NCBI RefSeq assembly: GCF_002113885.1
Contig: NW_018407883.1
Location: forward strand, 1,168,396-1,232,395
DNA length: 64,000 bases
Source of the DNA: Mizuhopecten yessoensis
Lineage: Eukaryota
Direction of reading: 5' to 3'
Numbering within the stretch: position 1 is the stretch's first letter; each line of letters opens with the position of its first letter. Under the pieces are notes generated by a model that had not been told where the DNA came from, searched no databases, and saw only the letters and a list, made by a program, of their open reading frames with translations. Below, piece by piece: positions 1-64,000 of the stretch. A program made the translations under genes and the position numbers.

Positions 1-243
1 TTTGACATATTTGACCCCTGTGACCTTGAAAACAGGTCAAGGTCATTTTCGTTCTCAAACTTTGTAGGGCTCCTACCAACGAAGCTTTCAGCCAAATATC
101 ATGACTCTAGGCCTGTCCGTTCTTCAGAAGAAGTTGTTTAAAGGAAAAGTTGACGGAGCGACTGACGGACCGATGGACGGACAACGGACGCCGCACCACG
201 GCATAAGCTCACTTGGCACTTCGTGCCAGGTGAGCTAAAAAAA
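1..243 (-). mobile_element. End of a Helentron-type non-autonomous element (HINE/DINE-like), truncated by the window edge
   Basis: Degenerate (GACG)n microsatellite at ~152-190, then the hairpin gctcacttggcacttcgtgccaggtgagc and an A-run. The same terminal architecture occurs at ~3925, ~8930 and, reversed, at 16437. Confidence 0.7.
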
Positions 244-1360
244 CGTCTCTATTGTTGTTTTCTAGATTATACAAAAGCGTTCTATTTTATTAACAGACAG
301 AATTTATGGTATAAATGATAAAAGAAGGTATTGAAGGTAAACTTCTTAAAGTGATCAGATCATTATATAAAAGTGTGAAATGTTGTGTTAAATATAATGG
401 TACTCTCTCCGAATTTTTTGATATTGAAAACGGATTATTTCAGAGGGAAATATTATCAACCTTTTTGTTTGCCATATATGTTAATGATTGTGAAATGCTG
501 TTTTTATCAGATAATTGTCCATCCATTGAAATACAGGATATCAATATGTTTTTACTTATGTATGCAGATAATATGGTGATTATATCTGAAACACCAGAGG
601 GTTTCCAAACAATGTTAGACTCTCTTGCAAATTATACAAAAAAATGTGATTTCACTGTAAATACTGGGAAAACTTAAATTGTCGTGTTTAGAAACGGAGG
701 GATATTAAGGGGAAATTAAATATGGTTTTACGAAGGAAATAAATTGGATGCTGTTGATCAATTCATTTACCTTGGTGTAGTATTGAATTTTAATGGAAAA
801 TTTAGACAAACTCAAAAGCAAGTTGCTGCCCAAGGGAGAAAAGCATTGTTTGCATAATTAAATGTTTGTAAGAAAAAATATTTTAACATAGAAACTCAAT
901 TGTCTGTTTTTGATACTTATGTAAATAGTTTTTAAGTTATGGAGCAGAAGTTTGGGGCTTCCATGCCGCACCAGATATCGAAAAATGGCATGTGAGATTC
1001 TGCAAACAAATATTAGGATTACATAATAAAACTAGTAATGTTACGGTGTATTATGAACTTGGAAGATACCCCATGCAAAAAGTTAGAAAAATATGTATAT
1101 TTAAATATTGGACAAAACTGAGAAATGTAGGGAATTGTATTCTTAGGTCATGCTATGATGATATTCTTTGTAAAAATGACATTTGGTTAATGAGAGTAAA
1201 ACAAGAATTAGACAGAATTGGTCTTGGAAATGTGTGGGAATCTTCCAGTTTAAATAATAACACTTTTCATATTATAAAAGAATGTCTTAAAATATCTGCC
1301 CAGTACTTCTTGAACAAGATATTGTCAGATTGCACCAGTACATTTTCATGTAAAGCATAG
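244..1360 (+). pseudogene. Degenerate non-LTR retrotransposon reverse transcriptase fragment (RTE-X-like)
   Basis: ORF 315-677 has RT motifs (GLFQREILSTFLFAIYVND; LLMYADNMVII for YADD; VNTGKT). Downstream DNA encodes FIYLGV and YGAEVWG, and ORF 992-1360 has FCKQILG..TSNVTVYYELGRYP. Stops and frameshifts interrupt the frame. Confidence 0.85.
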
Positions 1361-1361
1361 T

Positions 1362-2250
1362 ATGTGATCAGCATCCTTAAAGATACATAAGTCATGGAAA
1401 TTTAGTTGTTACTAATTGGTAAGTGACCTAAAACAATCTTCTGAACCATTAGTGCAGATGGGGCCTGACCTCAACCAAACCTTTTAACCTGGTCCGTCAA
1501 GCGGAAAATGTAGGTCAGAAGCAGCATCTGAAGCATCACATGTGATTAGCATCCTTAGATACATAAGCCATGCAAGTTTAGTTGATGTACAACAAGTAGT
1601 TACTTGGTTATTGACCTTAACCATTCTTCTTAACCTGTATGGTCAGTCAAGCGGAAAATGAAGCTCAGAAGCAGCATCCGAAGCATCACATGTGATTAGC
1701 ATCCTCAGATACATAATTAAGCCATGCTAGTTTTATTGATGTAGGACAAGTAGTTACTTGGTAAGTGACCTATTAACCAATCTTTTTAACCATAGTGCGG
1801 ATGGGGCCCAACCTCAACCAATCTTCTTAACCTCACTGGTCAGTCAAGTGGAAAATGCAGGTAAGAAGCAGCATCCGAAGCATCACATGTGATTAGCATC
1901 CTCAGATACATAATTAAGCCATGCTAGTTTCGTTGATGTAGGACAAGTAGTAATACTCGATAAGTGACCTAAAACAATCTTCTGAACCATTAGTGCAGAT
2001 GGGGCCTGACCTCAACCAAACCTTTTAACCTGGTCCGTCAAGCGGAAAATGTAGGTCAGAAGCAGCATCTGAAGCATCACATGTGATTAGCATCCTTAGA
2101 TACACAAGCCATGCAAGTTTAGTTGATGTGGAATAATCAATAACTTGGAAACTGAGCTTAACCATTCTTATTAATAACCTTAGTGACAGACAGACGGGCG
2201 GGAATAGCCAATCTATAAGCCCTGATTACGTTGCAATCCGGCCAAAATTG
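1362..2250. repeat. Degenerate ~150-200 bp tandem repeats with a ~541-bp duplication, probably internal to a Helentron-type element
   Basis: gaagcagcatc(t/c)gaagcatcacatgtgattagcatcc recurs near 1518, 1668, 1866 and 2059. Segment ~1423-1620 is repeated at ~1964-2160. It is followed by gacagacagacgg and a hairpin-like end. Confidence 0.6.
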
Positions 2251-2540
2251 TCATAGAAATCAAAGATGCCCCCTATGTCGCCTCGCGTTTCAGATGACAC
2301 AAAAACAAAACAAAACAAAAAAGGCATTCAAAGAATGTCAATAACCTTCAAACACCAGACAGGCTAATTGCTATTTTCCTAGTCCATGGCTCTACTTGAG
2401 CTTTTGAATACATTTACCAGCAAGGTACACAGGCCATTTAATAAAATTAGCTGTTGCAAGAAATTAAAGATCCCTTCTCGCTGCAGGCAAAATCCCGCTC
2501 TAGGTTTTCAGATAGAGTAATCTCTCCTTACTTTTGATTT

Positions 2541-2898
2541 AATAATAATTAATATTAATTTGAGGTTCTTATATACTGCTTTATCACAATCTTAAAGTGT
2601 GTAGGTCGTCTCAAAGCGGTTCACAAATTATCATCCGTGGTTATAAGGCCTTTGCAACCAGTCAATATCTTTGTCACTTCCCTGGGAAACATACAGCCGG
2701 TGATGCCTTTTCGGCGCTCACAGCTAGCATTATACGATTCTAGCACTGCCCAAATACGTACTCGTTTACAGATGAGTAGACTGGAACAAGCGGAGTAAAG
2801 TATCTTGCTCAAAGATACAACACAGTGCCATGCCGTGACTCAAACCCTAACCGTTCGGTCACGTGCCCAGCATCCTACCACTAGACTACCATGCCTCC
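2541..2898 (-). mobile_element. tRNA-derived CORE-type SINE with L2-like tail
   Basis: The reverse complement reads ggaggcatggtagtctagtgg (A box), a B-box-like stretch, the CORE-like tgttgtatctttgagcaagatactttac...catctgtaaa, and the tail tgtgaaccgctttgagacg. Same family as 43297-43642. Confidence 0.8.
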
Positions 2899-3314
2899 TT
2901 TCTGTAACTGTGCCACATGCGTGTACTTCCATTGATCAGGTAGTAGTAGCTATGTTAATTAGAGCGATAGCATGACGTTAAAAGGTTTTTGGTTTGAATC
3001 CTGATATGGCAATGTTGCATTTTCATTCTCAAAACACTCCTATTTGACCTTTTTTATGTTTTAATTGAAGTCCCGCAAGGTAAGTTTTAGTTTTCAGAAA
3101 TAATTTATCAAAGCTATCTTCATGTCTCAAATAAGGTTTCAATTCATAGTGACGTAGTACAGTGATCCTTAAACCCGTAAAAAGGACACATTATTCTGTA
3201 GAAGAAGTCATTTGGAGTCTTTGTCAAGTAAATGATCAGGTGAATATAAATTCTATAAGCGTAAATTTTAATTGTTAAGTTTATCTATAAATTTTGGACT
3301 CCAAAATACCAAGT

Positions 3315-3925
3315 ACAAGAGGCCCATGGGTCTTAACGGTCACCTGATATATTCATACAGAGAGTTGATTTTGTTTTCAACACGAACAGAAATATTATTC
3401 AATGTGACAAAAAAACAATAAAACCACCTTATTCAATATCTAGCATACAGATTTAAGACTAAAAATTATTTAAAACTAGCACCTCTGATTCTAAACAAGG
3501 AAAATGAAGAAATTTTAGCACACTGACTCCTTTGGGCCCCACCCTACAGCGCTTGGGGTAGGGCTGGCTCAAAATTTTCAACTCAGGGTTATAATTTCAA
3601 TCAAGTTATAAACATGTAATATTCAAAGTATAATTTGACATTATAAACAAAAATAAATTTTGGTTGAGAAGAAGAAGATTTTTAAAGATTTACCTATTCT
3701 CCCCCTATATGGCCCCACCCCTCTGCCCCCAGGGGGACCATGCCCTCTGTTTATACAAAACTGAGACCCCTTTGGCCAATGATGCTCCAGACCAAATTTG
3801 GTCAAAATCCTTTGAGCCGTTCAGGACAAGTAGCGTTTTAAAGGAAAAAATTGACGGATGACGGACGACAGACGCTGCGGCATGGGAATAAGCTCACTTG
3901 GCCGTTCGAGCCAGGTGAGCTAAAA
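3315..3925 (-). mobile_element. Helentron-type non-autonomous element
   Basis: Left end acaagaggcccatgggtctt (palindrome) plus subterminal ggtcacctg. Right end has gacggatgacggacgacagacg, the hairpin gctcacttggccgttcgagccaggtgagc and an A-run. Confidence 0.7.
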
Positions 3926-4736
3926 ATGAAACGTATGTTTTTTTATGTTTAGATCTCGAAGATGAAAGGCAGTGTCTAGGATACAAATACCTCTGTGTAT
4001 TTTTATACCTATACTTGATAATTGTATGACAATTGGTCAACATCTGTTCAGAAAAAAAATTCAAAAAGTAATTGAAAAAACTCAAAACACAAATGTTTAG
4101 CCCTACCAATCAACTAAAAGCAACCATGAATTGATAAAATTGATAACTTGTTTTATGCTGCATTCTCATATATGATTGACAAGAAGTTTGATGATAATCA
4201 GTTTAGAAAACAAGTCTCTAGAACAACTACAGAGAATTTAACTTGTATATAAATGAACTAACAAACTAAATAAACAACATTGCTTTGGAGAAATAGTTGG
4301 AATAAAAGGACATACTCTTTACCATCACATTGGCAGTATTTATAGATAGGTCATTTTCATGCAATGTTTCTCAAGAACAATTCTGATTCAATAAGAAAAC
4401 AAGAGGCCCAATGGGCCTGCATCGCTCACCTGGTATTAATCTCACACTTGTAATCTTAAGATTTCATAAGAACCTATTAAAAGATTTAAACATATGATGC
4501 ATGTGACCTTGATTGTCAAACAAGGACATAAGTTGAAAGTGGATCAAGGACATTCATTTGAACTAACTTGGTAGACCTTCATCCCAGCATGCGACAGGCC
4601 CAATTTCAGTACCCTGGGCCTTTTGGTTATTGAGAAGTTGTTTGAAGATTTTAAGACATTTGACCCCTGTCACCTTGAACGTTGGTCAAGGTCATTCATT
4701 TGAATAAACTTGGTAGTCCTTCATCTAAGCATGCAA

Positions 4737-7700
4737 GGGTGGGGATTGGTGGGCTAGGGGTTGATAAATATTTCCCTGTAATGTCCTGTTCAAGTTCTGC
4801 ACTTAATTGTATAAAAAAAAACAGAAATATGAGATTTTTCATAGGGGGGTACTTTTTGTCAGGGTATAAAAAGTATCCGGGGGTACATTTTGGTCGAGTG
4901 TAAAAAAAGTATCTGGGGGGTGGGGAGTTGAAGATAGGTTGGGTAATGACTATAACATAACCAGTGCTCCAGATAGCTTGCGTGAATGCGTATTCACGTA
5001 CGATATTTCACAAATTACGCAAAAGAAAAAAATGAACTTGCTTAATTCACGCAAGCAAAATCCGGAACATTGCGTCAGTCTCCGGGTCCAATTTAGCATA
5101 TTATAATACGCTTACAGTGAGTCACCGAGACGCTTGCATATCAATGCCTCCTGTTACAAACGCTAACACGAGAGAGAATTAAATTATGGCGCTATCAAAA
5201 TGTCAACAATCGGCGGGTAGTTTTACTTCATTCAAAAATGATTCCAAACTTTTCTGTTTTAGCACAAATTGCATTAACCTTGTGTATAACATCAATAGAA
5301 TGTGAACGATCATTCAGTGTGCAAAACCGCCTAAAGTCACGGTTAAGATGCTCTCTCAAAGCAGCAACTGTCAATACATTGATGAAAATCAACATGTTAG
5401 GACCTGAACTGACTTTGAGCCAAGAAGGGCTGTTCGAATATGGAATGATAAAAAACGAAGAAGGATATGTGTACTATTCAAACGAAAAAAATATGCAACT
5501 CATTGAGTTTTGGGTTTAAACATTTAAACACAATCACAGTGAAATGGAAAAATAATACCACATGTCAAGACAACACAAAAATATGAATTTGAGTCATTCT
5601 TAACCGTATACTATAAGAATAACACATACAAATTATTCATCTTATTTCAACATTTTCAGGTAACGTTGCTTTTACAGCACTTCATGGTTTAAAATTTAAG
5701 TTTTCACCCCAACACTTTGGAGAGGTAGGGGTGAAAAACCCACATGTTCAAAAGTTATCTGGAGCACTGATAACTAAATGTTTTTACATGACTCCCCAAT
5801 CCTTATTGTGTCCAGTGATTAAAAAATGTTTTGGCATAAATTCCGGGCCCCGGGGGTGGGGATCGGTGGGGTAGGGGTAGATAAATATTCACCTGTAATG
5901 TCCTGTTCAAATTCTACACTCAATTGTATAAAAAATACAGAAATATGAGATTTTTCATAGGGGGGTACTTTTTGGTCAGGGTATAAAAAGTATCCGCGGG
6001 TACATTTTGGTCGAGTGTAAAAAAGTATCTGGGGGGTGGGGAGTTGAAGATAGGTTGGGTAATGACTATAACATAACTAAATGTTTCTTCATGACTCCCC
6101 AATCCTTATTGTGTCCAGTGTTTAAAAATTATTTTGGCATAAATTCCTGGCCCTGGGGGTGGGGATTGGTGGGGTAGGGGTGGATAAATATTTCCCTGTA
6201 ATGTCCTGTTCAAGTTCTGCACTTAATTGTATAAAAAAAACAAAAATATGAGATTTTTCATAGGGGGGTACTTCTTTGTCAGGGTATAAAAAGTATCCGG
6301 GGGTACATTTTGGTCGAGTGTAAAAAAAGTATCTGGGGGGTGGGGAGTTGAAGATAGGTTGGGTAATGACTATAACATAACTAAATGTTTTTACATGACT
6401 CCCCAATCCTTATTGTGTCCAGTGTTTAAAAATTATTTTGGCATAAATTCCTGGCCCTGGGGGTGGGGATTGGTGGGGTAGGGGTGGATAAATATTTCCC
6501 TGTAATGTCCTGTTCAAGTTCTGCACTTAATTGTATAAAAAAAAAGAAATATGAGATTTTTCATAGGGGGGTACTTTTTTGTCAGGGTATAAAAAGTATC
6601 CGGGGGTACATTTTGGTCGAGTGTAAAAAAAGTATCTGGGGGGTGGGGAGTTGAAGATAGGTTGGGTAATGACTATAACATAACTAAATGTTTTTACATG
6701 ACTCCCCAAACCTTATCTTATTGTGTCCAGTGTTGAAAAATTATTTTGGCATAATTTCCTGGCCCGGGGGTGGGGATTGGTGAGATAGGGGTGGATAAAT
6801 ATTCAACTGTTACATCCTGATCAAATTCTGAACATAAATGAAAAAAAAAAAAGAGGAAAATCATTTTTTCATAGGGGGGTACTTTTTGGTCATGGTATAA
6901 AAAGTATCTGGGGTACATTTTGGTCGGGTGTATAAAAAGTATCCGGGGGGTGGGGAATTGAAGATAGGTTGGGTAATGACTATAACATAACTGTAAATGT
7001 TTCTTCATGATTCCCCAATCCTTATTGTGTCCAGTGTTTAAAAATTATTTTGGCATAAATTCCTGGCCCTGGGGGTGGGGATTGGTGGGGTAGGGGTTGA
7101 TAAATAGTTCCCTGTAATGTCCTGTTCAAGTTCTGCACTTAATTGTATAAAAAAAACAGAAATATGAGATTTTTCATAGGGGGGTACTTTTTTGTCAGGG
7201 TATAAAAAGTATCCGGGGGTACATTTTGGTCGAGTGTTAAAAAAGTATCTGGGGGGTGGGGAGTTGAAGATAGGTTGGGTAATGACTATAACATAACTAA
7301 ATGTTTCTTCATGACTCCCCAATCCTTATTGTGTCCAGTGTTTAAAAATTATTTTGGCATAAATTCCTGGCCCTGGGGGTGGGGATTGGTGGGGTAGGGG
7401 TGGATAAATATTTCCCTGTAATGTCCTGTTCAAGTTCTGCACTTAATTGTATAAAAAAACAGAAATATGAGATTTTTCATAGGGGGGTACTTTTTTGTCA
7501 GGGTATAAAAAGTATCCGGGGGTACATTTTGGTCGAGTGTAAAAAAAGTATCTGGGGGGTGGGGAGTTGAAGATAGGTTGGGTAATGACTATAACATAAC
7601 TAAATGTTTTTACATGACTCCCCAATCCTTATTGTGTCCAGTGTTTAAAAATTATTTTGGCATAAATTCCTGGCCCTGGGGGTGGGGATTGGTGGGGTAG

Positions 7701-8835
7701 GGGTGGATAAATATTTCCCTGTAATGTCCTGTTCAAGTTCTGCACTTAATTGTATAAAAAAACAGAAATATGAGATTTTTCATAGGGGGGTACTTTTTTG
7801 TCAGGGTATAAAAAGTATCCGGGGGTACATTTTGGTCGAGTGTAAAAAAAGTATCTGGGGGGTGGGGAGTTGAAGATAGGTTGGGTAATGACTATAACAT
7901 AACTAAATGTTTTTACATGACTCCCCAATCCTTATTGTGTCCAGTGTTTAAAAATTATTTTGGCATAAATTCCTGGCCCTGGGGGTGGGGATTGGTGGGG
8001 TAGGGGTGGATAAATATTTCCCTGTAATGTCCTGTTCAAGTTCTGCACTTAAATGTATAAAAAAACAGAAATATGAGATTTTTCATAGGGGGGTACTTTT
8101 TTGTCAGGGTATAAAAAGTATCCGGGGGTACATTTTGGTCGAGCGTAAAAAAAGTATCTGGGGGGTGGGGAGTTGAAGATAGGTTGGGTAATGACTATAA
8201 CATAACTAAATGTTTTTACATGACTCCCCAATCCTTATTGTGTCCAGTGATTAAAAATTGTTTTGGCATAAATTCCGGGCCCCGGGGGTGGGGATTGGTG
8301 GGGTAGGGGTAAATAAATATTCACCTGTAATGTCCTGTTCAAATTCTGCAGTCAATTGTATAAAAAATACAGAAATATGAGATTTTTCATAGGGGGGTAC
8401 TTTTTGGTCAGGGTAAAAAAAGTATCCGGGGGCTGGGGAATTGAGTAGGGGTAGATTACTATTCCCCTGTAATGTCCTGTTCAAGTTCTGAACTCAATTA
8501 CATAAAAAAAAGAGAAAAATCGTTTTTTCATAGGGGGGTACATTTTGGTTTGGTGTATAAAAATTATCCGGGGGTTGGAGAGTTGAAGAGAGGTTGGGTA
8601 ATGACTACAACATAACTGTAAATGTTTCTACTTGACTCCCCAGACTTGTGTCCAGTGATTGAGAATTATTTTGGCATAATTTTCTGGCCCCGGGGGTGGG
8701 GATTGGTGGGGTAGGGGTGAATTAACATGCAACTGTAACCTTCTGATCAACTTCTGAACTGTTATTGATAGAAAATTTTGAAACATATTTTTTTTTCATA
8801 GGGGGTACTTTTATACTGGGGGGGGGGTTACTTTT
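4737..8835. repeat. 303-bp tandem satellite, ~11-12 units, G-run rich
   Basis: Near-identical units; the repeated pseudo-ORFs start at 7379, 7682 and 7985 (period 303). Interrupted by an insertion at 4962-5769; edge units are more diverged. Confidence 0.95.
4962..5769 (+). mobile_element. Non-autonomous hAT-derived DNA transposon with 5-bp TSD (hAT5-like)
   Basis: TIRs cagtgctccagata (4962-4975) and tatctggagcactg (5756-5769). TSD ataac at 4957-4961 and 5770-5774. Internal ORF 5238-5519 resembles the hAT C-terminal dimerisation domain (IALTLCITSIECERSFSVQNRLKSRLRCSL). Confidence 0.85.
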
Positions 8836-8966
8836 CGGATACTATTTAAGCAGGAGGTACATTTTATGTATGACACCGGACAAAAGGCGATTGCAATAGG
8901 TCACTTGAGACTTTGTCTCAGGTGACCTAATAAATACAGTGTGAAGGAAATTATTGAAACTGTTAC

Positions 8967-9443
8967 CTTGTAGCACCATCAGTCTCGCAATGTTGGATTT
9001 GTGGGTCATGGTACGAAGAATGTGGCCATTCGTTACACGATATGGAGGTGTCATTTTCACGTGGACGATATTGGACGCATTATGAACCAAATGTCTCCAG
9101 TAAGGTCCAATGGGAACAACGTTTCCATGCACAAGAATCACACATGGTTTCTGGAATTTTTGGACGCTGAGGAAACTCACTAATTGATAAAATGTCATAT
9201 TCTTTATGCCAAACCAAATATAGTGTACAATGTTAGGAACCCTCCTCCCGGGAGTCTCCGGACAGTAGTTTCGTAAGGCACGTGAGAAACATCGGTCATC
9301 AGACTTTACCGATAGAACCTGTTCATCCTCTGTGGAAGTCAAATACAGAGTGGAGTGTCTTTCCTCACATCTTAGACGGAGCTGGTCACTTATGGAAAAT
9401 ATAGCGTGCTCCCTTGTAGTAACAGGGCGAAGGCCTTCTAAAA
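8967..9443 (-). CDS. Internal exon of a DXD-type glycosyltransferase (GT32, alpha-1,4-glycosyltransferase-like)
   Basis: Translation contains VPNIVHYIWFG...SFLSV...ILVHG...GPYW...HKSNIARLMVLQ, typical of the GT32 sugar-binding region before YGGIYLD. Donor CAAG|gtaac at 8967; phase-1 acceptors ttag at 9443 or 9437. Other exons were not identified in the window. Confidence 0.8.
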
Positions 9444-10184
9444 CTAAAAACAAACAATCTACAACAAAGAACTTACAATACAATTCGAAAATATACAGTC
9501 AATACTGAAATGTTCAAGCTATTTAGCTTTTATGATTAAAGAGTTGTAAGTACATAAAATAATTGTATCTAAAACAATATATATATATATATATATCGGT
9601 AAAGAGTTTTGTTCCTCCTGTAGTAATGTAGTCTTGGTGTTTTGTTTTACAGTAATGTAGTCTTCATGCTTTGTTTTATATATATATATTTACATTTGCC
9701 CCCCCGCCGTCCCATTACAACAGTGTTAGAGGGCAAGTGCAATTATATAGGCTATAATTACAACTGCTCGACTATAATTACAACTGCCTGTTTCAGGTGT
9801 AGGAATATGTAAACAAACAAAATGGCCGCCTGAAATGTATTTTGAGACAGGGCAAATTGTTTTTGTAGGAATATGTCTTAAAAAGAAAAATATGTAAATA
9901 TAAAAAATACCTGGTTGTCTGGATGTAATTATTGTTGATATAATTACAAGTGGCCTCTGGCAAATCTACCATAAAACCCGCATCCAGGCAACCAGTTATT
10001 GTTTAAGTATATATACATTAGGAGGTAGTTAAATATCGGAACTATACAGATTATCTCTTTATACAGATTTAAGATACATACACGTATATATAGTAGGCCA
10101 TAATCAAAAGTCGTGTTAGCATTCACTCACAGGTTCTCGGGTACATCATCAACGTGTAAACATTACCAGAAGTTGAATGTCCAG

Positions 10185-12016
10185 TTTATACAAGTTTCCT
10201 GTTTACACAGGTATAAATATTAGCTATATAGACATGTATATATATATGAAGCAGTTGAAGGTCAGGTTCATTCAGGTTTCCTGTTTACACGGGTATAAAT
10301 ATAAATATGTATATATTATAACATAGTTGAATGTAGGGTTTATACAGATTTCCTGTTTACACAGGTATAAATATAAACATGTATTTATTATAACATAGTT
10401 GAATGTAGGGTTTATACAGGTTTCCTGTTTACAAGGATATAAATATAAACATGTATATATTATAACATAGTTGAATGTAGGGTTTATACAGGTTTCCTGT
10501 TTAAACAGGTATAAATATAAACATGTATTTAATATGACGTAGTTGAAGGTCAGGTTCATTCAGGTTTCCTGTTTACACAGGTATAAATATAAACATGTAT
10601 TTATTATGACGTAGTTGAAGGTCAAGTTCATTCAGGTTTCCTGTTTACACAGGTATAAATATAAACATGTATTTATTATGACTAAGTTGCAGGTAGGGTT
10701 TTTACAGGTTACCTGTTTACACAGGTATAAATATAAACATGTATATATTATAACATAGTTGAATGTAGGGTTTATACAGGTTGCCTGTTTACACAGGTAT
10801 AAATATAAACATGTATTTATTATGACGTAGTTGAAGGTCAGGTTTATACAGGTTTCCTGTTTACACAGGTATAAATATAAACATGTATTTATTATGACGT
10901 AGTTGAAGGTCAGGTTCATTCAGGTTTCCTGTTTACACAGGTATAAATATAAACATGTATTTATTATGACGTAGTTGAAGGTCAGGTTTATACAGGTTTC
11001 CTGTTTACACAGGTATAAATATAAACATGTATTTATTATGACGTAGTTGAAGGTCAGGTTTATACAGGTTTCCTGTTTACACAGGTATAAATATAAACAT
11101 GTATTTATTATGACGAAGTTGAAGGTCAGGTTCATTCAGGTTTCCTGTTTACACAGGTATAAATATAAACATGTATTTATTATGACGAAGTTGAAGGTCA
11201 GGTTCATTCAGGTTTCCTGTTTACACAGGTATAAATATAAACATGTATTTATTATGACGTAGTTGAAGGTCGGGTTTATACAGGTTTCCTGTTTACACAG
11301 GTATAAATATAAACATGTATTTATTATGACGAAGTTGAAGGTCAGGTTCATTCAGGTTTCCTGTTTACACAGGTATAAATATAAACATGTATTTATTATG
11401 ACGTAGTTGAAGGTCGGGTTTATACAGGTTTCCTGTTTACACAGGTATAAATATAAACATGTATTTATTATGACGCAGTTGAAGGTCAGGTTCATTCAGG
11501 TTTCCTGTTTACACAGGTATAAATATAAACATGTATTTATTATGACGTAGTTGAAGGTCGGGTTTATACAGGTTTCCTGTTTACACAGGTATAAATATAA
11601 ACATGTATTTATTATGAAGCAGTTGAAGGTCAGGTTCATTCAGGTTTCCTGTTTACACAGGTATAAATATAAACATGTATTTATTATGACGTAGTTGAAG
11701 GTCGGGTTTATACAGGTTTCCTGTTTACACAGGTATAAATATAAACATGTATTTATTATGAAGCAGTTGAAGGTCAGGTTAATTCAGGTTTCCTCAACAG
11801 TTTACACAGGTATAAATATAAACATGTATTTATTATGACGTAGTTGAAGGTAGGGTTTATACAGGTTTCCTGTTTACACAGGTATAAATATAAAAATGTA
11901 TTTATTATACCACAGTTGAATGAAGGGTTTATACAGGTTTCCTGTTTAAATATAAACATGTATTTATTATGACGTAGTTGAAGGTCATGTTTATACAAGT
12001 TTCCTGTTCACACCAG
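10185..12016. repeat. 72-bp tandem repeat, ~25 copies
   Basis: Unit caggtttcctgtttacacaggtataaatataaacatgtatttattatgacgtagttgaaggtcaggtttata. Confidence 0.95.
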
Positions 12017-12019
12017 TTA

Positions 12020-14560
12020 TAGTCCAGTAAAATTAGCCAATAAAATAGACAAAAATAGAACATAAAATGTATTCTTATATTTTTTCTAGTCTTGAATACA
12101 TAGTGAACAACATATACAAAATATCAGGTTTTCAGTAAAAAAAAAAGTGCTCAAAATTGCCAATATCATACCCACCCGGTGCCAATACAAATTTAGCTTA
12201 TATTAGGGGGTAGGGGTACACTATTCGTCTGTATATCTTCTTCATTAAATTATCAACTTACTAAAATATGATATAATAGCAGTTTAAAGGTATGGTAACC
12301 TTCTTTCTTAATATATTAACTTCTATCTAATTTGTTGATTGATGACGTCATCAAAAGACAATAATTATCTCCCCTTGCAAAATTATAGATATTTGAGCAT
12401 AAAATGATGATAAAAATACAAATTAAATAAAAAAGTTGCATTTGAGTTGTTCTTGTGTTCTTTTTACATATTGAATGTTGTAACAACATAAAAATCAAAT
12501 ATAGAGACGTAAACAGACAAGAATAGTATTTAAAACTGGTGAAATCTTAGCCAATATTTGTATATAGATGGATTTAAGCACAATTTTCTCGATAGATGTT
12601 TAATTAAACTACCTACACCCGTACATGATATTGCAAATTGAAGATAAAACAATGCTCAGTTTTATAATAATAGGGTATACCATATTGATTTACTGATTAT
12701 ACTAAAGAAAATTAATTGTATTGCTTGTTAATGGTAGTAATTTAGTGTCACTAATGCCTCTCTATCGGGCGGTATATACAATCTGTCGTCCAATCCTCGA
12801 AAGTGCATACACTATATATTAAGTATATAATTATCTTTAGCAATTGTTCCAGCGCATGCGATAGGTTTGATTTTGTTGCGTGCAATTTCCCTTCGCATCA
12901 CAATCAGTCGTAACCCACTGAATGCATTGCAGAAACACTCGCTTACTGTGAAATGTCGCAGCATCTGAAGTAGGCGTTAAACTCGTAAAACATTGTAGAA
13001 GTGATTGTCTTTCAGGTGAAACCTCAGAAGATCAAGACCCTCATGCATCATACCCCCATATAGAAACGCAATGATTTCCTCTCAAGCTTTTACTAACGCA
13101 TTCACATTTGAATCATTGCAAATGAAGTTTTCGGCAAGTCCCTATTAATATGGATGGGTGCGGATTTTTTTCAACGCTGCGCCTTTGCCAATGTCAAACA
13201 GTCTAGACGTTGTATCGCATCCTGTCATGGCGTGAATGACCGGAAGTAACTGACACAGTTCCTGTCCAAGTACAGACTTTGTTTTCTGGATATCCCAGAT
13301 CTTGGTAAGTTGGGAGTGTATCTCTGACCGGAAGTACAACTTGTATGCGTTAATATCAGCATGGTAGCACAACAGCACAAGCAGGTCTGTATCCTCTCCA
13401 ATCAGAACAAGTCTTTATGGATGAACACGCAACCGCTGTTGTCACAATCAATTTGTCTGCATATCCCTCAGCATGAACGGTGGTACAGCCGCTGTCACGA
13501 AGCTTCTGGCTTAGAAGGTTGATAAAAGTTTTGCTTGTTGTCAATACTGGTTAGAAATGTCTCTATTTTCATTTGCATGGCATGCCGTCTGTGAAATTGA
13601 CCTTCTGTTGGACTGTCGCTTTCATTTGTCGTATGTGCTTGACATCCCTGGTTGAAGGCCCTTGAGGATAGCCATCAAAAACCACAATGGCATCGCTATA
13701 TTGTTGCCGTACATATTTGACTTATGTTTGGCATATGGTCGGAAAGGAGTCACCCGTCATCCATGGAAAACGCTGTTAGAGGGAACTTCCGTCCAGAACA
13801 TTTGTGAGACCAGCCTCTTGCAACAAGCTTGACGGAAAACTACATATTTCATATTTGAACACCTCTGATATTTCATCAGATTGACTGTGTGCTGCTGTTG
13901 TAAGACGCTGAGACAGTAGTTGTGGGTCGACCTGAACAACGTCTCCGTCTATTTTGACACTCATGGTCTTTGCGTTCATGGTGACAATGTATATAGTTAG
14001 ACTTTTTGAAACTCAAGTCAAGGATTCTGTTTCCAGCTAAGGACTGTACCACCTTAGTCCCGACATATTTCGCTCTGTCAGCGTTTTCATTTTTGTCTGC
14101 TACCACACCTGTTTCAATGTTTCTCAGGGAAGAGTCTTGCAGGGTTTAGTTCAGCGAGGAATGCCAATGCCAAAATAGAGGTTATGTCACTTCTTCTGAT
14201 GACATGAAGGCTCTCCTGGAACTTTGCATGAACTGATCAATGATTTTTGTCAAGATCTTGCATCTCTTTGAGGTATACATAAGCTGATTTGGCGTAAAGA
14301 TTATATCCAGACGAAGCAAAATAAGGTAACATCTTGTCAGAAACAGAAACGAAGAAATGATATTTAAGTGAATAAAATTGAAATTAAAAACACAATAAAG
14401 TAGAATGAGGTAAATGATATTAAGAACGTGTACAAATGTATATGTATCACAAATAAATAAAAGCAAATGAAATGAAACGGAAAGAAAACTCAGCTTAAAA
14501 TTTGTTTGGTCAGCATCTCCGGTGCAAATATCTGTGTCGTTGAAAATCCTATCTTTGTTT
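12020..14560 (-). mobile_element. Degenerate Academ (AcademX-type) DNA transposon: transposase plus XPG/FEN1-like nuclease remnants
   Basis: Minus-strand fragments: PYFASSGYNLYAKSAYVYLKEMQ..VIRRSD (~14200-14330), VQVDPQLLSQRL..FKYEICSFPSSL, HAEGYADKLIV, LPVIHAMTGCDTTSRLFDIGK (H3TH-like motif). Putative terminus TAGTCC at 12020. Multiple frameshifts. Confidence 0.7.
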
Positions 14561-14587
14561 CCCTGAACTGATTGTCTATTTACTTTA

Positions 14588-16290
14588 ATGATATGTCAGT
14601 ACGGAGTACATGATATGTCGGTACGGAGTAAATGATATGTCCGTACAGAGTACATGATATGTCAGTACAGATACATGATATGTCAGTACGGAGTACATGA
14701 TATGACAGTACAGAGTACATGATATGTCTGTACAGAGTTCATGGTATGTCGGTACGGATTACATGATATGTTAGTATGGAGTTCATAATATGTCGGTACG
14801 GAGTACATGGTATGTCAGTTCAGAGTACATGATATCTCAGTACGCAGTACATGATATGTTGGTACGAAGTACATGATATTTCTTTACAGAGTACATGATA
14901 TGTCAGTATGGAGTACATGGTATGTCGGTACGAAGTAAATGATATGTCCATACAGAGTACATGATATGTCAGTACGGAATACATGATATTGGTACGGAGT
15001 ACATGATATGTTGGTACGGAGTACATGTTATGTCGGTACAGAGTACATGGTATGTCAGTACGGAGTACATGATATGTCCGTACAGAGTACATGGTATGTT
15101 TGTACATGCATGGTATGTTGGTACGGAGTACATGATATTTCTTTACAGAGTACATGATATGTCAGTATGGAGTACATGGTATGTCGGTAAGGAGAACATG
15201 GTATGTCGGTACGGATTACATGATATGTTAGTATGGAGGTCATGATATGTCGGTACGGAGTAAATGGTATGTCAGTTCAGAGTACATGATATCTCAGTAC
15301 GCAGTACATGATATGTCTGTACAGATTTCATGGTATGTCGAAACAGAGTATGTGATATGCTGGTACGGAGTACATGATATGAAGGTACGGAGTACATGAT
15401 ATGTTGGTACGGACTACATGATATGAAGGTACGGAGTACATGATATGTTAGTATGGAGGTCATGATATGTCGGTACGGAGTAAATGGTATGTCAGTTCAG
15501 AGTACATGATATCTCAGTACGCAGTACATGATATGTCTGTACAGAGTTCATGGTATGTCGGTACGGAGTACATGATATGTCGGTACAGAGTACATGGTAT
15601 GTCTGTTTGGAGTACATGATATGTTGGTACGGAGTACATGATATGAAGGTACGGAGTACATGATATGTCGGTACAGAGTACATGGTATGTCTGTTTGGAG
15701 TACATGATATGTCCTTACAGAGTTCATGGTATGTCAGTACAGAGTACATGATATATCAGTATGGAGTACATGATATGTCGGTACAGAGTACATGCATGGT
15801 ATGTTGGTACAGAGTACATGATATGTCGGTACAGAGTTCATGGTTATGTCGGTACAGAGTACCTGGTATGGTGGTACGGAGTACATGATATGTCCGTACA
15901 GAGTTCATGGTATGTTGGTACGGAGTACATGGTATGTTGGTACGGAGTACATGGTATGTTGGTACGGTCCAGTTGATGATATGTCGGTACGGAGTAAATG
16001 ATATCTCAGTACGCAGTACATGATATGTCTGTACAGAGTTCATGGTATGTCGGTACAGAGTACATGATATGTCAGTACGGAGTTAATGATATCTCAGTAC
16101 GCAGTACATAATATGTTGGTACCGAGTACATGATATGTCAGTATGGAGTAGATGATATGTCGGTACAGAGTACATGGTATGTTGGTACGGAGTACATGAT
16201 ATGTCAGTACGGAGTACATGGTATGTTGATTGGTTTCGAGTACATGGTATGTCGGTACTGAGTACATGGTATGTTGGTTCGGATGTCATT
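14588..16290. repeat. 22-bp minisatellite, ~75 copies
   Basis: Unit gatatgtcggtacggagtacat with variants. Confidence 0.95.
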
Positions 16291-16436
16291 TTAAGTTCGC
16301 AGTATTAGACAATAAATGAGCATTATAGTTTCCATTGACAATATTACAATAGCACAGGAAGTTACGATTTTTTGTTATCCCTGTTTTCCCACAAGATATG
16401 TATTACAAAAATACTGAAGCAGTGATAATATAATGC

Positions 16437-16990
16437 ATTTTTAGCTCACCTGGTCCGAAGGACCATGGTGAGCTTATGCCATACCGCAGTGTCCGTCCGT
16501 CTGTTAACTTTTCCTTTAACAGATTTTTACTTAATTTGGTCTGGAACATTCTTAGGTCAAGGGGACTCAGTTTTGTATAAACGATGGCTGTGGCACCCCT
16601 GAGGGTAGAGGGGCGGGGCCAATAGGGGAAATAGAGGTAAAACCTTTAAAATACTTCTTCTACCTAGGAATAAAAAGGATTTTGTCCTAATTTAGTCTAA
16701 GAGCATCCTTGGGCCAAGGGGACTCAATTTTGTATAAACGGTGGGTGTGGCCCCCCTGGGCAAAGAGAGGCGGGGCCCAATAGGGGAAGTAGAGGTAAAT
16801 CTTTAAAATCCTTCTTCTACCATGGGATTAAGGGATTTCATCTGAATTTGGTCTGGAGCATCCTTTAAGTCAAAAGGGACTCAATTTTATATAAATAGTG
16901 AGTGTGGCCCTCCTGGGGGGCAGAGGGACGGGGCCCAATAGAGGAAACAATATAGCAAATTCTTCTAAATCCTTTGTCTTCTGTAGGAAT
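16437..16990 (+). mobile_element. Helentron-type non-autonomous element with ~160-bp internal tandem repeats, truncated
   Basis: T-run, then agctcacctggtccgaaggaccatggtgagct, gtccgtccgtctg, and three ~160-bp units (ggggactca.ttttgtataaa...ggggcccaataggggaa). Confidence 0.75.
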
Positions 16991-17825
16991 GACTGAGGTA
17001 TGCAACGCAAACCATATGTGCATCTTTAGTGGAAAACGTACAAATGTATGATATGCTTTCTGCCTGCACAGTTTTTCAAAAACACTTTTCTCAAGGGACG
17101 ACTCAGTCTCGTGTGGCTTTATTTCAGATATTTTGTTTTTAAGTATCGGGTAAAAATTGTACAATCCATCAGAAAATGAAAGTAGATGGTGGTAATTATT
17201 TAGGAAAAGATAAGCTTGATATTCTATCCCAGAGAAAGCGTTACGACCATTTAAAGTTCAAGAGAGACAATTTATGATAGTATTTTTTACTATTTTGACG
17301 TGGAAGTATTAGCTGCTTTCTTCATTTTGTCAATTGATGTTTGTAATTTACCGGACCACAACATAACACCGGAAAAAATGGATTGGAAGTAATAGACAAA
17401 CATGATTCCGGAAAGGATGTTATAGTATTATACGTATTTAGTAAATGATTAAATACAAATAATATTATTATCTTGATTACATGATGTCATCTTTTGTTAT
17501 TGTTAAATTGTCATTGTTAGACATTTGGTATACACAGATTTTTCATGTGTAAGCCCAGACTTTATTTTTCTATGGATGCTACGCCCTTGGACGCTCTACC
17601 AATTGAGCTACCTGGTCGGCGTCGACGATCACCCAGGTCCAGTTCTACTACACATGCTTTTAACCCATCTTCAGTCAGCCTTGTTGACTTTGTGCTAAGT
17701 TGTGGTAAATTCAATGGAAATACGTGCATGTTATCTATTCTTTCTGGATATTTGATGCATTTTCTTACTTTTTTCTAGATAATTTGACTACATCGCTGCA
17801 CATGGATACTTCACGTGTATATATG

Positions 17826-19229
17826 TGTGGCAAGTTTTAATTGTACACATAAGGATTAAGGTCGCCTTCTAGCTTCGAGCTAGAGAGAATTTCCCTTTAG
17901 TTCAGTGGTAGAGCGTCCGACTAGGAACCTGGAGATCGAGGGTTTGATCCCCAGTGGAAGCACACTATTCTCTTTCCTGTTACAAATGGTGTTTGTGGCC
18001 CTCCCTGTGATGACAGGGAGTTAGAACCTGGGTTGTGGTGTTTGAGGGCGAACACATTTAAAAAGGGGGGAGTAGTGTGGCAGGTTTTAATTGTATATAT
18101 AGGATTAAGGTCGCCTTCTAGCTTCGAGCAAGAGGGAATTTCCCTTTAACTCAGTGGTAGAGCGTCCGACTAGGAACCTAGAGATCGAGGATTTGATCCC
18201 CGGTGGAAGCACACTATTCTCTTTCCTGTTACAAATGGTGTTTGTGGCCCTCCCTGTGATGACAGGGAGTTAGAACCTGGGTTGTGGTGTTTGAGGGCGA
18301 ACACATTTAAAAAGGCGGGAGTAGTGTGGCAGGTTTTAATTGTATATATAGGATTAAGGTCGCCGTCTAGCTTCGAGCAAGAGGGAATTTCCCTTTAGCT
18401 CAGTTGTAGAGCGTCTGACTAGGAACCTGGAGATCGAGGATTCGAACCCCGGTGGAAGCACACTATTCTCTTTCCTGTTACAAATGGTGTTCGTGGCCCT
18501 CCCTGTGATGACAGGGAGTTAGAACCTGGGTTGTGGGGTTTGAGGGGGAACACATTTAAAAAGGGGGGAGTAGTGTGGCAGGGTTTAATTGTATATATAG
18601 GATTAAGGTCGCCTTCTAGCTTCTAGCAAGAGGGAATTTCCCTTTAACTCAGTGGTAGAGCGTCTGACTAGGAACCTGGAGATCGAGGATTCGATCCCCG
18701 GTGGAAGCACACTATTCTCTCTCCTGTTACAAATGGTGTTCGTGGCCCTCCCTGTGGTGACAGGGAGTTAGAACCTGGGTTGTGGTGTTTGAGGGCGAAC
18801 ACATTTAAAAAGGGGGGAGTAGTGTGGCAGGTTTTAATTGTATATATAGGATTAAGGTCGCCTTTTAGCTTCGAGCATGAGGGAATATCCCTTTAACTCA
18901 GTGGTAGAGCGTCCGACTAGGAACCTGGAGATCGAGGATTCGATCCCCGGTGGAAGCACACTATTCTCTTTCCTGTTACAAATGGTGTCCGTGGCCCTCC
19001 CTGTGGTGACAGGGAGTTAGAACCTGGGTTGTGGTGTTTGAGGGCGAACACATTTAAAAAGGGGGGAGTAGTGTGGCAGGTTTTAATTGTATATATAGGA
19101 TTAAGGTCGCCTTCTAGCTTCGAGCAAGAGGGAATTTCCCTTTAACTCAGTGGTAGAGCGTCCGACTAGGAACCTGGAGATCGAGGATTCGATCCCCGGT
19201 GGAAGCACACTATTCTCTTTCCTGTTATA
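17826..19229 (+). mobile_element. Tandem array of a TRIM-type non-autonomous LTR retroelement with tRNA-like sequence in the LTR (6 LTRs, 5 internal segments)
   Basis: LTRs of ~158 bp (TGTGGCA...TGTTACA) start at 17826, 18076, 18325, 18574, 18823 and 19072. Each 91-bp spacer begins aaTGGTG (PBS-like) and ends aaaaaggggggagtag (PPT). The LTR contains an A box (tagctcagtgg-type) and a B box (gattcgatcc). Confidence 0.85.
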
Positions 19230-20044
19230 CATGCATGTATATATACAGTTTACTTTTCATTATATGCAATATTCAAAGCTATGCGTGTACAAAAAATATA
19301 TTCTGTGTTCAAATGCCTCTTTATAGCCAAAATCAACAATATCTTCAACAAAATGTTTAAAAAAATGTCATAGTTTACATTATTCTAAATACTCGATAAC
19401 CAAATCACTTCCACAGGTCTATATTTTGGGGAAACAATGATAATCAAATAACAAACTTTCTACATTTATATGCACACAGCAAGAATGTCTTAAAAAACAT
19501 GTTTGTATAATGTAAACACATGACATGTATCCAAACTTGTGGATGTTAGCTAGATGTATGTGTTACTTTCTGTGTTCTGTATGCTTGTCATGAGAGATCA
19601 CTCTCCAAATTAATATGTAGGTAATATTATGTATTATATTTATGTATACCCCCGAAATAAAAACTGTAATTGAACTTGAATAGCTTACCTGCGTTTCTGT
19701 TGCCTAGGTCAATATGACGTAGAACGAAAATCAAACTAAAGCCAACAAATACTGTTTGGGCTATACTCCTAACGCTGGTACGGCGGCCACAGATTCTAAC
19801 TAAGTGTCGCTTCGCCATTTCACGGGGGAAAATCAACTAACAATGTACAAGGTTCACTCTATTGGAATAGTCCAACCACAATATCCTGTCGTGTAACCTC
19901 GATTAGGATTTCATGACAGGCGAGTCGATTTTCAGATAGGGGGAAAAGGTAGGTCTATGTTACAAGGGAAACAAGATACAAGAAACTTTATTTAACGTCG
20001 CATATATCAAACAGAGAAACATTAGCGATGTAGCTATTTTTGCG

Positions 20045-20196
20045 GCAGACATTTGGGCTTCAGGAAAAACCCCCAGCCTGAGAAGTTTCTTTGAAAATCA
20101 TGTATTTTCAACATTTTCCTCAATTTTGCCCCACCTGGAAACCCCCCCAGGAAATTTGGAACCCCCCCCCCAGACAGGTCTCTGGATCCGCCACTG
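20045..20196 (-). mobile_element. MITE fragment with CAGTGGCGGATCCAG terminus
   Basis: Ends tctggatccgccactg; shares sequence (cctgaagcccaaa, gagacct.tctgggggg) with the mini-element at 57964-58034. Confidence 0.55.
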
Positions 20197-20292
20197 GACA
20201 TATGATAAAAAGCAAACAGAAAACAACAAACAAGCTACATGTATAGCTATAGCGGAGCCCGCGAAGGAACATGGTAACTATATATATATATA

Positions 20293-21170
20293 TTGGTTAT
20301 ATCATAGGAACCGAGCAATATGTCAGTTATTGTACGAGAGGGGCAGAGCTACTTCTCGAGCGCGTAGCGCGAGGGATGTAAGCTCCACCCCTCGAGTACG
20401 ATAACTGACATATTGCGAGGCCTATGATGTAACCGACTTGTCGCATAAAGTGTCACGTAACAATCTAAGAGAACATTTGGTCATTAGAAAAAAAATTGCA
20501 TCATGTCGGACTTAATCTCAAACTCGAGGCCAAGTTTGGCACACATTGACTTTGACGACCTGGACGCAATTCATTTGTCTCAGTCGATGACTCTCATTGA
20601 AAGTGGTCCAGAAAATGGTAAAAATTGAGGGCGCTACATGTCAAAATGGTAACTCAGATATTAAGCCTACTAATGTGAATATTAACATGCCTACAGAAAA
20701 GGACCATGTTCCATTTGCTGATATTTCTAATATGTCCAGAAATGTGTTTCACAATTGCCAAGTGTCTTTTAATTAAAAGACCGACTAGTACCAGTTTATG
20801 CTAAGACTTTAACTTACAAAACGGAAAAAAGATTGACCGTGGAACCTGTCTGTAAAGGCGCAATTTGTTGAATTGTTTGCAACAATGTTGCTTAATACAA
20901 TGTATTTGAACTCCCTGTATTTGTACAGGGACGTATACTGTCCCTGATTTGTATATTTAGCTATTTCCCACGGTGTCGATATCCTATTAACATTCACTAA
21001 AAGGCCACTGTACACTTTCATAGGCTGACCAATGAGAATGGATAATTCTATTGTATTCAGTATAGGGGAGGAGCCTCACTAATACCATATGGTATTAGTA
21101 AAACTGTGTAAAATAAGTTGGTTATACCATAGCTAGATCAAAGGGAAAGTGACACGTCTATGCGACAAGT
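20293..21170. mobile_element. Fold-back non-autonomous element, possibly Crypton-derived
   Basis: ~145-bp hairpin (gcaatatgtcagttat 20315-20330 / ataactgacatattgc 20401-20416). acttgtcgcata at ~20436 is inverted at ~21159-21170. Internal NVFHNCQVSFN* resembles Crypton-type C-termini. Confidence 0.45.
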
Positions 21171-21179
21171 ATAGCAGAT

Positions 21180-21392
21180 AGCAGACATACGTTGGCCTAA
21201 CGTTGGCCCAATGCATCAGGGTTGGTTGGGCCATCTTTTGAAAATGACGTTGGGCCAACATGTTGGACCACCGTTGGCCCAACAACTTAACTATAAAACT
21301 ATGTTGGGCTAATGCTTAATTGTGGTGCATATTTGACATCGGGCCAACGTTACACCAACGAACAAAGTTTGCTGTGCCAACGTTGGTACAAT
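21180..21392. mobile_element. MITE fragment made of palindromic gttgg(g)ccaac units
   Basis: Repeated cgttggcc/gggccaacg motifs in both orientations. Confidence 0.45.
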
Positions 21393-21589
21393 GCTGTATT
21401 TTGTTGTTTTGTTTGTAGTGGCTTTCCGTCCTATTAACAGCTAATGTTTTTAAGGACGATGTCAAGATAGACACAAGAAAAGACAGAAAGAAAGAATATG
21501 GAAAAAGAGAAATGAATAAAATGATGGTGTCTGATAATAAGAAAACAAACAGTGATTTATATTATGTCATATCCACCCATTTTATTTTC

Positions 21590-21745
21590 TACTCTGGCTG
21601 ATTGGTAGCCGATGCCACCAGTGCAGCTTGTGGCCGCCTCTTTCTGCCTTTTGATTTCCTCCCTTTTTGTCTCGGCCCTTCTCGGTCCCCTGTATATCTC
21701 AGCCAGTCTTTTGCAATGTTATTGACCTCGTTGTACAATGTAGGT
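21590..21745 (-). pseudogene. Remnant of a DUF4806/BEN-like transposon accessory ORF C-terminus
   Basis: Minus strand translates EVNNIAKDWLRYTGDREGPRQKGRKSKGRKRR...*, resembling the KDWLRxAxDRxGGR motif. No upstream frame was found. Confidence 0.45.
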
Positions 21746-22079
21746 GGCCTTTAATTTGCCGGGAGGTAGTTTTTCCGTACAGCCCCTTAAAAATATGGTA
21801 ACAAATATTTATCTGGGAATTTCAACTTCATGCTTTCTCAACTGTCACTAAATATGGTGATGTACATGTACCAGAAGAGAAATTCACAGTGACCTAAAAT
21901 ATATTGCAATGCACTCAAAATATATGGTATAAAATGTACAGCCCAGGCAAAATTTAGTAAACGTTTTGCAATGTATTGACCTTTTGTACAGAGTGAAGGT
22001 CATCGTGAACTAAACATATTATTGTACCTCATCTTTATAACAACGTGTCTGATTAGATGATACTGGTTACATGTTACAT

Positions 22080-22370
22080 GACGGGCAACAAAATAGCATG
22101 TCGCCCTCGCGCTCTCAAGTTTCCCTGTCCATATTTCCCTTATTCGGAGCCTCTCTAAAGTCAAGATCATCCACAAACCAGTTCCGAGTGACGAAGGCAG
22201 ACGACAACAATGGCGCGTCAACCTGATTATTCCTACAATTGTGTTACAGTTCTTATTCACTTATTTATATTTTGACATCATTAATTATGTGTCCTTACTG
22301 TAGGGAAATACGATTATTTGTTTATCCTCGATTTATCATGTTTCACGAGGGCGTTTCCCTACAAAGGTCA
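22080..22370. mobile_element. Dispersed non-autonomous repeat; second copy at ~41650-42240
   Basis: Shares tttcccttattc.gag.ctctcta, gtgac.aggcaga.gacaacaatggc and gtagggaaa.a.ga with the copy at 41650-42240, which is split by a V-SINE. Confidence 0.5.
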
Positions 22371-25300
22371 ATGAATATTTAATGGTCTGCGACTTTCTGA
22401 GCTGGTGGAGATTTCCTCAAAAGTAATTGGCCTAACACGTTATATAAATGTAATACCATTTGAATAAAACATTCATAATAGATTGAAATTGCTTCTTTTC
22501 AACTTTTAAATTTTTTGATAAGTTTATACATGTAACGTCTTTAAGAAATTGGCAACCATGGTGCCATTTTGGACTTTGGACCGACCTTAAAACACTTGGG
22601 CAGCATTATCTTTGGCAAGTTTAAAACAATATACCTACCAGTAGAATGTCAGAGGAAGTTTGAATTGTATATGGTCTTGGGGAAACGAGAGAATGCACAA
22701 TCATATGATCATTAGCATTGAGTAGTGATCCTGTCAGCCATTTGCAGCCATCTTCATTCTGAAATTCCCTAACTGCAAATACATGTACCCTTACTATTTT
22801 CATAAAATCATTTAACACATGTAGTGTCAAAATATATGTCAACTCTGCTTTTGCCATCTTAAATTTCTTTTCAATGTGTACGTTTCGCACGATCTCGATA
22901 CAGGAGTAAACGCCTGGATCACTTGACGAATTAAGCAATGTAAACGTGTTTTTACTTTGAGTGCCAGATTCCAAAACGGTATGAAAACTTGCTCAACTCT
23001 TGAGCAAATCGAGTTGCTTCATACCCTCCTAGAACTAGTATTTGTATTTGGATTGAATGGATTTTTTTCATGTACATTGCGGCAATGAATAGCAGTAGCT
23101 GATCTACATATCATGTGGAGCGCGTTACTGCTGTATTGATGTTCTTTTTTTGCACAAACAATTAATTTGACATTTTTAATGAACACCTTGTATTTTTGTC
23201 GTATCTCCGGCACATTTTTATGTTCAGAAACAATTCTACATTTTTTTACAAGTCGATGTTACTGATGAAATCCTTCGATGTCCCACATACTATTTTGATA
23301 TTTTCATTTTTCTCGAACTAAAACTTGTTTCCATATAGTACGTGCACTTGGTTATTTGTCTTAAGCTTCAAAATAGCATCAATTTATACTGATAAGTCCG
23401 TATATATATATATACCAGGCATTTTTTGACGTTCACAACATGTTGTGACGCGACTGTGACGTCACTTTTAACATGCGTCATCGTAGTGTTGACAATACGT
23501 TCTCTGAAACCAATTCGGATTTTCTGCAGCTACACCACCTATTTAGAATATTTTGATATTGTTTCTTCTTATTCCTACAGTTCTTTGCACATTTTTTTAT
23601 TTGTAATTACATTGAAGGCATGGACACATAATATATATATTTGATGTAGTGTACGTATTTCATGCATTTATGTCACTTTTAAAACAAGTTCAAATACAAA
23701 GAAATTTCCTTTCCGAATTTTTCAGCAAACACAAAGAATAAAAAATTCTTCGAATTTTCATCTCGAAATATTGTCATAATTTTCCGTTACCTGATTTTTA
23801 AGAGCATGATTTAATTTTTAAAGGCGTATTATGCTGTGCCATCTCCGTCTTCACCTTACCAAATTGTTTTAGAGATAACTATGCAGTACATTCTCTCACA
23901 GTAATTGTGTGTATACATATTTTTTTGTAATATAATCCACTATTGGTTAAGAATGACTGAATGAAAAACAGTGGAAATGCGGCATGAAATAAACAGTAGA
24001 GTATAATTATGGATAGGAGGATATTTTGGCCTATAACTGACATTATTTCGTGCAAGTATAAATACATGTAGTTTCAAGAGGAACACCAGATTAAGGCCAA
24101 GGTCATTTTTTATTTTTAAATGTATTCATCATTGGATATCCATAAATTAAGGTTATCATTATCCTACATACAATATATCACTGTTAAAATTAGCATCAAT
24201 TCTTGAGTAAGTCCTTTGATTCTTTTCAATGCATGTATTGACAAACACTAGGGTAAAAATTTGTGTAAATCAACTTTATTATTTTTCGACTGCCCAGCAT
24301 GTAGCGTCATGATCACTTTTTAACAGAATGATTTACAAATAAGAATATTTCAATAAAGTAAATATATGTACCTTGAAAAATGGAATGGAGTAATAACAGA
24401 TTCAAAAACTACACTATGAAATTTGTTTGTTTAGAGTTTTGCATCATTGCAACAGCTAAGAAAAGAAAGTCGAGAACAAAAAATAGATAGAAGTACAAAA
24501 TCATCCCTCTGAATATCGCCAATTCTTGATTTGCAAGTATTTCTGAGGTGCTTTGAAAACAACGAACCAGGGCAGATCCATTGTGGTAGGGTTGAATATG
24601 GGGTTAGGGCAACTTAGGGCAGACCGGGACAAGTTCGGCCCTGGGGTAACTCCGGCCACTCCTGATATTTTTGGTCTTAAGCAAATATTTACAACTTTGA
24701 GGATCTAAGCAGTGCAGTTCACTAGGCAGGACGTTCATATGGAAAAAACGTGGGAAAATATAACTTTAGATTACTAAAACCAAGAAAATCATTTTTTGGA
24801 TGGGTAAAACAAAAATCATGACCTCAGCTTTGCAAACTTTCTGTAAATCGAAATGCTACTTATTATTGATATGTCATACGTGTAACAGACCGACAGCTTC
24901 ACATGATGGTATTTATGTAGAGTAGAGCATTGAGTTTTGTATTGCTATGAATATCAATTTAGGGCAGATTCGTCCAATGACACAGAGGCAGGTCGGCCCA
25001 TGCCATACCAGGGAAGCTGTGAAATTGGAGGGAAAATATGACGTTGCATGCTTTATGACGTCACAATTTTGCTAATTTCAATGTGGGCCGAACTTACCCC
25101 AGATATGTGATGCCTCACGTGAGAAATCCTAAGCTAAACCCCCCCTCCTCCTCATGTTATAAGTATTATTTTTAACTTTAAATTAGAAAGAATAATAAAA
25201 TGGTACAATGGTGCACCATTTATGATTTTCGCTGGTAGATTTAGATTTGGTCGCTGTACCAGCCATATTGAGGGGTTTCCACATGGATTTAAATAGTTTG

Positions 25301-25740
25301 TGTACTTTGATTGGCTCGCTAACATACTTTACACGCAGTGATTGGTTACCTGCTGTCTGTGATGTCCCTATTCATAGAGGTACAAGTGGGGAAATTAATT
25401 GCAAACAAAATGTGATAGATAAAGTCAGAGGGGTCCGAATATTCATACAGGATTGTTGGACATTGTTCCGCTTTTCCACGCACGGCGGCGTTGTTGTTTG
25501 GTTATGGGTGGAAATTTATTAAATCAGAGAACTCCGAATTGGCATATGGTGTGCCATTTCAGGGTGATACTAATACCGTGAGAACCAAGCGGAAAACCAG
25601 GATCATGTGCTTTAATGTGTTTCTTTAATGTTTTTAGTGCAACTACCTTAATGAATTGATATCACATGAATAAAAATGTATTTTAGCACAAGTTTATATC
25701 AAAATATACATTGCATAATACTAAAATAATTATCCTGTCC

Positions 25741-25992
25741 TGGGCCCGTATTCATGAAACCGTTCTCATGCTCAAGTATGGATTCTATGCTCAAGCCTAT
25801 ATTCTTGTTCTTGTTGTAACTTAATAAATATATCTTGTTTATCAATGATTTGGAAACATTTTGAAGAGACTTGAAGCTAAATACTGTTTCAATGTTTACA
25901 TCTGACATTTTGATCGTTTGAAATGATTTAAGCGAGTTACAAGAAAGTCGGTTTGAGCACAGAATTCATGCTTGAGCATGAGAACGGTTTAA
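25741..25992. mobile_element. MITE with inverted termini (Harbinger-like)
   Basis: aaaccgttctcatgctcaag (~25758) is inverted as cttgagcatgagaacggttt (~25971); starts gggcccgtattcatga. Confidence 0.55.
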
Positions 25993-26334
25993 TTAAAAAA
26001 AAATGTCCTGGCAGGATTTGGGTCACTAAATTATTATTTTTATTATTTCTTACAACCACGAAATCTCTGAGAAGGGGAGATAACTCTTATCAGAAACGGT
26101 ACTATGCGTAGTAATCAGCTGACTGGTTGCACGAGAATCGTTTTATTCATAGTGTATTGGTATAATGACAGTTGTTTTCAGTTGGTAGATTCATGAACAG
26201 AACAAACATCAAGAATGTAAAAATATTTGTATATGGGGAGAGTGCATTGGACGCCATTAGTTTGGAGTCTTTTTCGAAATAACTTCCCGAGGACCTTTTT
26301 TGATCAATCTCTTCTTTTGTTTTTATATGAAGTT

Positions 26335-26830
26335 GAATTTATTGATGTTCTTATCAGGACTGGTAACACAAAGCCTAGCAAAGTCCTTCAATTTCACATT
26401 TAGATACTAGGCTGTACGATAAGCGGGAGGATTTCACTTTCCGATCGCGAACTTTACATTCTCGATAGCAACATCACTGCTCCCCATCTACGGTGTTTAC
26501 AATTGTACATATCGCAAATGATTCGGTACTCAAGAGCTTGCTCCGAATATCACGACTTCCGTGATAGATATGACAACAGAGGGTTTCCAAGGATGCCAGT
26601 TGATGAAGACTATCGACAAGTGTTCGTCGACATCAGGATCTCACAGAGAAATAGGCTATTTCTGTGTGTGGTATGAAGGTCGATCTTTTTAATTATGCTC
26701 ATTAGAGTGCCTTGTGGTTTGTTGTCACTAATCGGGTTCTCGTTGTGAGGACGTGACATTACTTCGTTTCGACTTAGATTTACATGGTGGGTTTCACCGA
26801 TGAAGCAGAAGACGCTTACCCCTGGTTATA
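26335..26830 (+). pseudogene. Penelope-like retroelement RT fragment
   Basis: Encodes with disruptions KSFNFTFRY..LYDKREDFHFPIANFTFLDSNI..YGVY..SQMIRYSRACSEYHDF. Confidence 0.7.
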
Positions 26831-28670
26831 TTCTCCTTGTACTGTTTCATTGGTTTACATGTAAATCATGTCTTTGATCATACTTGGCACAAACCCAACA
26901 ATAGTCTGTATATATTCAGTATATGTCAGCAGTATCAACCACATTGTATAAAGATTCAATTTATTGTCAGTATATAATTTTGTTCTACTTTGCACTATCA
27001 ATTTTGTGATTATTTAATATATTTAATATAACAATTACATTTTTTTCTGGAAAGTCCGCTGCATTGTACTACATATTATTGTAAGAAGCAACTATTCCAG
27101 CTTCCCCACAGAATCAGGGATTTTGTGTTTTCTGCTAGATGGACATTGAACATCCAACACTTGGGATCTATTTTTTTATCACTAGCCTCTTCCTCTTTTT
27201 GCTAATATCTCCCTAAGTGTCCGTCCTCATTTCACCCTACACTGTGTAGGTGATGCGGAGCGTAAACACACCATACAAAAACCAACATAAAATACAACCA
27301 GATTTGTACACGTTACCAGCCACATTCGTTAGTGTACGAAAATAATGGTTTGTTACACTAAGGGCCATAATGCAACACTTCGTTCGTTTGATTGTGGTTT
27401 AATGTCTTTACAACAATAGGATCATATGAAGATTTTATACAACTTTCAACATATTTTACCCATTATGCAATAGAACTTGGACTAGTTTAGACTATCATGA
27501 ACAAAATCCTGTTAAATATCTTTCACGTAATTCTAGATTTTGGATCCTTGTTATTTAAAATAAGGATTTTGTTCATGTTAACAAAAGCATTCATTTCAGC
27601 TTCGATTTTTGCTATCATAGTGAATAACAATAACAACAGAACTAATGATAACAGTTGACAAAAATATTAAGCCGCTTTTGAAAAATATGAACTCTGCTCT
27701 ATAAATTTTCTCATAATTTTCTCTAAATGTTGAAAATTGTTTAAATGAATACAGAATGTCTGTCTGTCTGGCTGGCTGGCTGGCTGGCTTAATAAAACCA
27801 GAGTACTAATTAACAGAAAGTAACTAATTTTGTAACAAAATTAAACAACAACTGTATAAAACCTATAATCAGGCATCACAATATACTAGCACAAATACAT
27901 AGTTTCAAGTTTTATTCAAACTTTGGGCCATTGGCCCATCAGTATANACATAACTAGACCACAAAATTTTGGATCCATGACTATTAAATAGCACAGAGAA
28001 GTAAATATGGTGGGCTGACAAGGCCAAGGCCATTGAGTCAGTGACGTCACGAAAAGACGAACTTATCAACGTGTTATAACTCTTGTAACCTCTCATAAAC
28101 CAATTAATGTCATGTTTTCATTCTATGTAACGTATTGAAATTAATTCTAGGGAATAATTCTAAATTAAAACTGTATTAACTTGATTTGCAGTTATAACGA
28201 ACTGGAAAATATTAAACGTTTTCTGTGTTCATTTTGAATGATGGAAGAGGAGGAATTAAATGTTTCAAAATGCAATGCATCGTCGTGTGTCGGTTTTGCT
28301 GTTGGTATTTCTTCTTGTGCAAATTGATAATTACAGTATTTCAGCGTTTGTTCGATATGAACATCGTTGCATTTGTTGTGTGGGACAATCAGATAATGCG
28401 TAGAGAAAACGGATGGAAGTGAATAAACAATTTCTTAAATGAATGCATGCCACTCTCAGAAATTGGCAAATATATAACGTTATCGATTGACAGACATATA
28501 CAGATAAAAAAGAACAATTTTTTTCTATCTTCCAAATTTTAATAGATTGAAATTATAAAGCATTAAATATAAATGTAGCAGGAAAATATAAACTTCCTCG
28601 ATGTATAATTATTATCCAGATAATGTCATGTTTCGATATATGATATAACGACTCCTTCCTGGGGATAGCT

Positions 28671-28696
28671 TTATGCCAAAAGCATGCTTACAAGAT
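28671..28696 (-). CDS. Calmodulin-like gene B, last coding exon
   Basis: Acceptor atttttcag, phase 1, giving (H)LVSMLLA*. Length and character parallel the calmodulin C-terminal exon. Confidence 0.7.
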
Positions 28697-29169
28697 CTGA
28701 AAAATAATATATATATATATATGTATTAAAACACAATCGTCGAGTGAAACAGGTTAAACGTATGGCTAAACGGGTCACGAATAGCTATCCTATTATACCA
28801 CAACAAGTATAAATTAATATAGTCCAGGTCGTGGGTACTTCTATAAATTGAAATAAGTTGTAGACTAAAATTAGAAATTGCACGTTGATATCACGCGAGG
28901 CGCATTAACATCATCTTCGAAATAGATAACGGGATTATGATTCTGTTTCAAAACAATCACACGTCAGATACATATTTTTAAAACATAAATGAAATTCGTC
29001 ATCACATACTTGTGCTTTTACAAAATGACACACAGAGTATATATCATCGTGAAGATTTTATTTTGATTTCACACCGTCTTAAAAAACGAAGGTCACTTTT
29101 GGACAAATCTTTATCAATATGGTCACAATTATTATAACATTTACTGCAGTATCTAAGGCGAAAACTTAC

Positions 29170-29403
29170 GGGTTATTTCTATTTTGCCGTCTCTGTCCGA
29201 ATCCCGTAGTTTGTCGATGACGTCATGTTTAATTCTAGAGTCGGCCTTGATAATGGTTTGTAGTTGATCAACAGTAACTGTTCCGTCACGGTCGTGATCG
29301 TACACTCGGAACGCCTCGCGTAACTTCTCCTCTTCCATTCGGACCTGAGGAAGACGATGGGTCAAGGTAGTTTTGTAGTCTGTCCATGCGACGTAGCCGC
29401 TTC
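29170..29403 (-). CDS. Calmodulin-like gene B, exon encoding the end of EF2 through EF4 (234 nt)
   Basis: atttcag|...|gtaagt; SGYVAWTDY...LREAFRVYDHDRDGTVTVDQL...DSDRDGKIEIT. Confidence 0.9.
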
Positions 29404-29584
29404 CTGAAATATATCAGTTCAGTTACTGCACAACTGAATAACAAGTAAATAAGCTGTGCGCCGATGTTTCTTGTTAATGGGTCGCAAATGACATCAATGT
29501 ATGGAAACATATGTCCACGTCATGTGACCCATAATTCGGAGCAGGCGCCTTCCGCAACAGGTTGCGATCATACAAGGCCATACA

Positions 29585-29755
29585 GTTTGTTTGTTTGTTT
29601 GATTTTGTTTAACGTCCTATTAACAGCTAAGGTCATTTAAGGACGGCCTCCCCTGTGTGCAAGATGCATGCGTGTAGTGTATGTGTGTGTATTTTGGGAG
29701 GCTGCGATATGTTCGTGTTTGTCTTCTTGTAATAGCGCGGAACTGATGCCGANTA
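29585..29755 (-). mobile_element. Meta-type SINE 3' fragment in gene B intron
   Basis: Near-identical to 48553-48720 (gtttaacgtcctattaacagctaaggtcatttaaggacggcctcccctgtgtgc). Confidence 0.7.
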
Positions 29756-30864
29756 CAGACATAGTAATAATAATACTAATATTTTGTAAGTGTAACAAAT
29801 TATATAAAGCAATTGTCATTAAATCAACATGGAAACCATGAAATCTTCTTCATCACTGCTATGTACATGTATGCGTAACAGGGGCGGTTGTTTTGTGCCG
29901 TTTCCGGTTTATGCTTCGACCAATTTCAGAGAAACAGAACACTTTGGTAAGGCAGATTTGGCTGTTTCCATACTTGTTCTTGTCATTTATGCTATGAAAC
30001 ATTGTGCACTGGCCTTTTCCTGTAATGTAAACACTATTTTGCAGTGTTAATGGTGGAGAACGTTATTATAAAGGCATTAATTGTTCCAACATTCAACGGT
30101 TGTCGAACTGTTCAGTCATCAAAACATTGGTAATTCAAAAGTCCCGCGGTATTTAGTCATTAAGGAGTTTTGTTTCCTCTCCCTATTGTTGTTTTGTTCA
30201 TGAAATAGGCTGATAAAAGAGGAGTGAATGGTGACTTTTTGAACTTTTATCAAGGTGAACACAGTTGTTTATAGAAATGTTTGGCGCTGGATGGTCTGCA
30301 CTGCAGGAAACAATAAATGACAGTAACAAGCATGAAAACAGCTCCGTTAATCCGCTCCGTTACTATGCTCCGTTTCTCTGCTCCGTTTATACGCTTCGTT
30401 ATCATGCAGTCGGAACGTAAACAGGAAACGGCACGAAACAACCGCTGTCTGTCGTACACGGCTACACGACAGTATTATTGGTCAATGTATATGTGTTATA
30501 GAGGCTACACAGTTACATTTTATGGGTTCCTTGATAAGTTACTGTCAGTTGCTGGACAGAGTGTGTAGTAATGTACAACACACATGTGTACATGTATGGG
30601 TCCATCTAACGATTAGTACTGCACGAGGACAATAAATGTGACGTCAGGCGAACATCTGTGAGGCAAGGTTTTTATACATATAATATGTAACTACATGTAT
30701 AATAATGCATACGAAGCTGGAAAAAAGATCTAAGAAATCCATTCGTGAACATTATTTGCATTCAAATATCATGCATGTACGTTCTTGGTTCCGCTTTAGA
30801 GGTTGAGATGTTCTGGTCTTAACAAGAAAAACCCAAATTGTTTTAAACTGGAAAAGACACTCAC

Positions 30865-31035
30865 GATGTGGGTCAGCCTCGTCCAGTATGGCATCTGCAG
30901 CCTTGTCGTCAGGGTTGAAGCCGATTCCGTGAGTAAACATGATGAATTCGTCCCGCGTGAGTCGACCGTCATTGTCTTCGTCTAAGAAGTCAAACAGGTC
31001 ATGTGCTTTCTCGAAAGCTTCAGCATCCGGGTTCT
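30865..31035 (-). CDS. Calmodulin-like gene B, EF1 exon (171 nt)
   Basis: ttcttcag|...|gtgagt; NPDAEAFEKAHDLFDFLDEDNDGRLTRDEFIMFTHGIGFNPDDKAADAILDEADPH. Same length and phase as the gene A exon at 46105-46275. Confidence 0.9.
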
Positions 31036-31507
31036 CTGAAGAAATAAATCCGTTCTGATGTTGTCAGTGCTTCATTTACAATGAATTGAATACAAGTAAA
31101 GTTAATGGTATTGGACATGAGTTACACCTCAGCACATAGAATGGTAATATCACTGTGTTCAAAGGCTAACGTCAACATAGGAATAACAGATTTCCAATAA
31201 TCCAGATCATCGAAGCATACAGTGACACAGAGTACGGTTTTACTTCGGCACTACTTCATAAACAACCTATTGTAACAGTACAAACATATATCATCACTGA
31301 ATGTACAGCCCCCTGAGCGTCGTAATAGCGGCGAAAAGATGCATAAAGACAATAGAACATACCCTGATTTGGTTACATTTCAATTTCATTTGAAGGATAC
31401 ATTTTGGCCTAAGATTTTTAAAACCATTATTCACACTTTGACATATTTTGATACACTTTATTATAATGAAGAAAGGTACTTATCACTCCAATCGTGTAAC
31501 AGCCTAC

Positions 31508-31669
31508 NNNNNNNNNNNNNNNNNNNNNNNNNNNNNNNNNNNNNNNNNNNNNNNNNNNNNNNNNNNNNNNNNNNNNNNNNNNNNNNNNNNNNNNNNNNNN
31601 NNNNNNNNNNNNNNNNNNNNNNNNNNNNNNNNNNNNNNNNNNNNNNNNNNNNNNNNNNNNNNNNNNNNN
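31508..31669. other. Assembly gap (N run)
   Basis: Run of n characters. Confidence 1.
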
Positions 31670-31871
31670 GTCGGAATTATTTGCTGAAATAGAATAGAAA
31701 TTTATCCTTGAATTTTAGACTTGCTCGATTTGGCATTCCATCCACACTATCAAGAGTGACATATACATTCAAATATCAGGCTTGTCTAATAATTGATTTC
31801 AAATAAAACATTTAAAAAAACCATTGTGCGCTCACCTGAACGACATGTTTATGCTAATGTAGTTTCACATC

Positions 31872-32920
31872 ATTAAATCATATCCTTACAACACACTGAT
31901 AGTAATGTAGACGTAAAATCATATCCGTACAACACACTGATACTAATGTAGACGTACAATCATATCCGCACAACACCCGGATACTAATGTAGACGTAAAA
32001 TCATATCCGTTCGACACACTGATAGTAATGTAGACGTAAAATCATATCCTTTCAACACACTGATACTAATGTAGACCTAAAATCATACCCGTTCGACACA
32101 CTGATACTAATGTAGACGTAAAATCATTTATGTACAACACACTGACACTAATGTAGATGTAAAATAATATATGTACAACACACTGATAGTAATGTAGACG
32201 TTAAATCATATCTTTTCAACACACTGATACTAATGTAGACGTACAATCATATCCGTACAACACACTTATACTAGTGTAAACGTAAAATCATACCGTTCGA
32301 CACACTGATACTAATGTAAACGTAAAATCATACCGTTCGACACACTGATACTAATGTAGACGTAAAATCATACCTGTTCGACACACTGATACTAATGTAG
32401 ACGTAAAATTATATCTGTACAACACACTGATACTAATGTAGACGTAAAATTATATCTGTACAACACACTGATACTAATGTAGACGTAAAATCATATCTGC
32501 ACAACACACTGATAGTAATGTAGACGTAAAATCATATCCTTTCAACACACTGATACTAATGTAGACGTAAAATCTTATCCGTTCAACACACTAATAGTAA
32601 TGTTGACGCTAAATCATATCTGTACAACACACTGATAGTAATGTAGACGTAAAATCAAATCCTTTCAACACACTGATACTAATGTAGACGTAAATTCATA
32701 TCTGTTCAACACACTGATAGTAATGTAGACGTAAAATCATATCTGTACAACACACTGATACTAATGTAGACGTACAATCATATCTGTACAACACACTGAT
32801 AGTAATGTAGACGTTACTATATATACACATATATACAACACATTGATACTTTTGGTTTTGTAGACGTAAAATCTTACCCCCAGTACAACAAACTGTTACA
32901 TGCTGTTTTATAGACGTATA
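31872..32920. repeat. 41-bp tandem repeat, ~25 copies
   Basis: Unit acaacacactgatactaatgtagacgtaaaatcatatccgt. Confidence 0.95.
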
Positions 32921-33223
32921 AAGGAAACATGTCGGTTATTTGTTGAAGTGTTTATGCTATACTCATCTGTTTTATTAATTGATTGCTTGAAAGGTTATCA
33001 ATAATTGAAACTGAATGGAATGTTCGAAATCTCCCGGTCCTACTCCGATCGCCAGATTGATATAATATAGGTACCCAACTCATTAAAAGTGATACTAATT
33101 ACCTGTCAATATGCATGATTTATGATTTATTTGATATATTGCCAGCGCCAATTTCCACACGGCTTTTACTTCAAAGAGTAATAGCGCGAATGTTTCCGCA
33201 CGGGAGAATTCCATCTTTTGTAT

Positions 33224-33410
33224 TTCGTCTTTTCGTATGGCAGAGTTATCTGCTATTGTGAGCAGGTATTGATTGTTACGTCATTAGTTTGTGTGAGAAA
33301 ATTACGTCGTTTTCTCAAAAATGTATGACGTTACTCTCACCAACAAATGACGTAATAATCAATACTTGCTCACAAGAGCAGATAACTCTGCCATACGAAA
33401 AGACGGTAAT
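33224..33410. mobile_element. ~185-bp fold-back MITE (family also at 50587, 54956, 55104, 59266)
   Basis: ttcgtcttttcgtatggcagagttatc ... gataactctgccatacgaaaagacgg. Confidence 0.75.
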
Positions 33411-35471
33411 ACGTAGTAATTGATTCAAACCCGATCCTTAACGAGACCGTTGGGACTTATTTCAGTCCCATTCACTGCTTTGCAACGGCTATGCACGAAT
33501 TGTCCATTTCAAGCGTACATGCATGTTAATGCTGTTCTATTTCTTATGATAGTGCAGGGGGGATGTATATACATCAAATGTTTTTGGCAGTTAATTTGTT
33601 CATTTCCAATGAGACGTTTATAACGGTTTGGTAATTAATTCAATTTAATGAAGCACCTAATATATGCTACAAGTAAAGGAAGGACGGGGCTTTTTCATCT
33701 CTCGTGAGTAAATATTATTCGCCTGAAATTCCCATTTGCACTACAAGAAAGTCGAATAATCAGTATTCAGTCTCGCAATCCATTCTGAAAATAAATCCCA
33801 TCTTTGTCTTCTGTTTACAATACACGGATGAGCTACTCATCTATACTCACCGTAACTAGTCGATACATTGGGGTAAATACGCGTCGCACTAATTGAATAA
33901 ACTAACACAAGCGATTGTATGTGAAGCTGAAACGAAATCTTGACAAATGCAATCTCTTTGATCAAGGTAGGAATCGATAGCGTTTTCTCGTTGAAGAACT
34001 TGGTCGGAGAAATAGGACTTCTTACCGGGGCATACATTGTATAGCGTACGCAGTGTATCAGTATCTTACGGAAGAGGGGGAAGGGGAGAAGGCCTAATAC
34101 TCTTACGTGGTAGGAGGCTTTTGTCTGCTTATAAGATGACACGCTTTTCCAATACTCGGCTTGCTTTGGTTTGGTGGTAATTGAACATTTCCAATCCGTA
34201 TATTCGGTTGAACAGAGGCCTAAATGGTCATCACTGCACATGTACAGCATTACGAGAAATCGCAGATTAAGGATTTCTGTCCCATTGCAAACATACAATA
34301 TATATATAGGTAGAATTCCGTTGAGAGTAGATCAGTTAGTTAGACCAACAGTATACACTATGTAACACAAGGTTCGATCCCCCGTCTGGCCACGACGGTT
34401 TCTTTGTAAAACCGTTGTCTTTATATGTACTTCATAAAAGTCTCGCAAGGTATATTGGTTTATCTATTCGGAAATGATTTATCAAAACTATTAGTCAAAC
34501 TGTGCACCTCCATTAAACGGTATGTAATGTCAAGTACTATCAAATTCGTGTTGTGTATGAATAAAATGGATAATTATTTTGAAATCTAATAAACGGACAC
34601 ATTGTATATGTAGTTCCTATGAGCTTCTTCCTTTTTACATCTCCTTATTTACGCAGCATATCTTTTTTAATTACAGTCTGCTTTATTGAAAATCGGCAAC
34701 ACAATAAACTTTTGTATTGCCCCCGTGTCTCAGTGACTTAATACATGTAAACCCCCGTACGGAGTCATTGCCAATTAACCTAAGCAGCAGATACCTAAAA
34801 CGCTATACGTATTGTCTGTCCCTCCGTCCAACGGGAGTACCTTTAATGTACGGTACCGTTAGACAATACACACATGTTAATTGTCGGGTACACCAAAACA
34901 CACACGCAAATACATGTTTATATTGATATTACGTGTGACAATTAACAACTCGCCACATATTTACAAAGCTACTCCATAAATGTTTGGTATCGGCTATATA
35001 GTTTTGAGCAAGCACCTTCGTTTGTAGTTTTCCACTCCCACGAGGAACTATCGAAGAGAATGATTTCAGAATGAAATTATTTTGCGAAATCGGTATGTTA
35101 TAAATATTATAGTTTTTAACAATAAATATGTTTGTTTCAGATATTTCACACAGTGACTAATAAATCAAACTGTTCACGCACGCTTTATATATAGAGCGAG
35201 ACATCGTTAGTATACGTAACTGACAAATATTACACATATTTCTATCTGAAGTAATTAACTAGTATCCTACCTGAACCGAGATTCCACCGCTAGAGACAAT
35301 GGTTGTTCCAGGTGTACGTACAGGTATACTGCCAGGTATATATATAGACTTACCTTTTCAGAATCGTCTTCTGTTGTAAATAATCACTGCATGGGATCGG
35401 CTAACTAGCACATTTTGTTACCGAGTCACCGAGTGATGGCGTCTCGTCAAGAGAGCGTGTAAACGATAAAC

Positions 35472-36817
35472 AATGTAACTGTGTATCATACATTGTAACT
35501 GTGTATTATACAAGGTAACTGTGTATCATACATTGTAACTGTGTATTATACAAGGTAACTGTGTATCATACATTGTAGCTGTGTATTATTCATTGTAGCT
35601 GTGTAATATACATCGTAACTGTGTATTATACATTGTAACTGTGTATTATACAAGGTAACTGTGTATTATACATTGTAACTGTGTATTACACATTGTAACT
35701 GTGTATCATACATTGTAACTGTGTATTATACATTTTAGCTGTGTAATATACATTGTAACTGTGTATTATACATTGTAACTGTGTATAATACATTGTAACT
35801 GTGTATCATACATTGTAGCTGTGTAAAATACATTGTAACTGTGTATTATACATTGTAACTGTGTATCATACATTGTAACTGTGTATTATACATTGAAACT
35901 GTGTATTATACATTGTAACTGTGTATTATACAAGGTAACTGTGTATCATACATTGTAGCTGTGTAAAATACATTGTAACTGTGTATTATACATTGAAGCT
36001 GTGTATTATACAAGGTAACTGTGTATCATACATTGTAACTGTGTATTATACATTGTAGCTGTGTAATATACATTGTAACTGTGTATTATACATTGTAGCT
36101 GTGTATTATACATTGTAACTGTGTATTACACATTGTTACTGTGTATTATACATTGTAAATTATACATTTTAACTGTGTATTATACATTGTAACTGTGTAT
36201 TATACATTGTAGCTGTGTATTATACTTTGTAACTGTGTATTATACTTTGTAACTGTGTATTATACATTGTTACTGTGTATTATACATTGTAAATTATACA
36301 TTTTAACTGTGTATTACATATTGTAACTGTGTATTATACATTGTAGCTGTGTATTATACTTTGTAACTGTGTATTATACATTGTTACTGTGTATTATACA
36401 TTGTAGCTGTGTAATATACATTGTAACTGTGTAATATACATTGTAACTGTGTATTATACATTGTAGCTGTGTAATATACATTGTAACTGTGTATCATACA
36501 TTGTAACTGTGTATTATACATTGTAGCTGTGTATGATACTTTGTAACTGTGTATTATACATTGTTACTGTGTATTATACATTGTAAATTATACATTTTAA
36601 CTGTGTATTACACATTGTAACTGTGTATTACACATTGTAACTGTGTATTATGCATTGTAACTGTGTAATATTTACTGTAACTGTGTAATATACGTATATA
36701 CAATGTAATTGTGTAATATACGCATATACACTGTAATTGTGTAATATACGTATATACACTGAACTATGTAATATCTGTGTGTGTGTATGCGTGTGTGTGT
36801 GTGTGTGTGTGTGTGTG
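35472..36817. repeat. 20-bp minisatellite (~60 copies) ending in a (GT)n microsatellite
   Basis: Unit cattgtaactgtgtattata; gtgtgt run at ~36776-36817. Confidence 0.95.
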
Positions 36818-37669
36818 AACTGCTTCAAAATCATACTACCTTTTTGCTTAATGAATCAGTGTTCATATGTACACATACTTTATATTAATAATTTATAAAT
36901 TTTACAGATTGCTTCGTAAAATTGACTGATTTGTTGATTAATGTAATGGATTGCTTCGTTAAATTGCCTGATTTGTTGATTTGTTGACTGGTGTAATGGA
37001 ATGATTCGTTAAATTGACTGATTAATTAATCTGTTCACGGGTTTAATGGATTGATTTGCTGTCATCCTGACATATTAAAAAAAATCTATTAGAACATGTG
37101 TAGTACATATGTGGTATGTAAACGGTGGGCAGCCACTTCTACAGTGTGTTACCCTACACCCTAAGAAACCAACACTGTCCAATGTACACATATATACACT
37201 AATACAGCGCTGTACTTATAAGTGATGTATACTCAACGTATTTATGCCATATTTGTGAACTTTAATGTGAAGAGAACAAAGTGGTATTGAAAACTTTTCA
37301 TTAAAAGGACAAACGGGTGGCAGCCATGACCAGCCGTCCGTGACATATGTTTATGGGACACCACACTTTGGGGTCAATTCTGATGTAAAGTGGTATTCCA
37401 ATATTTATCAAAATGTCCAAACAATTACGAAGTTTAAATTCCCCGTATGAATACTTGACTTAAATCACAAGACGGGACGGCAACGTGTCGTAAAAACTGT
37501 GACAGAGATCATTTTGAATTTTCATGAAAAAAAACACCCAGAAAACAATAGCGAAAGTGGCTGGATCATGCAAATTTATACCTCTTAATTAAATCTTAAA
37601 GCACCATGATATCGACAGCTCTGGCAACAGGTACAGGTACATAAACTAAACAGCAATAGCAACACAGCA

Positions 37670-39660
37670 GCGTCGGAAACCAAGACAGAACCGGAAACCT
37701 GACAGGATCAGGAACCTTACAGTACACACAAACAAACAAACAGTCCTAGCAAACGCAACTCACCAGAAACCCTAGAGGAACCCTACAGTACACGTAACCC
37801 AACAGAAACAGGAACCGCGACACACCAGGAACCCCGAGAGCACATGGAAAGTATCAGGAATCCGGAAGCACCTGGAACCCCTGCAGCACCAGAAACGCCG
37901 ACAGCACCATGGCCCCTGACACCACCAGGAACCCAACAGCATCTACAACCCTTACAGCACAGGGAACTCAGAAAATCCCCAGGAACACATCAGGTACAAG
38001 AACTCCAAAAGCACAAGGAACCCGACAAGACAACAACCCTGTCAAGAAACAGAGGAACATGACAGAATAAAGACCCGAAAACACGAGGAACCCGACAGAA
38101 GAAAGACCCGAAAACACGAGGAACCCGACACAATAAAGACAAGAAAATAAGAGGAATCCGACAGAACAAAGACCCGAAATCACGAGGAACCCGACAGAAC
38201 AAATACCCGAAAACAAGAGGAACCCGAAGGAACAAAGACCCAAAAACACGAGGAACCTGACAGAACGAAGACCAGAAAATACGAGAAACCCGACAAAACA
38301 AAGAATCGAAAACCCCAGGAACTCGGCAGAAACTCAGACCAGAAAACACCAGGAACCCGACAGAAAAAGACCCGAAAACAACAGGAACCCAAAAGAACAA
38401 AGACCCGAAAAACACCAGGAACCGGCCAGAAACAAATAACAGAAAACAAGAGGAACCCGAGAGGACAAAGACCCGAAAACACCAGGAACCGGCCAGAAAC
38501 AAATAACAGAAAACAAGAGGAACCCGAGAGCACAAAGACCCGAAAACACCAGGAACATGACAGAACAAAGAATCGAAAACACAAAAACCCGACAGTACAA
38601 AGAAATGAAAATGCTAGGAACCCGACCGAACAAAGACTCGATAACACGAGAAACCCGACAGAACAAAGACCCGAAAACACCAGGAACCCGACAGAAATAA
38701 AGACAAGAAAACACCAGGAGCCCGACAGAACAAAGAGCAAAATACACGAGGAACCTGACAAAACAAAGACCCGAAAACATGAGGAATCCGACAGAACAAA
38801 GACCCGAAAACATGAGGAACCTGACAGAACAAAGAATCGAAAATACGAGGAACCCGACAGAACAAAGACCCGAAAACACCAGGAACCCGACAGAAATAAA
38901 GACAAGAAAACACCAGGAGCCCGACAGAACAAAGAGCAAAATACACGAGGAACCTGACAAAACAAAGACCCGAAAACATGAGGAATCCGACAGAACAAAG
39001 ACCCGAAAACATGAGGAACCTGACAGAACAAAGAATCGAAAATACGAGGAACCCGACAGAACAAAGACCCGAAAACACCAGGAACCCGACAGAAATAAAG
39101 ACAAGAAAACACCAGGAGCCCGACAGAACAAAGAGCAAAATACACGAGGAACCCGACAGAACAAAGACCCGAAAATACCAGGAACCCGAGAGAACAAAGA
39201 CCCGAAAACACGAGCAACACGACAGAACAAAGACCCGAAAACTTGAGGAACCTGACAGAACAAAGACCCGAAAACACCAGGAACCCGAGAGAACAAATGA
39301 TCGAAAACACCAGGAACCCGAGAGAACAAAGACCCGAAAACACGAGCAACCCGACATAACAAAGACCCGAAAACACCAACAACCCGACAGAACAAAGACC
39401 CGAAAACACCAGGAACCCGACAGAACAAAGACCCGAAAACACAAAGAGCTCGACACAGAACAAAGACCCGAAAACACGAGGAATCCGACTGAAGAAAGAT
39501 TCGAAAACACGAGGAACCCGACAGAACAAAGACCCGAAAACATGAGGAACCCGACAGAACAAAGAATCGAAAACACCAGGAACCCGACAGAAAAGAACAC
39601 CAGAAAACACCAGGAACCCGACAGAAACAAAGACCAGAAAACACCAGGAACCCGACAGGT
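37670..39660. repeat. 33-bp T-poor minisatellite with a 199-bp higher-order repeat
   Basis: Unit gaggaacccgacagaacaaagacccgaaaacac; the variant acagaaataa recurs at 38691, 38890 and 39089. Confidence 0.9.
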
Positions 39661-41816
39661 TCCGGTATTCTCTATCGGCTATAATACTCTTAATTTCTGA
39701 TGGGTTTTTTTCTACCCTTTGGTTTTGTTTGTGTGTGTTTTATTAAGGGCGTGACAGATTTGGGTGGTGGAGGAAAACCGGAGTTCCCTGAGAGAAACCA
39801 CCGACCTACGATCACTTTTTACGTTTCAATATATTTTATGATATCGTTTAAATTTTAAACAATTTTTTTTTTTTTTTATAAAAATGGTGAACCTAAACTT
39901 TCCAGCCCAAGTTGTTAAACAAAGTTAGATTCACATCAGGCTCTTCGTATCCGAGTCTCATCATGAGTACCAATCTCCAAGTGTAGAGTGTACGCGGCGC
40001 GGATAAAAATCTTTAAAGCCGTTTACTTTTAAAATACGGGTCATGCTTTTAATTTGTGGTGCGGGTAATTTGACTTACATTAAATATAAAAAGAAAACCA
40101 TTGTACATTATCAATTCAAAACTGTAATCGGTATTCTCACAGTTAAATGTCTGCACATCCTTACGTACCCTGGCAAGAAACTCTAATAGAACAGAATTCG
40201 TTGTCTTTCTTATATTATCAGCTTTCATTTTATTCATCCATTCGTCTTTTGTACAATCATTCAGAAGTCTCATATTCTCCCGAATTATTGCAGTATTTCA
40301 ATAATATTTTAATTGCAGTCTTTCTCAAAATGTCTTTAATTTCCTTTTTAGATGCAGGAATTTTACATTTTTTCTATTTATTGGGTATTAACTTATGTTT
40401 TTTTCATAAAATATCTAGTGATTGTTCAGCTTTATCTATACCGTCTCCACGAAAATTATTGATATTTTACACATCTCTAGTTAAGCATTTCCTGTTTTTA
40501 ATTGGTGATATGTTTTTCTCAATATTTGAATTATAATCCATTCCTGTCTTTTGTATAGGAAGAGAGAAAACGCGGAGTGGTTCCTGGTTAGGAAATGAGC
40601 AGGAGTTTATGAATCGTTTTGCGTAATTTTGAAACCAGATTATTTCTAATGACATATTGCCATTTCTGTGCTATCGGCAATTCTGCTGACCCACTTCTGA
40701 CATCGAGATTTAACTCCACAAGGATTAAATCTATACCTTGGATGAGAACATAGCCTTCGACTTCTACTGCTGTATTTTCATTTTGTTAACAAATGTTTGT
40801 GCTTGTGGCATAAAATGGCAGTATACCTGGTTATATATATATAACCCTGTTGAACCTCTAAAGATGAGAAAGCGCTAGGGAATTCGAAGAAATTCTTTCA
40901 TTATATATATCAATAAATCTGATACATTGAATGCTTAGCCCCTGTGAACTAGATTAATCAGGGATAAATAAAGAATCGTGTTTATGTTTCTTAATTGTAA
41001 CCAGTGTAACGTTATACACAATTAACCATTGTACAGTGGTCATTACTCCGGCTTAATGACTGCTTCATAAAATGTGTATATCGGTCCGTTCTTACACTAT
41101 CGTTGACGAATAGTTGTCAATGCACGATGCACGATTGGCCTGCAAGTTGTATCTGTCGTGGTTAGAACTAAATTGCGACAAGGAACTAGGTGTGACGCGT
41201 CCGTACCAGATACAGGGGCAGATATGTTGCTAGATACGCTAACTAAAACATTGTTTTTAAGGTTACTTTACCATTAAAAGTGTTTCAAATGGGGGTATAT
41301 ATATATATTTAATTCTGTATTGGACTATCCCATTCGAAGCCTCTTGTATATTGGCCCTTTGTCTGAAGCATGGGGCAAATGACTTTCCTTGATAAATACA
41401 TATGAGCAAGTGTAAATTGTTCCGAAAATACACAACTCATCATTTCAAACTATTTCATTGTTGGAGTTAGAAAAAAAAAACTAAAAAACTTCTTACCGGT
41501 ATACCAGTTACACTGAACCTATGACGCTGATACAAAGTAGCAGGGGATACACGATGTTGTGGTTAAGACACAGACTTATATTAGATCTATAAACCGAATC
41601 CCATGGATGGGGTTACATTACAAGTTATTACATCTCACATATACATTAATTATGAGACATGGAAATAAATCATGTTTCCCTCACATGCTTGTGTTTCCCT
41701 GGTCACATTTCCCTTATTCAGAGTCTCTCTAGAAAAAAAGCAAAAAGTTCAAAGTGACAGAGGCAGATGACAACAATGGCAAGGAAACAAGCTTGATCAT
41801 CTTTAATGGCATCATC

Positions 41817-42052
41817 GGGTGGTCGGGTGGGGCAGTAGATAGCACACTTGCCTTTCACCAAGGTGGCCGGGGTTCGATTCCTCGATCGGACGTGAAAAGG
41901 TTTGGGGTCACCTGCCTGACCACGTGGGCTTTCTCCGGGTGCCCCTGTTTCCTCCCACAGTAAGACCCCCGCGCGCTAACATCCGGTCCAACAAGAGTGC
42001 ATTGTATAAGTTGTAAAAACTTGTTTCATAATTGTTGTTAAATAAATAAAGT
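41817..42052 (+). mobile_element. V-domain tRNA SINE
   Basis: tRNA head (ggtggggcagtagatagc; ggttcgattcc), V-domain gtgggctttctccgggtgcccctgtttcctcccacag, and an aataaataaa tail. Fragments also at ~39760-39810 and ~48105-48168 (minus). Confidence 0.8.
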
Positions 42053-43296
42053 GTATATATTATATATTTATATATATTTTTACTGTTTTATTCTTGTTCC
42101 ATTTCGTTAAAAGGAAATACTTAGTACCCTTGAGGTAGGGAAACATGACATTTTTTTGACCTCGATTGATCATGGTTTCTCGGTCGTTTACTTTGTGATT
42201 CATGATAAATCTCGTGAAAACTAAGAATTATGTTTCCTTATAACACGTGCCACACAAAGTATGATAAAGGAAGCATCAAGTGAAAGTTTAATAGTAACGT
42301 ATAGATGTTCATAGACTATCCATATTTATTCATAATTACATAGTATTTACTTTTTATGATATTCACTCCCCAGGTGGTCTGTTAACTGCGGTTTGCTTTT
42401 CCCCAATGAGGATAAACTGTCTTATATTAAGTAAATAAACCTCATGTTGCTGTTCATGCGCAAGGGTTCAGCTCGATGGACCGTCTCCGTAAAGTCTAAT
42501 TTAAGCCATTTCGGCGTCCTCGTCTGGACCGCCACTGGCTAGGGATTGCTGCTGCCTGAATGGACATCCTCCAGAAACGGGCGAAGGAAGTCGGGTGTGG
42601 ACGTCCTGACACTTAGCGTCAGTTTTACGGTTGGTGAAAGTCGACAACTTTGCACAAATCGTATTCATGGAAGACTCTGTCTCCGATTTAGTTCTAAAAA
42701 CGCCACATTTACAGACGACATTTGACTTCTCAATTCGGAAGACGGTAAACAAATTACACTGACTTCTTGATTTAATACTAGATTTAATTTCAATCAATCA
42801 AAAGCACCAATTGACTTGCTCATCAACAAAAAAACTCTACACTTGACAGATTTACAAACAGTATTACCTATCAGTTTGACGGTACATTTTGATCCGTACG
42901 GTAAGTTTGTATTCGATCTACAAATGATTCATTTGAAACGTTTGCATTTGTTTGTTAACAAATCTTAACAATTATTAATAGTAAAATTGATGCATGTAGC
43001 CTCGTCCGACAAAGGCAACCAGTCACACGCCTCGCTTGTTTACATTGTTAATATCAATACGGGGAGATTTGTTGATAATAATCCATTGTTATTAACCAAT
43101 GAGAAGTGTTGTTACATCGCACACGTTACAGAAACGTTCAGTTTCAGTATTTATAGTTATAAAGGTAATAAGCATACAACAGATTCATGTAATATATTTA
43201 ATAATAAAGCAACATCTCTGAATATCTATATGTTAAACACTGAACATGTATATTGCAGATGATAATACAAATTGTAAGCTTAGTTTATTAAATATA

Positions 43297-43642
43297 GGAG
43301 GCGCGGTAGTCTAGTGGAAGGACGTCGGGCTCGTAACCGAATGGTTGCGATTTCGAGTCAAGGCACGGCAATATGTTGTATCTTTGAGCAAGATACTTTA
43401 CTCCGTTCCAGTCTACTTATCTGTAAATGAGTACGTGGTTGGGCAGTGCTAAAAATGTACAATGCTAGCAGTGAGCGCCAATATGGCAGCACCGGCTGTA
43501 AGCTCCCCAGGAGTTGAGAAAGATATTGGCTGGGGACAAAGGCCCTATTACCACGGATAATAATTTGTGAACCGCTTTGAGACGACCTACGAACTAGGTG
43601 GTGATAAAGCGGTATATAAGAACGTCGAACTATCATTATTAT
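43297..43642 (+). mobile_element. Full-length tRNA-derived CORE-type SINE with L2-like tail
   Basis: ggaggcgcggtagtctagtgg..ttcgagtc, the CORE-like tgttgtatctttgagcaagatactttac..atctgtaaatgag, and tail tgtgaaccgctttgagacg..gataaagcggtatataag ending in (att)n. Confidence 0.85.
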
Positions 43643-44707
43643 AGGACTGCACCTCATATTTGATTTTGCATTTGTATTGTTACACCAAATAGATTCGTAA
43701 TAATACCTTTCTCTCTTTTCCCTCTCCATCGATTCTCTTTGAAGAAAAAGACGCTTGCCCCTCGGGAATACGTGGTCTTGCTCTCATTGTATGTTGTAAG
43801 TGTCTGCATGTGAGTTATTCCTATATTCATATTTTGTCCTAGTTTTATCGATTTGCAATTCGAACTCTTTCCTTTGAAGCAGTACATGTATTATTAGTCA
43901 TTGAAGTCGGATTTTTAATATTTTACTGTCGCAGGTATAAGATAAAAAATAAGAATTCTGATTATTGTGTATTAATAGTATATGCTATTCAAATTCAAAG
44001 TATTTTATGTCTTAAAGATAGGAGAAAATAGTAACATAATGCTTAAAACTTAGACAGTAAATATCAACTATTTTGTAGTCGCGAATATAACCTGTTTCCC
44101 TGATAAACACCTATATGTCCTGTCGTGTTTGTCTTAATACTGTTCACAAGCGGTGTGATGTCACTGCTCGTTGTAATCTATAATGGGTGTATGCGTGTGT
44201 GGGTGTGTGCATGCGTATGTATATGCAAAGGTCTGTATATACATATATGTATGCATTGCTGTGTCTAATTACGAAATAGTTCATTTATACATCAGGTTAT
44301 CATGTTTATATATATATCAGTATCTCCACATGCATGCACGTCCCTGTCCATCCTGTAATGATTTAACATATAAATCCATGTACCCCATGTCACACATTTT
44401 CATGTGTCTGAGTGTTGGAAATAAAATCTGAAATCTGCGATCTGACAAAAATTGCAGATCCGCCAGGCTGTTCGACTGTTTGTATTGTCTTGTGACTGGC
44501 TTGTCTTTCTTTTACCGAAATATCGAGCTTCACTAGGTATATTGAATGGTTTTTACAAACCCTGCCACTACTATATACATTCTGACCTACGAAACACTAA
44601 CGATTCCTAATTCCCAAGCAACGCTGTCGACAGGACTGGTATGTAGACCCCACGGCCTCACTACGGCCTCACGACAATGGTGCACCTGTATAACTATAAT
44701 CCATCTT

Positions 44708-44736
44708 TCAGGTCTTGCATATTTTCCCAACCATAT
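44708..44736 (-). CDS. Calmodulin-like gene A, last coding exon (29 nt)
   Basis: Acceptor gctttattttcag, phase 1, giving (D)MVGKICKT*; same 29-nt coding length as the canonical calmodulin last exon. Confidence 0.7.
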
Positions 44737-45144
44737 CTGAAAATAAAGCATACATTTTTTTTTAAATCGGCGGCGCAGAGATGTCTTGATGTTACGTGTA
44801 TATTAGCATACTTTACAATAACAGTGAATGAAGCAGTGAAGAGTATTTTTTTTTTTATCTTCAAAACATTAATTAGACTCATAACACATCAGAATTCAGA
44901 AATGCATATTCTGGCTTTACCAAGTATACAAAATTACTTATCTGGAAATTTTATAAATGAGAGTAAATACGCTGTCCTTGTATTGGAATATGTCCAGGAT
45001 CCCAATAGTGTTACGGCCTCCTAAATGTTGAAAATAAAATTCTATTCATTGGATATTTAAATTGGAGTTATTCAATATTCTGGCCCGTTTTGGGTTGCAA
45101 AAACATATTATTGTAGAACACTAGAACTTATGGTCGTTACTTAC

Positions 45145-45390
45145 CTTTGTATGTTATAATGCCATCTCTGTTCACGTCCATATCGTGGAAGATCTCGTTA
45201 AGGAATGCGTCGTCAAGAACATCGCCTGCCCCTGACAGAACCGTCCTTAGCATCAAGTACGAAATCGTTCCGTCTCCCTTTTTGTCAAAAGTCCGGAAGG
45301 CATCCATTAAGGTGTTCCTTTCGTCCACAGCCTCGTCCATTCGAGTTTTCAGCTTGTCCTTGTACTCCTCAAATTCGATATACGTGGACC
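45145..45390 (-). CDS. Calmodulin-like gene A, exon encoding the end of EF2 through EF4 (246 nt)
   Basis: ttgacag|...|gtaagt; STYIEFEEY...LMDAFRTFDKKGDGTISYLML...DMDVNRDGIITYK. Confidence 0.92.
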
Positions 45391-46104
45391 CTGTCAACAC
45401 AAACATTTTATATCGACAAAAAAAAACACATTTTGATATCAACACAAATTAATTAATAAACGGGTTTTGTCAAAATCTGAAAGTCTATGTTATCAGTCAA
45501 ATTAACGAATTTCAACATTCAAAGACTGTTTCTTTAAACAAAACAACACAAAAATAATGCAACAGCTGACATCAAGATGTTTAAGTTTACATCAGCCATT
45601 TATGTAAACAGAAGTCAAAACCTTATTCAAATTGATGTTATTTTATATTTCAACACATTACAAGTCAGAATGTACATGTAAAAATGAAAGAGAGGGAGCT
45701 TTTTTCGACTTAGAATAACTGTTTTATGTCGACATTCATAAAAATGTTGGAAGTTATCAACACATATACGTCAGCGGGCATCATCAACAGTTAAGTCAGA
45801 GCTTTGGGCAAGACAATCAATAATATGATCCCTCGGGCTGGAGATTTCTCTGTCACCCCTCGGGCTGGTGATTTTTCTGTCACCTCTCAAGGTAGGGGAA
45901 GACTCTATTGATCTCCACATACCCTAACAATTATATGTCGCGCCATCTCCACGCACCCTATACTTATATATACTAACCATTGCCTGCACTATTCATTATA
46001 TGTATACATATATAACACCTTAACCATGACGCGTCATCCCATCACCACACAATATCACCAGTACGTGTCACCGCACCCCCACCATGTGGTCCCTGTATCC
46101 TTAC

Positions 46105-46275
46105 CATTAGCGTCACACTCGTCCAAAAGGTTTTTAACTGCCTCCTGTGTCGGGTTGAGCCCCATACTACGATACCACCTGACGAGTTCCTCTAAGGACA
46201 ATCGCCCGTCCTTGTCGGCGTCAATTGCGTCAAACATGGCGCGCAACTCTTTTTCCTGGTCATCCGCATTTTCCT
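46105..46275 (-). CDS. Calmodulin-like gene A, EF1 exon (171 nt)
   Basis: ttttcag|...|gtaagg; ENADDQEKELRAMFDAIDADKDGRLSLEELVRWYRSMGLNPTQEAVKNLLDECDAN. Confidence 0.92.
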
Positions 46276-47167
46276 CTGAAAATGGAGGAAATGTTTATAT
46301 TTTTCCCGCTACCTTGGAATATATCGTGATAGAATCTAAGGCTCTTTACACGACACATTGCGGATGATATAAGTAGACTAGCTTATGTCTATGATGGAGG
46401 TCAGCGAAATTGCACAGCAGCGTGGCGGTAAAACCGACATACTTCTAAATTTGACGTTACGCCTCTGTAATCGTCATTGGCCTGGTAAAGTATCAGTTAA
46501 GTGATTGGTCAGGATTTAGGCTTTAAACCAGTTAAATAGCTTACCGCGATCTTTTGATTTAGTCATGACATATACCAAGGGTGCTGAAGCAAAAAAACTA
46601 TAGATTTCAGAAATGATAATCATTCTTAGTGACTCCTTTCGTGCTTAAAGTGAATGCACGCATTGATAAAACTGACCATTTCAATGGAGGCAACTCGCGG
46701 TCATCTTAGAAAAAACGAAAGTGTCGTTTCTTTCAAGATTCCTCCATATCTTAAACTGATTAGAATCTTTAATACAATGTTTATACCAAATTTGATGCTT
46801 TTATCACAAAGAGCAGTTTTTTTTCTCTTATCCGCTGTGGTAGTAGAGAAAAAGCTATGCATAACGAAGTTACTTTGATGAAGTTATATAACAACTAAGT
46901 ACAGGACAGTTCCGATCAGTGGTCTTTAAAAGAAAAATCTTTTCATTACCTTCCACTACTGTTACCAGTAATTGCCTTTTATCCTCTGTTGGTAATATTA
47001 CCGGTTGTATACTAGAGTATCAACATTCACTGTTTGGTACACCTACTTAAAATCATGCAACAAAACACTCGTAAATATACTTAATTTCCGAGTCTAAAAC
47101 CCTGACGAGTTCCATAACGATCTGAAATATAAACTAGAAGTTGGTACTTTATTGAGAAGATACATAC

Positions 47168-47249
47168 CCGTAACTTCCTGTAGCTGAAGTACTTTTGTCT
47201 GTTCGTCCGTCTTTTGTTCCTCTTCGTTGGCTTCCTGCGGTTCCGACAT
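47168..47249 (-). CDS. Calmodulin-like gene A, first coding exon (acidic N-terminal extension)
   Basis: ATG at 47249; MSEPQEANEEEQKTDEQTKVLQLQEVT + G|gtatgt (phase 1, matching the next exon). Total CDS 82+171+246+29 = 528 nt, 175 aa. Confidence 0.75.
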
Positions 47250-47751
47250 GCTCACAACTGGTGAAACTGATAGATGTTCAACTATACAAATATATATGTG
47301 CTTGCGTTTATGAGAATGTTTTGCCATTTTATACCTTGGCGGTAATTTGTATTAGTTTGTATTTACAACTATAGTCGGCAAAATAAATTGGAGTGGGGGT
47401 TGAGTTTTTAAAAATCTTAGTATGTGTGTCTCTGAGAGCAAACATGTTTCATTTTCACTCTTGGGCTGTTGATAGAGATTTAAGTGTTTTTCATAAAAAG
47501 TGAATTCAAATTTTAAAAACTTGTTTATAAAAAATATTCTTGATAGCACTAATCAAGCTAACGTGAGCTGAACTTGTTATTGTTCATAAATTGCAAACTT
47601 ACTGACATCTTATTCAACGCGATCAAATATTCAGATTTTACAACACACTATTAGTATCTAAGTTATTTGCTTAGAAATAAGTGAAATTAATAACAGATAT
47701 GGATTAAGTAAATAAATAAAAGGAGCATTTTTTTGATAAAATACAGCTCAC

Positions 47752-47910
47752 TTGGATTGATTGTAGCCGATCTCCGAATAGTGAATCTTTGTCACCCCCT
47801 CTGTGAAGTTCGGAAGGCTATGCTCATTGTGTATGACAATACCAGTCTCCCCTCAGGTACAGTAGTTGACTTGACCTGATGTGTATAGTTGGACCACGTC
47901 CATTATATTT
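47752..47910 (-). promoter_or_regulatory. Candidate promoter and non-coding first exon of gene A
   Basis: Donor-like ccaa|gtgagc near 47750 and TATA-like aaatataatgg near 47900-47910 on the minus strand. No transcript evidence. Confidence 0.3.
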
Positions 47911-48552
47911 CAGGGTTGAGGCTTACTACATTCTTTTCTGTGATCTTTGTCACGCTAAGTCGTGCTTTGTGTCGGTTGATCATGACAAAGGGATAGATTA
48001 TCGGGGAATTAAAACATATGCATCAATGCATAAATAATATACACTTTATTTATTCATTAAACAAGTTATTTCAACCTATATTAATCACTCTTGTTGGTCT
48101 GGACGAATGGAACCCTGATCGCCTTGGTGAAAGGCAAGAGCGCTATCCACTGCACCACCCGACCACTCATAAATGATCGTCATTGATTATCTTATCGCAA
48201 TTATAGGCCGTTTTTGTTTTAAATCAGTTTAATAGAATATCAAATGCAATCATTTCTGGGGTTTTTATGCCTTATTTTGAATGTTTCTCAATCAATGGTC
48301 ATCACGCCTTGTTGTTTCTATGCCCCATTGAAATCAGTCGATCTAGCTACAAGACCTAAAACACCTGGAGTTCCTTTTGCATACTCTGCAGATTTAGAAT
48401 AGTATTTCTCATAGAAACTGTTTAAATGCGTCTTTGCTCTTGACCCCCGTCTGTAGATTTCCCTGACAAGATCAATGTACGTCTATGTTGACCATCCGAT
48501 TCTAAATAGTGAAGAAACACAACGAAACCGATACATTATAGCATTAAGTCGT

Positions 48553-48935
48553 TTGGTTTGGTTTAGTATTGTTTTACGTCATATCAACAGCTAAGGTCAT
48601 TTAAAGACGGCCTCCCCTGTGTGCAAGAAAAATGCGTGTAGTGTATGCGTGTGTGTTTGCGGAGGCTGCGATATGTTCGTGTTTGTCTCCTTGTGATAGA
48701 GCGGAACTAATGCCGACTTTATAGTGCTACCTCACTGAAACATACTGCCGAAGACGCCCAACATGATACCCCACCGGTCACATTATACTGACAATGGGCG
48801 AACCAGTCGTCCCACTCCTAAATTGTTGAGCATTAAGTAGGAGTAGAAACTACTATTTTTACAGACTCTGGTATGTCTCGACCAGGGGACAGAACCCAAA
48901 TCCTTCCTCACAGGGGCGAACGCTCAACTAAAGAC
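48553..48935 (-). mobile_element. Meta-domain tRNA SINE
   Basis: Reverse complement contains gtcagtataatgtgaccggtggggt..tcttcggcagtatgtttcagtgaggtagcactataaag and the tail ttaaatgaccttagctgttga..aaaccaaac. Confidence 0.75.
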
Positions 48936-50586
48936 CACAGTGAGGCATTGTCAAGGGAGACATTAGGAAAGTAGTTCAAGAGAAATGGGAGCAGCAGGTA
49001 CAATGCTTACGCCCTACCTGCAGGGACTCATTAGGTCGTACTTACGTTGGTTAAAACATACCCATAAAATAATCAAAGATGCTAACTTTGTCCCCTAGTA
49101 GAACTAGGGAGTAGGCGTGTCATCCCGGGGACAGCACAGTGTCCGACCAACTGAAATTTGACCATTTGTCGATGTTTTATGAAGTCTACCGAAAAGTATA
49201 CCGCATAATAAACGGCAAATTATTCATCAAAGGAAAGCTATTTTCCTGTCGATCTTGAATGCTCCTGGCGGCATATTATGTACGGTTATGACAAAATCGC
49301 ATGTTTTCAGGAACGGGGTCATTCTACTAGGGGGACAGAGTAAGCAACCTTGATTATATTATAGACGAGGCTTATACAGGTACCTGTTGTTAAAATAATC
49401 AAATGTGGAAAATGACTTGACGAAATAATTCCATTCTGGGAGTCTGTATTAATGTAGCATTTCAATTGGAGAATAATTAGGTAGATAGCAAATGATGGGT
49501 TGCCAATTGAGAAACAACGACCGAAGCACGACTGACTCTGACGTAGATAAAAGAAACAACACATTTTGATGCAGCAGTATGTAAGTCACATCCCTTGAAG
49601 CTTAATGGACTTGGTCCAATGGTAATGATTGTGTTGGGTCGACCATAGTACCTGAAGGAGAACGGCTTTTGTCACGTACACAAATACAGTAGCGTTACAA
49701 ACTTCAAAGAGGAGGTTGCAAATATTGAATTGGCTACGACCAATCCGGAATGGATGTAAATATTCAAATAAAGTATCTTTTACGGGTATTTTAACTAAAC
49801 TATTAGAGTAAACGGGACGGTATGTATGGATTAGATCATGGAGAATGTCCAAGAAACTACTTTTTCCTGAAAATGTGGTCATGAGAATAGAAGCCCGCAG
49901 TGGGGCTGTATCATTCCAACCATTTTATATACCATGATGACGTCACGGATGCGTCACAGTTCTCCAGTAATAGTGATACATTTACGTTGCAATCCAGTTG
50001 TAGGTGTACAACTTTGTGTAGCACAAAGTATCTGTGACTTACGTTATGTTAAACAAAAATTATATAAGTAAAATTATAGGTGTACGCGTAAAATAAGTAT
50101 AACTATTAATTAAACCGCTGAAGATGATATTTCATGAGATTAAAAATATAGCTGAAGCACACAGATATCGGTAGCACACATATGATATTTTTTATAAAAC
50201 TTTAAATATATCTAGAACACACAGAAAGTTTGCTTTGTAATATATTTAAGTCAACGGGGAATTCGCTCCAGGTCAAAAGTTAAATAAGTACAAAACAACC
50301 ATATTTATTTGATGATTAAGAGAGACAAATAAGCAAGCGTCCCCCCCCCCCCCCCCCCCCCCACCCAAATATTCTTAAGTTCAATTTGATTTTTCATACA
50401 AATATCAGTACCACGATAGTTCTACTCCCTAGATTAAACTGAACTATTATAAGACTGTTTTTGTACATATCTATAAGTGATTCCCTGATACAATGTCTTC
50501 GAATTTCCATCTCGTTTATTATGTGAGGCGAGCTTATCATGGCCATTTAAAAACGTAACATTTCACCAGACATCGGTGTCATGATA

Positions 50587-50747
50587 TTCTGTCTTTGCGT
50601 ATTCTCTTGTGAGCAGGTATTGATTGTTACGTCATTTGTTTGTGAGAGTAACGTCATAAATTTTGAGAAAACGACTTGATTTTCTCACACAAACCAATGA
50701 CGTAACAATCAATACCTGCTCACAAGGGAAGATAACTCTGTAATACG
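50587..50747. mobile_element. Fold-back MITE copy
   Basis: Same family as 55104-55289. Confidence 0.7.
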
Positions 50748-51734
50748 TCGTAAATTCAATTTCTGATCCTTTAATATTTCTTTCAGATTTCGATCAATTA
50801 ATATCCAAAAAGTTATTCAATTAAATAAGACCTAGATGCCACGGGCTTCAGTCTGATCTAGACTCTACAGCCTCGCGATAGCAAGTCACACATGGAACAT
50901 TCACAAAGAAAATTTCAACAATGACTAAACGATAGTATGACTGATAAATGGGAGAAATATAAAGGAACGACTTACGGTGACTGTGACAGCAGAGGCCTAG
51001 CTTGTCGATCCGGTACATTGATATAGCTCTGGACATCTTTGTTCGTATCGCTCACTGGAGAACATATTTTTTAAATGACCAACAATGGCTTTGCAGACAC
51101 TAGAGAGGGGATTACGCTAACAATAGTATCCTAATGTACACAGTGTGGTCTGTGTAAAGCGCTGTACCACCTCAAAAGAAAACTACATCACAATAACAAA
51201 TCGGAGATAGATCTAGAGGAGAGCTTACTCTTCTCCTCATGTACATGTGCTTCTGGAATTTTTTATTGACCCTTTGGTGTAAGTTTTACAAATTCAGAAA
51301 CACAGATATCAATTAATGTTGAGAAATCAAGTTAGCCAAGCTTCGATTAGTGGGTACAGCTACGGTAATCTATACAGCGTCACTGTATAAAGCTTAGCAA
51401 GCTTGACGATGCATCAAAATAAACGTTGAGACAATATTTTTGTGTAAAATTATAAAAGTGAAAACACAAAATATACTGTATATAAAATCTAATATTATCG
51501 CTCTCTATTGATACATAAGGAAACACGTATATGTTGACACAAACTATCAAAAAATCCAATTCGAAAAGTTGACGAAGAGCTGGACAAGGTATACGAAAAT
51601 GCAGCTTCTAACCTGACAAATGAATTTTAAGTTCGCTTAAATTATCAGAGGAATCATTAGTAGTTAACTGCTCATTAGTTCTTATGTCAAGCTCACACAT
51701 CTGTTTGTTCAGTGTACCAGAGACTTGCTTGTTT

Positions 51735-52575
51735 AGACATCCCTATTTTAACACAGAACTGACAGTAAATCTATTTTCCTATACCTGACGTTGTATGGAG
51801 TATCGTAACGAGCCGATCTATGTAAGCATTTCTCGGTTGTGTATGTAACAAGAATTTATCGTTTAATGGTTTGTGTTAAAGGGACTCGATCCTATCCTTA
51901 CTTATGCATTTTGCTTTAATGCTTTATTTCAGTATCGCCATTAAATATGTTTTGCTCTTCTCCATATGCATCCCCTGCCTGTCGGATGTTGAGAAAAGAA
52001 AGAATTTGTTGTTACCCACTGCATGTCGCGAGGGACAAAAGTAATTAAAATAAATCTTCTGCTGCGATTGCAAATTTCGGTATCTTTGTATTTTTCTCTA
52101 CTTCTAAACAACATTTTATTTGTAGGCTATCGTCTTTCAAAACCATACCTCTATTTTGACCTTTGTGTTGAACCAAAATTCTGGTGATTGTTACTCCGAC
52201 CTAAACGTGCTGTATTTATACTAATTGCAACAACTTGTTTACCCGTTGTCAGTATGATGTGCACGGTCGGCGTTCTGGGTTTCGTGCCTTCGTCATTGTA
52301 TATCAGTGAGGTAGCACTCCATTCGCGCTATCGTTATGAAGCAAATACACATTGGACCCCATACTATTATACCTTCTCCGTCACATACACACAAAAACAC
52401 ACATGCATGTAGGCACGTTCTTAGATGACAATTGCTGTTCATAGGACGTTTAAACCAATTATACCAAGATACACCGAACCCCTTCATTTGAAAGACTGCA
52501 ACATAATAGACATCCCTATTTTAACACAGAACTGACAGTAAATCTATTTTCCTATACCTGACGTTGTATGGAGTA
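51735..52575. repeat. Perfect 68-bp direct repeat (51735-51802 and 52508-52575) flanking SINE fragments
   Basis: agacatccctattttaacacagaactgacagtaaatctattttcctatacctgacgttgtatggagta occurs twice, 773 bp apart. A degenerate Meta-SINE (~52190-52460) lies between. Confidence 0.9.
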
Positions 52576-53822
52576 CTGAAGAAACTTGTTATTGTTTTAA
52601 TATGTGGCTTGAATTATTGACGAGCTTATAAGAACTGGTAACAAAAACCTTGGTAAGTCCTTCAATTTTACTTTCCGGTATATCGGTGATGTGCTGTCTT
52701 TCAATAATAAGATATTCATTGATCACTCTAATAGTATATACGTTTTTATAATAAAACAACTAGATTTAACAAACCTTAAATCTATTTTTGGTCCCGATGA
52801 AACGAGAATTAACAAATTTATTGTCAAAACATGTAAAATCCTAATGCACGTGCATTGGTTTAAGATGTATTAAAATTATAGGCAATTTTGTAATTATAAC
52901 TCATATTATCCGTACTACGGAGCCCCAAAAGGGACATGGTAAAACATTTACTAATCAGTGCGCACGAGTTGCCAAACCGTGCGCACGAATTAACAAAACG
53001 CCGTGCGTACCAGTTACCAGGAGTTATCTATCTGTTCTCATTAGTTCTTCCCCAACAACGGGAAGCCTACATAACGTAAGTATCGCGTACTTAACATACC
53101 TAAAAAGGCAGCTATGAAGATCTACTCGAGGAAATTTTTGATCATTTATTTGCTATTGATTAGCACCAAAATGTCAAAATATTTTGTGTTATTTATTGCA
53201 TACATTTTATAATTTTATAAACTGGAGCACTTTGGTTTGCCATTTCTCATTCAAATTCGTTTCCATGTGTATACTCTATATTAGGTGTGTTAGTATATTT
53301 CACAAACTGTGCATTATTGTATCGTTTCCCTCCGTGCTGTTTAAATCTTATGTCAACTTATCATAAAACGCAGTGACCCTATGAAAACAGACAGCAGTTT
53401 ACCCCTCCTTTTTTCCATAAACTATTCGTGACATTTGGCCTGGAGAAATTGGGTCGGTTAGGGTAAACTGCCCCGCCCATATTGTCATTATTGACACAAA
53501 TCTCGTCAAAGTTTTGATAGAATGGATGCACGTGTACATGACTGACACTGAATATTGTAACGGGTTTATCACCTAAACTTCCACTCTATAAGTGGTCTCT
53601 GTCAAGTTTTTATGAGGTATTTTTCAACACTGGTCACCTTTGACTATAGGTGAATGCAGATTGCGATACACCAATATTATTCGGGAGGGAAACCAGCCCG
53701 ATCCTATTCAGCCCCGTTACGTCTGCCCCGATCAATGCCACTCACCCTAGTCATTAGACCCCCGGTAACTAATCATAGTATTCTTGTAATTCTACCTCAT
53801 CCTTATAACCACGTGTCTGTTT

Positions 53823-54110
53823 TTTAGATGATACTGGTTATATGACAAAGTCCTTCAATTGCACATTCAGATATATATCAACGATGAACTGTATATGTAT
53901 ATCAAGAAATACATTGACCCACGTCGTTCCTATATACTCTTCAGTGCTTGAAATCAAGGATACCACAGACTCTTCAACTTCAGCCGCTTTTCGCGATCTT
54001 CACTTGCAACATGACCAACAGGGACGGCTAACTACTTAGCTGTATGATAAGCGGGAGGATTCCACTTTCCTGTCGTGAACTTTCACTTTCTCGAAAGCAA
54101 CATCCCTGAT
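53823..54110 (+). pseudogene. Penelope-like retroelement RT fragment
   Basis: KSFNCTFRYI..PIYSSVLEIKDTTDSSTSAAFRDLHLQHDQQGRLTT*LYDKREDFHFPVVNF; related to 26335-26830. Confidence 0.7.
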
Positions 54111-54339
54111 CCCCGACAACTCTGGCTACATATTCTGCTGGTGCTCCAATACCTGTTCAACGCAAGTGAATACGTTGAACCAAATAAGTGTGTACATGTA
54201 AGCACATCGCAAAGAGGTGCTGTGGTGTAACAGGGTCCATCGGCTTGTAATGGGTTTTCCAAGCGCAAAATAGAGTTTGTGGTATACGTTGAATTATATG
54301 CCCTGAAATCTGTTGCGATTGTATTTGAAAGTATACATG

Positions 54340-54712
54340 CATTTTATAGTTCAGACCGATGAGTATATCTCATACCTTTGAATACAACGTTTATATCGGA
54401 CATACCAAAGACCATAAAAATGATCGTTGTTATTCCCTGCTTACCGTTCAGCATTAAGGATAATGCCAACAACCGATTCACTCATTGTCAGTATATTGTG
54501 ACCGGGCGGAATGCTTTGCTGGATGCCTTCGGCATGGTATTTCAGTGAAATAGCACTATAAGTCGGCATCATATCTGCTCTATCACAAGGAGGCAATGAT
54601 ACCAACATTCCTTGCAACATGCACGCATACACAACATACATGAAGGCACCTCCTTAAATGACCTCAGCTGTTTATAGGACATTATACAAAATAAAACCCA
54701 AACCAAACCAAA
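54340..54712 (+). mobile_element. Meta-domain tRNA SINE
   Basis: gtcagtatattgtgaccgggcgg..ttcggcatggtatttcagtgaaatagcactataag..ttaaatgacctcagctgtt..aaaccaaaccaaa. Confidence 0.7.
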
Positions 54713-55103
54713 CGCTCAATCTATACATAAAAAGAAAAGAAATCGCACATGTATGTGTGTTCTGCTAGTGTGCTGGAGCAGTATTGGTATCCTGTTTTGC
54801 TGTGGAATTCAAACTTAACCTACTTCCATTTTTCCAACAGATTTAGATGTTACATCACAGAAACGAAAGCGCCCATTTCATCCCGAGTTGTACGGACAGG
54901 AGAAAAACAATCCTGCTTTCTGAAAAGACAAAGCTACGACAGCTTCGTCCGGACAAATGACGTAACAATCAATACCTGTTCTCAAGAGAAGATAACTTTG
55001 CAATACGCAAAGACGGAATAGCTGCATGTAGCAAATAAAAGACGTATTATTTAGGTTCGGTTAATTTGATTGTTTAATTACGAATATCTACCTGCAATCT
55101 TAA

Positions 55104-55289
55104 TTCCGTCTTTTCGTATTGCATAGTTATCTTCTCTTGTGAGCAGGTATTGATTGTTACGCCATTTGTTTGTGAGAGTAACGTCATCAATTCTTGAGAA
55201 AACGACGTAATTTTCTCAATCAAACCAATGACGTAATAATCAATACCTGCTCACAAAAGAAGATAACTCTGCAATACGCAAAGACGGAA
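55104..55289. mobile_element. Fold-back MITE copy; half copy at 54956-55018
   Basis: ttccgtcttttcgtattgca ... tgcaatacgcaaagacggaa. Confidence 0.8.
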
Positions 55290-56490
55290 TAGCCATTGCC
55301 CGAAGAAATGTTTAATGACAAATATGATTAGTGTTGCTTTTCGGGTAATGCGAATCTGTCATGCACGTGTCTTTACAAATAGGAGTACTCCCTCTAGACA
55401 ATTGGTAAATTCTATTATCTGCACTGTCGGTATCACATTACATATTGCTATCATAAACCAGACGGTTGTTTGTTCGGGTCCAGTGAGTACATTCGAACAT
55501 AATGTTGGTATCATTCATAATAACTATGGATATGTTTACAAATATTTAACTTATTCGGAGTTTGCATCACAATACATATTGTATTAGCATCTATGTTTGT
55601 GATTGTTTAAAGTGACTTGATAACATGCAAAGACTTTAATTCGCATAATGAAAGATAACACAGGCATTCTTTGTTCAAATTAAGTGATTTCAAAAACTGA
55701 TTCTCCTCACAAGTGAGTGAAAATGTTTGGAAACATAAATGAAAAAGAGGAGTAAAACCAAGTGAATTCTATTATCTGAACTGTCTGTATCACATTACAA
55801 CCTGTAAAACCGAGGGAATGGCTGGTATATTATAGATGTATGTCTTTCTGAATAAGAACGTCTCAATAAACTTACGCAGACAGCAAATATAATTTCTGAA
55901 AAATCATTTATTTGATTAAGTACGTTATCTGGCAAAATCATACAACTTTTACGCAACATAAAATCAAGTTTTATGTGTGTAGAAATAATGATAGCGTCTG
56001 TCATATGAGCTGTACTTGATTAAAAATAATTGTGTTTGGTTTTGTATTTACGATAGGACAGAAAAGATACTTTTCTGCACTAGGATAATGTGTGTCCATG
56101 CTTATGCAAAACATACTGAACACAAAACAGTATAAAAGTAACTATATTAACAATTTAAAAAGGTACATGCATTATGCTCATTTTTCGAAACTCTTGATAA
56201 AACATTTAAAATTGAAATTGAGGTAATTTGAGAGACTTAAATTGCAACCCAAATTAAGAAAACACTTGATATGTATATTTCTATATAAACGATAAACTTT
56301 AACTCAGTATTCCTGTAATTTTTTAACGTAATAAAAAGTTGGTCAATCTGAATTGTGAATTGTGTTTAGTTTTGACTTTAAACAACAGTTAAATCAACTT
56401 ATGATATGGAAAGCTAGGATGGTCATCTGATCAACACAAAAGAATGACACGTGATTTATACATTCCAGCATTTGCTCAAATTTATATAAC

Positions 56491-56526
<36 letters not shown>
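56491..56526. repeat. (GAT)n microsatellite
   Basis: About 12 GAT units. Confidence 0.95.
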
Positions 56527-56527
<1 letters not shown>

Positions 56528-57963
56528 GTAGTGAAGGTGATGATAAGCGGTACATAAGATCGGAATTTCGATACCTAAAGATTATTCTAAAATGAAAGTT
56601 GAATGCATTGTATAAAGTAAACGCGTTAAAAACCAAAACGAGAAAAATTATGCTTTAAAGACATTAAAATACAATCTGAGAAAGTACATGTACCGGTCCT
56701 TGTAAAATATCTTATCATCATTTCTTCGTATTGAAATCATATATATTTACACTTAATTATTCTGCATAGCGCTACTCCATTCATTTACCGTGTATAAAAT
56801 ATGTCGATAGAAATATTTTGATTTAATACATTTAATTATCTTGAATAGCTCTACTTGATTCGTTTAAATAAAAAATATAATGACTTCGTGCAGTTAAAAT
56901 ATCTGCAAGTAAAGCAATATCAAATTATAAAATCCAATTACATAAACACGAACATTCAGTAATATCACCGTCCTCAGTGTATGATGCTCAGTCAGCTTCA
57001 CAGAATTAGTTGTGATACTACCCATTTTCACATACAACATAATGACTTGATATACACGGTATACTGCAATTAAAATTGTTATTCAAATTTAAATTTATAG
57101 ACAATATTCAAATACAATAACCTGTTGTGTGTAGTACAGCACATCACTATTTTGAGTGTAACCATTTACTAAATGGCTAAGTCATAAAATCAATTCTACA
57201 TATATCTGCATGCTGATTAGTTTAATTAATTATTAATTGAAAATCAAAACAAAATATAAAAAAAGCACGAATCAAAGCATTTGTTCCTTTTCTTAGCACC
57301 ATCTCAATATCAAATTGGACTCAATGATTCTAATCTATTAGAAAACTATATTACATTGTTCTTAGGGATAAATGCTACCTTGTACACATGACATATGTAG
57401 GAGTTGTTTACCAGTGCTTATTTCAACAACATGTATGTTATCAATCAACTTTACATAGTCCCTATTAACATAATTAAAAAAATATTTTCCGTTTTTTGTT
57501 GTTGAACTATTCTTGAAAAGATAAGGTTGCATACGTCCCTAATTGTGTCTAAATACGGCACTTGATTATTGTTTAAGCTTATAATAAGAAACATACAAAA
57601 TTTGACAATTTGACCAGATTAGCTCCATATTCTACTAAATGTAAAGTTACCAGAAATGTTCAGTGTTGCTTGTTCTGCATTGGTGAGTGGTGTTATCAGA
57701 AAGCTGTTTACAGAAACGGTAGTGGTATGTCCCTCCATTCCAAATTAAAGCCATATGATGTTATGAACTGTACAAGCACTTTTGTTTTGTTATACAAATA
57801 GCCTTTTAGAATTTGCAACGTAAGGTTAATAAATTCTCGAAATATTCAGCTCTATAGCTATAAACATACAATTGAGCCGTTTTGCGAGTCACAGTGACTC
57901 ATTAAAATGATTCTATTTTCGGTTCTGGTCAAATATCTTCTTTAAGGCATAAACGGTGGTAAA

Positions 57964-58034
57964 CAGTGGCGGATCCAGAGACCTATCTGGGGGGNGCGGT
58001 CCTGAAGCCCAAAAACCCCCTGGGTCCGCCACTG
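57964..58034. mobile_element. 71-bp mini-MITE with 15-bp TIRs
   Basis: cagtggcggatccag / ctgggtccgccactg (1 mismatch); no clear TSD. Confidence 0.6.
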
Positions 58035-58906
58035 CTACATGCAAGTACGCGGTATGATATAAACAAGAGAAAATGAACTGCATTATTTGAACTCCTACAA
58101 AATTGACTCCCGACTACAAAATTATTTGCTGCAATACATATTTACATAAATTTGTAACAAAATACATGAAAACATATAGAGAGCTCCATGGATCTTTAAG
58201 TACATGTACAGGCACTGACGATCAGTTCACGTGCCTTTGCTTGCTGTCTCCCGCCACGCTACCCCCACCTACAATCGTCCACATTAGCTAGGGGGAGACT
58301 ACCCATCATCGTCCACGGAGTAAGGTGTAGGTTCATAAATTTGGAACAAATTTCTGTTGCTACCTGCAAAGAAATTTGATCAGTTTCAGAAAATTGGTTT
58401 GCCCAAGCTTATTTGTTTTAATTCAGATGTTTTCTTTTATTTAAGAATTCCATGGGCAACAAAGGGTAGCTCGTAGAATAATGAGTCATAATATTGAATT
58501 CATGTTTACTTAGTTAAATTTCTAGTGATTATATTCATTATTTTTATCTGTAATTTGAAAACAAAGATATTGGGAAATTTATATAAGAAAAAATATATAT
58601 TAGGATATCGTTTTTTTCTTATATACATTTCCCAATAACTTAATCATTGGCAAACAATAGAAATGCAATTGATTTATCAGGAAAAGATTCATCAAATCTG
58701 GCTTTTTGCCCGTAAATTTACATGTCTTGTCATGCCCTTATTTCAGTTTCGATAAATCGAGATGAAGAATCCTAAATGTTGCTCACATGAATAAAAATAA
58801 AGAATAAAATAAACCATTGACTATATGAATTAACATTTTAGACGAGAAGATTTTTTTTTATGTCAAATGCATATATAATAGCAAAATGAAATATTTAAGA
58901 AACTGT

Positions 58907-59020
58907 GGCCACTTGTATAAAACATCTCAAAGTTAAGGAACATCTCAAACAATGTATTGTCTATGGGAAATCTTAGACTTGAGGAAATCACAAGAGTTGA
59001 GATGTTTTATACAAGTGGGC
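58907..59020. mobile_element. Short MITE with ~22-bp TIRs
   Basis: ccacttgtataaaacatctcaa / ttgagatgttttatacaagtgg. Confidence 0.65.
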
Positions 59021-59265
59021 TCTGGTAACTAAGTTACAAGCAACCTAACCTGTGTCAACTTGTTTTAAAACATTTTTTATCTCAATTTTTTTTTAAAGTT
59101 TTCTGAAATTAAGTCACATGCACTTTCATGATAGGAAAAGAAACTGTGTAGCATGTTAAGATGAACAGGTATGATAAAAGCAGCCATGCAGCGTGTTGGG
59201 AGGACAGTCGTAAATGTTAGGTAGAGAGACGCAGCAGGAAGCAAAGAAAGCAGTCAAGGTGTATA

Positions 59266-59450
59266 TTCCGTCTTTGCGTATTGCAGAGTTATCTGCTCTT
59301 GTGAGCGAGTATTGATTGTTATGTCATTTGTTTGTGAAAGTAACGTCATCAATTTTTGTGAAAACGACGTTATTTTTTCACACAAACCAAAGACGAAAAA
59401 TCAATACCTACTCACAAGAGAAGATAACTCTGCAATATGCAAAGACGGAA
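59266..59450. mobile_element. Fold-back MITE copy flanked by TA
   Basis: TA|ttccgtctttgcgtattgcagagttatc ... gataactctgcaatatgcaaagacggaa|TA. Confidence 0.8.
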
Positions 59451-61960
59451 TACGTAATGAAGACCAATTAGGACAACAGGTAAATACACACACTGGTAGA
59501 GGCCAATGAATGATACGGGTGTTAGTCAATGAATGATTGTATGAATGAATGAGTATGAAATGCTGATAGGAAAATAACACATTTTTATAAATTACATTAA
59601 TTAAAGTCAAATTACCGGAACACTTGTCATGATAATAAAGCTAACATCACAGATCAACTCCACCAACTTTTTATTGCGTGACGTTTCTCCATTTAGAAGA
59701 TTGAATACCATGTGTTTCTTGTCAGATTGCAATGACATTTGTTCGCGTCTGTTTTACTGTCGATATCCATGCTTTAACTGGCCTTTCACATAGTTTATGA
59801 ATAAGCTTACATGCGTAATTCCAAACTTGTTAGAGTGATTGAAAACTGACAACATTTCATCGGATACCTTTTTATTGAATAACTATTATTTATTTCTGTG
59901 TTACAAAATTCATATCGGTCATACTATCAATATTGGAAATTAATGCAGTTTGTTTCTTTTACAAAGAAATCTAGTCATATATTGTCATAAATGCATAGCG
60001 TATATCCTTATCTAAAGTAACAAAAGTAGATTGATATATGGCAACCAAGGAACAACTATTTACAAGTATATATAGTACATTATATACATTGCAGTTATAT
60101 ACAAAAACTACTCCTACGTACCAGGTAAATGTTTATTTACATCTTTACCAATTGCAAGAGACTGCGTTTTGCCTGAATGAATGCACTGTTCATAATGTAT
60201 TAATTATTAGTTGGACCAACCAGGAGATGAATTACGCTTTAATATTGTAATTTAATGATTAGTGCGATAACAGTACACAATGCAGTTCGTATAACAATCA
60301 TCAAGGATTTTCTTTTGTCACCTTATCATTAGACTTAGTGGAGTTTATTGTCCAAACGTCCAAATAACAAATCAATTTTATTTTTTATTTTAATCTTTAA
60401 TACCAATAATGAGTGACATATTGTAAAAAATGAATATTTTGATGAATATCTTTTTCTTTTCTTTCTACATAAAATATTCCGGATACTAATTGAGCTTGAA
60501 TAGGCCAATTTAGTCATAAATAGCTGCACACGGATGTCATAAGAAAAACAAATTTCACAACATAATATGATGGTAGTTTTTCCATTGTATATCACCCTTG
60601 TTTAAATAATAAAACATTACATAAACTCAACTTGTAATCTGTCTGGTAATCTTGCGTTTTGTAATTTTATTAAAATAAACCATCAATGAGTGTGAGATTT
60701 TAAAATTATAACCAATCATCATTGCACATACAAATATACTACAATTTGTTAAAGTTACTATTATGGTGCACCAATATAATACACTTCAACCAAGCATACA
60801 TGTATGACACCAGCATGTGCTTAGCTGCCCAAACAGAAAACAAAACAAACAAATTCACTGCTGTTGTACCCCTTGTCCCCTACAAAGGCCATGCCCTGGA
60901 CCCGCTCCAAAATTAACCCACACTGAACAAACGTTAGCCACGTGCATGTCCAGTGATAATGTACATGGTTGGTCAAAGTCTCAGATAACAAAAAATGTTA
61001 TTATTTAACTAGTTTATATCATGTTAGTAAAACAAAAAGGAAATTTGCACCATTTATATATATATATATATATATATATGTACATAGGACATTAAAGAGA
61101 GTTGGAGTTATGAGTGACGGATGTATACTAAACTTAATAGGAAATAATGGGAAGGCATGCTTTGTCATTATCTATAAGCATACACAGTAAGGGTTAGAGA
61201 AAGATGTTCTATTAACACAAAATGTCAAGACATCAAAATGGGGAATAGGGAAGGGGAATCTTAAAAAAAGTGTTTTAGTTTCAAGTGCACATTATTGTTC
61301 TTCCACATTTTGTCAAAACCAGCTGTAGCAACCCATTCCAAAGCTCTAGGTATAGTCAATACTGACCAAAGCTCTAAGATACAGGCCAACACCAGTAAGT
61401 TCATGACCTCCTAAATTGCACAACTGTGAAGTTGATATTAGCATATGTTCCTTACATATACATAGTGTAGTTGATATAGCTACATCATTTTTGTCTGGGT
61501 TAATGGAAATGTCTGGGTTATCAGTGTTCACTGAGATGATACTTTTAGATTAATTAAATTCTTCATTTTAAAGAAACTCCTCATATTGTTTATTTCCTAT
61601 AAAGTTTGATTAACATCTATTTAAATAATCTATAATGGCAAGTGCTTGGTTTTATAAATAAGACGGACATTCCAGTTTTTTATATACACTAGAGAGTACA
61701 GTTGGGGAAATTTCCTTGCAAATGGGGTAATTAATAATTACCCTTTTTCTGATGAAATTTCCCCAAGGACAGTTTATTTCCCCATTTTTAGTTTAATTTT
61801 TATCATTAATAATTACAATGATCAGTGTTTTAGTTGCTAATTTAATATTAATATATGTCAAAATCTAGGCTACAATAATTATAAATATATACCCATCTGT
61901 CTCGAGTACAGAATCCAGAAAATGTTCTCATGTGATGGCCATGATTAAATTAGATCTTAA

Positions 61961-62043
61961 CCCATTCACCCCTAAAGTCACATTTGTACCTTACCAAATC
62001 AAAGACAGGAAAAGTTCAGTTTAAATATGTAGGGATGAATGAG
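61961..62043. mobile_element. piggyBac-like mini-MITE with TTAA flanks
   Basis: ttaa|cccattcacccct ... agggatgaatgag|ttaa. Confidence 0.55.
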
Positions 62044-63636
62044 TTAAAAAGATAAAATACACGAATTTATTTCTCGGAGTTTCTTTTATATATTTCCTTA
62101 GAGTATATGAGCGTACCACATCAAATTGGTCCCCTTGATATTTTGGATATATATAAATTACCTGCGAATTCTAGGAAAAAAATATTTGATCTTCATTTTC
62201 ATCAATGTTTCAGAATATGTAAACTCTTATTTAATTGTTATTTTAAATTTTTAATTACACTGAGATTATCAAACCAATGGCCAGTATAGTTCAATGTGTG
62301 TTTTGAAAAAAACCACTTTGAAATTAATAATCATATTACTAAAACCTTTAAGTATTAAAGTACATGCTCGCATTTGACCATCAAAATGTAATATTTATAA
62401 GTACCTAGAGGGCTGTTATTGAAAATCTACAATAGCATCTAAAATTAATCTAAATTGCATACGAGTTAAATATCATAAATGAGTTAAAGCTAAGTTACAT
62501 AATTATATTGTACACATATATATAAGGATATTACACATTCTATTTATAGCCAGTACATTAAAATATGTATCATTAAGTAATATATGTTGAGTATAAAATT
62601 ACATTTGGTTAAATTCCTACTCAATTTCGACGGTAACTAACTTTCTAAATGATATCGATGAAATATATGATTGTGCATATATCCTGAAATTTTTGATGAT
62701 TGGGAATTTTTACAATGGACAACAATATTCAATTTTGTACAATAAAATAAAAGAACTTTTTGTGATGCATTTATGAAGCTTTAAAAAAATGTTGGGATGA
62801 GGGATCGATATATGTCGTGATTTTGATCAGATATATGTTAAATTCTTGGAAAATTGAAAGTTCTTGTAAGATCAGCAGTAATTATTTATCTATATGCCTC
62901 CAAAATCATCAGTATAGATATAGGTAAGAAAACAGTTTAATTTTTTAAATATTTTTACAAAAGTTAGAGAGCAGCAAGAACTAAATTATAGAAAACACTT
63001 GTCCTAAATTCAAATAAATTTATGGTATATTATATATCAAGTACCCTTTAAAAATTATAATATTCTCACGGATATCAAATTATTTTCCTGAAAAAAAAAC
63101 CTTCCATGAAAAGAGTAAAATTCCATCTATCAATTTGCACCAATAATGATCATGATCGGACGAGCAAACTGACACAAAATAACTTTTCAATAATTTAACA
63201 AGTTACATATATTTTTGTTGTAAAGAACAGAATTTTTGCAGTCTTAATCATATAGGTATTTCCTTGAATAAAATAGTTGAGTTTGAGAACATCATTGCAT
63301 AATTGAAATTCAAAAAAAAATCAAAAAAATCATGCCCTACAACATATTTACTGTTTGTCACTTCAGACATCAATTAAATTTTGCTGCATATAAATAAAAT
63401 ATCATGATTTGCATCTTAGTTTAGTTTAGACTCTACTTATTTATTCAAGGAAACTTGAAAAGATACATCCAGTCCCAATTTCTCAAAAAAAACAGAAAGA
63501 AGGAAAAAGAAAAATCAAGGTGGTCTTGCTATGCTGGATATGAATAACCTACATTTAACCATAAAACATTTTCTGATTTTTAGATTTTCCTTTTTTCCCC
63601 TTTGTTTTTTGTTGAGAAAATGGTTCAGAAACAGAA

Positions 63637-64000
63637 TTAGATATTGATTTCGCCAGGATTTGTTTTTGTATACCCGATATTGGCGAAAGCAGAGTGGTTC
63701 AGTTTCCCTGGAATTGGGCTGGAACCAAGGTCAGGCACTTCTCTTAGCATGTGATAACGGGTGTCGTGGTACTCCCGACAGGTACAGCAAGCCTGAATCC
63801 ACATGCAGACTGTTCCAAGTATGGAAAAGAAAACTCCAATGCATGCTATGTATGTCCCATAATTAATGGAAACATCTGGAACAGAGATCAGTACTTTGTA
63901 AAACCCAAACCGGTTTGGTTGATAATCCGGAACAGGGAGACCATGCCATTCTGCCTGGGTGTCCGCAATTACTGACAAGAATACGAGGATTATTGACGTC
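63637..64000 (-). CDS. Last coding exon of a multi-pass membrane protein (claudin/PMP22-like), open to the window edge
   Basis: The frame is open from 63999: hydrophobic TSIILVFLSVIA, a loop, then YGTYIACIGVFFSILGTVCMWIQACC (TM plus Cys cluster) and a cytoplasmic tail ending EINI*. A long AT-rich UTR-like region follows. Confidence 0.65.
   Translation of the reverse strand, partial: TSIILVFLSVIADTQAEWHGLPVPDYQPNRFGFYKVLISVPDVSINYGTYIACIGVFFSILGTVCMWIQACCTCREYHDTRYHMLREVPDLGSSPIPGKLNHSAFANIGYTKTNPGEINI

What the first reader, a model, noticed from the sequence alone, without database searches (positions are those of the whole stretch)
17826..19229. Tandem array of a miniature LTR retroelement whose LTR carries a tRNA-like Pol III promoter
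Seen: what looks like a 249-bp satellite resolves into LTR-(internal-LTR)x5. Each ~158-bp LTR starts TG and ends CA (the last ends TA). It is followed by aaTGGTG(t/c).. (PBS position), an 8-bp hairpin ctccctgt-g(a/g)tg-acagggag, and a polypurine tract just before the next LTR. The array begins and ends exactly at LTR borders, flanked by tatg/catg (possible 4-bp TSD, 1 mismatch). Each LTR holds a tRNA-like cassette (A box, loop ctaggaa, ggagatc, B box gattcgatcc, ending tggaagca) that resembles tRNA-Thr. Known: TRIMs with Pol III genes in their LTRs exist (plant Cassandra with 5S), and tRNA-bearing TRIMs have been reported in molluscs, so the class may not be new even if this family is. Inference: a non-coding retroelement using Pol III readthrough from one LTR to the next, where the tandem arrangement produces full-length templates.
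Basis: partly seen in the sequence, partly recalled or inferred. Interest (0 to 1): 0.8.

Follow-up and report, generated by a model that had tools for sequence, protein, structure and literature searches.

The report
Known scallop mini-retrotransposon, locally amplified array
This 1.4-kb repeat is six end-to-end copies of Helenus-2_MiYe, a tiny non-coding retrotransposon already published from scallop, whose terminal repeats carry a tRNA-like piece. The array grew on the spot, so it is an ordinary instance of a described family.

Summary
Window 17826-19229 is LTR-(internal-LTR)x5, with 158-159 bp LTRs (TG...CA) and 91 bp internal domains. Each internal domain has a primer-binding site (PBS), two hairpins and a polypurine tract (PPT).

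The retroelement reading is also right:
- Dispersed copies are mostly LTR-internal-LTR (~403 bp).
- Perfect 4-bp target site duplications (TSDs) flank 17 of the 20 sampled elements with both flanks readable.
- Solo LTRs with TSDs exist.
- Some LTR pairs are 100% identical.

The family is not new. [quoted passage not shown] A young genomic copy matches the published consensus at 155/156 LTR and 89/89 internal bases.

The PBS fits host tRNA-His with one bulged base. A sister subfamily carries the perfect His PBS.

- LTR2-6 form a private clade carrying mutations absent from 46 dispersed LTRs.
- The array's signature occurs only twice elsewhere in the genome.
- Its PBS copies are decayed.
- Each LTR head carries a T4 run.

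The array most likely grew in situ by unequal exchange. RNA-seq shows co-transcription with flanking DNA and no discrete Pol III start. Pol III use remains unproven. The scan's own earlier notes held nothing on this element.

The parts
17822..17825 (+). 5' flank tatg, a likely decayed 4-bp target site duplication
   Evidence: Matches catg at 19230-19233 at 3 of 4 bases. Dispersed copies have perfect 4-bp TSDs.
17826..17984 (+). LTR1 (159 bp), the outermost and most divergent LTR; keeps ancestral states at three sites
17891..17960 (+). tRNA-like module of LTR1 with box A (TAGTTCAGTGG) and box B (GGTTTGATCC). The same module sits at offset 64-65 in each LTR.
   Evidence: Rfam RF00005, 26 bits against a gathering score of 29. 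Further hits at 18389-18458, 18638-18707 and 19136-19205. ARAGORN finds none.
17985..18075 (+). Internal domain 1 (91 bp): AA, PBS, hairpin 1, hairpin 2, PPT
17987..18000 (+). PBS, decayed here to TGGTGTTTGTGGCC (family form TGGTGTCCGTGGCC). tRNA-His-like with one bulged T.
18001..18020 (+). Hairpin 1: CTCCCTGT-GATG-ACAGGGAG
   Evidence: RNAfold.
18038..18055 (+). Hairpin 2: GTGTTTG-AGGG-CGAACAC. A stem-loop conserved across Helenus families.
   Evidence: published consensi.
18060..18075 (+). Polypurine tract AAAAAGGGGGGAGTAG, abutting the next LTR
18076..18233 (+). LTR2
   Evidence: Member of the private clade LTR2-6.
18234..18324 (+). Internal domain 2
18325..18482 (+). LTR3
18483..18573 (+). 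Internal domain 3
18574..18731 (+). LTR4
18732..18822 (+). Internal domain 4
18823..18980 (+). LTR5
18981..19071 (+). Internal domain 5, the only unit that keeps the family PBS TGGTGTCCGTGG
19072..19229 (+). LTR6, ends TTATA instead of TTACA
19230..19233 (+). 3' flank catg, a likely decayed TSD

Best explanation
The stretch is one old insertion of the published TRIM family Helenus-2_MiYe, a non-coding LTR retrotransposon of about 403 bp. Its parts are a 156-158 bp LTR with a tRNA-derived box A/box B module, a 91-bp internal domain with a tRNA-His-type PBS, two stem-loops and a PPT.

Shown here: the family moves as a single two-LTR unit through an integrase that makes 4-bp target duplications.

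Inferred:
- Reverse transcriptase and integrase come in trans from an unidentified Gypsy-type element.
- tRNA-His primes minus-strand synthesis.
- The tRNA-like module serves as an internal Pol III promoter (unproven).

At this locus the element belongs to the older subfamily, which has a T4 run at LTR positions 10-13. After insertion it was expanded in place from two to six LTRs. The expansion came from repeated unequal exchange or replication slippage between LTRs, and the copies then decayed. The array is a by-product of LTR homology, not a device for making templates.
For: Family identity:
- Kojima 2024 lists Helenus-2_MiYe from Mizuhopecten yessoensis ASM211388v2 with LTR 158, internal 89, total 405 and TSD 4.
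- The printed consensus matches the young copy L007 at 155 of 156 LTR bases and 89 of 89 internal bases. This is a by-eye comparison.

Mobility as a single unit:
- 19 of the 22 distinct loci sampled with the unit as query have two LTRs, including one cut by an assembly gap. Two have three LTRs, one has four, and the window array has six.
- Perfect 4-bp TSDs occur in 17 of the 20 loci with both flanks readable.
- Seven solo LTRs have perfect TSDs.
- LTR pairs are 100% identical in L007, L009, L013 and L019.

PBS:
- Host tRNA-His(GTG) ends ...TCCTGGTCACGGCA.
- The family PBS TGGTG-T-CCGTGGCC pairs with it, given one bulge and one G:U pair. Kojima makes the same assignment.
- Sister copies with related LTRs carry the perfect TGGTGCCGTGACCAGGAT.

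In-situ growth:
- LTR2-6 form a supported clade (98/92), while LTR1 falls among the old T4 subfamily.
- LTR2-6 share states at alignment columns 57 and 120, and four of them also at column 77. These states are seen in 0 of 46 dispersed LTRs.
- Neighbouring units share nested mutations. The PBS reads TT/TT/TC/TC/CC across units 1 to 5.
- In the three- and four-LTR copies L008, L010 and L018 the internal domains are 100% identical, although the outer LTRs of L008 and L010 differ by 7-13%. In those two the duplication therefore came long after insertion.
- The array's 22-mer signature occurs five times in the array and only twice elsewhere.
Against: - No autonomous partner was found, so trans-mobilisation by a Gypsy element rests on the 4-bp TSD and on Kojima's PBS comparisons.
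- The PBS match to tRNA-His is imperfect.
- Pol III use is untested. RNA-seq shows reads on both strands that run into heterogeneous flanks, with no pile of 5' ends at the tRNA-like start. These mRNA-type libraries would in any case under-sample short Pol III RNAs.
- The T4 run in the LTR head is ancestral and common: 154 exact heads against 215 without it. It is also present in Helenus-4_ArIr. That is awkward for a model that needs Pol III to read into the 3' LTR.
- An initial multimeric insertion cannot be excluded for this array.
- Identity to the published consensus was checked by eye, not by an aligner.
Confidence: 0.9

Rival explanations
1. The tandem array is a functional source locus: Pol III starts in one LTR's tRNA-like promoter and reads into the next LTR, so the tandem layout yields full-length templates that seed new copies.
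For: Box A and box B are present in every LTR. Concatenated transcripts are reported for Cassandra arrays in plants. RNA reads spanning internal-to-LTR junctions exist for the family (joints 1741>1521 and 1746>1500).
Against: Any ordinary two-LTR copy already offers a promoter LTR and a downstream LTR, and those copies are the ones with identical LTR pairs and TSDs. The array's private mutations are absent from 46 dispersed LTRs that were picked for similarity to an array unit. Its signature has only two other hits in the genome. Four of its five PBS copies are mutated. Five of the six LTRs carry TTTT at positions 10-13, ahead of the tRNA-like part, which would stop Pol III before any terminal repeat is copied. 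No 5'-end pile was found in RNA.
Confidence: 0.04
2. The array was integrated as a multimer, a concatenated cDNA made by template switching during reverse transcription. It was only later reshaped by gene conversion.
For: Kalendar et al. 2020 propose template switching as one route to Cassandra arrays. The array begins and ends exactly at LTR borders with TSD-like flanks. Three-LTR copies L008 and L010 have perfect TSDs.
Against: TSDs are kept by in-situ unequal exchange as well. In L008 and L010 the inner repeat units are 98-100% identical while the outer LTRs differ by 7-13%. That fits late duplication, not co-insertion. In the array, nested neighbour-shared mutations and the LTR2-6 clade require in-situ turnover in any case.
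Confidence: 0.12
3. A plain satellite built from a tRNA pseudogene or a tRNA-derived SINE, with no LTR-retrotransposon mechanism.
For: A 249-bp tandem period and a tRNA-like core. tRNA-derived SINEs are common in bivalves (titles listed).
Against: Dispersed copies end precisely at TG...CA with 4-bp TSDs and have the A-B-A layout. Solo LTRs exist. There are no A-rich or microsatellite tails.
Confidence: 0.01

Closest known systems
Helenus-2_MiYe (Helenus group of TRIMs, 'TRIMp3'; Kojima 2024, Biology 13:119, PMC10886601)
   Same: Same LTR and internal sequence: 155/156 and 89/89 bases in the young copy L007. Same size (~403-405 bp), 4-bp TSD, tRNA-like box A/B in the LTR, tRNA-His-type PBS with one extra base, and PPT.
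   Different: The window copy is an old, six-LTR tandem form of the T4-bearing subfamily, with a 2-bp insertion in each LTR. The TSDs place the LTR end at ...TGTTACA (156 bp), two bases short of the published 158-bp consensus.
Cassandra (plant TRIM with 5S rRNA in the LTR) and its long tandem arrays (Kalendar 2008; Kalendar 2020, PMC7215508)
   Same: A TRIM with a small-RNA-gene module in the LTR. It forms LTR-sharing tandem arrays, explained by LTR-LTR exchange or template switching.
   Different: Cassandra carries 5S, not tRNA, and is found in plants with 5-bp TSDs. It has a Pol III terminator inside the LTR that defines a short terminal repeat, and its Pol III transcripts were shown by experiment. 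None of that is shown here.
biv-TRIM (Satovic et al. 2019, PMC6934838)
   Same: A bivalve TRIM that occurs as canonical elements, solo terminal repeats and tandem repeats.
   Different: An unrelated family by its description: 202-218 bp terminal repeats, a 77-80 bp internal domain, no clear PBS and no tRNA-like module reported.
LTR-11_DR (zebrafish Helenus)
   Same: Helenus with a tRNA-His PBS. Tandem arrays are noted in the paper.
   Different: A vertebrate family with a perfect His PBS. No sequence relation was tested here.

Membership tests
Helenus (TRIM with tRNA-derived LTR) | Two direct terminal repeats around a short non-coding internal domain, with a total length far below that of an autonomous element | tested here: met
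   LTR 156-158 bp plus 91 bp internal, ~403 bp in 19 of 22 sampled loci.
Helenus (TRIM with tRNA-derived LTR) | tRNA-derived sequence with box A (TRGCY..YGG) and box B (GGTTC) inside the LTR | tested here: met
   Rfam tRNA matches over the full model at 20-27 bits, below the gathering score of 29. TAGCTCAGTGGTAGAGC and GGTTCGATCC are read directly.
Helenus (TRIM with tRNA-derived LTR) | PBS next to the 5' LTR, complementary to a tRNA 3' end | tested here: met
   TGGTG-T-CCGTGGCC against host tRNA-His ...GGTCACGGCA(CCA), with one bulge and one G:U pair. Sister copies have the perfect PBS. No perfectly complementary host tRNA exists for the actual sequence.
Helenus (TRIM with tRNA-derived LTR) | Polypurine tract abutting the 3' LTR | tested here: met
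   AAAAAGGGGGGAGTAG lies directly before each LTR.
Helenus (TRIM with tRNA-derived LTR) | 4-bp TSD (animal Helenus) | tested here: met
   17 of 20 elements and 7 of 10 solo LTRs have perfect 4-bp TSDs. The array itself matches at 3 of 4 bases.
Helenus-2_MiYe specifically | Sequence identity to the published consensus | tested here: met
   By-eye comparison: 155/156 LTR bases and 89/89 internal bases.
TRIMp3 (Pol III-driven TRIM) | Transcription from the small-RNA-derived promoter by RNA polymerase III | tested here: inconclusive
   Four RNA-seq runs show family reads on both strands that run into varied flanks, with no start pile. The libraries are not suited to short Pol III RNAs.
Functional tRNA gene (tRNA-Thr) | Cloverleaf that passes tRNA detectors, with an anticodon consistent with the body | tested here: not met
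   ARAGORN finds none. Rfam scores fall below the gathering score even in the youngest copies, with mispaired anticodon and T stems. The anticodon position reads AGG. Thr ancestry itself was not tested, because no host tRNA-Thr could be fetched.
tRNA-derived SINE (SINE2) | A single tRNA-like head at the 5' end, a LINE-type tail, and variable-length TSDs | tested here: not met
   The tRNA-like part lies 62-64 bp inside a duplicated terminal repeat. There is no tail, and the TSD is fixed at 4 bp.
Cassandra | 5S rRNA-derived sequence in the LTR | tested here: not met
   The Rfam scan finds only tRNA-like matches in the LTRs.

The most novel reading that the evidence does not exclude
Two details are not in the published description, and either could matter for how these parasites hijack their helper. 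(1) A stem-loop just 5' of the PPT is kept across Helenus families that differ in PBS and LTR, with compensatory pair changes: GTGTTCG-AGGG-CGAACAC here, AACTCG-AGGA-CGAGTT in Helenus-3_MiYe, and GTCTTCG-AGGG-CGAAGAC in oyster and Pecten families. It may be the cis signal (for packaging, dimerisation or plus-strand priming) shared with the unknown autonomous Gypsy element. (2) The recently active subfamily lost the ancestral T4 run in the LTR head. That loss would let Pol III read into the 3' LTR and may have enabled its burst.
Probability: 0.25. Interest if true: 0.4.

Novelty: already known. Interest (0 to 1): 0.15.

Why it matters
It matters little as a discovery. The class (TRIMs with a Pol III-type module), the bivalve lineage and this very family were published in 2024, and LTR-sharing tandem arrays are known for Cassandra, zebrafish Helenus and biv-TRIM.

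The case is still useful as a worked example. A '249-bp satellite' in a scallop genome can be resolved into a TRIM array, and shared private mutations show that it grew in place. This is one concrete route from a mobile element to a tandem repeat.

Three questions stay open:
- Does Pol III really drive these elements?
- Which Gypsy element moves them?
- What does the conserved stem-loop beside the PPT do?

Tried and rejected
- **tRNA detection.** ARAGORN on the window found no tRNA.
- **Host tRNA matching the PBS exactly.** Patterns ending CACAAACA and CACGGACA hit only non-tRNA repeats, at or below control counts.
- **Host tRNA-Thr for comparison.** The anticodon-arm/T-arm pattern was swamped by other Helenus families (378 hits). 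ARAGORN found no tRNA in eight of those loci or in a 1372-bp tandem cluster. Thr ancestry is therefore untested.
- **Autonomous partner.**
  - Seven loci carry TGTTACA-AA followed by a perfect His PBS. They proved to be short sister TRIMs (L089, L090, L093) or truncated copies.
  - 10-kb extensions of two of them show no second LTR and no sense-strand ORF of 150 aa or more.
  - The one ORF found is an integrase fragment on the opposite strand, so it is not a partner for that LTR.
- **RNA reads.** They gave no start or end piles and no strand bias, so there is no verdict on Pol III.
- **Scan's own notes.** The earlier notes near this place concern unrelated features.
- **Consensus.** Majority states were used only to count differences.

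Full report
**What is in the window.**
- Tandem Repeats Finder reports a 249-bp period, 5.6 copies and 96% matches at 17825-19227.
- Mapping one unit back on the window resolves six LTRs of 158-159 bp and five internal domains of 91 bp. The block starts and ends exactly at LTR borders, 17826 and 19229.
- Each LTR begins TGTGGCA and ends CCTGTTACA; the last ends TTATA. The flanks are tatg and catg.
- Each internal domain reads AA, then TGGTGT(T/C)(T/C)GTGGCC, then an 8-bp hairpin.
- The LTR holds a full-length but degenerate tRNA-like module. Rfam tRNA scores 20-26 bits against a gathering score of 29, and ARAGORN calls nothing.

- With one 249-bp unit as query, nearly every other locus shows one full unit followed by a partial unit ending at about position 158, that is LTR-internal-LTR.
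- Among the 22 distinct loci fetched, 19 have two LTRs (one of them cut by an assembly gap), two have three, one has four, and the window has six.
- In element orientation the ends are TGTGGCAGG...CCTGTTACA. Perfect 4-bp target duplications flank 17 of the 20 loci with both flanks readable, and two more differ at one base.
- Twenty places where only one LTR marker was listed were fetched. Ten are complete solo LTRs, and seven of those have perfect 4-bp duplications.
- LTR-specific and internal-specific 20-mers (up to 2 mismatches) occur 1260 and 542 times, against 0 for the controls. The ratio of 2.3 fits two-LTR elements plus solo LTRs.
- The two LTRs of one element are often identical (L007, L009, L013, L019) or 98-99% alike, while LTRs of different elements average 94.6%.
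- This is the signature of integrase-mediated LTR retrotransposition. The plain-satellite and SINE readings are refuted.

**It is a published family.**
- A literature search found Kojima 2024 (PMC10886601). It defines Helenus as TRIMs with a tRNA-derived sequence in the LTR. The paper reports 51 families in pteriomorph bivalves, 4-bp TSDs in animals and likely dependence on Gypsy elements.
- Its Table S1 lists Helenus-2_MiYe for Mizuhopecten yessoensis ASM211388v2: LTR 158, internal 89, total 405, TSD 4.
- Its Data S1 prints the consensus. Read against the young genomic copy L007, the LTR agrees at 155 of 156 bases and the internal domain at 89 of 89.
- I infer that the genome is that scallop or a very close relative.
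- One small refinement: the TSDs place the LTR end at ...TGTTACA, two bases short of the published consensus.

**Primer-binding site.**
- No host tRNA ends in the exact complement of the array's PBS or of the family's PBS.
- The host has about 16 genes for tRNA-His(GTG) ending ...TCCTGGTCACGGCA.
- The family PBS TGGTG-T-CCGTGGCC pairs with that end plus CCA over 13 positions, given one bulged T and one G:U pair. This is the assignment made in Kojima's Figure S2C.
- New support comes from seven loci where a related LTR (83-90% identical) ends TGTTACA-AA and is followed by the perfect TGGTGCCGTGACCAGG.
- Three of those loci are short sister TRIMs. L093, for example, is 376 bp with the TSD agct. 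Their 62-bp internal domain lacks hairpin 1 but keeps hairpin 2 and the PPT.
- In the window array the PBS has decayed stepwise. Units 1-2 read TT, units 3-4 read TC, and only unit 5 keeps CC.

**How the array arose.**
- The six LTRs are 91-98% alike, and the outermost pair is 92.5% identical, so the locus is old.
- All six share a 2-bp insertion seen in at most 1 of 46 dispersed LTRs.
- LTR2-6 also share two substitutions, and four of them share a third. All three are seen in 0 of 46 dispersed LTRs, although those were chosen for similarity to an array unit.
- On a maximum-likelihood tree LTR2-6 form a supported clade (98/92). LTR1 sits with the older subfamily (L015, L016, L021). The 40 remaining dispersed LTRs form a separate young clade (99/91).
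- Neighbouring units share nested mutations.
- In the three-LTR copies L008 and L010 the two internal domains are 100% identical and two LTRs are 98-99% alike. The third LTR differs by 7-13%. Duplication therefore followed insertion by a long time.
- The four-LTR copy L018 also has identical internal domains, but its LTRs differ by only about 3%.
- The simplest account is repeated unequal exchange or slippage between LTRs in place. This is one of the two routes discussed for Cassandra arrays.
- A multimeric first insertion cannot be excluded, but in-situ turnover is needed in either case.

The proposal was that the tandem layout lets Pol III read from one LTR into the next and so make full-length templates. 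Several results speak against it.
- An ordinary two-LTR copy already has a downstream LTR, and those copies are the ones with fresh LTR pairs and TSDs.
- The array's 22-mer signature occurs five times in the array and only twice elsewhere in 988 Mb.
- Five of the six array LTRs carry TTTT at positions 10-13, upstream of the tRNA-like part. Pol III entering the next LTR would meet a minimal terminator before copying any repeat. By contrast, 15 of 21 dispersed elements have no T4 run at all.

There is a caveat. The T4 head is common, with 154 exact heads against 215 without it. It is also present in related families, including the Argopecten consensus. It is therefore ancestral and did not prevent transposition. 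Either T4 is leaky here, or the template is not always a Pol III transcript. The young, successful clade is the one that lost T4. That fits selection for read-through but does not prove it.

**RNA evidence.**
- Four raw-read RNA-seq runs of the same species label were laid on a young copy without its second LTR.
- Between 300 and 595 reads per run matched at 90% identity or more.
- Depth is about twice as high on the LTR as on the internal domain, and zero on the unique flank.
- The two read orientations are about equal.
- No place was reported where many molecules begin or end.
- Reads run across both outer LTR borders into heterogeneous sequence. Some cross from the internal domain into the next LTR.
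- Most reads over the LTR head carry the T4 variant.
- This pattern fits passive co-transcription of many copies with host genes. It neither shows nor excludes Pol III transcripts, which such libraries capture poorly.

**Other details.**
- Even the youngest copies score 27.2 bits on the Rfam tRNA model, with mispaired anticodon and T stems and AGG at the anticodon position. The module is a promoter-like relic, not a tRNA gene.
- Kojima reports tRNA-Thr predictions for seven bivalve families. I could not test Thr ancestry here.
- Hairpin 2, just 5' of the PPT, is conserved. It is GTGTTCG-AGGG-CGAACAC in this family and its sister, and AACTCG-AGGA-CGAGTT in Helenus-3_MiYe copies of the same genome.
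- Three of its base pairs are changed on both sides between those two forms.
- The published oyster and Pecten consensi show GTCTTCG-(A/G)GGG-CGAAGAC.
- The paper's text does not mention hairpins.
- With only three distinct sequences aligned, the statistics are weak: 14 of 500 shuffles reach the observed values.

**Verdict.** The proposed role of the tandem layout is not supported. No autonomous partner was identified.

Noticed in passing
window 17560-17640 (minus strand): A second, unrelated tRNA-like fragment reads on the minus strand with a box A-like TAGCTCAATTGGTAGAGCG. It is probably the head of a tRNA-derived SINE. Rfam reported nothing there at E<=1.
   Followed up: no
window 16000-16274 and 16533-16947: Two other tandem repeats lie just upstream: a 22/66-bp minisatellite (12 copies) and a 157-bp repeat (2.6 copies, 79% matches).
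   Followed up: no
L093:1299-1674 (minus), L089, L090: A sister TRIM subfamily of ~376 bp. Its LTR is ~86-88% identical to Helenus-2_MiYe, it has a perfect tRNA-His PBS, and its 62-bp internal domain lacks hairpin 1. L093 has the TSD agct. It matches none of the four M. yessoensis internal consensi printed in the paper.
   Followed up: partly
window 18038-18055 and each later unit; L007:1710-1727; L078:1384-1399: A stem-loop just 5' of the polypurine tract is conserved across Helenus families, with compensatory pair changes. The 2024 description does not discuss it.
   Followed up: partly
LTR 3' border, e.g. L006-L030: The TSDs place the LTR end at ...TGTTACA (156 bp in the main subfamily). 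The published consensus LTR is 158 bp and runs two bases further.
   Followed up: yes
RNA run X24 on L007:1401-1770: One divergent relative is strongly represented in one RNA-seq run: 151 and 207 loose-end reads with 99% agreement. Its LTR head reads TATGGCAGGTTTTAATCTG and its tRNA-like 3' half is altered. It probably lies inside an expressed host transcript.
   Followed up: no
L086 (G000:C1138:1106400-1113000): A tandem repeat of ~1372 bp period (five or more units). Each unit carries a tRNA-Thr-like anticodon-arm/T-arm pattern, yet ARAGORN finds no tRNA.
   Followed up: partly
L018 (G000:C4580:332129-333025): A four-LTR array of the young subfamily. Its LTRs are 97-100% alike and its three internal domains are identical, but it has no recognisable TSD (tctc / tagt).
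   Followed up: no
L095:6854-7690 (minus): A 278-aa ORF with integrase core and zinc-binding domains (rve, Integrase_H2C2). It lies 6.5 kb from a truncated Helenus-like LTR and in the opposite orientation, so it is a fragment of some other LTR element.
   Followed up: partly
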